Shown here piece after piece: positions 1 through 64,000 of a stretch of 64,000 bases of DNA; positions within the stretch are counted from its first letter, which is position 1, and each line of letters opens with the position of its first letter. The position numbers and the translations under genes were made by a program. Location: contig CAWELD010000010.1 of the NCBI GenBank assembly GCA_963809895.1, positions 320,001-384,000 of the forward strand, read 5' to 3'. The DNA comes from an uncultured Gemmatimonadales bacterium. Its GTDB lineage: Bacteria; Gemmatimonadota; Gemmatimonadetes; Longimicrobiales; Gaopeijiaceae. The notes beneath the pieces were generated by a model that did not search any database, was not told the origin of the DNA, and worked only from the letters and a program-made list of their open reading frames with translations.

Positions 1-87
1 GGACGGCACAACCACGGAAAGGTCCGGAATCCGGGCATGATCCGGCCCTCCCGCGCCCGATGAGGCACCATCCGGGCGACCCCTCAT
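1..87 (-). CDS. Glycosyltransferase family 2, N-terminus only (runs off window)
   Basis: Manual translation MRGRPDG...IPDLSVVVPS; LSVVVP is a typical GT2 first beta-strand; lies downstream of another GT2. Confidence 0.5.
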   Translation of the reverse strand, partial: MRGRPDGASSGAGGPDHARIPDLSVVVPS

Positions 88-183
88 CGGCGTCGCCGGG
101 CGGTGCGCACCGAGGGCGGCGGCGCGCGCATCGAGTCTCCTGCCATGCGGTTCATCAAGGGCAAGCCTCGGACCAGCGGATGT

Positions 184-1084
184 TCACGGGCGGCGTTCGT
201 CCAGACCGGGGCCGCGCACAGCCCCCACGGCTTCGCCGGCCGCCCATGCCGCGGCCAGCGCCAGGAAGGGCAGTGTGCCGCGCAAGAAGGAGATGCGATG
301 GCCCGCCGTACCCAGGGCCACCCGGGCAGCCCGGGCGAAGAGCACCAGAGGGACGAATGGGCTGGGAATCAGGACGCGCGCCCTCGATTGGCCGTGCCGG
401 ACCCGGGCGGCTCCGTGATGCCTGCCGTGTCGAAAGCGGTGCCGCAGGATCACGCCCAGAGGATAGGAGGGTCCGAGCTCGGCGGTGGCGGGGGGCACGG
501 CCATGATCCTGCCGCCGTCCCGTTCGATCTCGTGATGGAGGTCCAGCTCCCAGAAGCCTCGGTGGTGACGGCCCACGAAGTCCCGGGCCTCGTCTCCACC
601 GTACGCCGCGTTGTCACCGGGCACGTCGGCCGCGGGGCGCGTGGCGCCGCGGGTCAGCGTCAGAAAGCGGGCGTAGCGCAGGTAGCAGACGGCTCGGTCC
701 AGGCCGCCCGCATCGGCAGCTGGGAACGATGCCGGCACCCGCGGCCCGCGCCCCCTCCTTCAGGGCCGACACCAGGGCCGTGGCCCAACCCGGAGGCACG
801 ATGCAGTGCCCGGTGGTGAGGGCGACGTACCGGCCCGAGCTGCGCCGGATGCCCTCGGCCCACAGTTCCGGCACCAGAGTGCCGGGACGGCGCGAGAGGA
901 CGGTCACCTCGGAGTCGTGGGCCCGGGCGAGAGCGGCCGAGCCGTCACCAGACGCGTCCACGACCAGGATTTCGGACTCGATCGCCGCGCAGCTTCGCGC
1001 CAGTGACGAGAGCGCCCGCTCGAGACTTCGTTCGGACTCGACGGAGGCGACGACGACGGTGAGGGTGGGGGAGGGCACCGTCAC
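184..1084 (-). CDS. Glycosyltransferase family 2 (frameshift near 730)
   Basis: LTVVVAS...EILVVDAS...GRYVALTTGHC in one frame; C-terminal half in ORF 184..738; GTG start overlaps upstream stop. Confidence 0.7.
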
Positions 1085-2721
1085 CGTTCCACGGGGTCCA
1101 GGGGCTTCGCGAGCAGGCGGCGCAACTCGCCGCAGGATGCGCCGCTCGGTCCTTCGGGCCGCAGCCGCACCAGGACGGCGCGATTTCCGAAGGTGCGGAC
1201 GAGGTCGAAGTCCGCGCACGCATCCATGATTCGTTCGGCGGCCTGGAAGGTGTCCGGTCCGGGGACCCAGCCGAAGAACACGTACTGCACTCCGGCGGCT
1301 TCGAGACTGGTCCGAAGGGAGGCCTCGCCCCGCATGACACGGTAGGCCGGGAGCACCGGGTGGTCGGAGACGTAGGTGAAGGTCGCATCCTTGATGGAGA
1401 CGACCGGCTCGCCCCGGGGCATGGAGTCCCGGATGAAGTCGAGACCGTCGAAGAACGCCTGTTGGGCGGGAAGGTGGCATGACTCGCCGCTCCCCTCCTC
1501 GTCACACACCCCGTTCGCGGAGGCCATCAACTGCAGATCGCGGCGCGATGCACACAACACCAGCAACAACGCCACGGCCAGGGTGAACGCTCCCCGTCTG
1601 GCCTTCGACACGACGCTTGCGGCCCCCACGATGACGCTCAGCACGATGAGCGGCAGGATGGGCACGAGAAACCGGTCGAGCACCCAGGGCCAGACCAACA
1701 GCAGGCCGACGTAGGTCGTCAGGTAGAGTCCCGCTCCGCGCCAACGGCGCCAGACCACCACGAACCCCACGGCCCCGAACCCGAACAAGAGTCCGATCCC
1801 GACAATGTTGTCGATGGGTGTTCCGGCGATGTGAGGGAGTCCGAAGGCCACGGGGACCTCGTGGGTTCCGTAGCGGACCACGCCGTGCGCCATTCTGTGG
1901 ATCAGGACCCGGAGCGGGCCCGGCGAAGCCTCCGACACGCCGGCGGTGGCGAGCGCGTCGGCGATGTAGGACCGGCCGACGACACGATTTCCCGCCACCA
2001 CCGTCCACAGCAACCAGCTTCCCACGGTGGCCGATGCGGTCACGAGCAGGAGAGCCGCGGCCTTCCAGCGGCGCTCGAGCAGCCAGAGAAGGAACAGCGC
2101 CGCGAGCATCGTCACACCGATGCTGCGCGTGAGCGCCGCCAGGATGGCGAGGGCTCCGGCCGAGGCCAACCAACCGGCGCTCCGCGGCTTGACGGCGAGG
2201 ATCCAGAGGACGCCGACGGTGAGCGCCGTGTAGGGCGCGTCCGCCAGCACGTTGGCCGCCGGGCCGATGGGGTAGAGCCACGCCGGAACGAGGGCGGCGA
2301 CGCCCAGCGTGGCGACGGCCACGGTTGGAGACCACAGCCGCCGGGCCACGTCGAACACCATGGCCAGGGCAACGAGCGAGAAGGCGAGGTTGGCAATGAT
2401 GAACAGCGTCCAGCGCTCGCCGAACAAGCTGCTGATCACCGCCAGGAAGAACGGATATCCCGGAGGATACTGCGTGTGGTAGGGCGCCCCCAGGATGTGC
2501 CAATCCAGGTACTGGAAGGACCGGAGCGAGCGAGCCAGGAGGATGTACTGAGCGTCGTCGTTCCGGACGCGCGGGCCCGGAAAGTGGAAATGCCAGGCCA
2601 GGACGGCGAACAGGACCAACGTGGCCGCGCCGCAAAACAGAGCCCAACCGGGCGTGGGCTCGGTGGGCTCATGTGCGGAACTGACCGGTGCGCCGGGGGG
2701 GCTCGGACGGTGGGCACGCAT
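1081..2721 (-). CDS. Membrane glycosyltransferase, GT-C fold (ArnT/PMT-like)
   Basis: Multi-TM protein with NDDAQYILLARSL and YPPGYP motifs. Confidence 0.75.
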   Translation of the reverse strand: MRAHRPSPPGAPVSSAHEPTEPTPGWALFCGAATLVLFAVLAWHFHFPGPRVRNDDAQYILLARSLRSFQYLDWHILGAPYHTQYPPGYPFFLAVISSLFGERWTLFIIANLAFSLVALAMVFDVARRLWSPTVAVATLGVAALVPAWLYPIGPAANVLADAPYTALTVGVLWILAVKPRSAGWLASAGALAILAALTRSIGVTMLAALFLLWLLERRWKAAALLLVTASATVGSWLLWTVVAGNRVVGRSYIADALATAGVSEASPGPLRVLIHRMAHGVVRYGTHEVPVAFGLPHIAGTPIDNIVGIGLLFGFGAVGFVVVWRRWRGAGLYLTTYVGLLLVWPWVLDRFLVPILPLIVLSVIVGAASVVSKARRGAFTLAVALLLVLCASRRDLQLMASANGVCDEEGSGESCHLPAQQAFFDGLDFIRDSMPRGEPVVSIKDATFTYVSDHPVLPAYRVMRGEASLRTSLEAAGVQYVFFGWVPGPDTFQAAERIMDACADFDLVRTFGNRAVLVRLRPEGPSGASCGELRRLLAKPLDPVER

Positions 2722-2818
2722 CCCTTCACAGTACTGCCGGAAGGGCTCTACGGGCCAGGGTCGAGCCTGGCCGTGGCGCCGGGCCCCGATGACGGTTCGG
2801 GGCCCGGCCCCCTCGGCG

Positions 2819-3523
2819 TCAGTTCTTCGTCATGCGCAGGTTCGTGACCAGACCCTCGGTGTTGTGACCGAATCGGATCCCGTAGGCGCCGTCGGTGGAT
2901 GCGAGCTTGCCCTGGGTCACGACATCGGCCTTGTCGTAGCTGGCCACCACCGTGCCGTTGATGGAGCACGACACCGTGGATCCCTTGACCGACATGGCGA
3001 TCTCCTGGGACACGGGCTCACCCTGGCCGGCGGCCTTGTGTACGGCGTCGTTGGCCTCACCGCGTCGCCCGTTCATCTGGAAGGGCTCCGGACCGAATCC
3101 CCGGACGATGAAGGTGCCGTTCCCGTAGGCCGCGCAGTAGAGGTAGGTCTCCTGGGGAGTGCCCATGCCGCTGCCGGCGATGACGAGGCCGTAGGGATGG
3201 GGATGGTCGTTGCGGTTCATGTACTGCGGCTCGGTGAACGTCGCCGACACCGTGTAGTCGCCGCTGGCCTGGTTGGCCGGGTTCCAGTAGGTGATGGCGG
3301 GGCCCGTGGTCACGTGCAGCGCATCGCCGTCCTGCGCGAGCTTGGAATCCTGCACGGTGTGGCCCGCCTGGACGTCCGACGGGGCGAGCGTGCCCATCCA
3401 GCCTGCCACCGAGATTCCTCCGTCGGTGATCTTGCGCGTGGTTTCCTGGGCGTGCACGGGGGCCGTCGCGGCGCCCAGTGTGAGACAGGTGACGGCGAGC
3501 AATGAAACGCTCGTGCGGTGCAT
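2819..3523 (-). CDS. Secreted hypothetical beta-rich protein
   Basis: Signal peptide MHRTSVSLLAVTCLTLGAATAPVHA-Q; GAGG RBS; strong coding-like codon bias. Confidence 0.75.
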   Translation of the reverse strand: MHRTSVSLLAVTCLTLGAATAPVHAQETTRKITDGGISVAGWMGTLAPSDVQAGHTVQDSKLAQDGDALHVTTGPAITYWNPANQASGDYTVSATFTEPQYMNRNDHPHPYGLVIAGSGMGTPQETYLYCAAYGNGTFIVRGFGPEPFQMNGRRGEANDAVHKAAGQGEPVSQEIAMSVKGSTVSCSINGTVVASYDKADVVTQGKLASTDGAYGIRFGHNTEGLVTNLRMTKN

Positions 3524-3691
3524 GGTGCCTCCTCTCAGCGGGAAGGGTTTGGACTGCCGAGCCACGACACGGGTACAGAGTCGCGCCCGAAGTCGCCATG
3601 GTTTCCAGTACGGACTCGCCTTCGCGGATCCACGGCTCCAGGTTCCTCGGGCGAACCCGATCAGCTCCTCTCCCCTAACGCGGAAGGCGTC

Positions 3692-4666
3692 ATGGAGTTC
3701 CAGGACCTCACCCTCGGCGACCTGCGCGACCTGTCCCAGATGACCGTGCTCGTGGCGGTGTGTGCCGACGCCGGGCTGTTTCGAGCGCTCGCCGAAGCGC
3801 CGGTCACGCCCGGCGTTCTCGCGGCGCGGTTGGGCATCGACCGTCGGGCCACCCGCATCGTACTGCAGGCGCTGGTGGAGACGGGGCTTCTCGTGGAGGA
3901 GGGTGGGGCGTTCCGGCCCGGACCGCGGTGCCGCCGGGAGCTGTGCGACCCCGACGACTCGGCGTATGTCGCCGGGGGATTGCCCCATTGGCTCGAGACG
4001 GTGCGGGCCTGGACGCACCTGGGTGAGGTGTTGAAGCGGGGAGGTCCGCTGGAGCCCGGCGCGCTGGACGACGATCCGGAGTCGCTGGCGCACTACATGG
4101 CCGCCATGGCGGCGGCACCGGCCGCACGCGTCGAGCGACTCGTGGACCTCTGCCTGGCCCGCAATCCCGGGGCGCGCTCGATCCTCGACCTCGGCGGCGG
4201 GCCCGGGCACATGACCAGGGCCTTCGTCGCCCGTGGGCTGAAAGGCACGCTCTTCGATCGCCGCCACATTCTCGATCACGTGGTCCAGGCCTATGGGCTG
4301 GACCGCGTCGAGGGGCTCGAGACGGTGGCCGGGGACGCTCCCGGCGACCCGCTCCCGGAGGGCCCTTTCGACATCGTCCTGCTCTCCAACGTGGTCCACA
4401 TCCACTCGTCCGACGTGAATCGGGCCCTGCTCGCCCAGGTGGCGCGCGTCACCCGCGAAGGCGGTGTGGTGGCGGTGGCGGACATGCTCCGGGGGCGGAG
4501 CGGCCGGGCGGCCCGTTTCGGCGTGCAGATGCTCCTCATGACCGACGAGGGCGACGCGTATTCCGCCGACGACATCCGGGGATGGATCGAGCCGGAGGGG
4601 TTCGGCGACGTCCAGGTCGAGGACCTGGAGCCGGATCGGCAGCTTCTCACGGCGGTGAAGGGGTGA
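3692..4666 (+). CDS. SAM-dependent O-methyltransferase (dimerisation domain + Methyltransf_2)
   Basis: ILDLGGGPG motif I, FDIVLLSNVVH, N-terminal wHTH-like region. Confidence 0.85.
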   Translation: MEFQDLTLGDLRDLSQMTVLVAVCADAGLFRALAEAPVTPGVLAARLGIDRRATRIVLQALVETGLLVEEGGAFRPGPRCRRELCDPDDSAYVAGGLPHWLETVRAWTHLGEVLKRGGPLEPGALDDDPESLAHYMAAMAAAPAARVERLVDLCLARNPGARSILDLGGGPGHMTRAFVARGLKGTLFDRRHILDHVVQAYGLDRVEGLETVAGDAPGDPLPEGPFDIVLLSNVVHIHSSDVNRALLAQVARVTREGGVVAVADMLRGRSGRAARFGVQMLLMTDEGDAYSADDIRGWIEPEGFGDVQVEDLEPDRQLLTAVKG

Positions 4667-4703
4667 CCGGAAGGCCCCGCCGGGACGAGGCGGCTCGCGG
4701 ACA

Positions 4704-4944
4704 TCAGTCGGACCTCAGACTCCGGACCGGGTCGATGCTCGCAGCCCGCAGGGCAGGCGCCGAGCAGGCCGCGGCGGCTGCCGACAGGAGCAGGGCCACG
4801 ACGATTCCCGGGGTGAGTGGGTCGTACGCGGACACCTGGTAGGGGAGCGTCGACAGCACGCGGCAGCAGGCTGCCCAGGCTCAGGGTCTTCAGGATGATC
4901 ATGTCCAGGGTGCCCTGGATGATGTCGGTATTCGGCTCGGTCAT
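4704..4944 (-). pseudogene. Deletion scar: PadR N-terminus joined out of frame to the C-terminus of an ABC permease (ADOP/FtsX-like)
   Basis: RBS + MTEPNTDIIQGTLDMIILKTLSLG, then in another frame VLSTLPYQVSAYDPLT...APALRAASIDPVRSLRSD*. Confidence 0.7.
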
Positions 4945-4986
4945 TCCTTCCCTCTGCTCCTGGGCGTCCTCGGGGACGTGACGAAC

Positions 4987-5173
4987 CAGTCCTGGTGTTT
5001 GCAGCCACGGAGCGGTACGGCCGGGGTGCCGGGCGGCGGACGCCATGACAGTCCTGGTGTTTGCAGCCACGGAGCGATGCGGCCGAGGGTCCGGGCGGCG
5101 GACACCATGACAGTCCTGGTGTTTGCAGCCGCGCAGCAAAGCGGCCGAGGTCTCGGGCGGCGAACACCATGAC
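4987..5173. repeat. Tandem repeat, 3 x 62 bp
   Basis: CAGTCCTGGTGTTTGCAGCC starts at 4987, 5049, 5111; intervening sequences are also similar. Confidence 0.9.
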
Positions 5174-5321
5174 CACATCTTGATTGTCATGGGATGATTG
5201 TCAGGGCATAGGATACACGCTGCAGCGCCCCGGGGGGATCTTGCGCTCGCTCCCGGGGGGCTGCCCCTTGCCCACGTTCCACCTCACATCCGCGCCTTCC
5301 TCCTCTCCGCACCGGTCCCGT

Positions 5322-5855
5322 ATGGATATCCTCCTGGCCAGCCCGATCCTGGGCCCGATCCTGATCTTCCTGCTCCGCATCTGCGATGTTTCGCTGGGGA
5401 CGCTGCGCATGATCCTGGTGCTCAGGGGCGCCAGGACCTGGGTGCCGGTCCTCGCCGCCGTCGAGTCGCTGATCTGGGTCCTGGCCGTGGGGAGCGCGAT
5501 CCGCAACCTGACCAGTCCTCTCCACCTCGCGGGCTACGCCGGCGGATACGCCACGGGCAACCTGGTCGGGATGTGGCTGGAGGGGAAGCTGGCCCTCGGC
5601 CTCGCCACGCTCCGCGTATTTTCGAAGGGCAGCGGAGTGGAGGTGGCCGAGGCGCTTCGCGAGAACGGGGTGGGCGCCACCGAGTTCGTGGGGCAGGGAC
5701 GGGAAGGGCGCGTGGAGATGATCTACAGCGTGGTGAAGCGCCGTCACGTCGTCAGCGCGATCAAGGTCGTCGAGGCCCGGGACCCCGACGCATTCATCGC
5801 CGTCGACGAGCCGCGGGTGGTGCGCCGCGGTCAGTTCCTCATGAAGCGGCGGTAG
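5322..5855 (+). CDS. UPF0316 (DUF5698/DUF2179) membrane protein
   Basis: IFLLRICDVSLGTLR, YAGGYATGNLVG, DPDAFI motifs. Confidence 0.85.
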   Translation: MDILLASPILGPILIFLLRICDVSLGTLRMILVLRGARTWVPVLAAVESLIWVLAVGSAIRNLTSPLHLAGYAGGYATGNLVGMWLEGKLALGLATLRVFSKGSGVEVAEALRENGVGATEFVGQGREGRVEMIYSVVKRRHVVSAIKVVEARDPDAFIAVDEPRVVRRGQFLMKRR

Positions 5856-5940
5856 CTGGCCCCGGGGGGCTTGAACCGCCTCCAGGCAGATGATATATAG
5901 AGTGGCGGTATGTCGACACTCTGAATATCAAGGAGCGCGG

Positions 5941-7071
5941 ATGCGACGGGTCCTACCCGGTGTGGTCGTGGTGCTCGTGGGTTGTGGTGGCGGTGGTGGT
6001 GATGTCTCCGTTGGCGGGGTCGCGGCGGACTCGGCGGGGGTGCGGGTCTGGTCGATCCCCGCGGGCGAGCATCCGGCGGAGCTCGCGGTGGAGCGTGTGC
6101 ACGGCTTCGCTCTGCCCGATTCGGGCTGGACCGTGTGGACCGACGGCATCGCGGCGGACCCCGAAGCCGGCATCGTATACGTGCTCGACGAGACCGCGGC
6201 GCGGGTCCTGGCATTCGGAGTCGACGGCCGCTTCCTGCGCCAGGTCGGTCGCAAGGGGCAGGGCCCCGACGAGTATCAGGATCCCACCGCGATCACCGTC
6301 GACGACGACGGCAATCTGGTCGTGTTCGATCCCGGTACCGGCTCCGTCCGCCGCTGGTCTCGTGAGGGAGAGTACCTTCCTAGCGAACCCCTGGAGCCCG
6401 GATTCTGGGGGCCGGGGCTGGCCGCGTCGCCACGCGGGTTGGTATACGCGACCGCTTCCGGCGAGGAAACGGGCACCATGATCGAGGCACTCGTGTCGGT
6501 GGGCCCTGACGGTGTGGATACCCTCTCCACGGTGGAGTCGTACTGGAAGCCCCTGGAGATGCCGTGTGGCCGCGTATCCGTGCCCGAGGTCTTCTCCCTC
6601 GGGTCGGTGTGGGGTGCGCGGGGGTCGCTGGTGGCGAGCGCGTCTGTGCCGCGCTACGAGGTGACCGTTCGAGGAGGCGGCGCCCCCCGCACCATCTACC
6701 GTTGGGACGTCCCGCCCCGGGCCATCGACCGGGAGGAGGCGGAGGCGTTCGTGGTGGCCGGGCCGCTCAGCTTTCTGGTCGAGCACTGCGGTATGACGGC
6801 GGCGGCCGTGGCCGAACGGGCCGGGTGGGTCGAAGAAGTGAGCCCGATCTTCCTCCTGAGTCTGGACGGGGCCGACAGGGTCTGGGCTGCCCGGGGAGTC
6901 GCACCCGAGGTGGAGGCCATCGACGTCTTCGATCCGGACGAAGGCTACCTGGGGACCCTGCGATCCCCCGCCTTTCCCGTGCTCTTCCTCGACGACAGCC
7001 GGTATCTGACCATCCTGCCGTCGGACTTCGGGAGCACGGTGGAGCTGTGGAGGGTGGTGCCGGAGGGGTAG
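5941..7071 (+). CDS. 6-bladed beta-propeller (NHL-like) lipoprotein
   Basis: Lipobox-like LVGC; GRKGQGPDEYQDP motif; AGGAG RBS. Confidence 0.75.
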   Translation: MRRVLPGVVVVLVGCGGGGGDVSVGGVAADSAGVRVWSIPAGEHPAELAVERVHGFALPDSGWTVWTDGIAADPEAGIVYVLDETAARVLAFGVDGRFLRQVGRKGQGPDEYQDPTAITVDDDGNLVVFDPGTGSVRRWSREGEYLPSEPLEPGFWGPGLAASPRGLVYATASGEETGTMIEALVSVGPDGVDTLSTVESYWKPLEMPCGRVSVPEVFSLGSVWGARGSLVASASVPRYEVTVRGGGAPRTIYRWDVPPRAIDREEAEAFVVAGPLSFLVEHCGMTAAAVAERAGWVEEVSPIFLLSLDGADRVWAARGVAPEVEAIDVFDPDEGYLGTLRSPAFPVLFLDDSRYLTILPSDFGSTVELWRVVPEG

Positions 7072-7243
7072 GTCCAGCCGGGGCGCTGAGGGGCTCCTCG
7101 ATCGAGTAGACCTGTGTTGGGAAATCCCCCGCGGTGCTGAACCACGGTTGCTGGCGCGCTGCCTCCACAGCGGCTGCCCTTCGGAAGGTCAGTTACGTCG
7201 CCGCTTCTTCCCGCAGTCGGCACCCCCAGGCACGTGCTGCCAG

Positions 7244-8443
7244 CTACCGAGCATATGTCCGCAGCTCGACCTCGGGATACTCCCAGGTGCTGGGCGATTC
7301 TTCCTGTTGAATCGACTTTGGCCAGAGCAGGTCGAGCGGCTGCCCCAGGAGTCGGTTCGCGAAGAACTCCTGGGCGTAGTCGTCCGTGATCTGGTTCACG
7401 CGCTCGGCCAGAACCTCCCGGCGATGCCGTTCCAACCAGTCCCGTGGTGCGTACCTACGGTAGATGTACAGCATGTCGCCGACCGAGGCGTGCCACGCGC
7501 CGTGGATCACCATTTCGTGGACCGTCGTGCCAGGTCGACCAGGACGGTATTGTGTGCCGAGCAACTCGGCTCGGTTGGCGCCCCCGATGATGTAGAGCAG
7601 GTCGCCCCCCGTGACCTTCAACGGCCGGTCCGCATCTCGGTAGACCTGCCCTTCCCAACTGACGGCGGCGGTCACCCTGGGGTCGCGCTGAAGCGTCCAT
7701 GCTGCTGCTGCGCCGCCGAGCGAATGGCCCATGTATCCAACTCCTCGCGTGAGATCCAGACGGCCGCTGAAGAGGTCCCCGGGTGCCCGCCCGCGACGTT
7801 CCAGTTCGTCCAGGACCTTCCCGGCGTCCAGGACCATGTCATTCACGACGCCCATCAGCACGTCCCCGCGCTGTTCTTCCGTCTCCCAACGTGGTCCAGA
7901 GAAGGGAAGCGCCCGCCCATCCGGCAGGACCGTGAGCGCTTCCTCGTATGGGGGGCTGATCGCGGCCACGATCCAGCCCATGCTCGCCAGGAATTCGAGG
8001 TTGGTTTGGTAGTTCTCGACCGGGAAGGACCGTCCGGGCGAGAAGAGCAGCACTGGCCATCGTGCCTTGTCCCCTGACATCGGAGCGCCGACGTACGTGT
8101 GAGTTCGAATCCGGCTCTCGAACCCATCGGCTGCGGGCATGTTGTCCCGCCAGGCGTCCGCGGTGCGAGAGTCCATGTACGGCTTGGTCGGGCCGTTCGT
8201 CATTTCGGCTGGATACCAGACTCGTACCAGGATCGGTCGGAAATCGCCTTTCGCAGGTGAGATCGTATCAGGTCGTGTGGAATCGGTGACGAGGAACGAG
8301 CGCATGCCCGGCGCGTATGGCCCCCAGGGTGCCGGCAACTCGATATCGACGGGATTGGACTCCTGGCCGACGGCCGTGGACACTCCTGCGAAGACCGCAA
8401 CAGCGACGTGAAGGATGCACGCGAGGCAGCGCTTGAACTGCAT
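7244..8443 (-). CDS. Secreted alpha/beta hydrolase (PAF-acetylhydrolase-like)
   Basis: VRVWYPA, PVLLFSPG, nucleophile GHSLGG; signal peptide. Confidence 0.85.
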   Translation of the reverse strand: MQFKRCLACILHVAVAVFAGVSTAVGQESNPVDIELPAPWGPYAPGMRSFLVTDSTRPDTISPAKGDFRPILVRVWYPAEMTNGPTKPYMDSRTADAWRDNMPAADGFESRIRTHTYVGAPMSGDKARWPVLLFSPGRSFPVENYQTNLEFLASMGWIVAAISPPYEEALTVLPDGRALPFSGPRWETEEQRGDVLMGVVNDMVLDAGKVLDELERRGRAPGDLFSGRLDLTRGVGYMGHSLGGAAAAWTLQRDPRVTAAVSWEGQVYRDADRPLKVTGGDLLYIIGGANRAELLGTQYRPGRPGTTVHEMVIHGAWHASVGDMLYIYRRYAPRDWLERHRREVLAERVNQITDDYAQEFFANRLLGQPLDLLWPKSIQQEESPSTWEYPEVELRTYAR

Positions 8444-8629
8444 GGGGCCTCACCTCTTGGTTGGTAGGTCTGCCGCGGCCGAGGGTCGGTCGCATTCGGG
8501 CTTGAGTGGCCGGCAACACACGGGAGGTTTAGTGTGGGCCTCGGGCCAACTGAGTTCCCATCGATCAAAGTGGCCACGTAGTGAGTGACGCCCGCCATGC
8601 CCGGCGAAACTGTGGGTTGGTAGTGTCGA

Positions 8630-9157
8630 TCAACCCGCCGGTGTCAGCCTCTTGGTTGCGAACAGCTCCCATTCCCCCGTCGCGGCCTGGGCCCGCAGGA
8701 CCATGTCCCATTCCCCTGCGTCCTCGTGCCAGGTGAACGTGTTCGTGAACGGTCCGGTCGGGTAGTCGAAGCGAAAGACGATGGTGTTGTCACGCCGTGT
8801 ACCAACCCCCATGGTCCGGGAAGACGGCACGCCGAACGTATCGAAGAGAAACATGATGTACTGCCCGGTATCCGCATCGTATCCGAGCATGTAGATCGCC
8901 TCGTACGGCTGGGCGGATCCGGTCTTGGGCCCTGTGTCGGTGAAGTGGATCTGAACGAACTGGCCCTGCAAGACGTTGGTCGCCACCACCCGTTGGCGGA
9001 GAGGCGTCGCACCCATGGTGCCGCTGAGGGTCCATGAGCCGAGGAGGTGGTCCAGAAGATCGTCAGCCGAAGACGGGAGAGGATTTGGCGACGGTAGCCA
9101 GGCCACGGCCAGGGGGATGCAGCTGAGGGTCAGGATGCCGCTTCGTGGGCGACGCAT
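8630..9157 (-). CDS. DUF1579-like secreted protein
   Basis: LLGSWT...G, MLGYD...YIMFLFDTFG pattern. Confidence 0.6.
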   Translation of the reverse strand: MRRPRSGILTLSCIPLAVAWLPSPNPLPSSADDLLDHLLGSWTLSGTMGATPLRQRVVATNVLQGQFVQIHFTDTGPKTGSAQPYEAIYMLGYDADTGQYIMFLFDTFGVPSSRTMGVGTRRDNTIVFRFDYPTGPFTNTFTWHEDAGEWDMVLRAQAATGEWELFATKRLTPAG

Positions 9158-9175
9158 GAAAGTCCTCCACATGAG

Positions 9176-9612
9176 CTATTCTCGACGGGTCCGAGCGGGG
9201 CCTGGTGAGGAGACTTGACCACCCTCGTTCGTCCGGGGAAGGGCTCCGCGTTTCTCGGCTAACACCAGGACGTCTTCAAGTCGGGCACTCTCGGCGCGGA
9301 GCAGGTCCCACCCGGCTGGTGTGAGACCATAGTACTTCCGCCTCCTTCCGGGGTGAGGCCTGGCAGGAACCCGCTGGGGCGCAGCTCCTGACTACCAGAT
9401 CGGCCTTTCGCAGCCGAGTGAGGGCCCGATAGAGGACTCCGATTTCCGGAGACACGCGACCCCGAGACTCGAGGATGACCGCCTTTCTGATGGCATAGCC
9501 GTACAGATTTCCTTCAGCGAGAACGAGCAGGATGTGGTACTCCAATGGCGTCAACGAGACCGCCCTATTCCCGTTCCTGCGGCGCGTTCTGATTCCCGGC
9601 AACCCGGCCATC
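9176..9612 (-). CDS. PadR family regulator (frameshift near 9360; start uncertain)
   Basis: YHILLVLAEGNLYGYAI...GVLYRALTRL, then shifted HPGRRRKYYGLTPAG. Confidence 0.7.
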
Positions 9613-9946
9613 CTCGGGCCCGTCCGAGCCCGGCGTGCGTCGAGCCACCCGGCGAAGTCATCACTGTCCGTGCGTTGGTCACGTTCCACTTGTTGCCGCT
9701 GACGGGCTCGGGGTTTAGTCGGGGGGACCGGACGTGCTCGGCAGATGTCCCAGACCTCCGAGGTGTAGCCGCTCCTCTCGATTCGAGGTGCACTAAACCT
9801 CGATCCCTTCGGGGGCCACCAACACGAAACCGATGATTAGATTTCCACCTGCTCGGACGAGGTCATGACCTGGAGCGGGACTGTCACCAAGTGGTGCTGG
9901 GCCGAACCGGCCGAGGGCACCCTCATCGAAGTCCAATCGAGGATCC

Positions 9947-11107
9947 ATGTCCACTGGTCGTGAAGGATCGGTCACCGTGGACCCTGATTTTCTGGTGCAC
10001 ACGGTCTCGGACCTGGTGCGCATTCCGTCGGTGAACCCGGCGTTCGCTGCCGACAGCGCAGGGGAGTCGGCAGTGGCCGACTACGTGGAGAATCTGTTCC
10101 GGGACCTCGGACTTGAGACGGTGAGGCTCGAGGCGACGGCTGGAAGGCCCAGCGTGGTGGGGACTCTGCGAGGCGGAGGGGGACGGTCGCTCATGTTGAA
10201 TGCCCACTACGACACGGTGGGTGTGGAGGGCATGGAGCGGCCTTTCTCCGGCGAGGTTGAAGACGGCCGGGTCTGGGGCCGTGGCTCGTACGACATGAAA
10301 GGTGCGCTGGCGGCATGTATTTCCGTGATGCGCGCACTCGTGGAGCGGGCCGTCTCCCTCCCCGGGGATGTGCACGTCGCCGCAGTAGCGGACGAGGAGA
10401 CGGAGAGTCTCGGAACGCGTGAGGTGCTGGCGGCCTTCAGGCCCGATCAAGCAGTGGTGGTGGAGCCGACCGGGTTGGGTATCTGTCCGGCCCATAAGGG
10501 GTTCGTCTGGATTGACGTCACGACCCGGGGACGCGCGGCTCACGGTAGTCGACCGGACGAGGGGCGCGACGCAAACCTCGCCATGGTCCTCGCCCTCAGC
10601 GGATTCACCTCCTATGCAGACTCGTTGTGGGCCAGGACAGGCCATCCCCTCCTGGGTCCCCCCTCGGTGCACCTGGGGCGCTTGGAAGGGGGGGAGGGTG
10701 CGAGCACGTACGCGGCGGCGTGCCGTGCTACCGTAGAGCGGAGAACCCTACCGGGTGAGACCCCGGAGGAGGTGCTCGCCGAGTTGAGGACAGTGGTGGG
10801 GACCGCCGCAGACGTACGCGTCACACTGGCTCGAGATCCGTTCGAAGGGTCCTCCCACAGCCCTCTCGTACGAGCACTGCAGGTCGCAAGCGAGAGGGTG
10901 TCAGGAGAAGCCGCCCCACTGGTGGGCACCGGCCCCTGGACGGACGCTGCGTTATTCGCGCAGGCCGGGATCGACACGGTGGTGTTCGGACCGTCGGGGG
11001 GCGGTGCCCACGCCCCGACCGAGTGGGTGGAGATAGACTCCCTGGTAACGCTTGCCCGAGTCCTGGTGGACGTGTGCACGGGACCAATGGAGCCCCAAGC
11101 GACATGA
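9947..11107 (+). CDS. M20 family amidohydrolase (ArgE/DapE-like)
   Basis: LNAHYDTV, GRGSYDMKG, ADEE, GRAAHGS, AHAPTEW. Confidence 0.9.
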   Translation: MSTGREGSVTVDPDFLVHTVSDLVRIPSVNPAFAADSAGESAVADYVENLFRDLGLETVRLEATAGRPSVVGTLRGGGGRSLMLNAHYDTVGVEGMERPFSGEVEDGRVWGRGSYDMKGALAACISVMRALVERAVSLPGDVHVAAVADEETESLGTREVLAAFRPDQAVVVEPTGLGICPAHKGFVWIDVTTRGRAAHGSRPDEGRDANLAMVLALSGFTSYADSLWARTGHPLLGPPSVHLGRLEGGEGASTYAAACRATVERRTLPGETPEEVLAELRTVVGTAADVRVTLARDPFEGSSHSPLVRALQVASERVSGEAAPLVGTGPWTDAALFAQAGIDTVVFGPSGGGAHAPTEWVEIDSLVTLARVLVDVCTGPMEPQAT

Positions 11108-11114
11108 CCCAGGC

Positions 11115-11636
11115 ATGACCGGCGAAGCTGAGCTGGTTCGATCGTTGCGCGCAGGGAGCCGAGAGGCCTTCCGTGAGTTCGTACAGGTTCATCAAGAACA
11201 TGTCTTCGCTCTCGCCCTACGGCTCACGGGAGATGAGCACGATGCCATGGATCTGACGCAGGAGACCTTCATCAAGGCGTGGTTGGCCGTGTCGCGTTTT
11301 CGGGGCGAGTCGCGTCTCAGCACGTGGGTGCACGGGATCGTGGTCCGCTTGGCGCGTCAGCAGTGGCGGACGCGGAAGCGGCGCGATGCGAGGGAACGAC
11401 GATGGGCGAGAGAGCGTTACCAGGATGCTCTCCGCGAGGCCATGCCGGAAGCATCCATCGACCTGGAATGTGCGATCGCGGAGTTGTCGCCGCGGATGCG
11501 GATGGCGTTGGTTCTTCATTGCATCGAGGGACTCCCGCAGAAAGAAGTCGCCCGCCTCATGGGTGTCGCGGAGGGCACCGTCAAGGCGCACATCCACAGC
11601 GCCCGCCGGGCGCTTCAGGAGAAGCTTGGACCATGA
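11115..11636 (+). CDS. ECF RNA polymerase sigma factor
   Basis: DAMDLTQETFIKAW, FRGESRLSTW, GTVKAHIHSARRAL. Confidence 0.9.
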   Translation: MTGEAELVRSLRAGSREAFREFVQVHQEHVFALALRLTGDEHDAMDLTQETFIKAWLAVSRFRGESRLSTWVHGIVVRLARQQWRTRKRRDARERRWARERYQDALREAMPEASIDLECAIAELSPRMRMALVLHCIEGLPQKEVARLMGVAEGTVKAHIHSARRALQEKLGP

Positions 11637-12151
11637 ACATTGACGAGATCGATGCGGCTCTCGGAGCCGCGCCACGACGGGCACGACTTCCTGAAGACCC
11701 CTGGCCCCCAATCGAGGCAAGAATGATCGAGCGGGTCCGACTCCGACGGACCGGCCTCCTTTCGGCGGCGGCCGTGGTGCTGTTTCTGGCTGGAGCGGCG
11801 GTGGGCTATGGCGCGGCGCGGCAGCGCGCACCTCTTGCGCCGGCCGCTGAGTTTCGTCCGGCGTCGTCGGCGTTTCTCGCCGCCACGCAAGTCCAGGCGG
11901 CAGGCTCGGCATACCTGGCTGCAGTGGGTGCCCTCCAGCGTGCTGAACTGGATACCTCGCTCCGGGATCAGGCGGCTCTCAGCCAGGGCTATGAGAACGC
12001 GCTCGCGGTCCTGCAAACCCTGGCCGAGACCGTCGAAGGTTCGCCCCTCGGTGGTAGCGCGGCGGAATCGTTGGTGTCAGAAGCGACGCGGCTCCGGCGC
12101 GCGGCAGGTGTTCAGGTCGTGCCATTCCCCGGCGGGGGAGGTGTACCATGA
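11633..12151 (+). CDS. Putative anti-sigma factor (single TM)
   Basis: ATGA-coupled to the sigma gene; DPWPPIEARM followed by a TM helix. Confidence 0.55.
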   Translation: MNIDEIDAALGAAPRRARLPEDPWPPIEARMIERVRLRRTGLLSAAAVVLFLAGAAVGYGAARQRAPLAPAAEFRPASSAFLAATQVQAAGSAYLAAVGALQRAELDTSLRDQAALSQGYENALAVLQTLAETVEGSPLGGSAAESLVSEATRLRRAAGVQVVPFPGGGGVP

Positions 12152-12639
12152 GGGCCCGCCGCAGACGTTGGGCTCCGGCCGTCGCGTTGTTCTTCGCTCT
12201 GGGGCCCGCCACTGCGGCGGCGCAGAGCGGTGAGACCTGTCCTGGAGGACGAGCGCCGGCAGGCGACCTGGGTGTGCGTGGATTGCGATGCATCGGTCCC
12301 AGTGCCGCGTGCACCATCTACCAGCGAGGGGACGGGGGAGCTCTGGAGCACGTGTTCGCCGTGGAGCCGATCGTCGATGCCATCGCATCCCCGTCCAACG
12401 ATCGAGCCGGCCTCCAGGTAGGGGACATTCTCGTTGCCCTGGATGGACGCCTCATTACGACCCTGGAAGGGGGCAGGTACCTGGCCAATCTACCTTCCGA
12501 CAGTCTGGTGAAGGTCGTAGTGCGGCGACACGGACGACTGGTGGAGTTGTCCATCCGTACGGTGGAGGGTTGTGGCGTACGCTCCCTCTCGGTGACATCG
12601 TCCCCGCGGGATCGAAGTCGGAGTTCAACCAATCGATGA
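12148..12639 (+). CDS. Secreted PDZ-domain protein
   Basis: Signal peptide; AGLQVGDILVALDG. Confidence 0.75.
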   Translation: MRARRRRWAPAVALFFALGPATAAAQSGETCPGGRAPAGDLGVRGLRCIGPSAACTIYQRGDGGALEHVFAVEPIVDAIASPSNDRAGLQVGDILVALDGRLITTLEGGRYLANLPSDSLVKVVVRRHGRLVELSIRTVEGCGVRSLSVTSSPRDRSRSSTNR

Positions 12640-13719
12640 AGGGGCACTTCGTCTTCTGGAAAAGAGTAGATGCGAGACGGGAAGGAGCCGTCGAGGCGGA
12701 CGACTCCGAGGCGCGCAGGGCCCACGCGTTCTTGCGTTCACTCCAGGGCTATGAGGTGACCCCTCTTCTGCGGCACTCCGGATTGGCCGCCGCGCTTGAC
12801 GTAGCCGAGGTGCTGTGGAAGGACGAGGGGCGTCGCTGGCGGGTCGGCAGCTTCAAGGCATTGGGAGCTGCGTATGCCACTTCGCGGCTGGTACGCGATG
12901 GGTCGAGCGCCTCCCGAACCGTCTGTTGTGCGACGGATGGAAATCACGGTCGCGCCGTGGCGTGGGCGGCGAGACGCCTCGGGTACCACGCGATGGTGTA
13001 CTTGCCGGAGCATGCGACCGCCGCCCGTGAACGCCGCATCCGAGCATTCGGTGCGACCGTGGTCCGTGTGCCCGGGACCTACGACGATGCGGTCAGCGAG
13101 GCATCAAGAGCGGCGGCCGAGCACGACTGGGTGCTCGTGTCCGATACGGCCGGCGATGCAACGGACTCGCGCGGCAGCCTGGTGATCGCCGCGTACACAC
13201 TCATCGTTCAGGAAATCGCGGATACGCTCCAGCGATTCCCCCAACCCACCCACGTCTTCGTACAGGCTGGGGTGGGTGGGCTCGCCGCGGCAATGACGTG
13301 GTGGTGTCGCCAGGTGTGGCCCGATGTTCCTCCGACGATTGTCGTCGTGGAGCCCCTCCAGGCAGCCTGCGTCGGCGTCAGCCTCGCGAAGGGGAGACCC
13401 ATGCCGGTTGAAGGACCCTTGCAAACGGTGGCCGATTGTCTATCGGCCGGAAAGGTCTCAGAGCGTGGCATGGCCGATCCTCCGAAGCGGGGTGGACGCG
13501 GTGGTAGCCGTCGCCGACGATGAGATTCTTCGTACTGTCCAGCTCGCTTCGGCGGGGGCATTTGGGTTTCCGCTGATCGAGGCAGGCCCCTCCGGTCTCA
13601 CGGGTTTGACGGGTGCGCTGGTCGTGTGCGAATCCGAGGACCTGCGCGGAGAATGTGGTATCACCTCGACGAGTCGTATCCTCCTGGTCGGTACGGAGGA
13701 GCCGATTGAGGACGCGTGA
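12636..13719 (+). CDS. Diaminopropionate ammonia-lyase-like PLP enzyme (frameshift near 13460)
   Basis: KDE...SFKALG, ATDGNHGRAVAW, THVFVQAGVGGLAA. Confidence 0.8.
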
Positions 13720-13726
13720 AGGACGC

Positions 13727-14998
13727 CTATGCCCCCTGCACGCGGAGCTCCTTCGCGCGGTCCAGGAGAAGTGTTCGCTCCTGCGCGTTCCTGGTCAGTG
13801 ACGCGGCGCGTTCCAGCTCGGTCCGAGCCTCGCCATGACGGCCGAGCCTGGACAGAAACTCGGCGCGGGCGCTCGGGAGCCAGGGATAGCGTTCGAGCGC
13901 CGGCTCCCGGGCGAGCTTCTCGACCAGCTCGAGACCCGCCTCGGGGCCGTACGCCATCCCGACAGCCACCGCCCGGTTCAACTCCACGACCGGTGAGGGT
14001 GATACCTGCACGAGCGCATCGTAGAGCGCGGCGATCCGCTCCCAGTCCGTGTCCTCGGAATTGCGCGCGGTGGCGTGGCACGCCGCGATGGCCCCCTGAA
14101 GCCAATAGGGACCCAGCGGCCGCCCCAGTGCCGCCGCGCGATCCAGGGCGGCGAGCCCCCGGCGGATGAGGAGGTGGTCCCAGCGAGACCGGTCCTGGTC
14201 CATGAGCAGGATCGGCTCGCCTCGCGACCCGCGACGCGCGCGGAGCCGTGATGCCTGGATCTCCATGACCGCAACCAATCCGTGCACCTCGGGCTCCCGT
14301 GGTGCCAGCTCCGCCAGGACGCGCCCCAGGCGGAGCGCTTCCTCGCAGAGCTCCGGACGCAGCCATGCATCGCCCTCCGTGGCGGCGTAGCCCTCGTTGA
14401 ATACGAGGTAGATGACCGCGAGCACCGCCTCGATGCGCTCTCCCACCTCTTCGGGAGGTGGCATCTCGAAAGGCACGTGCGCCTCGCGGAGTGTGCGCTT
14501 GGCGCGCACGATACGCTGCTGGACCGTGGAGACCGACACCAGGAAGGCACGGGCGATCTCCGCGCTCGTGAGTCCGCCGAGCACGCGTAGCGTGAGAGCC
14601 ACCTGCGCTTCCTGGGTCAGCACGGGGTGGCATGTGGTGAAGATCAGGCGGAGCAGGTCATCGCCGATGAAGTCATCGATCGCCGCGTGCAACTCGCCCT
14701 CGGGATCGCGTTCCTCCGTCCCGAGGCGACGCACCAGATCGTCGTGGCGGCGGTCGAGCATCTCGGTGCGGCGGAAGTGGTCCAGGGCGCGGTGCTTCGC
14801 GGTGGCCATCAGCCAGGCGCCCGGGTTCTCCGGGACGCCGGCCTCCGGCCACTTCTCGAGCGCGACGACCAGCGCGTCCTGGGCCAGATCCTCGGCCATG
14901 CCGAGATCGCCCATCATGCGCGTGAGGGCGGCGATGAGCCGGGGCGATTCGATCCGCCAGACCGCGTCGATCGCCTCGCGTGCGGCGGCTCCGCTCAT
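13727..14998 (-). CDS. ECF42-type sigma factor with C-terminal extension (DUF6596/TPR)
   Basis: DDLLRLIFTTCHP, YLVFNEGY, SPVVELNRAVA; coupled to a DGPF gene. Confidence 0.9.
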   Translation of the reverse strand: MSGAAAREAIDAVWRIESPRLIAALTRMMGDLGMAEDLAQDALVVALEKWPEAGVPENPGAWLMATAKHRALDHFRRTEMLDRRHDDLVRRLGTEERDPEGELHAAIDDFIGDDLLRLIFTTCHPVLTQEAQVALTLRVLGGLTSAEIARAFLVSVSTVQQRIVRAKRTLREAHVPFEMPPPEEVGERIEAVLAVIYLVFNEGYAATEGDAWLRPELCEEALRLGRVLAELAPREPEVHGLVAVMEIQASRLRARRGSRGEPILLMDQDRSRWDHLLIRRGLAALDRAAALGRPLGPYWLQGAIAACHATARNSEDTDWERIAALYDALVQVSPSPVVELNRAVAVGMAYGPEAGLELVEKLAREPALERYPWLPSARAEFLSRLGRHGEARTELERAASLTRNAQERTLLLDRAKELRVQGA

Positions 14999-15426
14999 CC
15001 ACCCTTTCTCGCGTTTTCGGCCTCCCGAGCCCGCAGGCGCTCCTCCTGTTCCCTCAGCTCGGGAGTGAATTCGTCACCGAAGTCTTCAGATTCGAAGACC
15101 CTCCGCATCTCCACCTCGGTGCCTCCGTCGAATGGAGCGCGCTTCAGCCATTCCACGGCCTCATGCATCGAGCGGACCTGCCAGACCCAGAAGCCAGCGA
15201 TCAACTCCTTCGTTTCGGTGAAGGGGCCGTCGATGACGGTCCTCTTCTTGCCCTCGAAGCGGATGCGCTTGCCCTCCGAGCTCGGCGCGAGTCCGTCTCC
15301 GGCCAGCATCACGCCCGCATTGACCAGTTCCTCGTTGTACTGGCCCATTGCCGTGAGGAGCTCCGTGCTCGGCATGATCCCGGCTTCGGACTCCTCGCTT
15401 GCCTTCACGATCACCATGACACGCAT
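14995..15426 (-). CDS. YciI/DGPF family protein
   Basis: DGPFTETKELIAGFW. Confidence 0.9.
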   Translation of the reverse strand: MRVMVIVKASEESEAGIMPSTELLTAMGQYNEELVNAGVMLAGDGLAPSSEGKRIRFEGKKRTVIDGPFTETKELIAGFWVWQVRSMHEAVEWLKRAPFDGGTEVEMRRVFESEDFGDEFTPELREQEERLRAREAENARKGG

Positions 15427-15487
15427 TGTCACCTCTCCTTACGTGGGGTCCCGCTAGCGCCGGCGAGTTCCGGACGCCCTCTACCCT

Positions 15488-15517
15488 TGCGTCGAGCGAA
15501 GGATCACGAGATCGACA
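15488..15517 (-). promoter_or_regulatory. ECF42-type promoter
   Basis: TGTCGAT-N11-TCGCTCGACGCA; same motif at 18794 and 19395. Confidence 0.75.
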
Positions 15518-16019
15518 TCGCCCGGATACGCCCGTAGTGCCGTCCGGCGACGATGGTGAGCGGGAGGCCGATGGCGACCCACAAGATGACCGTTGCGACT
15601 GCAAAGGACTGAAGGTCGAACGGACCCTGCCGCACATGGCTCAACGGGAACACGACGAACCTCATCACCACCGACACGAAGGTGCCGAAGACAACGGCGT
15701 TGAGGACGTGGCTCCGTCGAGCGAAGGCGATCCGCGGGTAGATCAGGAAGAAGCAGAGCGTCCAGATCAGCGCGATGACGTAGTGGCACAGAAGACCCAC
15801 TCCAGCCCAGAAAAGTCCCCCTTGCGTGGCGGTGTCGCCGACCAGCCCGCTGGCAATTCCGCGGAGAATGGCGAGCGGCTCGGCCCCGGCGGTGAGTGGG
15901 TAGTAGGTGAGCGCGATGCCGATGTCGAGGGTGCCGGCGACCGCCCAAGCCACCACGATTGCCCGGATCAACCCGGGGCGGCTCGCGGGCATTCCGCGCA
16001 TCTCTGCCGATGGGACCAT
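15504..16019 (-). CDS. Hypothetical membrane protein
   Basis: AGTLDI...IASGL...GLLCHYVIA; four TM segments. Confidence 0.65.
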   Translation of the reverse strand: MVPSAEMRGMPASRPGLIRAIVVAWAVAGTLDIGIALTYYPLTAGAEPLAILRGIASGLVGDTATQGGLFWAGVGLLCHYVIALIWTLCFFLIYPRIAFARRSHVLNAVVFGTFVSVVMRFVVFPLSHVRQGPFDLQSFAVATVILWVAIGLPLTIVAGRHYGRIRAMSIS

Positions 16020-16163
16020 TGTGGGCTCCTTCCGCTTCTTCTCTCTCGCGATCCAGCCTTCTGCGGTCGCGTGACGGATCCCGACAGTGTCGTGGTCCGA
16101 TCCCACCGTGAGCCAGGTCCAATCCGGGCAGATCGAAATGGAGCCACTGCTCCGACGTCGCCG

Positions 16164-17588
16164 CTACGACTCGAGGATGCACGCCAACACGCGGTCCAGG
16201 CCCTCTCCGATTCGATCCGTCTCGATGCCACCGTAACCGAACGTCAACCCACGGTGAGCCGTCGTCCCCGAGGAAAACGCGGACACGGCCTGGAGGGCAA
16301 CGCCACGAGACAGCGCGCGCCGGACGACGGCGATGTCGTCCACGTTGGCTCCGGCGGGGAAGGTGGCGGAGAGGTGGAGGCCTCCGACCGTGGGAATCGG
16401 TTCCAGGTGCGGGCCGAACGTGTGCGCGAGATGCTCGACGATGCGATCGTGCCGTTGCGCGTACAGGCGCCGCATTCGCCGGATGTGACGTGACAAGAGA
16501 CCGTCCTCGATGAACGCGGCGAGGGCCGCCTGTTCCGGCACCGCCGTATGCCAATCGAGAGCGGATTTGGCTCTTGCCACGGCGCCGTGCAGGGCGTGTG
16601 GAGCAATGAGGAAGCCCAGGCGGAGCGTCGGGAGCATGACCTTCGAAAACGTGCTGACGTAGAGGACCCGTCCGCTCGCGTCCAGGTTGTGGACCGGCTC
16701 CAGCGGACGCCCGCCGTACCGGAACTCACTGTCGTAATCGTCCTCGATGATGGCGGCGTCGTTGAGATCGGCCCAGTGGAGGAGCTCCTGCCGTCTCTCC
16801 ATGGACATGGTCGCGCCCAGAGGGAACTGGTGAGAAGGAGTGACAAGCACCAGCCGAGCGGCTGGCGGGATCGCGTCGACGACGATCCCCTCACGATCCA
16901 CGGGTACCGGCGCGACCTTACAGCCGTGAGCGGCGAAGATGCGCCGATGGGGTGGGTAGCCCGGGTCTTCCACCGCCACGGTCTCCCCGGCGGCGACCAT
17001 GACTCGAGTGGCGATGTCCACGGCCTGCTGGCTGCCACTGGTCACGAAGACGTCTTGCGGGGTGACACGCAAGCCGCGCGAGATGGCGACGTGTCGGGCG
17101 ATGGCCTGGCGCAGAGCGGGCACCCCGGCGGGCCCGATGTGGCTTGCCTTACCCACGCGCCGTGGCCGCAAATGCCGGGAGATGCGAGCCCGCCAGGCAG
17201 GAAACGGGAAGCGACGGCTGTCCGGGATGCCCATTCGGAAGTCGTACTCCGCCTCGACCGTCGACATGTCCACCGGTTCGGGCATGTCCGTCCAGATGGC
17301 GCGCGGCCTGAGGGCCGAGGGCGGTGGCGCTGCCGGGTCCACCGGTCTGATTCCCTCGCGCACGAACGTCCCCGCGCCGACCCGTGACGTGAGGAATCCC
17401 TCGGCGCAAAGGCGGTCGTAGGCGATGGCGACCGTGTTCCGCGAGACCTCCAGGCGACGAGAGAGCGTGCGGGTGGATGGCAGAGCGTCTCCTGGCCGGA
17501 GACGTCCTTCCATCACCCCATTTCTGATCTGCCGGTAGATCTGCTCCGTGAGGCCCTGGTGCGCGTTCAAGCTGATGTGGAGATCCAT
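16164..17588 (-). CDS. MocR/PdxR-like GntR regulator with PLP aminotransferase-like domain
   Basis: LPSTRTLS...VSRNTV HTH; TPSHQFPLG, IIEDDYDSEF, TFSK. Confidence 0.92.
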   Translation of the reverse strand: MDLHISLNAHQGLTEQIYRQIRNGVMEGRLRPGDALPSTRTLSRRLEVSRNTVAIAYDRLCAEGFLTSRVGAGTFVREGIRPVDPAAPPPSALRPRAIWTDMPEPVDMSTVEAEYDFRMGIPDSRRFPFPAWRARISRHLRPRRVGKASHIGPAGVPALRQAIARHVAISRGLRVTPQDVFVTSGSQQAVDIATRVMVAAGETVAVEDPGYPPHRRIFAAHGCKVAPVPVDREGIVVDAIPPAARLVLVTPSHQFPLGATMSMERRQELLHWADLNDAAIIEDDYDSEFRYGGRPLEPVHNLDASGRVLYVSTFSKVMLPTLRLGFLIAPHALHGAVARAKSALDWHTAVPEQAALAAFIEDGLLSRHIRRMRRLYAQRHDRIVEHLAHTFGPHLEPIPTVGGLHLSATFPAGANVDDIAVVRRALSRGVALQAVSAFSSGTTAHRGLTFGYGGIETDRIGEGLDRVLACILES

Positions 17589-17610
17589 CGCATGTCTCTA
17601 CAGGCTCCGT

Positions 17611-18174
17611 TTATCCCCCGGTTCCCGGCTCGCGTCGCGCGATGAGGGCCCCCAGCCAGGCTCCGGCGGCGCCCGCGATGCAGAGCACGGCGACGGACCC
17701 GACCCAGCCCGGCTTGTCCGTCATGATCCACAAGATGGCCAGCGCCATGCCGTTTGCGGCGGAGGTGGCCACCCACGGGGTGGACTCGGAGAGGGTCGTA
17801 CGAAGGGGGCTCGGGAGCCGGCCGTCGCCCACCGTCTGCAGCTCGGCGCCCACGCGTCCGAGCCATCGTCCGGAGACGCCGCCGGTGAGGAACCCGATCA
17901 GCACGATGCCGAGCAGCCCCAACGTGGCGAACGGGGAAAACTCCCGCCACCGCAGGAAGGCCATCAGGAGTCCGGAGATCAGGAGAAACCCCAGGCCACC
18001 AATGTGCATGCGGCCGGTTGCGGCGAGCACGTCGAACCAGGGGCGGGCCTCCTCCACGGTGCTGGCGCTTCGCAGGGCCGGCATGGCCCGATGGTAGAGG
18101 ATGAATCCCCCGAAGAGGCCGATGAGGCCCAGGAAGTGGACGACGAGCGCGATGTGGTAGATCAGCACGGTCAC
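17611..18174 (-). CDS. Hypothetical membrane protein (DUF2269-like)
   Basis: LVVHFLG, LWIMTDKP; multiple TM segments. Confidence 0.6.
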   Translation of the reverse strand: MTVLIYHIALVVHFLGLIGLFGGFILYHRAMPALRSASTVEEARPWFDVLAATGRMHIGGLGFLLISGLLMAFLRWREFSPFATLGLLGIVLIGFLTGGVSGRWLGRVGAELQTVGDGRLPSPLRTTLSESTPWVATSAANGMALAILWIMTDKPGWVGSVAVLCIAGAAGAWLGALIARREPGTGG

Positions 18175-18178
18175 TACC

Positions 18179-18568
18179 CTACGATCCTTCGACGACCATC
18201 AGCGTGTTGCCCTCCGGGTCGCGGAACCAGAACATCGGCGGTACACCGTCACCGAAACGGCTCACCTCGGGATCGACGTCGGCGCCGCGCTCCTTCAACT
18301 GCGCGTGATAGGCAGTGATGTCGCCGGTTCGCAGGGTGATGCCTGTGTCCTTGCCGCCCGGGGTCACGCCTGGGCCGGGTGGGCAGATGGCGATCGGCGT
18401 CTCTGCGCCCGTGGGCGCAACTTCGATCCACCGGTTCCCGTCGCCGAATGGGATGTCGACACGCTTCTCGAGGCCGAGCGTCTCGGTGTAGAACCGGACC
18501 ATGCGGTCCTGCTCGCCGGTCGGAATGATCACGTTGGCCAGGCGGTCGATACTCGCGGCTGTGGCCAA
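18179..18568 (-). CDS. VOC/glyoxalase family protein
   Basis: FYTETLGL, WFRDPEGN; AGGAGG RBS before TTG start. Confidence 0.85.
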   Translation of the reverse strand: MATAASIDRLANVIIPTGEQDRMVRFYTETLGLEKRVDIPFGDGNRWIEVAPTGAETPIAICPPGPGVTPGGKDTGITLRTGDITAYHAQLKERGADVDPEVSRFGDGVPPMFWFRDPEGNTLMVVEGS

Positions 18569-18793
18569 GGGTCCTCCTGCAAGGCTGGGTGTTGTGGACG
18601 CCCGAAGGGCGAGGAAAACGTCCAAAGCTGCCAGGGTGGGTGGCGCCATGGAAGAGCCGATTTTGCCTGCATAGATGGGGGCCATTCGGGACGGCTCGGG
18701 GGGACATCCCCACCGACCTCGTGACCGCGCTTGGGACGAGCGCTATCGGTGGAGAGGCCCGAGCCCGGACCGAACGTGGACTGCCGTCGTGCG

Positions 18794-18823
18794 TGTCGAT
18801 TTCCGCGAGGCTCGATCGACGCA
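18794..18823 (+). promoter_or_regulatory. ECF42-type promoter
   Basis: TGTCGAT-N11-TCGATCGACGCA upstream of DoxX gene. Confidence 0.7.
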
Positions 18824-18874
18824 GGGGTAGGCCGGGGATAGTCCCGGGCCAATCCTCCTTCCGGAGATCGAACC

Positions 18875-19258
18875 ATGAAGCACCCCAGGACTTCCAACGT
18901 GGTCCTCTGGATCGTCCAGGTTCTCCTCGCAGCGCTCTTCCTGTTCGCGGGAGGGGTCAAGCTGGCCCTGCCGGCCGCCGAGCTGGCGAGCCAGACGGGC
19001 CTGCCGGCCCTGTTCATGCAGTTCATCGGCGTGGCCGAGATGGCCGGCGGTCTCGGCCTGCTCGTCCCTGGCCTGGTACGGATTCACAGGGAGTTCACAC
19101 CTGTTGCGGCATCGGGACTCCTCGTCATCATGGCCGGTGCCGTGGTGGTGACGGTCCTGCACGTGTCGCTGGGTGCCGCAGCGTTGCCCTTCGTGGTAGG
19201 TGTGTTGCTGGCGCTGGTCGTCCGCGGACGCCGGGGATGGGCCGTGTCCATCTCGTGA
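18875..19258 (+). CDS. DoxX family membrane protein
   Basis: LWIVQVLLAALFLFAGGVKL, FIGVAEMAGGLGL. Confidence 0.88.
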   Translation: MKHPRTSNVVLWIVQVLLAALFLFAGGVKLALPAAELASQTGLPALFMQFIGVAEMAGGLGLLVPGLVRIHREFTPVAASGLLVIMAGAVVVTVLHVSLGAAALPFVVGVLLALVVRGRRGWAVSIS

Positions 19259-19394
19259 CGTCATCATCGACGGGTGGATGGAAGCATCTCTTCGAACCTA
19301 TCCTTGGCTACCCTGCCCGATCGCACCTCGCCCCCGGGCGTCTGAACACGCGGCGCTGGTACGCTTCCTGCCGAGATGTGTGGGGTCAGGCCCG

Positions 19395-19424
19395 TGTCGA
19401 TCCGCGTGCAGCTCGCTCGACGCA
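19395..19424 (+). promoter_or_regulatory. ECF42-type promoter
   Basis: TGTCGAT-N11-TCGCTCGACGCA upstream of second DGPF gene. Confidence 0.75.
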
Positions 19425-19481
19425 TCAGCAGGGGAGTCCTTTCAAGCCCCGAGACCAGATACTCACACAGGGAGAGCGACC

Positions 19482-19850
19482 ATGAAGTTTCTGTCGATGA
19501 TCCGGATCGACGAGAACAGCGGGCAGGCGCCCAGCGAGCGGCTCCAGCAGGACATGGGCCGGCTCATCGAGGAGTGGACCCGTGAAGGTAAGCTCATCCG
19601 CACCGCCGGGCTCCGGCCCAGTTCCGAGGGCCTCCGCGTGCGCTCGCGCCACGGCGACGTGACGGTCACGGACGGCCCGTTCACCGAGAGCAAGGAGGTG
19701 ATCGGAGGCTATGCGGTCCTGCAGGCCGATTCGAGGGAGGAGGCGATCGAACTGATCAAGCGCTTCCTCGAGATCCACGGGGAGGAGTGGGACATCGAGT
19801 GCGAGGTGCGCCGGTTGGACGGCGACATGGAGTTCGGGGTCGAGGCCTGA
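19482..19850 (+). CDS. YciI/DGPF family protein
   Basis: DGPFTESKEVIGGY. Confidence 0.9.
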   Translation: MKFLSMIRIDENSGQAPSERLQQDMGRLIEEWTREGKLIRTAGLRPSSEGLRVRSRHGDVTVTDGPFTESKEVIGGYAVLQADSREEAIELIKRFLEIHGEEWDIECEVRRLDGDMEFGVEA

Positions 19851-19914
19851 CCATGTCCCCGAGGCCCCGGGAAAGGGGGTCCCTGACTGACTCACGTTCA
19901 AGAGGAGAACGACC

Positions 19915-20394
19915 ATGGCGAACAAGGCGACGCTGTGCCTTTGGTACGACCACGATGCAGAAGATGCGGCACGCTTCTATGCCGAGACCTTCCCGGACAG
20001 CTCGGTCGGGAGGGTCCAGCGCGCCCCGAGCGACTATCCCTCGGGCAAGGAGGGCGATGCGCTGGTCGTGGAATTCACGATCTGCGGAGTCCCCTGCGTC
20101 GGTCTGAACGGCGGGCCCGAGTTCAAACCGAACGAGAGCTTCTCGTTCCAGATCCACACGGAAGACCAGGCCGAGACGGACCGTCTGTGGAACGCCATCG
20201 TGGACAACGGCGGTCAGGAGAGCGCGTGTGGGTGGTGCAAGGACAGGTGGGGCTTCTCCTGGCAGATCATTCCGCGTGTGCTCACTGAAGCGCTGGCCGA
20301 TCCGAACAAGGCCGCGGCCAAGCGCGCCTTCGATGCGATGATGCCGATGACGAAGATCGATGTCGCCGCGATCGAGGCCGCGCGGAAGGGCTGA
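19915..20394 (+). CDS. VOC family protein (PhnB / 3-demethylubiquinone-9 methyltransferase-like)
   Basis: CLWYD, LNGGPEF, CGWCKDRWGFSWQI. Confidence 0.9.
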   Translation: MANKATLCLWYDHDAEDAARFYAETFPDSSVGRVQRAPSDYPSGKEGDALVVEFTICGVPCVGLNGGPEFKPNESFSFQIHTEDQAETDRLWNAIVDNGGQESACGWCKDRWGFSWQIIPRVLTEALADPNKAAAKRAFDAMMPMTKIDVAAIEAARKG

Positions 20395-20439
20395 AGGTCC
20401 CTGGTAGGCGGCTCCTCGTCGGGGGCATGCGCCCGAACG

Positions 20440-21096
20440 CTACCTCGGGACCGCGAGCGGACCGCGGAGCGTAGCGATGCTGGCCGCCAGGTCCGTCGAC
20501 ACGGCCTCCAGGCCTTCGTCCAGCAGGGCGACGAGACCCGCGAAGTCTCCCACCGTCCAGCCCGACCTCCGGTACTCCGTCGTCCCGCGCGTGAGCACCG
20601 CTCCGTCCTCCTGGCGGATGATTTCCCACATCACCGACAGGGAGACCCCTCCCTCGGGCGACAGCGGCTCCTCGGGCGCCAGTCCCTCGAAGCGGACCAC
20701 ATCGAGCTGGATGAGATAGTCGTAGCGTGCCGTAGGCGGCCACGGGGCCACTGCGGCGTCCCGGAATCCCCGGGCCGCCAGTGAGCTGGCCACCACCCGG
20801 TTGATCCCGGAACCGAGGGGCTCGCCCCAGCGGTTGAACTCCGAAAAGTCGACCTGGTTCGGGCCCCGGCGGATCACCATGAACGGCGATGCGAGGTAGG
20901 AGGCCAGCTTGGGCCGCCGCAGGCCGGCGGTGACGTCGGCGACCTGTGGGGAGGTCGTTGGGGGTGGCCGGAGCGTGTCCCCGCCGAGCACGAAGTACCG
21001 CTGGGGCGGTTCGCCTCTGCCCAGGCTGAGACACCCTGTCAGCCCCATGGCGAGACAGAGGCCGACCCGGAAGATCACTCTCTTGGGATGACGCAT
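20440..21096 (-). CDS. PqiC-like ABC transport auxiliary lipoprotein
   Basis: Lipobox LTGC; RYFVL, NRWGEPL. Confidence 0.85.
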   Translation of the reverse strand: MRHPKRVIFRVGLCLAMGLTGCLSLGRGEPPQRYFVLGGDTLRPPPTTSPQVADVTAGLRRPKLASYLASPFMVIRRGPNQVDFSEFNRWGEPLGSGINRVVASSLAARGFRDAAVAPWPPTARYDYLIQLDVVRFEGLAPEEPLSPEGGVSLSVMWEIIRQEDGAVLTRGTTEYRRSGWTVGDFAGLVALLDEGLEAVSTDLAASIATLRGPLAVPR

Positions 21097-21097
21097 C

Positions 21098-22084
21098 CTA
21101 GTTTCCACCGGACTTCCTCCCGCGGATCAGCATGTCGGGGTTGCGCGCCAGCGAAAGGGAGAGCTCCCGCATCGCGTCCGCCGCTTCCCTGAGGCTGGCC
21201 ATGGCTCCCTCCATCTGATATCCGACGCCGGAGTCCGTGGAGAGCACCCCCCGTACGTCCTCCATGGCCTGCCGCATGGTCTGCACGGTGCGGGTCAGTT
21301 CCGCGTTCGCGTTGTCCATCTGCGTCAGAAGGGGACCGAGGGCGCCGTCGAGGCGCTCGATCAGGGTCTGCATTCCGCCCAGGGTACGCGTCACCTGTGC
21401 CGTCATCTCCGGGACCCCGTTGATGGCACCCTGCAGCGCCTCGGAGCCGGCCAGGCGCTCCACGGCCGCGGCCGACGCCACCACCGACCGGTTGATCTCC
21501 CCGATGTTCACCGAATCCAGCATCTCGTTCACCCGGAAGAGGACCTTCAGCACATCGCCCACGAGGCTGCCTGCCTGGCTACCGAACGCCGCCAGGAGCG
21601 AGGGAGTCGTGGGAATCTCCGGATAGATCGTGGGTCGCCGTTCGAGCGCGAAGGCCGGCGCGTCGGCGCGGTAGAGCAGCTCGATGTACAGTTGGCCGGT
21701 GACGATGCTCTCCATCTGCAGCTGAGCACGGAGGCCGTCGTCGATCTGTTGGCGGAGGACGCTCGTGTCGTTCAGATGAACGTAGTCGCCGGCCACCGAC
21801 GTCAGCCGCGTGAGATCCACGTCGTACTGCACCGGCACCTGAAACGTCTTGTCCGCTCCCCGGATCTGGATCAGGAGATCCGTCACACGGCCGACCGGCA
21901 CACCCTGGAATTTCACCGCCGCGCCGACTTCCAGCCCGTTGACGGACTCATCGAAGTAGCTGACGAAGGTCGACTCCTTCGTCAGCCACGAGGCGGAAGC
22001 CAGCGAAGCGACGCCCACCACCGTCAATCCGAGGGCGCCGATGATGAACAGGCCGATCACGGTTGGGTTCGCGCGCATGCTCAT
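21098..22084 (-). CDS. MCE/MlaD family protein
   Basis: SVNGLEVGAAVKFQGVPVGRV, GLRAQL...TGQLYIEL. Confidence 0.9.
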   Translation of the reverse strand: MSMRANPTVIGLFIIGALGLTVVGVASLASASWLTKESTFVSYFDESVNGLEVGAAVKFQGVPVGRVTDLLIQIRGADKTFQVPVQYDVDLTRLTSVAGDYVHLNDTSVLRQQIDDGLRAQLQMESIVTGQLYIELLYRADAPAFALERRPTIYPEIPTTPSLLAAFGSQAGSLVGDVLKVLFRVNEMLDSVNIGEINRSVVASAAAVERLAGSEALQGAINGVPEMTAQVTRTLGGMQTLIERLDGALGPLLTQMDNANAELTRTVQTMRQAMEDVRGVLSTDSGVGYQMEGAMASLREAADAMRELSLSLARNPDMLIRGRKSGGN

Positions 22085-22091
22085 AGTCGGG

Positions 22092-22886
22092 CTATGTCCT
22101 CGCCGGGCGTTGCACGAATGCCGGCTTGTCCGGGGCTTCACTGTTCCTGGTCAGGAATCGACGAACCTCTTCGCTCGGTGGGTTCTCTCGCAGGTCGGCC
22201 GGACTCCCGAGCGCCGTCATGGTTTTCTGGTCGATATCCAGAAAGAGGGCCCGATCCGCGATTTTCGAGATGCTTGCCAGGTCGTGGCTGACGACGACGA
22301 TCGTGGTACCGAAGCAGCTTCGGATCTGCAGGATGAGATCGTCGAGACGGCTCGCGGTGATGGGATCCAGACCGGAGGAGGGCTCGTCGAAGAAGAGCAC
22401 GTCCGGATCCAACGCGACTGCGCGGGCGAGGGCGGCTCGCTTGCGCATACCGCCGCTGATCTCGACGGGATAGAACGACTCGAATCCGCGCAGCCCAACG
22501 AGGGCGAGCTTCAGCGACACGACCTCGGCGATGACCCGCGGGGGCAGGGTCGTGAGCTCCTCCAGGGGAAGGGCCACATTCTCGGCGAGCGTCAATCCGC
22601 TCCACAGAGCGCCGTTTTGATAGGTGACGCCGATACGCCGGAGGATCCGTCTTCGACTCTTGCCATCGGCGCTTCCGAGATCCTCGCCCTCGAACAGAAT
22701 CGTTCCCTTTACCGGCTTCCTCAGCCCGATGAGGTGCTTGAGCAGGGTGCTCTTGCCGCTCCCGCTCCCCCCCATGACGATGAAGATCTCCCCGCGCCGG
22801 ACGTCGAAGGACACGTCCCGCATGACGATGCTCTCGCCGTACGCCATCGTCAGATCCCGGACCTCGATGCACGTTACGTCGTCCAT
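22092..22886 (-). CDS. MlaF-like ABC ATPase
   Basis: GGSGSGKS, ISGGMRKRAALARA, FDEPSSGLDP. Confidence 0.92.
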   Translation of the reverse strand: MDDVTCIEVRDLTMAYGESIVMRDVSFDVRRGEIFIVMGGSGSGKSTLLKHLIGLRKPVKGTILFEGEDLGSADGKSRRRILRRIGVTYQNGALWSGLTLAENVALPLEELTTLPPRVIAEVVSLKLALVGLRGFESFYPVEISGGMRKRAALARAVALDPDVLFFDEPSSGLDPITASRLDDLILQIRSCFGTTIVVVSHDLASISKIADRALFLDIDQKTMTALGSPADLRENPPSEEVRRFLTRNSEAPDKPAFVQRPART

Positions 22887-22893
22887 GGGCGTC

Positions 22894-24032
22894 CTAGACT
22901 CCCAAGAGGGCGGCAAGCCAGTCGATGACGGCCGTGGCCACGATGATCCAGGTGATGCCGGTGACCACGGCGGACGTCGCCGCCCTGCCCACCGCGCTGG
23001 CGTCACTGTCGGTCTGCATGCCCCGCATGCAGCCCGCGATGCCGATGATCAGGCCGAAGACCGTCCCCTTGAAGATCCCGAGCAATCCGTCCGAGAGCGT
23101 CAGCGGGGTCAAGAGGCCGCCGAGGAACTGGGTGGCGCTCAGGTCCAGCATGGTGACCGCGACGAGCAGGCCACCGAGAATACCGATGAAGACGGCGTAG
23201 ATCGTGAGCAGGGGCATCATGACGAAGATGCCCAGGATCCGCGGTAGCACGAGGTGGTCGATGGGGGAGACGCCAAGCGTCCTGAGCGCGTCGATCTCCT
23301 CGGTGATCTTCATGCTCCCCAGCTCGGCGGCGAAGGCCGCGCCAGTCCGGCCTGCCATGATGATGCCGGTCATCAGGGCTGCCATCTCCCGCAGCATTCC
23401 GTATCCGACCAGGTACGACACGTAGTATCCCGCCCCCAACCGACGCAGGACCACCGCGCCCAGGAAGGCGATGATCAGCCCGACCATGAAACTGATCAGC
23501 GTGACGATGGGGAGGGCGCCCGAGCTGTTGGATTGCACCACCACCCAGAAATCCCGCCAGCGCATGCGCGCCCGGAAGCGGAGCAGACGGACGAGGCTGT
23601 CGGCCACCTCGCCGGTGAAGGCCACCGACTCCAGGAATTTCCGTACCCGAGGCCAGTCCCGACGCGCCGAGCCGGGCGACGAATGACGCCTCTCTCTCCG
23701 ACCTCTTCAGTTCCCGCTCTGGCACCGCCCGAGTGAGATCGAGGAGACGGCCGACGCTCTCCGGCAAGCTCTCCGTGCTGAAGTCGAGGCCGTGGGCCTC
23801 GCAGTAGTCTCTGCCCCGGAGCAGGAAGATGAGCAGGCTGCTGTCCCATGCGCCCAACTCCGCGGTGTCGAATGCGATCGTGCCGGCGGCGGACCCTGCC
23901 GGGAAATCGTCGACGAGCCGGTCGAAGGTCACGGTCGGGATCCTGCAGGTCCCAGACACCCGCCAGGGTCGCGATGAGCGCATGACCCTCCTGGCGAATG
24001 GTCGGAGGCACCCTCCTCGACGCGGGCATCAC
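22894..24032 (-). CDS. MlaE-like permease with N-terminal STAS-like region (frameshifts near 23960 and 23640)
   Basis: AGRTGAAFAAELGSMKITEEIDAL; WDSSLL in N-terminal fragment. Confidence 0.85.
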
Positions 24033-24409
24033 TCCCTCGGGGGCAGGCGCCGGCGAGGGAGGTGGGGCGGCGAAGGGAGAACGGCATCCGCCGGCGGCAC
24101 GGGCTCTTCCGTGACGGCCATGGGCACAGTCAGTGCGAAGCCCGTATCCGAGCTTCGCAACTCGGCTTCCAGGCGCCGGTTGACGTCGAGGTCCTGATCG
24201 GGGCTGTCACTGACCACCAGGATGTGCGTAACCTGTTGCTCGACCACGAAGCGGCCTTCCCATGTCCGCTCCTGGACTCTGGCCTGCGTCCCTTCGTGGT
24301 CGAGTAGCAGCTTGACGGCGCGCAGCCGGTCCTCCGGCTGGGGAGGCACGATCTGATAAGCATACGCCCAGGCGGGCTTGGGCTCCTGAGGCGACTTCTC
24401 GTCTGCCAA
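24029..24409 (-). CDS. Hypothetical protein
   Basis: GAGG RBS + TTG; stop overlaps MlaE start. Confidence 0.55.
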   Translation of the reverse strand: MADEKSPQEPKPAWAYAYQIVPPQPEDRLRAVKLLLDHEGTQARVQERTWEGRFVVEQQVTHILVVSDSPDQDLDVNRRLEAELRSSDTGFALTVPMAVTEEPVPPADAVLPSPPHLPRRRLPPRE

Positions 24410-24558
24410 TGAGCACCTCGTGCATCCGTTGGACCCCTTCGAACTCAGGCGAGAGCGCCTTCGCGAGAGGCTTTCTGTTCGAACGATAGTCCCGGGGCAC
24501 GTACCGGGGTATCGCCCGAACAGGCATCATCCGGAAGGATGACGGACGAGGCGCCGGA

Positions 24559-25266
24559 CTAGTCCCCTCGCTCCCTGTGGGCGAAGGCGGCGATCTGCAG
24601 ACGGGTGTGCAGAGCGAGCTTTTCCATGATGTTGCGCACGTGGCTCTTCACGGTGTGGATCGAGATGTGAAGGCGCGCAGCGATCTGCTTGTTCCCCAAC
24701 CCTTCCGAGATGAGGTTGATGACCTGCCGCTCGCGCTTGGTCATCCGCACTGCATCGAGCGCCTCCGAACGACCGCTCGCCACCGCGGCCCTGGCAATCT
24801 GGGAAAAGAGCGTGCTCGTCATCTGGGGCGGGAGCACGTTGGCTCCCTCCGCCACGGAGCGAATGGTGCGCACGAGGTCCTCGAGAGTGGCGTCCTTCAT
24901 GATGAAACCGGACACGCCCAGGTGGACGAACTCCATGATGTCCTCGTGGACCGGGAGGAGATCCATGACGATGACGCCCGACTCGGGAAAATCCCGTCGC
25001 ACTTTCTCGGCGACCCGCAGGCTGTCGCCGTTGCGTAGCCCGAGGTCAAGGAGGACAACGTGGGGTCGCACTTCGTTCAGGAGAGCGAGGTTCCCGCTGG
25101 CTGCCCCTGCGACCACCTTCAGGTCCGGAACCTGGTTCAGGAGTGCGGTGATCCCCTCCCGGACCAGCCGATTGTCCTCGATCACCGCGATGGCGATCAC
25201 GTCAGCTGCCTCGCGCGAGCGTGCGGATCCCTCGGGGGCCATCTCGCGCTCGGACGGGTCGGTCAT
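24559..25266 (-). CDS. NarL/LuxR family response regulator
   Basis: IEDNRLVREG, VVLLDLGL, TKRERQV...TVKSHVRNIMEKL. Confidence 0.92.
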   Translation of the reverse strand: MTDPSEREMAPEGSARSREAADVIAIAVIEDNRLVREGITALLNQVPDLKVVAGAASGNLALLNEVRPHVVLLDLGLRNGDSLRVAEKVRRDFPESGVIVMDLLPVHEDIMEFVHLGVSGFIMKDATLEDLVRTIRSVAEGANVLPPQMTSTLFSQIARAAVASGRSEALDAVRMTKRERQVINLISEGLGNKQIAARLHISIHTVKSHVRNIMEKLALHTRLQIAAFAHRERGD

Positions 25267-25395
25267 CGGACGGGTACCCCCAGACAGCCACTGTCAACCA
25301 GGATCGTAGACAGCATCATAACTGGCGCGAAGGACGAGCGATACTGAACTGCATCGATCGTGGGAGCCGTACCGAGGCCCCCGCGGCTATGCCGC

Positions 25396-26073
25396 TCAGC
25401 GCGATCCCGTGCCCTCCGCGGCGGCCGCGTAGATGGCCACTTCGATGCGCCGGTTCGTCTGGCGGCCCAATTCAGTGTCATTGGACGCCACGGGCTCCAA
25501 CTCGCCCCTGCCGGACACGTGGATCCGGCTCCCGGCGACGCCCTGTAGGGCCAGATAGCGGGACGCCGAGCCAGCGCGCCGCGTGGACAGATCCTGGTTG
25601 TACTCGGTGGTTCCGAGAGCGTCGGTGTGACCGACGATGAGGAGCTCCGTGTCGGAGTACTTCTTCAGGCTGGTCGCGAGATTCTGCAGGTTCTGCGCCG
25701 CCTCCGGACGGATGGCGTCGGAATCGAAGTCGTACAGTAGCCCGGAGGCGAAGGTGACCACCAACCCTTCGCCGATCCTCTCCACCACCGCGCCTGGAAT
25801 CGCGACTTCGAGCTCCTTGGCCTGCTGATCCATCCGGTTGCCGATGATGGCGCCGGCGGCGCCTCCCACTACGGCACCGATGATGGCGCCGCGTGCGGTC
25901 GATCCGGTCTGTTTGCCGACCACGGCACCGGCGGCCGCGCCGGCCGTCGCGCCGACGGCCGTGCCCTTCGCCTTGTTGCTCCAGGCGCAGGCGGTGGATG
26001 TGAGGACGACACCGAGAACCAGGGCGCGCTTCGTCAAGCGCACCGATCGGTGGGACAGTTCCGTGATGCTCAT
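25396..26073 (-). CDS. OmpA family lipoprotein with glycine zipper
   Basis: GAIIGAVVGG repeats; GHTDALG, NRRIEV. Confidence 0.9.
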   Translation of the reverse strand: MSITELSHRSVRLTKRALVLGVVLTSTACAWSNKAKGTAVGATAGAAAGAVVGKQTGSTARGAIIGAVVGGAAGAIIGNRMDQQAKELEVAIPGAVVERIGEGLVVTFASGLLYDFDSDAIRPEAAQNLQNLATSLKKYSDTELLIVGHTDALGTTEYNQDLSTRRAGSASRYLALQGVAGSRIHVSGRGELEPVASNDTELGRQTNRRIEVAIYAAAAEGTGSR

Positions 26074-26170
26074 GGTGTACCTCGCTGAAGAATTGGACCT
26101 TGTCCGTACGTGTTCCGTTTCCGGCTGACGGGCCTCGATCAGCGAGGTCGCCGGCCTTGCTCGCTCCGGG

Positions 26171-26383
26171 CTAGGCCTTGCGGCGCAGGTCCGTGACGAC
26201 CAGGGCGAGCCCCGCAAGGAGCACGGCACCCGCGATCCATGGGCGCACCGGATGCTGCTCCTCGGCAGTCACCGTGAGGCCGCCGACGTCCAGGACGTTG
26301 CGCCGCGTCGTGAAGCTCCCCTCGAAGAAGAGGAAGGCTCCGACGACCATCAGTGCCGCGCCTGCGAGCGTGAGTATCCGCAT
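26171..26383 (-). CDS. Small membrane protein (DUF3185-like)
   Basis: Two TM helices, VLDVGGL; GGAGG RBS. Confidence 0.65.
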   Translation of the reverse strand: MRILTLAGAALMVVGAFLFFEGSFTTRRNVLDVGGLTVTAEEQHPVRPWIAGAVLLAGLALVVTDLRRKA

Positions 26384-26660
26384 CGGTCTACCTCCGAGTA
26401 CGTGGGCATGACACCACCGCTATAGAAGTCTATCCGAGAGCACTCCCGGGTCCCATCGCCCATTGGTGTGAAAAACGAGGCAGGGAAAGGGGTACGGCCG
26501 CCCCTCGATCCGTCGCTCGATCGCACTACTGCTTCCGGTTGAGCGTGGGGCTCTCCACGGTACGTCGCTTTCCAGTCCTTCGGGCGATGCCCACCGATGC
26601 CGCGGGCCGCGAGCTTTATTGAGAGGTCAGTTCCCTCTCGTCGAATCGGAGGTACGGTCC

Positions 26661-28137
26661 ATGGCTGCTGGCTCGCGGGTCCGAGCATTGGGCGCCCTCG
26701 CCCTCGTCGTCGGTCTTGCCCCGAGCGGGTGCGCCATCAACCCCGCTACCGGCAAGAACCAGCTCATGCTGGTCAGTGAGGACCAGGGTATCGCCATGGG
26801 GCGGCAGGCCGATACCGCCATCATCGCCAGCATCGGCCTGTATCCGGACGCGGCCTGGCAGAGCTACATCCAGCAGTTCGGTACGCGCCTCGCCGCCACC
26901 TCGGAGCGCCCCGACCTCCCGTGGACGTTCCGGGTGGTGGACGACCCGGCGGTGAACGCCTTCGCCGTGCCCGGCGGTTTCGTCTACGTGACGCGTGGCA
27001 TCCTCACCCACCTCACCGACGAGGCGGAGCTGGCCTCCGTCGTGGGCCACGAGATCGGCCACGTCACCGCTCGGCACTCGGCCGCGGAGATGAGCAAGCA
27101 GCAACTCATCGGGGCGGGTCTCGCGTTGGGCAGCATTGCGAGCGCCACGGTGGCGAAATACGCCGGCACCGCGAGCCAGGCGCTGGGCATCCTGTACCTC
27201 AAGTACTCGCGCGACGACGAGAGCCAGGCGGACCAGCTCGGCCTCCGCTACATGACTCGCGCCAACTTCGATCCGCGCCGGATGCCGCAGGTATTCCGCA
27301 TGCTCGAGCAGATGAGCGCGTCGGAGGGTGGCGGCCAGGTCCCTACGTGGCTCTCCACGCATCCGAGTCCCGGGAACCGTGTGGACGCGATCACGACCCA
27401 GATCGCGGCTCTGCCGCTGAGCTTCTCCGGTACGGTCGTGAACGGAGATCGTACCTGCGCCGGCTCGACGGGCAGGTGTTCGGGGCCGATCCGCGTGAGG
27501 GCTACTTCCAGGGCAGTCGGTTCTTCCACCCCGACATGCGCTTCCAGATGGTCTTTCCCGATGGATGGGCCACGCAGAACGGGAAGCAGGCGGTCGTCGC
27601 CGTCAGCCCCGGGCAGGACGGGGTCGTCGAGATCGCCGCCGCCCAAGGGGCGAGCGCCGACGCCGCAGCGCGGGCGTTTCTCGCGCAGAAGGGAATCACG
27701 GCGGGTGCCTCGTCCCGCGCGAGCGTGCACGGCCTCCCCACGGTGAGTGCTCCCTTCGGGGCGGAGACGTCGAGTGGCACCATCCAGGGGACGGCGCTCT
27801 TCGTCGAATACCGCGGCGAGGTGTTCGCGCTCATCGGCTACGCCGCGGACGCGCGTTGGGCCTCCTACGGGACGGCGGTGGAGAAGGCACGCTGCACAGC
27901 TTCCAGGCCCTCACGGATCCGGCGGCGCTCAACGCGCAGCCGCAGCGGGTGCCAGATCGTGAAGATCACTGCGCGCACGACCATCGCGACGCTGGCCCGG
28001 GTGCGACCGTCGCCGGTCTCGGCGGCTACGCTCGCCCTCATAAATCAGGTCGCCCTCGATACGCCACTGGAGGCCGGCCGCCTGGTGAAGTGGGTCGTCG
28101 GGCCCGCCGCGATCGCCACGAAGAAGCCACAGGATGA
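26661..28137 (+). CDS. M48 family zinc metalloprotease lipoprotein (several frameshifts; end approximate)
   Basis: CAINPATG, NAFAVPGG, HEIGH, ESQAD, STHP; C-terminal part in shifted frames. Confidence 0.8.
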
Positions 28138-28191
28138 CATCGGTCGGCTGACATCACCGGCCAATACCTACTACTCCAGGAGCAACTTCAC

Positions 28192-28617
28192 ATGTCACTC
28201 ATCCACAGTTGGTTCGTCGCGGCCGGCGCCGCCCTCGTCCTTGCCGCACCGATGTCCGCCCAGCAGGCCGCTTCCGCGAAGGCCGGTGTCGCGCCCGACC
28301 CGTCCGCGCCTCAGCTCACCACGCCCGCGCCGGCGGCTTCCATCGTGCCCACCGCGACGAGCGTCGCCCGCAGCCTCGGGGTCCCACTCTTTCCGGCCAC
28401 CGCGTCGCTCGGCGTCAGCTTCACTCCCCTGATGGCGACCCCCGAGGTCATGATGCCGCTGCCGGCGGAGGGCGGCCAGAGCACGAACGTCGCGATGATG
28501 ATCGTCGGCGGAGCCATGATGGTGGTGGGTTCCGTCGTCGACGGCGATACCGGGACCATCATCATGGTCAGCGGCGGCGCCATCGGGCTCATCGGTCTCT
28601 ACCGCTATCTGCGTTGA
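28192..28617 (+). CDS. Hypothetical secreted/membrane protein
   Basis: AGGAG RBS, signal peptide, C-terminal Gly-rich TM hairpin. Confidence 0.7.
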   Translation: MSLIHSWFVAAGAALVLAAPMSAQQAASAKAGVAPDPSAPQLTTPAPAASIVPTATSVARSLGVPLFPATASLGVSFTPLMATPEVMMPLPAEGGQSTNVAMMIVGGAMMVVGSVVDGDTGTIIMVSGGAIGLIGLYRYLR

Positions 28618-28694
28618 ATACCCTGTACCATCGGTAGCGCACACGCGCGCCGCACCTTTCACAAACGCCCCTCGGGGCGAAGGAAGATGCTCCC

Positions 28695-28844
28695 ATGCTC
28701 TGGACCATCGTACTCGTCCTCATCATGCTCTGGGCACTCGGTTTCGCCACCTCCTACACCATGGGTGGCCTGATCCACGTCCTCCTCGTCGTCGCGATCA
28801 TCGTCGCCCTCATGCGGGTCATCTCCGGGCGAAGGGTCGTGTGA
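28695..28844 (+). CDS. lmo0937-family (DUF5670) small membrane protein, 49 aa
   Basis: Manual translation MLWTIVLVLIMLWALGFATSYTMGGLIHVLLVVAIIVALMRVISGRRVV; absent from ORF track. Confidence 0.85.
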   Translation: MLWTIVLVLIMLWALGFATSYTMGGLIHVLLVVAIIVALMRVISGRRVV

Positions 28845-29740
28845 CGGCGAAGCGCCAGGACACGATGCCCTTCCGCCGTTGGACCGCCATCCCGGAGAAG
28901 GCCTCCTCTCGCGCCGCGCCCCGGACCCTGTTCGACGGACGGAGGGCCGCTCCCACGGCTTCGCGGGGCCCCCTCATCGCTCCCCCGCACCGACGCTCGC
29001 GCAGGCGACGGCTCGCGGACCTGGATCGTCGTTTACTGAACCTCCTGGTGGCTGCGGTGGCCATCGTGGTCACGTTGCCCCTGATGTTGGCCATCGTCAT
29101 ACTGATCCGTTGCGATTCGTCGGGCCCGGTCATCTACCGACAGTGGAGGGTCGGCGTCAACCGGCGAAGACGCCGGGATTTCGGGTCGTGGAGCGGGCGG
29201 AGGCGCGAAGATCGCGGCGGACGGGTCTTCACGATGTTCAAGTTTCGTACGATGTGCGAGGACACAGAGGCCCGGCAGGTGTGGGCAGCCACGGACGATC
29301 CACGCGTGACGAGGGCTGGCCGGTTCCTTCGCGCCAGCCGGCTGGACGAACTCCCCCAGCTCTTCAACGTGTTGAAGGGAGACATGAACGTCGTGGGCCC
29401 CCGACCGGAGCAGCCCATGATCTTCGCGGAGCTTCGGAGCGAGTGGCCCTCGTATTGCCAGAGGCAGCGCGTGCTCCCGGGCATCACCGGACTCGCCCAG
29501 GTCAGGCTGGGCTACGACGCATCGCTCGACGATGTCCGCCGCAAGGTCGACCTGGACCTGAAGTACATCGAGCGAAGGTCACCGCTCCGGGATCTCACGA
29601 TCATGGCCAGGACGATCCCGGTGATGGTCCTCGGCATGTGGGGCACCCAGATGCGCAGCGCCGTGGGCCGGCGGCAACAGCCCAGGGCGAACGTCGATCA
29701 CGAGTCGGAGGAGGCCCTGCCCACCCGGGCCGTGACCTGA
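28841..29740 (+). CDS. Polyprenyl-phosphate sugar transferase (Bac_transf)
   Basis: MFKFRTM, DPRVT, RLDELPQLFNVLKGDMNVVGPRPE. Confidence 0.9.
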   Translation: MTAKRQDTMPFRRWTAIPEKASSRAAPRTLFDGRRAAPTASRGPLIAPPHRRSRRRRLADLDRRLLNLLVAAVAIVVTLPLMLAIVILIRCDSSGPVIYRQWRVGVNRRRRRDFGSWSGRRREDRGGRVFTMFKFRTMCEDTEARQVWAATDDPRVTRAGRFLRASRLDELPQLFNVLKGDMNVVGPRPEQPMIFAELRSEWPSYCQRQRVLPGITGLAQVRLGYDASLDDVRRKVDLDLKYIERRSPLRDLTIMARTIPVMVLGMWGTQMRSAVGRRQQPRANVDHESEEALPTRAVT

Positions 29741-29780
29741 TCGACTCGAGATCCCCAACGGACCGAACGGAGCAGAGCCC

Positions 29781-31520
29781 ATGCGGACCGGATCGAGGTG
29801 GCCCCTGGTGCGACCCCCCGGATGGCCTCTCGGTCTATTCGCCCTGGCCGTGAGCTGCGGGGCGCTGTCCGCCCAGGATGCGCCCGGGCCGGTCGCATCG
29901 TGTAACGGCAAGGTCGTCTCGGCGATCGAGGTCACGCCTCATGACCCGTCGTTCCTGGTCGTCCCCAAGCGCGTGCGCGCGCTCGCGCGGGCCGTGGGCG
30001 TGCTGCACACCACGACCACGGCCGAGACCATCGCCAGCTTCCTGCTTCTGGAGGTGGGCCAACCGTGCACGGAGCGGCACCGTTCCGAGTCGGAGCGCAT
30101 CCTGCGCCTGCAGCCGTTCCTCGCCGAAGCAACCGTGCGCGCCGTGCCCGACGGCCGGGGCGGCGTGCGTATGGAGGTCGAGACCGCCGACGAGATCCCC
30201 ACGGTGTTCGACATGCGGCTTCGCGGCCTGAGCCCCTCGGCCCTCCGTTTCGGCAACGGCAACGTCGGGGGGCAGGGCATGTACCTGGCCGCCAAGGTGG
30301 AGCGAGGGTTCGCCTATCGCACCGGTGTGGGCGTGTACGGGGTCGCACACCAGGTGCTCGGCCGACCCTACATGGTGTCGCTGGCGGCGGAGCGCGCGCC
30401 CCTGGGGGGCAGGTTCACCCTTGCCCTCGGACATCCCTTCTTCACCGACCTGCAGCGCACTGCCTGGCACGTGGGGTACGGCAACGTGAGCCGCTACGTG
30501 TCCTTCAGTCGCCCGCAGGGTGACGCGCTCTCGTTGGCCGTACGCCGCAGATTCTGGGACGTAGGGGGCGTCCGTCGCATCGGCCCGAGCCGCCGCAGCG
30601 CCTTCGTCGGCGGCCTTGTCACCGAGGAGGACGTGACGCCGGCGGACCGCGCGGTGGTGGTCTCGGACTCCGGATTGGTGGCGGACACCAGTACCGCGCT
30701 CGGGGGCCCCATCCCCGCCTACCGCAACCTGCGGCTGAACGCGGTCGTGGGGGTGCGTGCCCTGTCGTTCATCACGGTGCGCGGATTCGACGCGCTCGGC
30801 GCGGCACAGGACGTGGCCACCGGCGTGCAGCTCGGCACCCTGGTGGGGTGGGGCATCCCGAAGTTCGGATCCACCGGCGACAACCTCTTCGCCTCCGTCG
30901 ACCTCTACGCCGGAATCGGCTCGGCCACGTCGTTCGCGGCTGTGAGGGTGGAGGGGGAGGCACGCGAGGATCAGCGCACGAGTCGATGGGATTCGATGCT
31001 CGGTAGCGGGCGGCTGGCCTGGTACGTAAAGCCGGCTACGAAGCAGACCTTCATCGGCAGCGTAGAGGTCGGCGGTGGTTGGCGGCAGCGGATTCCATTT
31101 CAGCTCAGGCTCGGAGACCTGCAGGGTGGGGTGCGGGGGTATGCGGCGTCGCGGGTCGGGGGCGCGGCGCGAGGCGTGATTCGCATCGAGGAACGCTGGT
31201 CCTTCGGTACACTCGGACGGCGCGCCGCCCTCGGGCTGGCAACCTTCGTCGACGCCGGACGGGTGTGGGCGGGGGATGCACCCTTCGGGGTGGACAGCCG
31301 AACCAAGGTCGGGCTGGGCGTCGGGCTGCTCGTGGCGGTTCCACCGCGGTCTCAGCGACTTTGGCGCCTGGATCTCGCCGTCCCCGTGAGCCCGGACTCG
31401 CACGCGCATTGGGAGCTCCGGCTGACCGGTGTCTGGACACGGGTCTTCTGGCGGGAGCCGGACGACGTAGCTCGTGGGCGCGCGGGCGCGGCACCGTCGA
31501 CGATCTTCTCGTGGCGGTGA
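29781..31520 (+). CDS. Omp85/BamA-TamA-like outer membrane protein
   Basis: POTRA-like SESERILR; GVRGY, FVDAGRVW, RLDLA beta-barrel motifs. Confidence 0.7.
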   Translation: MRTGSRWPLVRPPGWPLGLFALAVSCGALSAQDAPGPVASCNGKVVSAIEVTPHDPSFLVVPKRVRALARAVGVLHTTTTAETIASFLLLEVGQPCTERHRSESERILRLQPFLAEATVRAVPDGRGGVRMEVETADEIPTVFDMRLRGLSPSALRFGNGNVGGQGMYLAAKVERGFAYRTGVGVYGVAHQVLGRPYMVSLAAERAPLGGRFTLALGHPFFTDLQRTAWHVGYGNVSRYVSFSRPQGDALSLAVRRRFWDVGGVRRIGPSRRSAFVGGLVTEEDVTPADRAVVVSDSGLVADTSTALGGPIPAYRNLRLNAVVGVRALSFITVRGFDALGAAQDVATGVQLGTLVGWGIPKFGSTGDNLFASVDLYAGIGSATSFAAVRVEGEAREDQRTSRWDSMLGSGRLAWYVKPATKQTFIGSVEVGGGWRQRIPFQLRLGDLQGGVRGYAASRVGGAARGVIRIEERWSFGTLGRRAALGLATFVDAGRVWAGDAPFGVDSRTKVGLGVGLLVAVPPRSQRLWRLDLAVPVSPDSHAHWELRLTGVWTRVFWREPDDVARGRAGAAPSTIFSWR

Positions 31521-31543
31521 GGCGGATCGGCCTTGCGGGGCGT

Positions 31544-31564
31544 CTCGTGATCGGGACGGCCGGA
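31544..31564 (-). repeat. Displaced tRNA-Pro 3'-end fragment (att-like)
   Basis: CTCGTGATCGGGACGGCCGGA vs CTCGTAATCGGGACGGCCGGA at 35194-35214 (20/21). Confidence 0.7.
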
Positions 31565-31674
31565 GGGAGCACGGGTCGCTGACGGACCGGGTGCCCGTGG
31601 CCCGAAGATCCGGCCTGGACGAGCCGAGACCGTGGCACCCCAGATCCTGACCGCTGGAGAACGATGTCGTCCCC

Positions 31675-34059
31675 TCAACACTCGAAGATGGTTTGCAGGG
31701 CCGTCACCAGGTCCGCACGCTCGAATGGCTTGTCGAGGATCGCGCGAACGCCGAGCGCGGCGAACTTCTCCCTGGTCACCTCACCCATCAGCCCGCTCAC
31801 GACGATGACGCCGACGTCGGGCAACTGGCTGCGAAGGATCCGCACGAAGGACATGCCATCCAACTCGGGCATGTGGAGGTCGGTAATCACCGCGCGCAAG
31901 TCCGCCCCATGCTCCGCCACCTCCTGCAAAGCGCTGGTGCCGTCCCAAGCGGTCCGCACGGTGAAGTTCATCCTCGTCAGCACCTTGCGGAGGATGTCGC
32001 GTACGGAGGGTTCGTCATCCACCACGAGGATGACCTCGCCGTTCCCTCGACACGTGGGCTCGGTCGTCGGCACCGACGCAGTCGTCGCAGCGCCCCCATC
32101 ATGCACCGGCAGGTAGACCCGGAAGGTGGAGCCCCGCCCGGGGACGGAATACACCCGGATGAAGCCGCCGTGGCCCTTGACGATGCCGAGTGCGGTGGCG
32201 AGGCCGAGTCCGGTCCCTTTGTCCGCAGCCTTGGTGGTGAAGAACGGATCGAAGATGCGATCCAGAATCTTCGGCGGAATGCCGGTGCCGGTGTCGCTGA
32301 CCTGCAAGACGAGATACGGGCCGGGCGTGACGTCGAACGCGTCAGCGTCCACACCGGCGTCGAAGTCCTTCCGTTTGACCTCAACAGATAGCGTACCGCC
32401 ATCCGGCATGGCGTCGCGGCCGTTGAGCAACAAGTTGAGCAACACCTGGTGCAGTTGGGTGACGTCGCCCAGGATGGCAGGAAGTTCCTTTGGGCAATCG
32501 ACGCGGAGTTCGATACTCTTTGGGAACGTGCTCCGGGCCATGCGCTCCACCTCGATGAGCAGCGGCCCGACCCTGACCGGCAGCCGGTCGCCTTCGGCGC
32601 CCCGGGCGAAGGTGAGGAGCTGTGTCACCAGGTCTGCGCCGCGCTTGGCCCCGCCTTCGATGAGGTCGAGATCGGCCATCGCGCGGTCTGGCAACTCCGA
32701 CCGCAACAGTTCGGCGGCCATGAGCACTGGGGCGAGCGCGTTGTTGAGGTCATGCGCGATTCCACCGGCCAGCGTGCCGATGCTCTCCATCCGCTGGGCG
32801 CGCCGCAATTGAGACTCCAGCCGCTGCTGTTCGGTGACATCCCGCTTGACGGCAACGAAGCTGACCGTCTTCCCTGCAGCGTCACGCATTGGCGAGATGG
32901 TGACCTCTTCGTCGTAGAGCGTGCCGTCCTTCCGCTTGTTGGTGAGGCGCCCGCGCCACACCCTGCCGTCGGTCAGCACGGTCCACATCCGCCGGTAGAA
33001 TTCCGCGTCATGCATACCGCTCTGGAGGAAGCGTGGATTCTGGCCCACGGCCTCCTCGCGACTGTAACCGCTGGTCGTTTCAAACGCCGGATTGACGTCC
33101 TGGATGATCCCGTTGGCGTCGGTGATCAGGATGGACTCGGCGGCCTGCTGGACAGCCATCGCCAGCCGGGCTGCGGACGCTTCCGCCCGCTTGAGTGGGG
33201 TGATGTCGAGATAGGTGCCGAGAACGCCGGAGATTTCCCCCGTGGCATCGCGGAGCGGGACTTTGCTCGTCAGTAGCGTGATGGTCGCCCCATCGGGCGT
33301 CGTCTGCGGCTCTTCGACGAGGAGACTCGCCTGGCCGCTCTCGATCACCTTGCGATCATCCTTGCGATAACGACTCGCCTGGTCGCGCCAGGCCAGTTGA
33401 TGGTCCGTCTTTCCGATGACGTCCCGCGGATCGGCAAGACCCGCATCGTGGGCAAAGAGAGCATTGCAGCCCAAATACACCAGGTCCCGGTCTTTCCAGA
33501 AGACGCGCGCCGGAAGCGCGTTGATGATCTCGTTGGTGAGGCGCTGGGACGCCTCGAGAGCCGCCTTCGCGCGTGCGGCCGCGGTCATGTCGCGGATGTT
33601 ACACTGGATCACCCGCCGTGCGTCCACCAGATAGACGTTGCTGACGAACTCGACCTCGATCCGTCGTCCGTCAGAGGTCTCCAGCGCCTTGTCGTCGTAG
33701 CGGACGTACTCGTGCTCCGACAATTCGAGAAAGTTGTCCCGATTTGCCACGATGTCTCGGAGGAAGCCCAGATCCCACACGTGCTTGTCGCACATTTCCG
33801 CGTGCGAATAGCCCAGCAGCTCCGTCAGAAATGGATTCACGTCCGTGATCATCCCGGTCTCGGCATCGAGGATCAGGATGCCGTCCTTGGCGGACTCGAA
33901 GAGGCGGCGATAGCGCAGTTCTGAAGCGCGGAGCGCCTCGTCATCCCCTGCGGGGCCCTGGCGCCCCGCGGCAGGTGGCTCGTCGGCGGAGGCGAGGCTC
34001 GCCCGGAGTCTCGCCAGGAGCTCCAGCCGCTCGGCGAGCGAGAGGTCGGAGATATTCAC
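31675..34059 (-). CDS. Hybrid sensor kinase, 3 PAS + HisKA + HATPase + REC
   Basis: GIAHDLNN, DTGTG, FFTTK, GTGLGL, LVVDDE, TDLHMP. Confidence 0.92.
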   Translation of the reverse strand: MNISDLSLAERLELLARLRASLASADEPPAAGRQGPAGDDEALRASELRYRRLFESAKDGILILDAETGMITDVNPFLTELLGYSHAEMCDKHVWDLGFLRDIVANRDNFLELSEHEYVRYDDKALETSDGRRIEVEFVSNVYLVDARRVIQCNIRDMTAAARAKAALEASQRLTNEIINALPARVFWKDRDLVYLGCNALFAHDAGLADPRDVIGKTDHQLAWRDQASRYRKDDRKVIESGQASLLVEEPQTTPDGATITLLTSKVPLRDATGEISGVLGTYLDITPLKRAEASAARLAMAVQQAAESILITDANGIIQDVNPAFETTSGYSREEAVGQNPRFLQSGMHDAEFYRRMWTVLTDGRVWRGRLTNKRKDGTLYDEEVTISPMRDAAGKTVSFVAVKRDVTEQQRLESQLRRAQRMESIGTLAGGIAHDLNNALAPVLMAAELLRSELPDRAMADLDLIEGGAKRGADLVTQLLTFARGAEGDRLPVRVGPLLIEVERMARSTFPKSIELRVDCPKELPAILGDVTQLHQVLLNLLLNGRDAMPDGGTLSVEVKRKDFDAGVDADAFDVTPGPYLVLQVSDTGTGIPPKILDRIFDPFFTTKAADKGTGLGLATALGIVKGHGGFIRVYSVPGRGSTFRVYLPVHDGGAATTASVPTTEPTCRGNGEVILVVDDEPSVRDILRKVLTRMNFTVRTAWDGTSALQEVAEHGADLRAVITDLHMPELDGMSFVRILRSQLPDVGVIVVSGLMGEVTREKFAALGVRAILDKPFERADLVTALQTIFEC

Positions 34060-34463
34060 ACTCGTTCCTGCGCTCGGTGCGCGTGGGGAAGACGGCACGT
34101 CAGGACCCGTCGCCAGCACACGGCGCGGGCATCGGACTTGATCGTGCTTGGCCGACGCTCGGTTCGTGGCCGCACGATACGACAGGCGCACGGCCAAACG
34201 GTCTCGCGCGACCAGCTCCGCTTCCTCACCATGCACCCCTCATCTGTGATGGGTTCGACAACACCCGCGCCGCCACGCATCGAACGCGGGACGGATTCAC
34301 CGAAGGGTAAAGGTCCTGTTGTGAAGTCCAGGGCAAGAGGGGATCGGCTCCAATCGCTCAAAGGGGTAAAGAGCGACGTGGCACACTTGAAGGGTATCTG
34401 TCTGCCGTGGGTAGCGAAAGCCTCATCAGCCATGAGATAGCTGGCTTCTTGAGGACTCAGTGA

Positions 34464-35200
34464 GCTTCGCCGAATCCGGGCCGGTTCTCATCCGGCCGTC
34501 CCTCCTTCGGCTCCCGACAACGACGAAGGCTCCTCGACCGATGTGGTCGAGGAGCCTCAGTCGGGACGGCCGGATGGAGCTGCGGTGGCCGCTGGCGCGG
34601 CCATCCTCGCTCGCCTCGCGACGGGGGGCGGGTGGGCCTGACGGGGTGGCTAATTGGTCGCTCGGCTCGAACCGGCGATCCGTCTTCGGCTTCGCCGAAT
34701 CCGGGCCGGTTCGAACCGGGGGAGAATGAAGAGAGGCCCGCGGCAGTCGCCGCGGGCCTCGTAATCGGGACGGCCGGATGGAGCTGCGGTGGCCGCTGGC
34801 GCGGCCATCCTCGCTCGCCTCGCGACGGGGGGCGGGTGGGCCTGACGGAGTAGTGAGTCGGTCGCTCGGCTCGAACCGGCTACCCGTCTTCGGCTTCGCC
34901 GAATCCGGGCCGGTTCTCATCCGGCCGTCCCTCCTTCGGCTCCCGACAACGACGAAGGCTCCTCGACCGATGTGGTCGAGGAGCCTCAGTCGGGACGGCC
35001 GGATGGAGCTGCGGTGGCCGCTAGCGCGGCCATCCTCGCTCGCCTCGCGACGGGGGGCGGGTGGGCCTGACGGGGTGGCTAATTGGTCGCTCGGCTCGAA
35101 CCGGCGATCCGTCTTCGGCTTCGCCGAATCCGGGCCGGTTCGAACCGGCGCGGCTCGAGAACGAAGAAGGCCCGCGGCGAGTCGCCGCGGAGCCTCGTAA
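34464..35200 (-). repeat. tRNA-linked repeat array (about 3.5 units of 204-225 bp) downstream of tRNA-Pro
   Basis: TCGGGACGGCCGGAT at 34561, 34765, 34990 and in the tRNA at 35201; 34464-34719 nearly identical to 34893-35148. Confidence 0.9.
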
Positions 35201-35274
35201 TCGGGACGGCCGGATTCGAACCGGCGACCCCCTGAACCCCATTCAGGTGCGCTACCGGGCTGCGCCACGTCCCG
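35201..35274 (-). tRNA. tRNA-Pro(GGG)
   Basis: Cloverleaf: CGGGACG/CGTCCCG acceptor, CCTGA-ATGGGGT-TCAGG anticodon arm. Confidence 0.95.
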
Positions 35275-35285
35275 AGACGGGCAGA

Positions 35286-35314
35286 AGTATAACCGGCGCC
35301 CATGGCGCCCTCAA
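35286..35314 (-). promoter_or_regulatory. Sigma70-type promoter of tRNA-Pro
   Basis: TTGAGG-N17-TATACT, 11 nt upstream of the tRNA. Confidence 0.65.
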
Positions 35315-36027
35315 CCCTGGGCGAGGGCCGGCGTCAGTGCGGTGTCAGGGGCGTCGAGACGGTACCCTACGCCCCGGACGGTCGTGACGAGCTCCGCCTC
35401 TGGCTGCTTCTCGTCGAGCTTGCGTCTCAGGCGGTGAACCGTAGCATCCAGTACTGCCTCGGTTCCCTTGTCCTGACCCCAGATGTCGCGCAGGAGCACT
35501 TCTCGCGGTACCACCTCGCCCTTGCCTTCCATCAACCGCACCAGCAGCTCGAATTCCCTTCCGCTGAGCGTCAGGGGGTCCTCACCGTCGAGCACCTGTC
35601 GGCTGGTCAGGTCGATGGTGAGCCCTCCGATCATGACCCGGTGTCTCAGCGGCCTGTTCGGGGCTGGAGTCCCGCTGATCTGTCGCAACAGGACCTGACG
35701 ACGCATCAGAATGGCACGGGCGGAGTGTGGAGGACACACGAGGTCGTCGGCACCGGCGGCGAGCGCTTCGTCGGTGCACTCGGGGTCTGCGCAGGATGAC
35801 AGGAGAAGGCGGACTGCACGGGATCCTCCCTTCTCGAGGGAGCTCAGGAATTCAAGGGAATCTCCCGCCGTCGGGTCCGCGCCCACCACGATGGTGTCGG
35901 GGCGAATACGGTCGGCGTCCTCCATCGCTCGAGCGAAGGTGGTGGCGGTCGCAACCGCGTGACCCGACTCCCGGCAGGCTTCGGCGAGGCTCGCCGCGTT
36001 GCGGCCGATGCCAGCGAGGAGGATCAT
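35311..36027 (-). CDS. Atypical OmpR-family response regulator (degenerate receiver + wHTH)
   Basis: LSGREFELL, VHRLRRKL, TVRGVGYRL; receiver lacks acidic pocket, phospho-Asp and Lys. Confidence 0.8.
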   Translation of the reverse strand: MILLAGIGRNAASLAEACRESGHAVATATTFARAMEDADRIRPDTIVVGADPTAGDSLEFLSSLEKGGSRAVRLLLSSCADPECTDEALAAGADDLVCPPHSARAILMRRQVLLRQISGTPAPNRPLRHRVMIGGLTIDLTSRQVLDGEDPLTLSGREFELLVRLMEGKGEVVPREVLLRDIWGQDKGTEAVLDATVHRLRRKLDEKQPEAELVTTVRGVGYRLDAPDTALTPALAQG

Positions 36028-36305
36028 CCCTCGCTCGACGGCGGGCCGGCCGTCGCCCCGAATCGGACGCTCGCCGCCGGGATGGGCCGCTGTTGCATGC
36101 TCGAGCTGGTTGATATCACGTCTGATCAACATCTCAAATCCTCTCAGCAAGAGGTGCGCTGTGCACCTCTGATATCTTCTTCATAGGCGTCGCCGCAGGG
36201 GTGACGTTGATCCTACAGCACCGAGGACCCACAGGGTCCGGGAAGTGTTGTCGGGCCGCGGCAATCCTCCGGGGAACCCACCCGAACAAGCGGGTGTTCG
36301 GAGGG

Positions 36306-36335
36306 TTGACACCCCCCTGGCCGAACGGGTATACT
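36306..36335 (+). promoter_or_regulatory. Sigma70 promoter of the tRNA array
   Basis: TTGACA-N18-TATACT followed by GC-rich discriminator TGGGGCCC. Confidence 0.8.
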
Positions 36336-36346
36336 TGGGGCCCTGT

Positions 36347-36420
<74 letters not shown>

Positions 36421-36494
36421 TTTTGGAGCGCCGCCGGGTCTGGGCGGCGTTTCCCACGTTTGAGAGTCACGCCGAGGCGCCGGAGAGATCGACG

Positions 36495-36617
36495 ATGCCG
36501 TTTTCCCTGAGTCCGCGAACGACCGAGCGTGCGCGCACGGACGCGTCGCAGGCCCGTGGGTTCACGGTGGCGGACACCTGGTCTAGCCAGCATCGGGTGG
36601 GGGTTGGCGAGCGGTAG
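36495..36617 (+). CDS. Putative leader peptide, 40 aa (MPFSLSPRTTERARTDASQARGFTVADTWSSQHRVGVGER)
   Basis: GGAGAG 7 nt before ATG; 3' end overlaps antiterminator arm. Confidence 0.6.
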   Translation: MPFSLSPRTTERARTDASQARGFTVADTWSSQHRVGVGER

Positions 36618-36653
36618 CATTGCGACCGTCTTCGCTTGAAGAGCCCCGCCCGA
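36593..36653 (+). promoter_or_regulatory. Putative antiterminator hairpin
   Basis: TCGGGTGGGG (36593-602) pairs with CCCCGCCCGA (36644-653); inner GGCGAG/TTCGCT and CGGT/ACCG stems. Confidence 0.65.
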
Positions 36654-36679
36654 GCCCGAGTGGCCGGGCGGTTTTTTTT
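36646..36679 (+). terminator. Intrinsic terminator inside the tRNA array
   Basis: CCGCCCG-A-GCC-CGAGT-GGC-CGGGCGG followed by T8. Confidence 0.85.
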
Positions 36680-36681
36680 CC

Positions 36682-36754
36682 GGCCAGGTAGCTCAGTTGG
36701 TAGAGCACACGACTGAAAATCGTGGTGTCGGCGGTTCGATTCCGTCCCTGGCCA
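36682..36754 (+). tRNA. tRNA-Phe(GAA)
   Basis: Cloverleaf; CACGA-CTGAAAA-TCGTG. Confidence 0.95.
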
Positions 36755-36792
36755 TGAAAAAGCAGGACGACACCGCCCCGAGCGGAGTCCAG

Positions 36793-36865
36793 AGGTCCGT
36801 AGCTCAATTGGTAGAGCACCGGTCTCCAAAACCGGCGGTTGGGGGTTCGAGTCCCTCCGGGCCTG
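36793..36865 (+). tRNA. tRNA-Trp(CCA)
   Basis: CCGGT-CTCCAAA-ACCGG. Confidence 0.95.
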
Positions 36866-36907
36866 TGATACGGCCGGAGTGTGGCCTGCCCCTGGGGGTG
36901 GGTAGAG

Positions 36908-36979
36908 GCCCCCATCGTCTAACGGCTAGGACACCACTCTTTCAAGGTGGCGGTCGGGGTTCGATTCCCCGTGGGGGCA
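36908..36979 (+). tRNA. tRNA-Glu(TTC)
   Basis: CCACT-CTTTCAA-GGTGG. Confidence 0.95.
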
Positions 36980-37008
36980 TTGATCAACGTTGGAATTGCA
37001 GGGAGTTT

Positions 37009-37082
37009 GGGGCTGTAGCTCAGTCGGTTAGAGTGCCGGTCTGTCACACCGGAGGCCGCGGGTTCGAGTCCCGTCAGCCCCG
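37009..37082 (+). tRNA. tRNA-Asp(GTC)
   Basis: CCGGT-CTGTCAC-ACCGG. Confidence 0.95.
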
Positions 37083-37165
37083 CTGGACGTTGTTTGAAAT
37101 CTGGTGCGAGCGGTCGATCCTTTCGGGGATCCCCTCGTGCTTTCGGGTCATCGGAATGAAAGGCT

Positions 37166-37238
<73 letters not shown>

Positions 37239-37278
37239 CTGGTCCGCGGGTGCGCCGTGAGGCGTGCCCCGGTGCCGG

Positions 37279-37362
37279 GCTCGGGTGGCGGAATTGGTAG
37301 ACGCGCAGGATTCAGGATCCTGTGGGGGCAACCCCGTGAGGGTTCGAGTCCCTCCCCGAGCA
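37279..37362 (+). tRNA. tRNA-Leu(CAG)
   Basis: CAGGA-TTCAGGA-TCCTG; long variable arm. Confidence 0.95.
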
Positions 37363-37429
37363 CTGCTTCGGTTCGCTTGAGGCAGCGTCGGTCACCCTCG
37401 CCAGGTGCCGACAAACCGATAGGAAGGTC

Positions 37430-37513
37430 GCCCACGTGCTGGAATTGGTAGACAGGCTGGTTTGAGGGACCAGTGCCGGAAACGGCGTACAGGTTCGAGT
37501 CCTGTCGTGGGCA
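37430..37513 (+). tRNA. tRNA-Leu(GAG)
   Basis: CTGGT-TTGAGGG-ACCAG; long variable arm. Confidence 0.95.
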
Positions 37514-37527
37514 CTCCTGGCGGGCGC

Positions 37528-37601
37528 GCGCCCGTAGCTCAATTGGATAGAGCGTTTGACTACGGATCAAAAGGTTGGGGGTTCGAGTCCTCCCGGGCGC
37601 A
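37528..37601 (+). tRNA. tRNA-Arg(ACG)
   Basis: TTTGA-CTACGGA-TCAAA. Confidence 0.95.
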
Positions 37602-37629
37602 TCTCGTGTTGAAGGGCACAAGGGGATTC

Positions 37630-37703
37630 GGGCGCGTAGCTCAGTTGGTTAGAGCGCTACGTTGACATCGTAGAGGTCAGAGGTTCGAGTCCTCTCGCGC
37701 CCA
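37630..37703 (+). tRNA. tRNA-Val(GAC)
   Basis: CTACG-TTGACAT-CGTAG. Confidence 0.95.
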
Positions 37704-37713
37704 TGCGAAGGCT

Positions 37714-37786
<73 letters not shown>

Positions 37787-37796
37787 CTCCAGACCT

Positions 37797-37869
37797 GCCA
37801 CCATAGCTCAGCTGGTAGAGCACGTCACTCGTAATGACGGGGTCGTCGGTTCGAGTCCGACTGGTGGCT
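37797..37869 (+). tRNA. tRNA-Thr(CGT)
   Basis: CGTCA-CTCGTAA-TGACG. Confidence 0.95.
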
Positions 37870-37903
37870 CTGGCCGGTCGGGCGAAGCCCGGCTCTGATG
37901 TGG

Positions 37904-37976
37904 TGCCCCGTGGTGTAATTGGCAACACGCCGGATTCTGGCTCCGGAGAGTCTAGGTTCGAGCCCTAGCGGGGCAA
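37904..37976 (+). tRNA. tRNA-Gln(CTG)
   Basis: CCGGA-TTCTGGC-TCCGG; T1-A72. Confidence 0.95.
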
Positions 37977-38015
37977 TCTTCACCGCCGACGTCGGATGGA
38001 TCGGCGGAATCCTGG

Positions 38016-38101
38016 GGAGGGATGGCCGAGTGGCTTAAGGCGGCGCCCTGCTAAGGCGTTGGGCCGAAAGGCCCGCGTGGGTTCGAATCCCACTCCCTCC
38101 G
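38016..38101 (+). tRNA. tRNA-Ser(GCT)
   Basis: GCGCC-CTGCTAA-GGCGT; long variable arm. Confidence 0.95.
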
Positions 38102-38146
38102 TTCGATTCCTTCTTCGGGATCCCGTCTCGAGGTTGGATGCTTCCT

Positions 38147-38230
38147 GGACGGGTGGCCGAGCGGCTTAAGGCGCACGATTGGAAATCGTGTGGGCGAAAG
38201 CCCACGTGGGTTCGAATCCCACCCCGTCCG
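38147..38230 (+). tRNA. tRNA-Ser(GGA)
   Basis: CACGA-TTGGAAA-TCGTG; long variable arm. Confidence 0.95.
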
Positions 38231-38285
38231 TTGCTGATCGAGAAAGCGGGAGTGAGAGTGGGCTTCTCACCCACGGAAGGCTGTT

Positions 38286-38359
38286 CGGGGCGTGGCTCAG
38301 TCCGGTAGAGCGCTGCGTTCGGGTCGCAGAGGTCCCCGGTTCGAATCCGGGCGCCCCGA
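38286..38359 (+). tRNA. tRNA-Pro(CGG)
   Basis: CTGCG-TTCGGGT-CGCAG. Confidence 0.95.
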
Positions 38360-38378
38360 CTTTGGTTGGTTCAGGCAG

Positions 38379-38464
38379 GGAGGGGTGCCGGAGATGGTCG
38401 AACGGGCCCGCCTCGAAAGCGGTGCGTGCGAAAGCACACGGGGGTTCGAATCCCTCCCCCTCCG
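38379..38464 (+). tRNA. tRNA-Ser(CGA)
   Basis: CCGC-CTCGAAA-GCGG; long variable arm. Confidence 0.93.
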
Positions 38465-38510
38465 TTGCGGGTAGCGTGCTTTTTCATTGCGATGATCCGA
38501 CACGACGTCC

Positions 38511-38547
38511 AACGCCCCCTGCCGCATTCCGGTAGGGGGCGTTCTTG
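38511..38547 (+). terminator. Terminator hairpin after the tRNA array (possibly bidirectional)
   Basis: AACGCCCCCTGCCG...CGGTAGGGGGCGTT then CTTGTGTT. Confidence 0.7.
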
Positions 38548-38572
38548 TGTTGGGGGAGCCTGGAGGTCGGCT

Positions 38573-38959
38573 CTACGAGTCGTCTTGGGCGCGCCGGGCG
38601 AGCGCTCGCTGCACGGCGGCCCGAACCCCGTCGACCGTGAGGGGCTTCTGCAGCGTCTCCACGGCGCCGATCATACCCGCGTCCTTGAGAACGAAGTCCT
38701 TGTCGGCGAAGCCACCGCCGGAGATGGCGATGATGGGGACGTCGGGATTGAGCTCCTGATACGTGATCAGGAACTCGATTCCGTCCATCTCGGGCATGTA
38801 CACGTCGGTGATCACCGCGTCCACCGTGTACTGGCGCCCCAGGTCCAGAGCCGCTCGCCCGTCGGCGGCTTCCAGGACCTCGTGACCGTCGAGCTGCAGG
38901 ATCTTGGTGAGAGACCTGCGGACGGCGGGTTCGTCGTCGATTACCAGGATCGTGGCCAT
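38573..38959 (-). CDS. Single-domain response regulator
   Basis: LVIDDE, ITDVYMPEMDG, QKP. Confidence 0.9.
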   Translation of the reverse strand: MATILVIDDEPAVRRSLTKILQLDGHEVLEAADGRAALDLGRQYTVDAVITDVYMPEMDGIEFLITYQELNPDVPIIAISGGGFADKDFVLKDAGMIGAVETLQKPLTVDGVRAAVQRALARRAQDDS

Positions 38960-39089
38960 GAAGTCGCGTGGGGCCGAGTCGAGTGCGCCTGCGGGAGAGC
39001 GACCCCTGAAGTATACTGCAAGGCTTCGATCAGGACAGGTTCACGACGCTTTCATCGATCTTCGCCCTCTTGATTCCGCGGGAGGAATC

Positions 39090-40229
39090 ATGCCGGACCC
39101 GGAACGCGAGACATCCCCCAAGTCGGCGGATACCGCCGCGCGAATCCGCGAGCTGGAGTCGCGCCTCGCGAGCGCGCGCCGGATGGAAGTGCTGGGTCGG
39201 CTGGTCGGAGGCGTGGCGCACGACTTCAACAACGTGCTGTCCGTGATCACGACGCTCAGCGAGTTGCTGATCCGCTTCGCGCCGGACGACGATCCCGATC
39301 TCGAGGATCTGGAGGAGATTCGCGCCGCCGCCCTCCGCGGATCCGAGTTGACCCGCCAGCTCCTGGCCTTTGCCAGGGCGGACGTGGGAGAGCCGGTGGC
39401 GGTGGATCTCAACGAGCGCGTACGCCTGGCGGAGAAGCTCTTCCGAAAGCTGCTTCCGGAAGACGTGACTCTCACGGTGGACGTTGCGGACGACGTTCCC
39501 CGGGTGCGAGCCGACCCCGTGGAAGTGGATCAGGTGATTCTCAACCTCGCGGCGTATGGGCGTGAATGCCTGCGAGAGGGTGGGACCATCCGCCTTTCCA
39601 CGACCACGAGCCCCGAAGGCGAGGCTGTGATCGAGGTCCTCCTGGAAGGGCGCGCGGGGGCTCCCGTGGACATGCGCCCGGATACGCCGGCATCGGCGCG
39701 GGGCGGCGTCGTCGAGCCGGGGCTGGAACCCATCGAGGAGACGCTACTCCTGCGCGGGGGTGAGCTGCGCGTGGAGAATCGGACGATCTCGGTGCTCCTC
39801 CAGCCTGCCGAGGAGCCAGCGGGAGGCGAGGAAGCCGTGGTCGCCGGGAACGGAGAGGCGATCCTCGTGGTCGAGGATCAGGCCACGGTGGCGGAGGGTG
39901 TCGTCCGGACCCTGGAGGCGCTCGGGTACAACGCCCGGGCGGCGGGTACCGGCGAAGAAGCTCTCGCCGCCATGCGCGAACGGGACGCGCTCTCGTTGGT
40001 GGTGTGCGACGTGGTGCTGGAGGACTGCTGGGGAGCGGAGCTCGAGCGCCGGGCGGCGGCATCCGACGGCGCCGGCATGCCGTTCCTCTTCTTTTCGGGC
40101 CACGAGCAGCATCCGGCTTTGGCCGAGTTGCGCGCAGCGGGCCGCCCGGTGCTCCGCAAGCCCTTCACCCAGCAGGTCCTGGCCGCCGCCGTGGCGGACG
40201 CCCTGCGAGGGACTCGCGCCGAGGGCTGA
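39090..40229 (+). CDS. Hybrid histidine kinase-like protein with degenerate ATPase domain and REC
   Basis: GVAHDFNN, DQVILNL; no DxG, F or GxGLG boxes; C-terminal receiver. Confidence 0.75.
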   Translation: MPDPERETSPKSADTAARIRELESRLASARRMEVLGRLVGGVAHDFNNVLSVITTLSELLIRFAPDDDPDLEDLEEIRAAALRGSELTRQLLAFARADVGEPVAVDLNERVRLAEKLFRKLLPEDVTLTVDVADDVPRVRADPVEVDQVILNLAAYGRECLREGGTIRLSTTTSPEGEAVIEVLLEGRAGAPVDMRPDTPASARGGVVEPGLEPIEETLLLRGGELRVENRTISVLLQPAEEPAGGEEAVVAGNGEAILVVEDQATVAEGVVRTLEALGYNARAAGTGEEALAAMRERDALSLVVCDVVLEDCWGAELERRAAASDGAGMPFLFFSGHEQHPALAELRAAGRPVLRKPFTQQVLAAAVADALRGTRAEG

Positions 40230-40231
40230 GC

Positions 40232-42340
40232 TCAACCCTCCGTCACGGTGGTCTCCGTGAGGCTACCCAACCAGTCGCGGATGGCAGCCTGGGACCGCAT
40301 GGGGGGCGCACCGCCGTTGGCGATGGCGTTCGTCCCGCCCTCGTCGATGATGCGGGCCTTTCGGGTATCGGCCAGCTCGAGCTCGAGTCCGTGAATGACC
40401 TGTGAGCGGAGCGTGGGATCCAGAACCGGAAACGCGACCTCGATCCTGCGGCTGAGATTGCGGTGCATCCAGTCCGCGGAGCTCAGGTAGACCGCGGGAT
40501 CCCCACCGCCGGCGAAAACGTAGATCCTCCCGTGTTCGAGATAGCGGTCCACGATGGAGCGCAATTCGACGTGCTCGCTCCATCCCGGGACGCCGGGGAT
40601 CATTCTGCAGATGCCGCGCACGACCCCTCGGATCCGAACGCCGGCTCGAGCCGCCTCGTAGAGCCGGGTGATCACGGCCTCGTCTTCCAGAGCGTTCAGC
40701 TTGAAGGTGATGCCTGCGGGCAGGCCCCTCCGGGCCTGCTCCGTCTCTTGGTCGATCATCTCGTAGAGCCGGTCCCGCAGGTCGAACGGTGCCACCATCA
40801 GAGAGCGGAATAGCGGGACGATCTCGTGGGATCCAGCGAGGATCTGAAAGACCCTTTCCAGGTCTTCGGTGATGTCCGCGCGCGAGGTCAAGAGTGCGTA
40901 GTCCGTGTAGAAGCGGGCGGTCTCCTCGTTGAAGTTCCCGGTGCCCAGGTAGGCCTGCCGCCGTCGCACGCCGCCCTTTTCGCGGATGACGAGCGCGAGC
41001 TTGGCGTGCACCTTGAGATCGGGCATCGAGTACAGGGTCACGATACCCGCCCGCTCGAGCCGCTCGGCCCAGGCCAGGTTCGTCGCCTCGTCGAAGCGCG
41101 CCTTCACCTCCACGAACACCCGGACCAGCTTTCCCCTTTCCGCGGCGTCCAGCAGGGCGCGCAGCACCGAGGACTCCCTCGAGACCCGGTATACGGTGAG
41201 CCAGATCTCCGTCACGTCGGGGTCCTGGGCCGCCTCGGTCAGGAAGCGGACCACCTGATCGTAGCTCTGATACGGAAAGTGCAGGAGCTGGTCCTCGCGC
41301 TCGACGACGTCACTCACGGAGGGCGACCGGGTCAGCACGGGATGCGGCACGGGAGGCCACGGCTCGAACTCCTCGCCGCGAACACCACACCGGGGAAAGG
41401 TGCGCAGATCGTGGAGATTGTGATACCGGCCGCCGGCCACCAGATCCTCGGGCTCCAGCCCCAGGACTTCGCGCAGGCGCTCCATGACCACGATCGGTGT
41501 GGCCGGATCGTAGAGGAAGCGAGTGGGCGCGCCGGTCTCGCGCTTGCGGAGGCTCTTGCGAATCGCCTCGACGACGTCGCCGGCGAACTCGTCCTCCAGG
41601 TACAGCTCCGCGTCGCGTGACAGCTTGACTGCCCACGACCCGGCGACCTGACGATCCGGGAACAGCTCGGACAGATGGAGGCGCAGCACGTCGTCCAGGA
41701 ACATCACGTGGTGGCGGCCCTGGTGAGGTCCCAGAACGACGAAGCGGTCCAGGGGCGGTGAAGGCACGGGCACCAGGGCGAGCTCGGGCTGCGACGGAGC
41801 CACGGGCACCGCGCCGTCGGGGTGCAGCTCGACGACGAGGTAGACGGTGCGTCCGTCGAGGAACGGTGGGTCTTCGTCCGGAGTCGGGAGCGCCGGCACG
41901 GCGAGGGGTCGGATCCTGTCTTCGAACAGCTCGCGGAGCGTCTCCCGGTCCCCGTCATCGAGCTCGTCTCCCGCGGTCAGATGGATGCCGCGGGCTTCGA
42001 GGCCCGGGAGGATGCGATCCTGGAAGATGTCGCGGAACTGCGCCTGCTGCCGGTCCACTTCGCCCCGGATCGCGCTCAGGATCTCGATGGGATCCACGGA
42101 GAGGCGCCGGACCCGCTTCTTCTTGAGTCGGAGCAGGCTTCGCAGCGAAGCCACCCGCACCCGGAAGAACTCGTCCAGGTTGGACGAGAAGATGCCCAGG
42201 AAGGCCAAGCGCTCGAAGAGGGGGACGCTGGGGTCGGCGGCCTCCTGCAGGACCCTGGCGTTGAACGCCAGCCAGCTCAATTCGCGGTCGGCGAGCGGCG
42301 GTCGGTCCGTCCCGACTTCTTCTTCAGTCCCGTCGCTCAT
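40232..42340 (-). CDS. ppk1: Polyphosphate kinase 1
   Basis: [52 protein letters not shown]. Confidence 0.97.
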
Positions 42341-42882
42341 GGCTCGTGGAGGTCCGGGTCCGGCAGATCCCTGGGTCGGACGAAGCGCACCAGGTGTCCC
42401 GTGGCCGGGGCCAGCGACTCCCAGCCATCGCCGGGGAGCTCGAGCTGGACGAGGGCACCGGTGGGCAGCTTTCTTCGCAGACGCTCTTCGGCAGGGTCGC
42501 CGGGCGTCGGTATGGTGAGAACGGCCGCCAGCTCATGCAGCCCGGGATTGTGGCCCAGGACCATGAGTGTCCCGACATGTTCGTCCACGGCCCTGATCCT
42601 CTCCAGGAGAGCCGCCACCGAAGCGAGATAGATGTCGTCGCTCCAGGTGACCGGGGCCGTGCGTCCGGCGGCGCGGGTGAGCCTCGCCCAGGTCTGACGC
42701 GTCCGCGTCGATGTGGACGAAAGCACGAGATCGGGCCAGGGTCCGTGTGCACCAAGCCAATGACCCAGGGCCGTCGCCGCGCGCTCGCCTCGGGGCGAGA
42801 GCGGACGCTGGTGGTCCGGGAGCTCGTGATGATCCCAGGACGACTTCGCGTGGCGAAGGAGAAGGAGGGTGGGCGAAGGCAT
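42337..42882 (-). CDS. sixA: Phosphohistidine phosphatase SixA family
   Basis: [26 protein letters not shown]. Confidence 0.88.
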
Positions 42883-42998
42883 GGTCCGCTGAGCCAGGGC
42901 GTGAATCCGTTCAGAGCGTGCAGCGCCGGGAATGTACCGGACTGCGCCACATGGGGCACCCGAGAGGGGTCGGCGGCGCACCCAGGGGCGCATAGGGA

Positions 42999-43030
42999 AG
43001 GGGGGTCGGATGTCCGATCCCGACCCCCCT
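42999..43030 (-). terminator. Hairpin downstream of histone-like gene
   Basis: GGGGGTCGG...CCGACCCCC inverted repeat. Confidence 0.5.
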
Positions 43031-43059
43031 CGTTGGAGCGACTGCTACGTGCGGTGCCC

Positions 43060-43464
43060 CTATTTCTTCTTCCGCGTCGAAGCCTTCTTGGCGGCCTTCT
43101 TCGCAGGGGCCTTCTTCGCGGCCTTCTTCGCCGGCGCCTTCTTGGCGGCTTTCTTGGCCGGCGCCTTCTTGGCAGCCTTCTTCGCCGGGGCCTTCTTGGC
43201 AGCCTTCTTCGCCGTCTTCTTGGCCGGCGCCTTCTTGGCCGCCTTTCGGGCCGAGGCCTTCTTCACGGTCGTCTTGCGTGCGGCCTTCTTGGCTGGAGCC
43301 TTCTTCTTCGACGCGCTCTTTCGCGCCGGGGCCTTCTTCGCCGCCTTCCTGGCGGGAGCCTTGCGTGCGGCCTTCTTGGCCGGGGCCTTCTTCTTGGCGG
43401 ACTTCTTGGCGGCGGGCTTCTTCTTCGCCGCCCCCTTCTTGGCACCGGTCTTCGCTGCAGCCAT
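43060..43464 (-). CDS. Histone H1-like Lys/Ala-rich protein (134 aa)
   Basis: Repeats of [17 protein letters not shown] before ATG. Confidence 0.85.
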
Positions 43465-43650
43465 GGATTCATCCTCCGGAGGAAAGGTGTCACTGCGCGT
43501 CGACGCGATTACGAATACAGCCTGTCCGCTCACGATCCGCAATCCTTTTGTTCGCGCATGCCCCAGCATCTCGTACTGCGATTGTCGCGGCCTACGACAT
43601 GTGGCGCCCTTTGACGGCGGGGCGAGGCGGTGTAACGTGAAGGACGTGGA

Positions 43651-44475
43651 GTGCTCCCTGCGGCCCGGTTGCGGCCGCTCACGACCTGTCTGGATACGCC
43701 CTTGGAACGGACTGCAGATCAGATTCTCGCTCTCCTCCGCGAGCGCGGTGCCCGCTCGTTGCGGCGGGTGTCGCTGCGCGAGAACCGCTCCACCATCTGG
43801 TCTCTCACCCAGGGGGGCAGGGCGCTGAATCTGCATGTGGCGTATCGCGGGGCCCCGGTCCGAATCCTCGCGCACTTCGCGACCATCGTTCGAGAAGCCC
43901 GAGCGCGGACCACGGCGTATCGGACCGCGTGCCGCGAGGTGGCCGAATGGCCTGGTCTGGAGCCCGAACTGCGCCGCATCCGAGCCCGGTCCCGCAAGGT
44001 CCGGGCACCGGTCCGCAGGGGGCCCGGGGTGGGACCCTGCTGTGCGACTCCCGGGCAGCGGGCCTACCTGAGGCGTCTGTATCGCTACCTGAACGCGACT
44101 CGCTTCGGAGGTCTACTCCCGGCCAGCGTTCCCCTGCGTCTCTCGCGTCGCATGACCACCCGTCTCGGCCAGATGGTGCCGGGAACGCTGGACGGCAGGC
44201 GCGTGGTCCTGGAGATCGCCCTCAACCTGGATCTCATGTTGGAAGGCAACGGGCGTCAGCGATTGGACACCCTGTTGCACGAGATGGCTCACGCGGCGGA
44301 CTACCTGGTCCACGGTGAGACGGGCCACGGAGAAAGCTGGCGGCGTTGGGCTGCCCGGGCGGGCTGCGACGGACGGGCCGTCTGTCACGCCCCGATCCGG
44401 AGGCGCCGACGTCGTCGGGATGCGGTCGAGCGGGTACCGCCGCTGCCGGCCGGCTACCGGGAGTTGGCCGCGTAG
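43651..44475 (+). CDS. SprT-like zinc metalloprotease
   Basis: [22 protein letters not shown]. Confidence 0.8.
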
Positions 44476-44483
44476 GCGCGAGC

Positions 44484-44930
44484 TCATTGCCCGAGGGCCT
44501 CCTTGACGGCCTTCGACAGATCATCGAGAGAGAAGGGCTTGGGCATGAACGGCTGAGGTGGCTCACCTGGTGGGCGGCCGAACTCACGAGTGGTGTATCC
44601 GGAGGTGAAGAGGATCTTCTGATCGGGGCGTATGGCCTTGAGCCGCTCGGCCATCTCGATTCCCGAAATCCCCGGCATCACCACATCCGTGAGCACGAGG
44701 TCGAAATGCTCGTCCGCGTCCTCGATGATCTCGAGAGCCTCGTTGCCGTCGGCGGCAGCGCGGACGTCATATCCGAGCTTCTGGAGCAGGCGCCCGGTCA
44801 CTCGTCGGACGGTTTCTTCGTCGTCGACGAGCAGAATCCGGGCTCCATTGGGCCCTGGCGGGTCGCTGGTCACGTAAGAGGCGGCGGAAGACGAGAGTAC
44901 GACATTGGAAGGGCTGATGGGTGCATCCTC
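44484..44930 (-). CDS. Single-domain response regulator (start uncertain)
   Basis: ILLVDDE, LTDVVMPG, FTSGY, PKPF. Confidence 0.85.
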   Translation of the reverse strand, partial: EDAPISPSNVVLSSSAASYVTSDPPGPNGARILLVDDEETVRRVTGRLLQKLGYDVRAAADGNEALEIIEDADEHFDLVLTDVVMPGISGIEMAERLKAIRPDQKILFTSGYTTREFGRPPGEPPQPFMPKPFSLDDLSKAVKEALGQ

Positions 44931-44998
44931 TGAAAAATGCGAGACCGGCGCCCGAATCGCAAATGGTTCGCCGATCGTCGTCGAGAGGGAGTGGTAGT

Positions 44999-46993
44999 TT
45001 AGACGCCGCGCAACTCGTGGATCAGGCCCACCACGGCCTCCGCCGTCACGCCGAGCTCCTGGAACAGCACCTCCGCAGGTGCAGACGCTCCGAAGCGGTC
45101 CACTCCCACCGCCGCACCGGGTCTGCCGGTCCATCGCTCCCAGCCTCGGGTGATTCCCGCCTCCACGGCGACACGTAGCCTGACGTTGGACGGCAATACC
45201 GACTCCCGGTAGTCGGCGTCCTGCATCTCGAACAGGTGCCAGCTCGGCAGGCTGACGACGCGGGTCGGGATGCCCTCGGCTTGAAGGGTTCGGCGCGCGT
45301 CCAGCGCCACCGCGACCTCCGAGCCCGACGCCAGCAGGAGCGCCTCGGGCGAGCCCCCGTCGGCTTCGGCGAGAACGTAACCGCCTCGGCGCAGCCCGCC
45401 GGCCGAAGCCAGGGAGTCGCGGTCCAGGGCCGGCACCTTCTGCCGCGTAAGCGCGAGAAAGGAGGGGCCGTCGGCCGCCATGGCCATCTCCCACGCCACC
45501 GCGGTTTCGGCCGGATCGGCGGGCCGAAGGTCCGTGAGGCCCGGGATGCAGCGCAGGCTCATGAGTTGCTCGACGGGCTGATGGGTCGGACCATCCTCGC
45601 CGAGGCCGATGGAATCGTGGGTGAAGACGTAGACGACGGGCTGCCCCATGAGGCTCGCCAGGCGGATGGCGGGACGCATGTAGTCCGAGAAGATCAGGAA
45701 GGTCCCGCCGAAGACGCGCAGCCCTCCGTGTAGCGCCAGGCCGTTCAGGATGCCTCCCATGGCGTGTTCCCGGATCCCGAAGTGCAGGATCCTCCCGCCG
45801 GGGTTGTCGGCCTCCAGGTCGCCGCCACCCTTGATGTCGGTCTTGTTCGACCCACTGAGATCCGCCGACCCTCCGATGAGCTCGGGAATGCGGTCGGCCA
45901 GGCCCTGGATGACCTTGCCCGAGCTGCTCCGGGTGGCATCGGGCTCATGGAGCTCGGGAAGGCCCGCCCGCCAATCCCCCGGCAACTCGCGCCTCATGAC
46001 CGTGCGCTCGAACTCCTCGGCGAGGGCGGGGTGCGTCTCCCGGTACGCGTTCCAGCGCTCCCGCCAGCCGGCTTCCAGCCCGGCGCCCCGCTCGCGGGCC
46101 TCGAGCCACTTGGCCCGTGCCTCGTCGGGGACGAAGAAGGGTTCCTGCGACGGATACCCCAGGTTCTCCTTGGTACGACGTACCTCTTCGGTACCCAACG
46201 GCGACCCGTGCGCCGCGGCGGTATCCGCCTTGCCCGGGCTTCCCCAGGCGATGGTGGTCCGCAGCACGATCAGGGTGGGTCGCTCCCGCTCGGCCCGCGC
46301 TTCGGCCAGCGCCTGATCGATGGCGGCCAGGTCGTTGCCGTCGTGCACGTGGAGGACCTGCCAGCCGTAGGCCTCGAAGCGCAGGGCGTGATCGGTGGAA
46401 GTGGCGAGGTCGGTGTGGCCCTCGATGGTGATGTGGTTGTCGTCGAAGACCCAGGTCAGCTTGCCCAGGCGTTGGTGCCCGGCGAAGGCGGCGGCCTCGT
46501 GGCTGATCCCCTCCATCAGGTCGCCGTCGGAGCAGAAGGCGACGGTGTGATGATCGACGATGTCGTGGCCCGGGCGGTTGAAGTGCGTCGCCAGCCATCG
46601 CTCGGCCAGCGCCATCCCCACGGAGTTGGCGACGCCCTGGCCCAGGGGGCCCGTGGTGGTCTCCACGCCTGGTGTGTGGCCGTACTCGGGATGTCCCGGG
46701 GTCCGGGAGCCCCACTGGCGGAAGTTCTCGATCTCCTCGAGAGGGAGGTCGTATCCGGTCAGGTGGAGGAGGCTGTACAACAGCATCGACGCGTGCCCGC
46801 ACGACAGGACGAACCGGTCCCGGTCCACCCAGTCCGGGTTGGCGGGGTTGTGCCGGAGGTGTCTCGTGAAGAGCGAGAAGCCCGCCGGCGCCAGCGCCAT
46901 GGGCGTTCCCGGGTGTCCAGAGTTCGCTTTCTGGACAGCGTCCATGGAGAGGACGCGCACCGCGTCGATGCAGAGACGTTCGAGATCCGTCAT
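44999..46993 (-). CDS. tkt: Transketolase
   Basis: [39 protein letters not shown]. Confidence 0.97.
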
Positions 46994-49480
46994 GAACCCA
47001 CCACGAAATTCAGGAGTCGGTCGGGCACGTGGATCACGCGCCGCACCGTCGCGCCCTCGAGATAGCGCGCGACATTGTCTTGCGTCCGGGCTTCGGCCTC
47101 GGCCACGTCCTGGTCGGCTCCCCGGGGCAGCGCCACCGTGGCGCGCAGCTTGCCGTTCACCTGCACGGCGACCTCCACCGTGTCTTCGCGCGCCTTGTCG
47201 GCGTCGAAGGCCGGCCAGTTGGCACCCTCGAAGATGCTGCGCTCGTGGCCGAGCACGGACCAGAGCTCTTCGGCGACGTGCGGTGCGAAAGGGGCCACCA
47301 TGACCACCAGGGCCTCGACCTCGGACCGGGTCGCGGTGCGCCCGCCCGCCCGCACCACGTTCAGGTACTCCATGAGGGCGGCGACCGCCGTGTTGTACTG
47401 GAGCTCGGGCAGTTGCGCGGTCACCTGGCCGATGGTCTGGTGGAGCTTCCGTTCCACCTCGGGATCGGGGTCGCCGTCGCTCGCGCCGTGGACCGTGTCC
47501 CACAGCCGGTGCAGGAAGCCGAAAGGCCCCTGGATACCCTCGTCCCGGTAGTCGCCGCCCTCTTCGAAGGGCCCCAGGAACATGAGGTACAGGCGAAACG
47601 TGTCCGCCCCGTATTCCTCGATGATGGGGTCCGGGACGATGACGTTCCCCTTGCTCTTGGACATCTTCGCCCCTTCGCGGATGATCAGGCCGTGGGCCCG
47701 GAACCGGGTGAAGGGCTCCTCGAAGTCCAGGTGTCCCAGGTCGTGCAGCACCATGGTGAGGAAGCGGCTGTACATCAGGTGCAGCACGGCGTGCTCGTTG
47801 CCGCCGATGTAGGTGTCCACAGGCAGCCATCGGCGGGTGATGTCGGCGTCGAACGGGCGGTCGTCGAAGTCCGTGGACGGGATAGCGCAGGAAGTACCAG
47901 CCCGAGTCCAGGAAGGTGTCCGACACGTCGGTCTCCCGGCGCGCCTCACCCCCGCAGCGCGGGCACTCGGTGCGGTACCACTCCTCCACGCGGGCCAGCG
48001 GCGACACGCCCGTGTCGTCGGGCTTGAAGTCCTCGACCCGAGGGAGCACCACCGGCAGGTCCTCTTCCGGGACCGGCACGGCTCCGCACTCGTCGCAGTG
48101 GATGATGGGGATGGGGGGCCCCCAGTAGCGCTGGCGGGAGATGCACCAATCGTGCAGACGGTAGTTCACGCGCAGCTCGCCCAGCCCGCGCTCTGCCAGC
48201 CACTCCGTGACGGCGGTGATGGCGTCGTCCTTGGTCAGCCCGTCGAAGCGCGCGGAGTTCACCAGGACGCCGTCGTCGGTCCACGCCTCCTCCAGGGGCG
48301 TGTCGGCCCCATCGCCGGGCCCCGCGACCACCCGGCGAATGACCAGTCCGAACTCGCTCGCGAACTCGAAGTCCCGGCTGTCGTGACCGGGCACCGCCAT
48401 GATGGCTCCCGTTCCGTACTCCATGAGCACGTAGTCGGCGATCCACACGGGGATGGCCTCGCCCGTGGCCGGATTCCGGCAGTGGCCACCGGTGAACACG
48501 CCCGTCTTCGTCTTGTCCGCCTTCTGCCGGGCCACCAGGTCCATCTTCTGGGCCTCGGCACGGTACGTCTCGACCTCGTCGCGACGGTCTGACGTGGTGA
48601 GCCGATCCACCAGGGGATGCTCGGGCGCAAGCACCATGAAGGTCGCGCCGAACACCGTGTCGGGGCGGGTGGTGAAGACCCGGATGCCAGGCTGGTCGTC
48701 GGACGCGGTCACGGTCTCCGGGGCCACCGGTGACGGCGGCATTCCGCCATCCAGCAGCGGAAAGACGAGCTCCGCCCCCTCGCTCCTGCCGATCCAGTTG
48801 CGCTGGGCCTTGGTGGTGGTCTCGGACCAGTCGAGGCCGTCCAGGTTGTCGAGCAGCCGCTGGGCGTAGCGGGTGATCCGGAAGAACCACTGGGCGATGC
48901 GCCGCTGCTCCACCGGCGTGTCGCACCGCTCGCAGCGTCCGCCGATGACCTGCTCGTTGGCCAGCACCGTCTTGCAGGACGGGCACCAGTTGACCGGAGC
49001 TTCCTTGCGCTCGGCCAGGCCGGCCTCGAAGAGCTTCAGGAAGACCCACTGGGTCCACTTGTAGTAGGCCGGATCGGTGGTGTCGACGGTGTGGGACCAG
49101 TCGAACATCCCCCCGATCCGCCGGAGCTGACGCGTGAAGTTCGCCACGTTGCTGGGGATGAGGTCCATGGGATGGAGGCCCATCTTCAGCGCGAAGTTCT
49201 CGGAATGGATGCCGAAGGCGTCGAAGCCGATGGGCTCGAACACCTGGCGACCCCGCAGGCGCTGGTAGCGCCCGTGGACGTCGGCGCCGGTGAAGGCATA
49301 GATGTTCCCGACGTGGAGCCCCTCGGCGGAGGGGTAGGGGAACATCATCAGGTTGTAGAAGGGCCTCTCGGTCTCGCGCAGCCCGTCCAGGGTGAACCGG
49401 TTCGTGCCGCGCTCGTCCCAGGCTTTCTGCCAGGTCCGCTCCACCTCGGAGGGGACGTAGGCCGTACCGTCGTGCGCCAT
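46990..49480 (-). CDS. leuS: Leucine--tRNA ligase (frameshift near 47880, probably sequencing error)
   Basis: MFPYPS, HVGN (HIGH), [30 protein letters not shown]. Confidence 0.95.
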
Positions 49481-49657
49481 GACTCGCGTTCCAAGTGGCG
49501 ACGGTCCCGGGCTCGAGACCACCCGATGGGTGGCGTCGGCGGGCGGGACCGTCGCGGGGTTCCGTTCCGGAGTTCCGAGAAACCGTAAGCTAAAGGGGGT
49601 GTCCAGCCCATACAACGGACCTGTCGGCGTCTCGCGTCCGTCCGTGGGTCGCTCGAC

Positions 49658-50089
49658 TCACCGCATCCGTTCCTCCACCCGCTGCTTCAGGATCAGATCG
49701 TGGTGCGTGAACGCCTGATGCATCCGCTCCAATAGCGAGTCGCGGAGGAGAACCGAGAGCCAGCCGGTGAAGCGCTCGCCGTGATGGAGGCGGGTCCCGC
49801 CTCCCGGGCGGGGATCCAGCCGGAAATAGTGTGTACCGGTGAACAGGACCGGGAGGATCTCCCAGCCTCGCCAGGCGAGCTTTCGAGGTGGTTCCCAGGC
49901 CACGATCCTCACCCGGTAGCTCCGCGACAGAGGCGTCACCTCCACCGTCACGCGCTGGTCGAGCGCGGCGATGCCCTCGACGGAGCCGATCAGGGGATTC
50001 CACTCCGGATACGCCTGGAAGTCGGTGAGCACCTCCCAGACGCGCGCGGGCGGGGCCGCGATGTCGATGCGGGTAAGGTATTCCCTCAT
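49658..50089 (-). CDS. SRPBCC domain protein
   Basis: IDIAAPPARVWEVLTDFQAYPEWNP. Confidence 0.85.
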   Translation of the reverse strand: MREYLTRIDIAAPPARVWEVLTDFQAYPEWNPLIGSVEGIAALDQRVTVEVTPLSRSYRVRIVAWEPPRKLAWRGWEILPVLFTGTHYFRLDPRPGGGTRLHHGERFTGWLSVLLRDSLLERMHQAFTHHDLILKQRVEERMR

Positions 50090-50192
50090 GGGCGGGTGCC
50101 GTGCGGTGCAACGCGGACAGGTTCCTGGCAGCGACCCACGGTACGTCGGAACCCTTGCGGTCGTCCAGGGACATGTGGGAGGTTCGGGCTCC

Positions 50193-51530
50193 ATGCAGAG
50201 TCCTCCGGGTTCCGCCGATCTGCCTCGTCGTCTGGGCACCTTCTCCCTGGCCAGCGCTGCGGTCGGGCTGATCATCGGCAGCGGAATCTTCCGCGTTCCC
50301 AGCAGTGTGGCCGCCGATGCGGGCTCGCTGACGGGCGTGGGGCTGGTCTGGCTGTTGGCGGGCCTGACCTCGCTGTGCGGCGCCCTGGCGCTCGCCGAGC
50401 TGGCCGCGCTCTTTCCGCGCACCGGGGGGGTCTACGTGTTCCTCCGTGAGGTCTACGGGCCCCTGGGCGGCTTCCTGTACGGCTGGGCGCGGCTCACGGT
50501 CCTCATGCCCACGACGCTGGGAGCGATCGCCCTCATCTGTGCGGCGTATCTCCGTGAGCTCCTGCCCTTCGCCCTGCCGGGCGATGGATGGGTCGCCGGC
50601 GGGCTGATCGCCCTGCTGGCCGCGGTCAACTACCGATCGACCATCTGGAGCGTGGTGCTCGAGAACGCCACCACGGTCACCAAGCTGGGGGCGCTGGCCG
50701 CCGTGTCCGTGGCGATCTTCTGGCTGGGCGACCGTTCCACCGGTGCCCTGGCGCCCTCGGCCGACCCCGGCGCTCTGGCAGCGCAGGGGGCCGGACTGGC
50801 GCTGGTGACTGCCATGTGGACGTACTCCGGATGGGCCACGGCATGCAGCATCGTCGGAGAAGTGCGCGACCCGGGCCGGACGATTCCGCGGGCGCTCATC
50901 GGCGGATTGGTGGCTGTCACGGTGGCGTACCTGCTGGTGAACGCGGCCTACCTGTGGGTCCTCCCGCTGGACGTGGTGGCGCGCTCTCCGGCGGTGGCCG
51001 TGACCGCCATGTCCGAGGTGGCCGGGGCCGGCGGAACCCGGCTGGTCGCGTTGCTCGTGGTGATCTCGACGCTGGGCGCGTTGAACGCGGCGATTCTCCT
51101 CGGACCCAGGGTCTTCTTCGCCATGGCGCGGGACGGCCTTCTCTTTCGCCGGGTCGGCGGGGTCCACCCGGTGCATCACACCCCCCACGCGGCCACCATC
51201 CTGTCCGCTCTCCTGGGCGTGGCCTATCTGTCCGTGCAGACCTTCGAAGAGCTGGCTCAGGCCTTCATTCTCGGGGCCTGGCCTTTCTACGTGGCGGCTG
51301 TGGTCGGCGTCTTCATCCTGCGCAGGCGTCGGCCCGACGCGCCCCGCCCCTACCGGGCGTGGGGGCATCCCTGGACCTCGGGGCTCTTTCTCCTGGTGTC
51401 CGGGGGGATGCTGCTGAACTCTCTGGTCGCGCGACCCGGCCTGACCTTGTTCGGCTTCGGTCTGATCCTGGCGGGCGTGCCGGTCTACGCACTCGTGCGC
51501 CGGCGCTCGGCGACGACACGGCCGAGTTAG
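50193..51530 (+). CDS. APC family amino acid permease
   Basis: IIGSGIF, GGVYVFL, GEVRDPGRTIPRA, PRPYRAWG. Confidence 0.92.
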   Translation: MQSPPGSADLPRRLGTFSLASAAVGLIIGSGIFRVPSSVAADAGSLTGVGLVWLLAGLTSLCGALALAELAALFPRTGGVYVFLREVYGPLGGFLYGWARLTVLMPTTLGAIALICAAYLRELLPFALPGDGWVAGGLIALLAAVNYRSTIWSVVLENATTVTKLGALAAVSVAIFWLGDRSTGALAPSADPGALAAQGAGLALVTAMWTYSGWATACSIVGEVRDPGRTIPRALIGGLVAVTVAYLLVNAAYLWVLPLDVVARSPAVAVTAMSEVAGAGGTRLVALLVVISTLGALNAAILLGPRVFFAMARDGLLFRRVGGVHPVHHTPHAATILSALLGVAYLSVQTFEELAQAFILGAWPFYVAAVVGVFILRRRRPDAPRPYRAWGHPWTSGLFLLVSGGMLLNSLVARPGLTLFGFGLILAGVPVYALVRRRSATTRPS

Positions 51531-51548
51531 CGGCGCGCGAAGGGACCG

Positions 51549-53150
51549 CTACCCCGTGGGGATGGCCACCGTGGTCACGCTGTGAGCGGCGACCGTGACC
51601 TGGACTTCGTCACCCGACACGGGCTGGGTCGCCGCGATGGCCTTCCAGCGCTCCTCGCCCCAGGACGACTCGCCGGTCACGGTGCCGGTGGCCTGAGCGC
51701 CCTGCAGGCGGACCCGGACAAGCCGCTCCTCGTTGGTGTTGTTCACCACCACCACCACCAGACGCCCGTCTCGGGGATCCCGGAATCCGGTTGCGATCAC
51801 GCGCGCGTTGTCGCTGTCCGTGCCGATCCGCACCGCACCCGGCGCGAGCCAGCGCGCGTAGTGGCCGATGGCGCGCGCCACGCCGGTGATGAGGATCTTC
51901 CCCTGGTCCACGTCCACCAGGACCAGATGGCTGTGTTGGCTGAGGAAGGACACGCCCTGTCCGCCGAAATGCTCCTCGTGGGTGCGCGAGTCCCAGAGCA
52001 CGTTCATGCCGAAGAAGGCCGAGGCACCCGCGTACACGAAGTTGTCGTGGATGTGGATGGCCCGGGCCAGGAGGTTCTCCATGGCGCCGAAGGGATAGTC
52101 GTCGTTGCCGGGCCCTTCGGAGACCTCCGTGAGCCAGACCGGAAGCCCGTATTGGTCGCCCAGGGCGCGGAGTTGCTCCATCTGCTGGACCGCCACAGGG
52201 TCGGGGTTGCCGCTCCCTGAGGTGTCGAGGATGCGTTGGACGCTGGAGTACGTGGATTCGTAGGGGTAGGGGTGATAGCCGATGACTCCCACGTATTGGC
52301 GCGCGTCGGGGTCGGCCAGGATGGCGGAGGCCACCTGCAGTGTCCGGCTCGCGGTCTCCTCGTTCGGCACGATGAACTTCACGTCTCCGTAGCCGGCCGC
52401 CGCGAGCCGCGCCCCGACCGCTTTCACCAGGTCGACCACTTCGGGAATCGACGTGGTGGTGAGCTCCTTGTTTCCCGAGGTCGGCTCGTTGAACAGCTCG
52501 AGTCGTTTCGGGCGCAGGCCGTAGACGTCGGTCCAGCGCTGGACCGTGGCCAGCACGTGCTCGGACGCCTCGTCGAGATAGCGCTGATAGTCCTGGGACC
52601 GGATGTCGGCCAACCAGGTCTGGATCCAGCGCATGCTCACGGAGGGCCCCAGCGTCGCATCGCTGTAGCCGTACGCGCGAGCAGGCTCGACGAGCTGGTG
52701 GTAGGTGTCGTCCGCGCCCTCCCAGTTGAATCCGTCCGGAGCCATCACGAAGGGGTCGTCGTTGTCGTTTCGGCGCTGGCCGAACGGGTCGGACGCCCCT
52801 GCCGGCGTCTCCACGATTCCCGACGACAGGAGGCCCAGCGAAACCCCCACCTCCTGATAGGCGGCTCGCACCGCGTCGTCGCGGTAGGCCCCGAGATGAT
52901 CATCGTCCCCGTAGACCAGTGAGATGGCGTTTCCCCCGAATCCGTCCAGGGTCTGATGGGTCGCACCGGCGTTGACCGTGATGATCGCGGTGTCCGAGGG
53001 CTCCGTCGTGGGCGGCTCCGGAGTGGGCTCGGTGATGCCGGCGCTGCTGCACGCTTGCATGACGAGAACCAGCGCCACCGCGACCGGGAACGGCCCGGCA
53101 CGGCGGGTGGCGCCGGCCGGAGCCGGTTTCGGAGGATGGCGTGGCGTCAT
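51549..53150 (-). CDS. Glycoside hydrolase family 30-like lipoprotein
   Basis: Lipobox MQAC; HQTLDGFGG, FNEP acid/base, VWLTE nucleophile. Confidence 0.75.
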   Translation of the reverse strand: MTPRHPPKPAPAGATRRAGPFPVAVALVLVMQACSSAGITEPTPEPPTTEPSDTAIITVNAGATHQTLDGFGGNAISLVYGDDDHLGAYRDDAVRAAYQEVGVSLGLLSSGIVETPAGASDPFGQRRNDNDDPFVMAPDGFNWEGADDTYHQLVEPARAYGYSDATLGPSVSMRWIQTWLADIRSQDYQRYLDEASEHVLATVQRWTDVYGLRPKRLELFNEPTSGNKELTTTSIPEVVDLVKAVGARLAAAGYGDVKFIVPNEETASRTLQVASAILADPDARQYVGVIGYHPYPYESTYSSVQRILDTSGSGNPDPVAVQQMEQLRALGDQYGLPVWLTEVSEGPGNDDYPFGAMENLLARAIHIHDNFVYAGASAFFGMNVLWDSRTHEEHFGGQGVSFLSQHSHLVLVDVDQGKILITGVARAIGHYARWLAPGAVRIGTDSDNARVIATGFRDPRDGRLVVVVVNNTNEERLVRVRLQGAQATGTVTGESSWGEERWKAIAATQPVSGDEVQVTVAAHSVTTVAIPTG

Positions 53151-53240
53151 GAGGAGGGGCGCTCGGTGGCGGGTGGCAGGAGGGAGGTCTCAGGATGCCG
53201 CTTCGACGGTTCGCAGTGCAATGCCCGTGCCGGCTGGAGA

Positions 53241-54362
53241 TCAGGGGAGCGAGTCTCCGGGCAGCGGGGCGTCCCGGGGAAGCAGCTCGAACGGGTCGGC
53301 CACGGTCTTCACGCCGCTGGTGAGGTCCGCTACGGCCCGTTCCAGGCTTCCGTGGGCTTCGAGGTAGGCCGCGAAGTCCGGGAGTCGGTGGTAGTAGCGC
53401 ATCTGGCCGAGGAGCACGGCGTTGTTGAGCGGGCGGTCCAGGAATCCCCCGAATCGAAGCGACTCGAAGGTGGGAGCCACCTCGGTCTCGAAGCGGGTCC
53501 GGTGGCGCTCGTAGACGGCCTGCCGCTGGTCCAACTTGGCCTGATACGTCAGCGTGCTGTCGCTGTACACCGCCTGCAGGTCCGCCACCAGGCCGTCGAG
53601 GAATCGGCTGTACCGCTGCGCGTCGCGCCAGCGGGCCTGGGCGCGGAGACACTTGGCCGTGTCGGGTCCGCCTCCCTGCCTGCGGCAGAAGAACGCCACG
53701 GATCCGGCCCGCCCCACGAAGGTCGCGAAGCTCTCGTTGAACTGCACCCGCCCGGGAACGAACAGGTGGTTGTGGGAGAGCTCGTGGATGATCGTGCTGA
53801 CCAGTTCTACCGCATCGCGACCGAGGATCGAGGACAGGAGCGGGTCCGCGAACCAGCCCAGGGTGCTGAACGCCGAGGTGGGCCGCAGGAGGGTGTCGAA
53901 CCCGTCCTTGTCCAGATCCTGCTGCGCGTCGAGTGCGTCGCCCTCGTCGAAGAAGCCGCGATAGGGAACGTGGCCCACGATGGGGAACCACCAGGTCTTG
54001 GGCACGAGACGGTCGCGGTAGGACGCGGACAGCACCAGGGCCAGCGTATCCGAATCGAGCTGGGTGAAGCTGGTGTAGCTGTCGCCCACCCGAAGGTGCA
54101 GGCTATCCCGGGCGAACCTGCGGGCCTCCATGGCGAAGGTGAGGAGATCCCGGGTCTCGGGTGGGGTCTCCGGGTCCAGGATCACCTCGGGAATCGGACG
54201 GCGAGCCGCCAGGATCCTGGCCTCCGCGATCCCGGCCTTGATGACGTAGATGGGCGAGCAGCCCGTGACCGCCACGCCGGCGGCGGCCGCCGCGGCGAGG
54301 CCGAGAGCGGTGAGCGACAGGCGACGTCGCAGTCGTCGGGGCTTGGATCTCGTGGTGCTCAC
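53241..54362 (-). CDS. Putative zinc aminopeptidase (DUF2265-like) lipoprotein
   Basis: WWFPIVGHVPYRGFF, STLGWFADP, IHELSH, FNESFATFV. Confidence 0.85.
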   Translation of the reverse strand: MSTTRSKPRRLRRRLSLTALGLAAAAAAGVAVTGCSPIYVIKAGIAEARILAARRPIPEVILDPETPPETRDLLTFAMEARRFARDSLHLRVGDSYTSFTQLDSDTLALVLSASYRDRLVPKTWWFPIVGHVPYRGFFDEGDALDAQQDLDKDGFDTLLRPTSAFSTLGWFADPLLSSILGRDAVELVSTIIHELSHNHLFVPGRVQFNESFATFVGRAGSVAFFCRRQGGGPDTAKCLRAQARWRDAQRYSRFLDGLVADLQAVYSDSTLTYQAKLDQRQAVYERHRTRFETEVAPTFESLRFGGFLDRPLNNAVLLGQMRYYHRLPDFAAYLEAHGSLERAVADLTSGVKTVADPFELLPRDAPLPGDSLP

Positions 54363-54448
54363 GAACCCTGATACCACGACGGGTGCGCCGGGTTCGGCGC
54401 ACCCGTCACGCGCGGGCGTGAGTGGCGGACCGAGGGCGCGGGCGGTTG

Positions 54449-55023
54449 TCAGCCGTAGATGAGGGCCCAGAACGAGTCGGCGGTGTGCTCCAGCCAGTTG
54501 TTCCACGGCCAGGCGGTAATCCAGCCCCACAGCTCGACGGGCGACCAGGCCCACCCCAGCGGGACGAAGATCACATACCAGATCACTGCCGCCCAGGCGA
54601 TCTCGCGGAGCATTCGGCTCCCGGTCACGCGGGTCTGCTTGCGCCGATCCGACTCTTCGGGATCGCGCCCGTTGACGGCATCGATGGTCATGACGAAGCC
54701 GCGCCGGTAGAACGAGATCGCGTCCCGGAGCGTGCGTGCCGCTTCGGTGGGGTGTTCCCCGTCCATGGTCGCCTGCACGAGCGTCACGGAGAAGCGGACC
54801 ATGGCGCGAACGAGCAGCGGGATCCAGAAGACGAGTCCGATGACGCCCCACACCCCGAGGCAGACACCCAGGATGCCGCGGCCAAGAACCCACAAGGCAT
54901 TGTCAGCGCCCGCCGTGCGGGTGTCTTCGGCAGGCGCCTCCTCCTCCGCAGGGTGCTCTCGGTAGTGGAGCGTCGGAGGCTCGCGTCTAAAGACGCTGTC
55001 CGATGTGCGGATCCATGTTCATC
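54449..55023 (-). CDS. Hypothetical membrane protein (frameshifted)
   Basis: GGAGGAG RBS + ATG at 55023; TM-rich ORF 54449..54895. Confidence 0.5.
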
Positions 55024-55052
55024 TCCTCCTCCGGTGCGAGGGTCTGCGGCCA

Positions 55053-55704
55053 CTACCGGCTGCCCTTCGGACGCCCCGAGCCGGTGGGGCGGGAGAGGGG
55101 CTCTGCGTGGAGTCCGAGGGCATCATCGACGCTGCCAATGCCCGAGCTGTCGAGGCCCATGCCGATCTGGCTCTCCCCTTGCGCGTCGGCGAAGACCAGG
55201 TTTGCCTCGTCGGCGCTCGTGAGGCCCAGCACGGCCCTGGGCACTCCCCTGCCGTCGGCGAAGACGAGCGTCGTGGTCTGGTCCGGAAGAAGGCCGAGCA
55301 CGGCACGCCGTTGACCGGTCTCGTTGACCAGGGCAATCCCGGGAAAACCGCGGATTGAAGGACCGTCAGGTTCAGACGTTGCTGGCCCTGGCGATCCATG
55401 AGGGTGAGACGCGCATCGCCCCGCTCATCCACTCCCCATTCACCGCGGGCGCGGCCTTCGACGTCCAGGAGCCGGATCCGCTGGGTTTCGAGGAGCTCCC
55501 TGGAGTAGTCCAGACCGAACAGGTCGGGTCGAGCGGATTCCGAGAGCGAGCAAGGCCATCAGGAAGGTGAACCCGAATCCCATGAGCCGCAGGCGGCTGC
55601 GTAGGCGTTCGTTCTTCTGCTCCAGCACCGAAAGGCGGGCCCGGATGCGGTCTTCGATCTCTCGCAATGCGCCGAGGTCGGTGGGGCGTGTGGGGTCGGT
55701 TCAC
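55053..55704 (-). CDS. Hypothetical membrane-anchored protein (multiple frameshifts)
   Basis: Coiled-coil + TM fragment, then repeated LVFAD beta motifs across frames. Confidence 0.5.
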
Positions 55705-57082
55705 GAGGTCATCTCCGCCGGTCGTCATGGAAGGAATGCCGGCCACGTACTCCTCTTCGACGGTGAGGAAGTACGATCGTGCGGCCCGATGCAGCAGCTC
55801 GGGTGCAAGGCGAGGGGCCTCGCCACGGAAGTCCGCCACCGATTCGATCTGGTGGAGTAGATCCCGAGGATGGCAGCCGCGGGGTCGGAAACCGAGGCGG
55901 TCGTAGTAGTCGTGAAAAAGCAGGTCCACGGCCGATGGATCATAGGGTATGTCGCGGTCGAGACACTCCATTCGGAGGATCTCGTCGAACGCGTCCCGAT
56001 CGGGACTCCGGACCTCGACCTTGAACTGGATCCGGCGCAGGAAGGCCTCATCGACCAGGTCTCGTGGATTGAGGTTCGTGGCGAAGACCAGGAGACAGTC
56101 GAACGGCACCGGGAATTTCGTGCCCGTGTGCAGGGAGAGGGTATCGAAGTGCTTTTCCAGGGGGACGATCCAGCGGTTGAGAAGCTCGGCGGGCGGCATG
56201 CGTTGTCGGCCGAAGTCGTCCACGACCAGCACGCCGCCGGTGGCTTTCACCTGGAAGGGCGCCTGATAGACCTTCGAGTGCGGATCGTACTTGAGGTCGA
56301 GCTGATCCAGCGTGAGCTCACCTCCCACGAAGACGGACGGTCGCCTCACGTGCATGAAACGCCGGTCCCATGCGGTGTCCTTCGCGCAGGAGCGCCTCTC
56401 CCGTTCGGGCATTTCCGGACGGTGCCGACCGATGGTAGATCGGGTCCTCCATGACGATGACGTGGGCAGCGACCATCAGGGCACGAGGGAGGTAGACGGC
56501 CTCGGAAGTGAGGGATCCCAACCGCTCCGCGATCGCGGTCTTACCGTTCCCGGAGCTCCGTGCAGGAAGATGGAGCTCCCGGAGTTGATGGCCGGGCCCA
56601 GCCCGTCGAACACGGCGTCCGGGAACACCAGATCGGAGAACGCGGCCCGCAGCACCTCCCTTCGTACCCTGACGTTCCTGACGGATTGACGCCGGACCCA
56701 CTCCCGAAAGGTCTCGAGGGTCACGGGAGCAGGGCCCACGTACTGGCTCGAGTCCATGGCCCTGCGCGCGCGATGCCGTACCCTGATCCGTGAGGCCGAA
56801 GGTGTAGCCGGATCGCCCGTGCCCCCGAGTGGCGAGGACCTCGAGAAAATGTCGCTGCTGTAGCGTGAGCAGGAGGTCGTCGATCACGGGATAGGCGAGG
56901 GCCATGGCCAGCGCGAGCTCCTCTCCGGTAAGGGCACCTCGCCGGAAGAGGATCTTCATGGCCAGATCCGAGATATGGCCTTCCGTCAGTCCGGTGTCGG
57001 CGACGGTCAGGGGGCTCGGCGGCGCGTCGATGGCATCGCCTTCGGGGTCCCGTCGGTCCTCAATGACGCTGATCGAGCTCAT
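55701..57082 (-). CDS. Tad-locus-associated AAA+ ATPase (frameshifted)
   Basis: GPAINSG, GNGKT, GGELT, VVDDFGRQ, LLNRWIVPLE, DEAFLRRI. Confidence 0.8.
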
Positions 57083-57513
57083 GGGACATCTCCCTTCGAC
57101 CGAAGCTGCACCCCTGACGGTGTCGCGGCCGGTCGCGTCCGGCGGACGGACAGACTGCGGGGCGGAAGCCAGGTCAACTCGTCGCCAGTCGTGGTTTCCG
57201 TGGCTTCGATCGTCCCTGCCGGCACCTCGAGAACGTAGTGGGCACTGGTCACACGCTTGGGTTTCTCCCAGGGACGGACGCGGGGAATGGAGCGCAGCAC
57301 CCGCCCCGAATCATCCAGGAAGATCAGGTCGAGGGGGAAGCGCATGCCGTACGTGTGCACAGAGTTGCAGGGGACGAGCAGCATTCCTTCGCCTTCCGCA
57401 GGGCTCGGCCTGCCGAGATACCCTCTCATTCGGCTCCAGAACGTGTAGGCCACGCGAATGCGCGAGCCCAGAACCGTTCCCCGGGTTCGGTTGATGATGC
57501 GCACGCCGCTCAT
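57079..57513 (-). CDS. DUF192 family protein
   Basis: SVHTYGMRFPLDLIFLD, YVLEVPAG. Confidence 0.85.
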   Translation of the reverse strand: MSGVRIINRTRGTVLGSRIRVAYTFWSRMRGYLGRPSPAEGEGMLLVPCNSVHTYGMRFPLDLIFLDDSGRVLRSIPRVRPWEKPKRVTSAHYVLEVPAGTIEATETTTGDELTWLPPRSLSVRRTRPAATPSGVQLRSKGDVP

Positions 57514-58431
57514 CCGAGTCCGCTCAACGTCTGGAAGATCTGGATGAGGGCCGGCCCGAGGATCACGACGAACAGAGCCGGAAAGATGCAGAGGGCGAGC
57601 GGGAAGATGAGCTTGATCGTGGTCTTGGCCGCTGCCTCTTCCGCGCGCTGCTTCCGCTTGGTGCGCAGGCTTTCCGAATGCACCCGCAGCGAGCGTGCGA
57701 CCGACGTGCCGAACCGCTCGGTCTGGATGAGCATCGTCACCAGGGAGCGACGTCGCGCACGCCGGTTCTGTCGGCCATCCCCATGAGTGCGCGTTCCCGG
57801 GGCGTGCCGGCCCGCATCTCGAGATTGGCCTGAGCGATCTCCTCCGTGAGGAGCATGGCTGACGTGGCGCATTTCGGTGGCGACGCGCAGGAGGGCCTGG
57901 TTCAGGCCCAAGCCCGCTTCCACGCAGATCACCAGGAGGTCCAGGGCGTCGGGAAGCGCCTTCTGGATGGTGCGCTGTCGGCGCCGGATCCTGATGCTGA
58001 GGAGGAAGCTCGGCACTACCCAACCCACCGTGGCGCCCCAGAGACTCATGAGCAGGACGGAGTTCCGGTCCACCCGGCGCGGCTGAGCAGAGCGGTGCAG
58101 CCCACGAACAGTCCGGCGGCCGCGGTGAGGCGAATTCCCAGATAGAGGGGAAGCGCCACGCTTTCGCGATAGCCGGCATGAATGAGGCGGGCGCGCAATG
58201 GGCCCCAATCGCGGCTCATGGGCTGAACCTTCTCGCCCAGGACCTGGAGCAGGTCCTGAAGCCGGCTCTCCCGACGTCGCCGCGACGCCTGTCCGTCGTC
58301 ACGGCCATGGAGACCGAGCTCCACCATGCGCGCCCGCAGTGTTCGATTCTGTGCAGGCAGGACGGCCAGGAACATCCGAAGACCAGGAGTCCCGTGGCCA
58401 GCGCCACCGTGACGACGATGAGATAGAGCAT
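57510..58431 (-). CDS. tadC: Tad pilus inner membrane platform protein TadC (frameshifted)
   Basis: ALPDALDLLVICVEAGLGL, QTERFGTS, AEEAAAK. Confidence 0.85.
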
Positions 58432-58440
58432 CGGGGCTCC

Positions 58441-59436
58441 TCAGATGTCGATCTTGATGATGGAGCGGATCCACAGCACGCCGAGGACCTGCAGAAAGAC
58501 GGCCGTTCCCAGAAGGGCCAGCCCCCCGATATTGCCGAAGAGGACCATCATGTAGTCGGGCTCCATCAGGAAGATCACCGAGCCGACGAAGACCGGCAGC
58601 GACCCGAGAATCCATCCGCTCATCCGGCCCTGGGCCGTGTAGACCCGGAGCTGACGGCGGATGTAGAATCGGCCGCGGATCGTGTGAGCGAGATTGTCCA
58701 GGATCTCGGCGAGGTTGCCGCCCACGTCCCGCTGGATCGAGGACGGCGGTGACGAAGATGCGGACGTCCACCGAGTCCATGCGGTCCACCATGCACAGCA
58801 GGGCGTCCTCGAAGGGGAGGCCGAAGCGCTGCTCCTCGAAGACTGTGCCGGAACTCGTCGCCCACCGGGTTCGGGCACCTCTTCGGCGACCATGCGGATT
58901 CCGGCCGAGACGGGATGGCCGGCCCGGATGGCGCGCGCCCAGCAGGTCGATGGCCTCGGGAAACTGCTCCTCGAAGGCCCGCAGCCGCGGCCGCTTCTGC
59001 GCCTCGCAAGCACAGATAGGGGAGCCATGCGCCACACCGCGGCCGCGATTGTCGCGAGAATGATCGAATGGACCAGCAGGAGAAGGCGATGCCGCGCCCG
59101 CAGCCACCGCGACCGTGAGGAGCAAGGAAGGTCTCGACGCCCAGGTCCACATCGCGCCTGCTCGCAACAGGTCGCTCGGCCGTTCGCATGCCCGGGAAAC
59201 GCCGTCGACCAGCTCCATGGCGAGTGTCCCGTCCGAGGCGGCACCGGCATCACGGACCAGAGCCTCGTGCTCCGCTGAGCGGGCGCGGCCTCGCCCATGC
59301 AGTCGGTCGATGCGTCGGCGTGTCTTTCGCCGTCGCGACCAGTCCCGCAGCGCCTCCCAGAGGAGCGCCACCGAGAGCGTCGCCGAAGACCGGCAGCGAT
59401 GAAGGCCAGCAGCGGCCGGAAGCCATGGACGGCCAT
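58441..59436 (-). CDS. tadB: Tad pilus inner membrane platform protein TadB (frameshifted)
   Basis: FEEQFPEAIDL, RAIRAGH, GGNLAEILDNLA, TAQGRMSG. Confidence 0.85.
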   Translation of the reverse strand: MAVHGFRPLLAFIAAGLRRRSRWRSSGRRCGTGRDGERHADASTDCMGEAAPAQRSTRLWSVMPVPPRTGHSPWSWSTAFPGHANGRATCCEQARCGPGRRDLPCSSRSRWLRARHRLLLLVHSIILATIAAAVWRMAPLSVLARRRSGRGCGPSRSSFPRPSTCWARAIRAGHPVSAGIRMVAEEVPEPGGRRVPAQSSRSSASASPSRTPCCAWWTAWTRWTSASSSPPSSIQRDVGGNLAEILDNLAHTIRGRFYIRRQLRVYTAQGRMSGWILGSLPVFVGSVIFLMEPDYMMVLFGNIGGLALLGTAVFLQVLGVLWIRSIIKIDI

Positions 59437-59438
59437 CG

Positions 59439-60830
<1,392 letters not shown>

Positions 60831-60834
60831 TCCC

Positions 60835-62048
60835 TCACTTTCCGGATCGCTTCTGACGCAGGGACTGGATGAAGGGCAGGATGCCCGACTTCGCTTCCTC
60901 GTCTCCAGCGGACCCGGCGAGACGCTTGCCCATCTTCGACATCGCTTGTGCGAAGCGGGAGCGGCCGCGCACGGCGGGTTGACCGAGGTTCAGGCTCTGA
61001 ACCACCGATTCGCCGTCCCACTCCAGCGTGGCGAAGATCTTGGTGCCCAGGGCCTCCGCGACTTCGCGACCGGAGACGCCGGTGCCGTCGCGGAATTGAT
61101 TGAGCACCACCTTCGCGGGTCCGGCTCCGTTGGTGGCGCCGCTCGGATCAGCTCCAGCGCTCTCTTCAGGTTGCGCAGCGTCGGAAGCTCGGGAGTGGAC
61201 ACCAGAAGCCGTTCTTCCGATTCCCGCAGGACCTCCAGGACACCAGGATTCATGTCCGATCCCGCATCGACGACGACGAAGGCGAAGTGCCGTTGACAGA
61301 GGCGCACGAGGCCCAGCATCTGTTCGGCGCCGGGCTGGCTTCCCGTGGTGACGAGGGGTCGGGGACGACAGCACTGAGACCCCGGAGGAATCGACTTCCA
61401 GGAACGACTTGAGGAGCTCGGCGTCCATGCGATGGAAGTTCTGGACGACGTCGAGATAGGAGTACCGCGGACGCAGGCCCAGGACGAGCGCCGCGGTTCC
61501 GAGTTGCGAGTTCAGGTCCAGAAGGAGCGTCCGCTCCTTGGTATGGGAGGCCAGGTAGCTCGCGAGATTCGCCGCCACCGTGGTCACCCCTGTGCCTCCC
61601 TTGGCGCTGAAGACCGAGATCAGGCGGCCGCGGGCGGTCGGCGCCTCGGGCGACGGTGGTGCCAGGCGCCGCCGGACGCGCTCGAAGGCCGACGCGACGT
61701 CTTCGGGGTCCAAGGGACGCGGGAGGTACTCCGGGCCGCCCCGGAGCGCATAACCTCCAGGAGCGCCTCGGCCCCGAGCGCCGGTCCAGCGACGATGAGC
61801 GTCATGTCGGGAGCGTCCTGGCTCAGGACCTTCATGACGCGCAGCCCCGTGGTCGAGGCGTCGCCCAGGTCGATGAACGCCACCTGCGGGTCGGCGCTCA
61901 GGATCTGGCTTACGGCCTCTCGCGGGAGCTCGTCCGCGAACTGGTGAGATCGAGGGCGACGCGCAGGTGCACATCCGGGCGGTGCGCCAGTTCGGCGACC
62001 TGGCGCCGAAATGCTTCGTCGCGAGAGATCAGCACGCAATCTCAGCAC
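60835..62048 (-). CDS. cpaE: CpaE/TadZ (receiver + MinD-like ATPase; frameshifted)
   Basis: SAKGGTGVTTVAANLA, LLDLN. Confidence 0.85.
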
Positions 62049-62067
62049 GAGGACTCGCTCCTTCGAC

Positions 62068-63295
62068 TCAGAGCCGCAGGAAGAGGACCAGGGTACCGGT
62101 GGTGGGCCCGCCACCCGAACCGGTGGCCTGCGGATGAAGCGACCATTACGGGCGCCTGCGGGCTGGCCTGACTCCTCGATGAACATCAGGGCGAAGTCGT
62201 TGAACTTGATGGTCTGCATGCCGGAACCGTCGAGCTCGCCGGGCGGGAAGAGGGCGATCTTCACAACCCGCGGACTGTCCATCCAGTTGGGGCCGTACTG
62301 TGCCTGATCCCAGTTCACCACGCCTCCGCGCCCGCCGTTGGCCGTAGGATCCCACTCCGCGTTGGGATCGGCATCGATGAGCTCGCCGATGCCCTGAGCC
62401 GTGGGACCGATCATGTTCCGGGCTCGATCTCGTACTCGGTGCCGAGCTCCACGTCGCTTGCGTTGCAGGAGCAGATGTTCCGGCGATAGACGGCGCCGCC
62501 CTGCTCGCTGCCGCCACCCCCCTTGGTGCACTCCGGCATGTCCGGGTCTTCGGGAATGCGCCAGGGCAGGAAGACGCCCGGTGCGGGCACGTACGTGTCG
62601 TTGGGATCCGCCGCCTTGAGCTGGATGGGGCGGCCGTAGTCCTCCAGGAAGGCCGGGTTCCCGTAGTTGTCCCGGAATTCGCTTCCGTAGCTGGTGGCGC
62701 TCTGGTTCTCCAGGTCGGACTTGTCGGGATCGTACTTCTGATAGCGGTCCACGTCGGGGTTCCACTCCCAGTCCTCGTCGGGATCCCAGATGCGGTTGCC
62801 GTCGTCGTTGTCGTTGTCCTGCCACATGTCCGGCACCGCGAAGGGCTTGAGGCAGCTTCCTTCGCCCGCTTCGGAGGCCTGCGCGGCTGCCTTGGCCGCC
62901 ACGTCCACCGCGTTGATGCCGAGCACCCGTGCGAACCAGGTGCCCAGGCCGTTCCTGCGGATCCAGACCCGTACCTTGCGCTCGTCGGGCAGCACCTGGA
63001 CGGTCACCTCCGACGAGTCCACCTGGACATTTCGCACCACGTTGCGGAGGGCGTAGTCGTAGGCCCGTGCCCGCGCGGTGTCTTCCGCTTCGTCAGCGGG
63101 CAGATCGAGGAACGCGCTGCCCCCGGCCAAGGCCGCGGCATCGGCCACGCGTTGGGCCTCGCTCCGGGCGGTAAACGCCATGCCCAGGTCCACGGCGAGG
63201 GCGATCATCGCCAGCAGCGCGATCATGCTGATGGCGACGAGGACCAGGGTGGCGCCTCGTCTCGGGTCGTGGGCCGGGTGGGGGGTCGTGGGCAT
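62068..63295 (-). CDS. tadG: TadG-like pilus protein (frameshifted)
   Basis: RRGATLVLVA prepilin-like N-terminus; AVDLG...QRVADAAALAG. Confidence 0.8.
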
Positions 63296-63310
63296 CGTCT
63301 CTCCTGGGCT

Positions 63311-64000
63311 TCAGCGCGGGCCCCCGCCCCCGTTCGGGGGGGCGGCGGTGGTATCGGCGCGGTTCCGGATCCAGTCCCCGATGTGCCCGTCCCAGTCCCA
63401 GGACTCGGGAGTCCCGGTCGGAAGGGCTGGCGCGGGAAGGTCGTCGGAGTCGAGGATGTACGGGGTCACCAGGACCAGGAGCTCGGTTCGGTTCTGGCGG
63501 ATACTCTCGGACCTGAACAGGTAGCCGAGGATGGGGATGTCCCCGAGGATGGGGAGCTTGTCCACGTCCTTGAGCATGGTGTTGTCCAGGAGCCCGCCGA
63601 TGGCCAGGGTCTGGCCGGATTGGAGCTCCACCGACGAGGTCACTCGGCGGGCGAGCACGCTGGGAATCTGGTAGCCCTGAAGGTGAGGCCGTTGGCGAAG
63701 TCCAGCGAGGAGACCTCCGGCTCCACCGTCGAGCCGGACGTTCCCGATGTTGGTGACGCCGGGCGTGAAGTTCAGCCGTATTCCGTACTCCTTCCAGGTG
63801 ATGGTGACGGTATTGTTCTGCCCCCGCCCTGAATGGAGCGGGAAGGGGAACTCGCCTCCGGCCAGGAACGGTCGCCTCCTGGCCCTCGATGGTCACCAGG
63901 TTGGGCTCAGCCAGACTCTTGAACTCACCCGAGTTCTTCAGCAACCGGATGACCGCATCGAGGCGTGAACCGTCGCCCTCCGCCATCAGCGTGACGATGC
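63311..64000 (-). CDS. cpaC: Tad secretin CpaC/RcpA, C-terminal part (frameshifted)
   Basis: LAEPNLV, GQTLAIGGL, LPILGDIPILGYLF, ELLVLVTP. Confidence 0.85.

Follow-up and report, generated by a model that had tools for sequence, protein, structure and literature searches.

A candidate leader-peptide attenuator between the initiator tRNA gene and a sixteen-gene tRNA array in the Gemmatimonadota

What decides whether RNA polymerase passes from an initiator tRNA gene into an array of sixteen elongator tRNA genes, if a predicted intrinsic terminator stands only 2 nt before the first of them? The question is raised by a 64,000-nucleotide stretch of DNA, here called the window (positions 320001-384000 of contig C10 of the source genome, G000), within which all positions below are counted. 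The family to which the window belongs falls within the Gemmatimonadota, probably within the Longimicrobiales. Control of bacterial tRNA genes is generally seen as exerted at promoters, via growth-rate and stringent control, and leader-peptide attenuation is a hallmark of amino-acid operons and of a few synthetase genes.

All of the features described here lie on the plus strand. The transcription unit is preceded by a sigma-70-like promoter-like site, TTGACA-18-TATACT (36306-36335), that matches 11 of 12 consensus positions and would drive tRNA-fMet, the leader and the array. It is the only plus-strand promoter-like site within 35000-39500, and a TTGACA block is also visible upstream of tRNA-fMet in the sequences of relatives. 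The first gene of the unit is an initiator-type tRNA-Met(CAT) (36346-36421; Rfam tRNA, 67.1 bits), one of three CAT tRNAs in the genome. Read directly from its letters, position 1:72 is mismatched and the anticodon stem contains three G-C pairs; we take both to be marks of an initiator. Just 3' of this gene, the 260-nt spacer that separates it from tRNA-Phe opens with hairpin 1, an 11-bp perfect stem formed by GGAGCGCCGCC and GGCGGCGUUUCC (36425-36453). A Shine-Dalgarno sequence GGAGAG (36482-36487) follows, 7 nt before the ATG of a leader ORF of 40 codons plus TAG (36495-36617, with the ATG at 36495 and the stop at 36615-36617), whose product is MPFSLSPRTTERARTDASQARGFTVADTWSSQHRVGVGER. Within the ORF, the codons GAC ACC TGG TCT AGC (36573-36587), encoding D-T-W-S-S, form the proposed sensing site, and from here on we refer to them as the core.

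From the core onward, four regions can be told apart. Region 1 (36585-36592) is the 5' arm of a putative anti-antiterminator, 1:2, which is weak in the source genome (4/6 pairs). Region 2 (36593-36602), with the sequence TCGGGTGGGG, can pair with region 1 or with region 3; in relatives it reads CGGGCGGGAG and encodes R-A-G. Region 3 (36644-36656) has either region 2 (antiterminator) or region 4 (terminator) as its partner, and region 4, GGCCGGGCGG, forms together with a T8 tract (36662-36679) the 3' part of the predicted intrinsic terminator. The terminator hairpin, CCGCCCGAGCC/GGCCGGGCGG, spans 36646-36671 and its T8 tract occupies 36672-36679. In the alternative pairing, 36593-36602 (TCGGGTGGGG) matches 36644-36653 (CCCCGCCCGA) at 10/10 positions, including one G-U. 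Downstream, tRNA-Phe begins at 36682 and is followed by the tRNA genes Trp, Glu, Asp, Ala, Leu, Leu, Arg, Val, Ala, Thr, Gln, Ser, Ser, Pro and Ser, the sixteen genes extending over 36682-38464; a terminator-like hairpin of 14 pairs, 10 of them G-C, closes the array (38511-38543). A polyphosphate kinase gene adjoins the tRNA array.

The first-pass annotation, made from the letters of the window, had listed the promoter, tRNA-fMet, the GGAGAG, the 40-codon ORF, the T8 terminator and the 10/10 pairing, and each of them was found where it had been placed. The same annotation had seen no separate promoter for the other 16 tRNAs, and this extends to the relatives: a promoter-like site was present in 0/75 leader-bearing spacers, and the same criteria located one in the 60 nt upstream of tRNA-fMet in 43/75. 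The array must therefore be reached by read-through.

The genes behind the spacer are not dispensable extras. ARAGORN identified 48 tRNA genes in the genome. No anticodon of the 16 array genes recurs in a second gene, and the array contains the sole tRNA-Trp, tRNA-Phe and tRNA-Asp. Together, the array anticodons read about 59% of the codons in 2275 long ORFs. The array is a housekeeping tRNA set and not a spare array.

Taken by itself, the sequence of the source genome proves little; it is the conservation and covariation among relatives that exceed chance. The G+C content of the genome is 69.4%, the leader frame forms the end of an open frame of 138 codons that passes through the tRNA gene, and the opposite strand has long open frames too. 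The MFE fold of the spacer includes the pairing of 36593-36602 with 36644-36653. Compared with shuffled versions, the spacer shows no extra folding stability (z = -0.92; 32/200 shuffles fold at least as well). The first-pass annotation had staked its reading on the spacer belonging to no known Rfam family, and a cmscan search of 34500-39500 with E values up to 1 returned no match within 36422-36681, whether to Trp_leader, His_leader, Leu_leader, T-box or any other covariance model of a leader or riboswitch. The leader peptide of the source genome matched 0 Pfam families, and four leaders matched 0 NCBIfam families at E up to 10, no known arrest peptide family being similar. Among the sequencing runs searched, all of them available as contigs, none contains the leader (best share, 0.24), and in the four runs that were compared with the locus nearly all matches were to tRNAs of other organisms. 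A single DNA contig from these runs is identical to 36417-36574. A contig from an RNA library, derived from a relative, covers 36643-36828, from the terminator to tRNA-Trp; it supports no conclusion, because DNA carry-over is possible.

The distribution of the leader was analyzed in the family of the window, in which the Phe-Trp tRNA pair is assembled in 201 of 314 genomes. A BLAST search with the 122-nt 3' part gave matches in 49/314 family genomes and missed known cases; it was replaced by anchoring on tRNA-Phe/Trp and by a covariance model. We examined 110 loci, a non-random sample made up of 30 from a first set and the best 80 of a score-ranked Phe-Trp list. The fMet gene directly precedes Phe in 106/110 of these loci, 94 of the 106 being within the window's family, and the order fMet-Phe-Trp-Glu-Asp-Ala... 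is kept across the order. In another family of the class, the Phe and Trp tRNA genes lie at separate sites in 41/41 genomes searched (including the unpublished G739). Among the 94 fMet-Phe spacers of the family examined, 75 hold an ORF of the SD-preceded type, six are long and without the canonical ORF (L013, L014, L071, L095, L103 and L109), and 13 are short (59-155 nt). The 75 ORFs have 17-55 codons and end with [W/F]-x3-D-T-W-S-[S/P]-x3-R-A-G-x3-R-stop.

The element occurs in one copy per genome, always at the fMet-Phe place. A peptide profile built from 44 leaders gave one match per genome at this locus in 31/69 family genomes sampled, and it matches the leader of the source genome at E = 3.3e-12, as the sole match in that genome. 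Elsewhere in the phylum, outside the family, the profile produced only marginal matches, with E values from 6.5e-4 to 9e-3, which were taken as chance and lie mostly within long open frames. In the largest genus, the covariance model matched 1/20 genomes (E = 0.007), away from the fMet-Phe locus, and the fMet-Phe spacers of this genus lack an ORF of this kind and hold a different hairpin and T-run. In a sister family the spacers measure 55-56 nt and consist of a hairpin and T-run alone (L016, L017, L019 and L024, as well as L018 from the unpublished G025). Since some relatives have a hairpin and T-run without the leader, read-through must also be possible by other means. In a further family, 13/30 loci examined have spacers of 228-351 nt with an ORF of 33-52 codons, mostly SD-preceded, and then a hairpin and T-run. 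Diverged leader-like ORFs of the pattern AD[S/A/T]W..AGG-stop before a hairpin and T-run occur in this family, and six of the 13 contain D-x-W (two of the six, L295 and L308, are from unpublished genomes). At two loci (L103 and L309) the W is replaced by R.

The alignment of the 75 leaders can be used to ask whether the ORF is translated. The ORFs were chosen by a regular expression in which W is obligatory, preceded by [DEP] and [TSAP] and followed by [SAFR], no other residues being admitted at these places; since it requires W and restricts the neighbours, the residue counts at the core (D 73/75, T 66/75, W 75/75 and S 73/75) are partly given by construction, and the pattern of codon positions is unaffected. 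The D codons are GAT in 43 and GAC in 30 leaders, and the T codons are ACG in 49, ACC in 15 and ACA in two; at these codons the first and second positions have an entropy at or near 0 bits and the third position has 1.1 bits. Moreover, the stop codon stays at one alignment position and interchanges among TAG (55), TAA (13) and TGA (7), and one subfamily differs by a 3-nt (TCT) indel, which is exactly one codon. In the true frame, 65/75 leaders have a start preceded by an SD whose duplex energy is -6 kcal/mol or lower, versus 46/150 for the other two frames. Distances are also constrained: the stop ends 39 or 42 nt from the W codon in 66/75 leaders, and tRNA-Phe lies 60-67 nt beyond the stop in 59/75. 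These patterns support the view that the leader ORF is under selection as a coding sequence. As in other attenuators, the leader transcript carries a short ORF with a ribosome-binding site.

Three mutually exclusive helices were compared in an alignment of 73 leaders, L082 and L087 having been dropped from the 75 for extra 3' sequence. In the terminator, 3:4, 88.7% of the cells are paired, against at most 55% when slid, and 6/8 pairs change on both sides. The antiterminator, 2:3, has 83.0% of the cells paired (at most 54% when slid). The hairpin 1:2, which comes right after the W codon and is often closed by a tetraloop, has 83.1% (at most 45% when slid). Each of the three helices has a covariation score above those of all 500 shuffles, a score that kinship can inflate. 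An alignment-free test was also performed, in which the genome's own arms were compared with arms swapped between genomes in 2000 permutations. Own arms paired better for 2:3 (-18.47 versus -16.87 kcal/mol; 0/2000), for 3:4 (-15.14 versus -14.14 kcal/mol; 0/2000) and for 1:2 (-10.05 versus -9.65 kcal/mol; 19/2000), and three control pairings showed no effect; all of the covariation tests are without phylogenetic correction. At locus L072, a change from G-C to A-U appears in regions 1, 2, 3 and 4 together. The mean energy of the local terminator hairpin is -20.5 kcal/mol (72 leaders), and the stop codon lies within the distal part of the long 2:3 hairpin. The parts expected of an attenuator were found: a predicted intrinsic terminator, an antiterminator exclusive with it, and a 1:2 hairpin, weak in the source genome, that the ORF overlaps after the control codons.

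The first-pass annotation had recognised in the single sequence the geometry of trp/his/pheST-type attenuation and had named the conservation of the ORF, the RBS and the stems in related spacers as its check. The comparison supports the geometry, through a conserved coding ORF and a conserved, co-varying terminator and antiterminator in relatives, and the conservation is seen in 75/94 loci with co-variation in all three helices. The 1:2 anti-antiterminator, absent from that earlier description, was found in the relatives.

The effect of ribosome position was modelled in the 73 leaders by MFE folding of the RNA as far as the T-tract, with 28 nt kept out of pairing as the footprint of a ribosome. 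In this footprint model the terminator forms in 59% of leaders when no ribosome is present. Its formation is lowest, at 41-45% of leaders, with the A site on the T (W-1) or the W codon, rises to at least 90% with the A site from W+3 onward, and reaches 96% with the ribosome at the stop. The model thus agrees with the earlier suggestion that a ribosome at the stop leads to the terminator, and it predicts the fewest terminators with the A site at D-T-W. For the source genome, the model gives a terminator formation of 0 up to W+1 and of at least 0.8 from W+2, and without a ribosome the antiterminated state is predicted. The footprint scan thus places the switch just behind D-T-W, the last position at which a ribosome that waits would cover region 1 without also blocking region 2, and in the model this placement is the arrangement of the trp attenuator.

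On this evidence, we consider it likely that the spacer is a ribosome-mediated (leader-peptide) attenuator of four regions, set inside a stable-RNA operon between tRNA-fMet and the 16 elongator tRNA genes. The single promoter would fire and tRNA-fMet would be made every time, the nascent RNA then carrying the SD and the short ORF. A ribosome that reaches the last codons or the stop would unwind region 2 and the long 2:3 hairpin, so that the 3:4 terminator could form and transcription would end 2 nt before tRNA-Phe. A ribosome lingering with D-T-W(-S) in its decoding site would instead cover region 1 and leave region 2 free; the free region 2 would form the 2:3 antiterminator, and polymerase would read into the array. 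A leader that is not translated would, in most relatives, adopt the 1:2 and 3:4 helices and lead to termination. From the sequence comparisons we infer that termination and translation actually occur at the leader. Several observations point the other way, among them that 1:2 is weak in the source genome, that there are one or two Trp codons and no run of them, and that a stall at W lowers terminator formation only to the 41-45% given above. The bacterium, of a soil type, probably adjusts its tRNA output to the reading speed of its ribosomes.

For hairpin 1, directly behind tRNA-fMet, folding of the first 50 nt gave a median energy of -23.8 kcal/mol in the 94 family loci versus -15.4 in shuffles; the medians alone differ, since a threshold of -10 or lower is passed by 93/94 loci and by 450/470 shuffles and is non-discriminating. 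Compensatory variants of the stem are seen in relatives, for example GGCACCGCC/GGCGGTGCC. Hairpin 1 may be a processing signal or a barrier to exonucleases. We also considered it as a terminator of tRNA-fMet, and this is unlikely because its U's sit paired inside the stem.

If the spacer is an attenuator, what slows the ribosome at the core? The signal that we prefer, tentatively and at a little short of an even chance, is the supply of charged tRNAs for the core codons. The W, D and both S codons of the core in the source genome are read by array tRNAs; the Thr codon ACC, found in the source genome and in 15/75 leaders, has its decoding tRNA outside the array. As Trp, Asp and Ser tRNAs are products of the array, sensing of charged tRNA would close a feedback loop on tRNA supply. 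Leader peptides are known to make use of rare codons, as in the leu leader. The codons that flank W are often rare and wobble-read: TCT is used in 34/75 leaders versus 3.3% of the Ser codons of the genome, and GAT in 43/75 versus 21% of the Asp codons. D-T-W-S includes the rarest amino acid together with rare wobble codons read by single-copy array tRNAs. Over all leaders, 610/675 core codons (90%) are of array-read types versus a background of 59%; the sequences are related, and with 5-9 consensus positions the probability of such an excess by chance is about 0.01-0.07, which makes it a hint only. A second W, or F, is present at -6 in 64/75 leaders (W in 58 and F in 6), and there is no tandem run.

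Arrest by the conserved D-x-W peptide itself is a more doubtful signal. The leader peptide is more conserved than codon sensing alone would require. A version in which the RNA switch is the same and the sensor is the nascent peptide, [W/F]xxxD-x-W-S..RAG arresting the ribosome in the exit tunnel, alone or with a small molecule or factor, is in our opinion unlikely; the ribosome would then be held at a defined codon, and this would set terminator versus antiterminator. It would account for conservation at the amino-acid level over about 15-20 residues, with a W/F exchange at -6 and free third positions, and D-x-W also survives in the further family, whose leaders are otherwise different. The W stands 11-13 codons before the stop, and the key Trp of TnaC and SecM lies at a similar distance. 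The ends of the ORFs are biased as well: the last residue is R in 56/75 leaders versus 17% of genome ORFs, and the stop is TAG or TAA in 68/75 versus 25.5% genome-wide. On the other hand, the search against the arrest peptide families of NCBIfam (0 at E up to 10) gave no similarity to them, and R stands in place of W at L103 and L309. Moreover, conservation of R-A-G can be due to the RNA, because the codons of R-A-G are region 2, and an inducing signal is hard to picture, because a ribosome arrested at the stop would favour termination.

From charged-tRNA supply, the preferred signal, a wider proposal can be made, at clearly less than even confidence: the array may regulate itself, the speed of decoding over D-T-W-S deciding whether polymerase passes from tRNA-fMet into the array, possibly with a nascent-chain pause in addition.

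A second alternative, which we regard as very improbable, involves no regulation. The ratio of fMet to elongator tRNAs would be set by the hairpin and T-run, acting either as a processing signal or as a leaky terminator that does not switch, and the ORF would be a free-standing micropeptide or incidentally translated. Relatives with spacers of 55-66 nt do keep a hairpin and U-rich tail between fMet and Phe without an ORF, and E. coli metY is followed by the terminators t1 and t2 and by RNase III sites (PMC6511841). This explanation, however, leaves unexplained why region 2 lies inside the ORF and co-varies with regions 1 and 3, why the stop keeps a fixed distance inside the antiterminator hairpin, and why the switch point falls at conserved codons. 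Least probable of all is that the conserved block is a protein- or ligand-binding (riboswitch-like) RNA or a small RNA, with an ORF that is incidental in GC-rich DNA: open frames are indeed common here (the 138-codon frame through the tRNA gene and the long frames on the other strand) and TGGTCTAGC is conserved at the nucleotide level in many leaders, but the third-position pattern, the in-frame interchange of stops, the codon-sized indel and an SD enrichment confined to the true frame all speak for translation of the ORF, and the spacer has no Rfam match.

The attenuator reading would have several consequences. The device would gate one third of the tRNA species, 16 of about 46, all of them single-copy. 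With an attenuator gating the tRNA array, the decoding speed of the ribosome could therefore set both tRNA output and the ratio of initiator to elongator tRNAs. Feedback between tRNA supply and tRNA synthesis has long been discussed, and we know of no cis-acting mechanism for it; an attenuator on a tRNA array, if true, would be such a direct feedback. If the self-regulation is also true, the locus would act in cis, in a free-living bacterium, as a homeostat that keeps the supply of elongator tRNAs in proportion to initiator tRNA and to ribosomes, perhaps tuned by a new nascent-chain pause due to the unusually conserved D-x-W peptide. It is important to mention that the element is small (about 190 nt), that its predictions are at single-nucleotide resolution, and that natural variants exist, including genera that have lost the element. 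D-T-W-S is in addition a new conserved micro-ORF family for studies of ribosome pausing. A full-text literature search, with most subscription journals outside its coverage, returned no account of leader-peptide attenuation of tRNA genes, and in the same kind of search nothing relevant was found on leader peptides in the Gemmatimonadetes.

The model for leader-peptide attenuation is trpL, the attenuator of the E. coli trp operon. Like trpL, the candidate described here has an SD and a short ORF, four regions that can form the exclusive helices 1:2, 2:3 and 3:4, one or more Trp codons at which a stalled ribosome would cover region 1, a stop at which a terminating ribosome would block region 2, and an intrinsic terminator (predicted in our case) directly before the regulated genes. 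It differs from trpL in that the regulated genes are tRNAs and not biosynthetic enzymes, and in that the transcript already carries a tRNA gene upstream of the leader. Furthermore, the tandem pair of trpL is replaced by Trp codons that stand apart, one or two in number, in the setting of a conserved D-T-W-S, region 2 is inside the ORF, upstream of the stop, and there is no sequence or Rfam relationship between the two. In the pheST-himA attenuator of E. coli, the pheM leader controls a synthetase mRNA via decoding of the cognate codon. There, as is proposed here, a component of the translation machinery is under leader-peptide attenuation; the target, however, is a synthetase mRNA there and tRNAs here. 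The sensed molecule and the regulated product can coincide in our case, because the products are tRNAs themselves.

TnaC and SecM are short conserved arrest peptides with a critical Trp, and TnaC acts through Rho. The D-T-W-S leader resembles them in being short and conserved, in having a putatively critical Trp some twelve residues away from the stop or the site of stalling, and in the decision on a downstream transcript to which it would be coupled, arrest being putative here. It is distinguished from TnaC by a predicted intrinsic terminator in place of Rho, and the NCBIfam search gave no sequence similarity to TnaC or SecM. Closest among the published arrangements consulted is the E. coli metY-nusA-infB operon, which is headed by an initiator tRNA gene followed by terminators and RNase III sites (PMC6511841). 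In both cases, transcription must pass terminators or hairpin processing sites in order to reach other translation genes; in metY-nusA-infB no leader peptide is described, read-through is tied to NusA, and the downstream genes are protein-coding (PMC6511841). The mechanism proposed for the fMet-Phe spacer is classical, and what is new, on the literature searched, is its target, a set of housekeeping tRNA genes behind tRNA-fMet, together with the D-T-W-S family of leaders.

The 3' end of the leader, the open reading frame between tRNA-fMet and tRNA-Phe (40 codons in the source genome, G000), showed a marked bias in both its stop codon and its last residue among the 75 leaders selected from 94 family loci by a pattern requiring the core Trp. 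TAG (55 leaders) or TAA (13) terminated 68 of these 75, including the leader of G000 (stop at 36615-36617), whereas TGA accounted for 74.5% of the stops in genome ORFs; the final residue was Arg in 56/75 leaders, as compared with 17% of genome ORFs. An RNA constraint in the antiterminator loop could account for this bias, as could favoured use of one release factor.

The otherwise invariant core Trp codon was replaced by an Arg codon at two loci, L103 and L309, whose leaders are still recognisable and read ..VDTRSS.. and ..DVDSRPG.., respectively. The D-T-W ORF was absent from the fMet-Phe spacers of six family genomes (L073, L084, L089, L094, L096 and L111), in which another long hairpin, ending ..CCGGTCGGTTTTTGTCGG.., separates the two tRNA genes.

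Signalling genes lie on the flanks of the array (31675-36150 and 38904-42340), encoding a PAS hybrid histidine kinase of 853 aa, an OmpR-type regulator and a HisKA/receiver protein of 441 aa; a polyphosphate kinase gene is also among the flanking genes. Divergent from the array, on the minus strand, is tRNA-Pro(GGG) (35200-35275), with a promoter-like site of its own (35314-35286) and a terminator-like hairpin (35191-35171), and many relatives likewise carry tRNA-Pro(GGG) close to the array. Beyond the window, ARAGORN called in G000 a tRNA-SeC (C3:1127790-1127886) as well as two unusual tRNA-like genes, at C10:815017-815109 and C3:1924928-1925022, whose anticodon loops ('gcat' and 'ga') are irregular.

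The covariance model used to search for the leader gave second, weaker matches off the tRNA array in two other genomes, G237 (C249:14022-14118, E = 2.7e-4) and G184 (C3:58865-59006, E = 7.7e-4), which could be other terminators or attenuators sharing the same arms. A match of the Rfam family Leu_leader to 34730-34789 on the minus strand scored 24 bits (E = 0.1), below the family's gathering score of 50, and is probably due to chance.

What the first reader, a model, noticed from the sequence alone, without database searches (positions are those of the whole stretch)
36495..36617. Leader codons mirror the anticodons of the downstream tRNA array
Counted by hand: the leader has codons read by 15 of the 16 downstream tRNAs (all but Leu-GAG). 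Of codons 2-32, before the antiterminator arm, 27 of 31 are decodable by array tRNAs, although the array covers only 26 of 61 sense codons under standard wobble. It uses five different Ser codons, covering all three array Ser tRNAs. Lys, Asn, Ile, Tyr and Cys are absent from both leader and array. Inference: instead of a run of one codon, the leader samples the whole product pool, giving feedback on tRNA supply. Caveat: these tRNAs also read codons that are common in a GC-rich genome.
Basis: partly seen in the sequence, partly recalled or inferred. Interest (0 to 1): 0.85.

Follow-up and report, generated by a model that had tools for sequence, protein, structure and literature searches.

The report
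Ribosome-controlled valve on tRNA operon
A tiny conserved gene and a switchable stop signal sit in front of 16 tRNA genes of this bacterium and probably let it make more tRNA when ribosomes read those tRNAs' codons slowly, a control well known for amino-acid operons but not found in print for tRNA genes.

Summary
The counts are right (27 of 31 codons, 15 of 16 tRNAs) and exceed chance (0.2-0.5% of gene windows). The ORF is real: 91 of 117 tRNA-fMet/tRNA-Phe spacers of the family (Longimicrobiales, Gemmatimonadota) keep it, with a core W/F-x-x-A/S-D-T-W-S, pN/pS 0.13-0.26, and a stop inside an antiterminator that competes with a U-tract terminator. Folding with a moving ribosome gives a sharp switch 2-5 codons after the Trp. 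Homologous leaders are biased to array-read codons (0.76-0.78 against 0.59), and the bias follows a larger array in a sister family (0.87 against 0.76; five held-out leaders 118 of 136). But it is confined to the last 20 or so codons, many leaders are too short to cover the pool, the peptide core is conserved as peptide, and 45 of 55 leaderless relatives keep a terminator. Verdict: ribosome-mediated attenuator of a tRNA operon (0.85); input probably decoding speed on array codons (about 0.6); strict whole-pool mirroring overstated. No expression data. The scan noted the same layout before in another Gemmatimonadota genome and in phages; not found in print.

The parts
36306..36335 (+). sigma-70-type promoter (11 of 12 consensus), followed by a G+C-rich stretch before the tRNA
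   Evidence: a loose promoter pattern is present upstream of the tRNA-Met in 105 of 155 spacers (no control). A stringent-type discriminator is inference only.
36346..36421 (+). tRNA-Met(CAT), by its unpaired first position and three G-C pairs in the anticodon stem the initiator tRNA; lies ahead of the gate
   Evidence: initiator identity read from the sequence with recalled identity rules
36426..36452 (+). stable hairpin directly after tRNA-fMet; would cap the 5' end of the leader RNA once the tRNA is cut off (inferred), or pause RNA polymerase
   Evidence: a hairpin at this place in 10 of 10 relatives folded
36482..36487 (+). Shine-Dalgarno-like GGAGAG, 7 bases before the ATG
   Evidence: most homologs have a purine-rich site before an in-frame start
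36495..36617 (+). leader ORF, 40 codons, TAG stop
   Evidence: conserved under purifying selection; single copy in the genome
36561..36587 (+). conserved core, codons 23-31 (F-T-V-A-D-T-W-S-S here; W/F-x-x-A/S-D-T-W-S in the family); Trp codon at 36579-36581
   Evidence: pN/pS 0.13
36593..36653 (+). antiterminator helix: G-rich arm in the last leader codons (36594-36603) pairs with the 5' arm of the terminator (36644-36652); the stop codon lies inside it; -37.3 kcal/mol
   Evidence: three-way compensatory changes in L109 and L142
36646..36679 (+). intrinsic terminator: stem 36646-36671 (-20.0 kcal/mol) and 8 U at 36672-36679, ending 2 bases before tRNA-Phe
   Evidence: found in 99 of 103 leader-bearing spacers; arms invariant in 27 aligned sequences
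36682..38464 (+). array of 16 elongator tRNAs (Phe, Trp, Glu-UUC, Asp, Ala x2, Leu x2, Arg-ACG, Val-GAC, Thr-CGU, Gln-CUG, Ser x3, Pro-CGG); each anticodon occurs once in the assembly, and Phe, Trp and Asp have no other tRNA gene

Best explanation
A ribosome-mediated transcription attenuator that meters tRNA synthesis. One promoter makes tRNA-fMet, the leader and 16 elongator tRNAs. While RNA polymerase moves through the spacer, a ribosome translates the leader. If it gets about 2-5 codons past the conserved Trp in time, it covers the G-rich arm, the terminator folds and only tRNA-fMet is made. If it lags, the G-rich arm captures the 5' arm of the terminator first and the 16 tRNAs are transcribed. 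The roughly 20 codons before the switch point are written mostly in codons of the array's own tRNAs, most strongly in the W/F-x-x-A/S-D-T-W-S core that rests on the genome's only Trp, Phe and Asp tRNAs, so a shortage of these tRNAs opens the gate: multivalent feedback on tRNA supply, weighted to a core, not a one-to-one census of all 16. Shown by computation: ORF conservation and selection, two exclusive folds, switch position, codon bias. Inferred: translation, termination, the timing race, the signal and the feedback.
For: ORF with core motif, stop 9-14 codons after the Trp and 57-98 bases before tRNA-Phe in 92 of 130 distinct spacers (91 of 117 in the family). pN/pS 0.13 in the core and 0.26 upstream over 60 nearest-neighbour pairs. 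Terminator probability in the window 0.00 with the A site up to Trp+1, 0.77 at +2, 0.97 or more from +4; above 0.5 in 37 of 37 genera from +4. Before the last arm is made, the 5' arm is held by the leader arm in 37 of 37 genera at Trp-1/Trp and in 4-5 of 37 at +5/+6. Array-read share from codon 2 to Trp+3: 1760 of 2261 in 88 homologs (0.78; 36 of 38 genera above 0.596), shifted frames 0.52 and 0.56, after the switch 0.50; genus-weighted 0.764 against 0.590 in genes of 19 relatives, with 0.15% or fewer of 2000 random 16-tRNA sets doing as well. One leader per 42 unrelated N-terminal clusters: 0.67 against 0.59; positions -17 to -7 0.72. Sister family with 21-tRNA array: 0.865 against 0.759, five held-out leaders 118 of 136; the 7 codons its array adds make 0.106 of codons against 0.060 in this family (13 and 39 genera, p 0.007; 0.13 in genes of both); Tyr 1 of 2248 against 6 of 526. 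In the core, C/G third-base swaps that leave the array are rarer (11 of 162) than those that stay (18 of 63). A his-leader attenuator reports codon speed and charged-tRNA level in vivo (PMC4046918, abstract and section 7).
Against: No transcript, footprint or reporter data. At equilibrium with all arms present the terminator still wins in 17-25 of 37 genera for ribosomes upstream of the switch, so read-through there depends on folding order. The arm pairing beats all 30 shuffles of the same stretch in only 35 of 100. 45 of 55 leaderless spacers keep a hairpin plus U run, so tRNAs get past such a terminator without a leader. Upstream of the core the bias is modest (permutation p 0.02-0.045 against genes), absent beyond -17, partly a general NCG preference, and C/G swaps show no boundary effect (10 of 87 against 17 of 137). 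Array-to-array amino-acid changes are also suppressed, and core positions -7 and -4 are array-read in only 0.53, so peptide identity matters as such. In the sister family 7 of 19 leaders lack the Trp, and its core uses non-array CGG. G406 and G373 moved tRNA-Arg(ACG) elsewhere yet keep its codons. Kin are not independent; p values overstate.
Confidence: 0.6

Rival explanations
1. Same attenuator, but the core is a nascent-peptide arrest motif that responds to something else (free Trp or another metabolite, a translation factor, an antibiotic or damaged ribosomes); the codon bias is secondary.
For: Ordered core with free synonymous change (Asp GAT 51, GAC 39); pN/pS 0.13 and suppressed array-to-array amino-acid changes; Asp at -2 holds in 16 of 19 sister-family leaders where Trp holds in 12; W...D spacing equals TnaC W12/D16 (PMC8429421 passages); start-to-Trp distance clusters at 28-31 codons in 52 of 103.
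Against: First Trp is F, L, T or G in 19 of 92 including this window; leaders with only 7-13 codons before the Trp exist (21 of 103); does not explain the bias at -17 to -7, the rise of Gly/Tyr codons with the larger array, or CGG at 1 of 57 CGN codons in frame against 16 and 15 off frame in the sister family's N-termini.
Confidence: 0.2
2. A general sensor of ribosome speed or of transcription-translation coupling (growth-rate control); which tRNAs read the leader is incidental to GC content, NCG preference and RNA structure.
For: In the window any ribosome position before Trp+2, and no ribosome, gives the antiterminator; GCG and TCG are raised like ACG and CCG upstream of the core, and wobble-read rare codons (TCT, GAT, CGA) are raised throughout.
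Against: The bias is frame-specific (0.705 against 0.550 and 0.589 upstream of the core), stops at the switch, beats random tRNA sets, and shifts with array content.
Confidence: 0.1
3. One reading: the leader is a census of all 16 tRNAs along its whole length.
For: 15 of 16 here; mean coverage 12.6 against 10.3 expected.
Against: 15 of 16 in only 11 of 89; Leu-CAG and Gln-CUG codons missing from about half; leaders of 20-25 codons; background level beyond -17.
Confidence: 0.04
4. The terminator is leaky or is passed by protein-mediated antitermination or an internal promoter; the ORF encodes a small protein or is not regulatory.
For: 45 of 55 leaderless spacers keep a terminator-like hairpin, including 9 of 9 in the third family; whole genera lack the ORF.
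Against: Fixed spacing between core, stop and terminator; the C-terminal codons vary as RNA, not as peptide; three-way compensation of the arms; in the third family the leaderless stems are weak (-11 to -14 against a mean of -20.6 kcal/mol).
Confidence: 0.06

Closest known systems
Leader-peptide transcription attenuators of amino-acid operons (hisL, pheL, trpL; multivalent thrL and ilvGMEDA leaders; pheM-pheST)
   Same: Short ORF whose stop lies in an antiterminator that excludes an intrinsic terminator; a lagging ribosome gives read-through (hisL: PMC4046918 section 7; pheL: start of abstract of PMC3082878; the others recalled).
   Different: Gated genes are tRNAs, not enzymes; no run of one codon; an ordered peptide core; only a weak protector hairpin (antiterminator forms without a ribosome in 31 of 37 genera, whereas the his attenuator terminates without translation); leader is cotranscribed behind tRNA-fMet; no Rfam, Pfam or NCBIfam match.
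Salmonella tufB autoregulation (Brandis 2016, seen only as a table row in PMC12360218)
   Same: Ribosome speed feeds back on transcription of a component of the ternary complex.
   Different: Rho-dependent, sensor is the start of tufB itself, output is EF-Tu; the tRNA genes of that operon lie upstream of the control point (recalled).
TnaC and other arrest peptides (PMC8429421 passages; PepNL, PMC11890864 abstract)
   Same: Conserved W-x-x-x-D in a leader peptide that controls termination.
   Different: TnaC loses function with any change of W12 and with D16E; here the first Trp is often F/L and is F in this window. Stop lies 11-16 codons after the Asp with no conserved Pro before it; terminator is intrinsic.
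T-box riboswitches (PMC7778990 passages)
   Same: tRNA status decides between terminator and antiterminator.
   Different: No Stem I, no UGGN bulge inside the antiterminator, no RF00230 match; sensing runs through a translated ORF.

Membership tests
Ribosome-mediated leader-peptide attenuator | Short translated ORF upstream of the gated genes | tested here: met
   SD and start, conserved frame, pN/pS 0.13-0.26; translation itself not observed
Ribosome-mediated leader-peptide attenuator | Intrinsic terminator between ORF and gated genes | tested here: met
   (99 of 103)
Ribosome-mediated leader-peptide attenuator | Antiterminator overlapping the ORF end and exclusive with the terminator; ribosome position selects the fold | tested here: met
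   computed folds, compensatory changes in L109, L142
Ribosome-mediated leader-peptide attenuator | Control codons related to the product of the gated genes | tested here: met
   bias to array-read codons before the switch, none after; no run of one codon
Ribosome-mediated leader-peptide attenuator | Protector hairpin giving termination when the leader is not translated (trp/his type) | tested here: not met
   without a ribosome the window folds the antiterminator; 31 of 37 genera do so before the last arm is made
Ribosome-mediated leader-peptide attenuator | Condition-dependent read-through shown in cells or in vitro | not testable with these tools
   no usable RNA data
Described leader families (Rfam trp/his/leu/thr/phe leaders; Pfam/NCBIfam leader peptides) | Match to the family model | tested here: not met
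   best E 0.46, unrelated sRNA; 1 of 47 members, E 0.12, unrelated; 0 of 47
TnaC-type Trp-sensing arrest peptide | Invariant W12 and D16 | tested here: not met
   W at -6 in 73 of 92, F in this window; D to E in 2 of 92 against PMC8429421
TnaC-type Trp-sensing arrest peptide | Ligand-dependent stall at the stop codon | not testable with these tools
   needs toeprinting
T-box riboswitch | Stem I with specifier and UGGN bulge in the antiterminator | tested here: not met
   no Rfam T-box hit at E up to 10; the UGG of the Trp codon lies outside the antiterminator helix and changes in 7 of 19 sister-family leaders

The most novel reading that the evidence does not exclude
A cellular tRNA operon that regulates itself by translation: the leader is tuned, codon by codon, to the tRNAs it gates (and was retuned when the array gained or lost Gly, Tyr, Thr and Glu tRNAs), so the cell holds elongator tRNA supply against ribosome demand, and against constitutive tRNA-fMet, through a multivalent attenuator. 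With the phage cases noted by the scan this would be a general, undescribed class of tRNA homeostat.
Probability: 0.5. Interest if true: 0.9.

Novelty: new variant of a known kind. Interest (0 to 1): 0.8.

Why it matters
Bacterial tRNA synthesis is thought to be set at the promoter (growth-rate and stringent control; own knowledge). How cells match tRNA amounts to codon demand is open. Here a chromosomal operon holding a third of the tRNA set, with the only Phe, Trp and Asp tRNAs, appears to be gated after initiation by the speed at which ribosomes read those tRNAs' codons. The element is 260 bases long, has more than 100 natural variants from 20 to 44 codons, natural losses, and a sister family with a different array, so the feedback idea can be tested directly in vitro or in a reporter, and could serve as a portable sensor of tRNA supply.

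Tried and rejected
RNA runs: 23 listed, none holds half of the words; best share 0.21, in line with conserved tRNA stems of other organisms; no expression evidence was obtained. Whole-spacer folding z-score -0.95, uninformative. Rfam, Pfam, NCBIfam: nothing. Second copies: none in the own genome (4 other hits, E 0.44 or worse, no tRNA near); in 301 genomes of the phylum the 18 hits with E below 1e-4 all lie at the array, and of 12 weaker loci checked 1 was the array. Two other families of the class: 1 of 61 and 3 of 61 genomes matched at E 1e-33; three of these loci start His-Trp-Glu right behind a promoter with no leader seen: not found in those searched. The 250 bases upstream of 20 other tRNA loci of the genome showed no leader plus terminator by eye. 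The raw stay-in-array z-scores (9.3) were discarded because they mix in selection for synonymous change; replace them. Trp-only sensing: rejected as sole input since 7 of 19 sister-family leaders lack the Trp and one codon before the switch gives little delay (inference). Ser TCT/AGC exchange at +1 is a codon deletion, not a two-base switch. Leu at -6 in four Leu-AAG genomes is one clade and was not counted as covariation. Ser TCT, alternative-frame mini-ORF ending in TAG: not conserved in W-S-P leaders.

Full report
Observation. The ORF at 36495-36617 has 40 codons. It lies between a sigma-70-type promoter plus tRNA-Met(CAT) and a terminator that ends two bases before an array of 16 tRNAs. 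Against 3183 genes called in the own genome, array-read codons are 59.6%; 27 of 31 is reached by 0.22% of gene windows, 0.5% when the cut-off is free, and 0.09% of stop-free non-gene stretches; the whole ORF (29 of 39) by 6%. Each array anticodon occurs once in the assembly (95% complete), and Phe, Trp and Asp have no other tRNA gene.

Lineage and spread. Record titles of tRNA-linked pattern hits place the element in Longimicrobiales, Gemmatimonadota. 209 of 314 family genomes match the locus. I read the 30 loci each search returned and 80 further regions chosen across genera, which favours close matches; the largest genus (50 matching genomes) was sampled 6 times and none of the 6 has the leader. 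Of 130 distinct fMet-Phe spacers, 92 carry [DE][TSAP]W in an ORF that stops 9-14 codons later and 57-98 bases before tRNA-Phe (91 of 117 in the family). The Trp count is circular, as it was the search key; the rest is not: W at -6 in 73, A/S at -3 in 83, D in 90, T in 82, S at +1 in 88 of 92. N-termini differ freely in sequence and length (7-32 codons before the Trp). In the sister family f3 19 of 45 spacers carry a related leader, picked by eye on an A/V-D-S/A core, with Trp in 12 of 19; in family f2 0 of 9. One of the 130 spacers (L014, leaderless) comes from the unpublished genome G025; it enters only the totals 130, 55 and 9.

The ORF is under selection as a peptide. Over 60 nearest-neighbour pairs (ungapped, single-base codon changes only) pN/pS is 0.13 in the core and 0.26 upstream. 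Length changes near the core are whole codons. 78 of 103 leaders stop at TAG against 608 of 3183 genes, which fits the stop being part of a helix.

The RNA switch. The G-rich end of the ORF pairs with the 5' arm of the terminator (-37.3 against -20.0 kcal/mol here). The terminator arms are invariant in 27 aligned sequences; where they change, L109 and L142 change all three arms together, and L405 does so by eye. I removed the RNA covered by a ribosome at each codon and folded the rest. With all arms present the window gives terminator probability 0.00 up to Trp+1, 0.77 at +2, and 0.97 or more from +4; 37 of 37 genera terminate from +4, but 17-25 of 37 also do so at earlier positions. Folding only what exists before the last arm is made, the 5' arm is captured in 37 of 37 genera at Trp-1 and Trp, in 10 at +4 and in 4-5 at +5/+6, and in 31 of 37 with no ribosome. 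So this is a race: the ribosome must pass about Trp+2 to +5 in time. The 9-15 base ribosome cover is an assumption and shifts the point by one codon either way.

Is the race tuned to the array? For this I used 89 family leaders (L060 and L099 dropped for want of a credible start; six degenerate leaders left out; eight starts set by hand) and 14 f3 leaders. From codon 2 to Trp+3, 1760 of 2261 codons in 88 homologs are array-read (0.78); core 0.915, upstream part 0.70, after the switch 0.50, shifted frames 0.52 and 0.56. Against genes from 19 of 20 relatives' 20-kb samples (0.590; one gave no genes), intergenic DNA, gene starts and shifted frames, the real 16-tRNA set beats all but 0.05-0.15% of 2000 random sets from 42 anticodons; for the upstream part alone p is 0.02-0.045 against genes. 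With one leader from each of 42 unrelated N-terminal clusters the share is 0.67; positions -17 to -7 give 0.72 and positions further up 0.61, the background. All eight amino acids without an array tRNA are below their gene frequency (Tyr 1 leader of 89), yet Lys and Ile occur in 26 and 25 of 89. The f3 array has 21 tRNAs, adding Gly-GCC, Gly-CCC, Thr-GGU, Tyr and Glu-CUC. Its leaders give 0.865 against 0.759, and five leaders fetched afterwards 118 of 136. The seven added codons are 0.106 of f3 leader codons and 0.060 of family codons, with 0.13 in the genes of both. In f3 N-termini CGG, the one CGN codon the array does not read, occurs once in frame against 16 and 15 off frame.

What speaks against a tight mirror. 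Upstream of the core, C/G swaps that leave the array are as common as those that stay (10 of 87, 17 of 137), and GCG and TCG are raised like ACG and CCG; in the core the boundary shows (11 of 162, 18 of 63; p 4e-5 at the loosest threshold, 0.07 at the strictest), mostly through Thr-ACG and a Pro-CCG that may also be structural. Amino-acid changes between array codons are suppressed too. The f3 core uses CGG in 8 of 10 C/G Arg codons. G406 and G373 carry tRNA-Arg(ACG) elsewhere but keep CGA/CGC/CGT in the leader. Coverage is 15 of 16 in only 11 of 89. And 45 of 55 leaderless spacers still end in a hairpin with a U run, so the gate can lose its leader and the tRNAs are still made by some route. 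Related genomes are not independent, so all cross-genome p values overstate.

Reading. A leader-peptide attenuator on a tRNA operon is very likely (0.85). Its input is most likely decoding speed over the last 20 or so codons, which are weighted to the array's tRNAs and end in a fixed core (0.6). The core may add a peptide-dependent pause or be the true sensor (0.2). Such a switch cannot tell too few tRNAs from uncharged tRNAs; in starvation promoter control would have to override it (inference). tRNA-fMet sits before the gate, so initiator supply is constant while elongator supply is metered.

Literature. Ten full-text searches found no attenuator or uORF controlling bacterial tRNA genes and nothing on Gemmatimonadota; the library lacks most subscription journals, and no supplements were opened. 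Seen: PMC4046918 abstract and section 7; PMC8429421, PMC12360218, PMC3082878, PMC7778990, PMC10424219 passages; PMC11890864 abstract. trpL, thrL, ilv and pheM facts are recalled. Earlier notes of this scan describe the same fMet-ORF-terminator-21 tRNA layout in another Gemmatimonadota genome (e1-7863468) and codon-matched leaders before phage tRNA arrays; I read them after my first reading, which gave mirroring only 15%; the rise to about 0.6 comes.

Noticed in passing
L006, L008, L009, L010, L012 (same genus) and L133: The second Leu tRNA of the array has anticodon AAG (A34, presumably inosine) in place of GAG. In the five same-genus loci its body resembles tRNA-Leu(CAG), in L133 tRNA-Leu(GAG): two separate origins. 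A34 outside tRNA-Arg is rare in bacteria (recalled).
   Followed up: partly
L387, L389, L390, L391, L393, L394 (family f3), spacer before tRNA-Phe: One or two extra copies of the first 15-20 bases of tRNA-Phe, each followed by a short shared hairpin-like repeat, as if a small element inserts at this tRNA.
   Followed up: no
L406, L407 (G406, G373): tRNA-Arg(ACG) has left the array and sits about 500 bases from tRNA-Arg(CCG).
   Followed up: partly
window 34426-35275: Long direct repeats next to tRNA-Pro(GGG) that include pieces of the tRNA end; visible as repeated translations.
   Followed up: no
window 44999-49615 (+): One 1538-codon ORF begins like leucyl-tRNA synthetase, drifts into low-complexity sequence and ends like transketolase (motifs recalled): probably a frameshift or assembly indel joining two genes.
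   Followed up: no
G009 (one contig, 93% complete), G011, G019: No match to the array or to its tRNA-Arg(ACG); an assembly gap is the simplest cause.
   Followed up: no
L088, L089, L107, L125, L133, L139: Leaders with the right geometry but a changed core (for example S-W-G-T-S-T-N-P-W, or no Trp at all); natural variants for testing codon against peptide.
   Followed up: no
L084: Three tandem tRNA-Pro(CGG) copies in the array.
   Followed up: no
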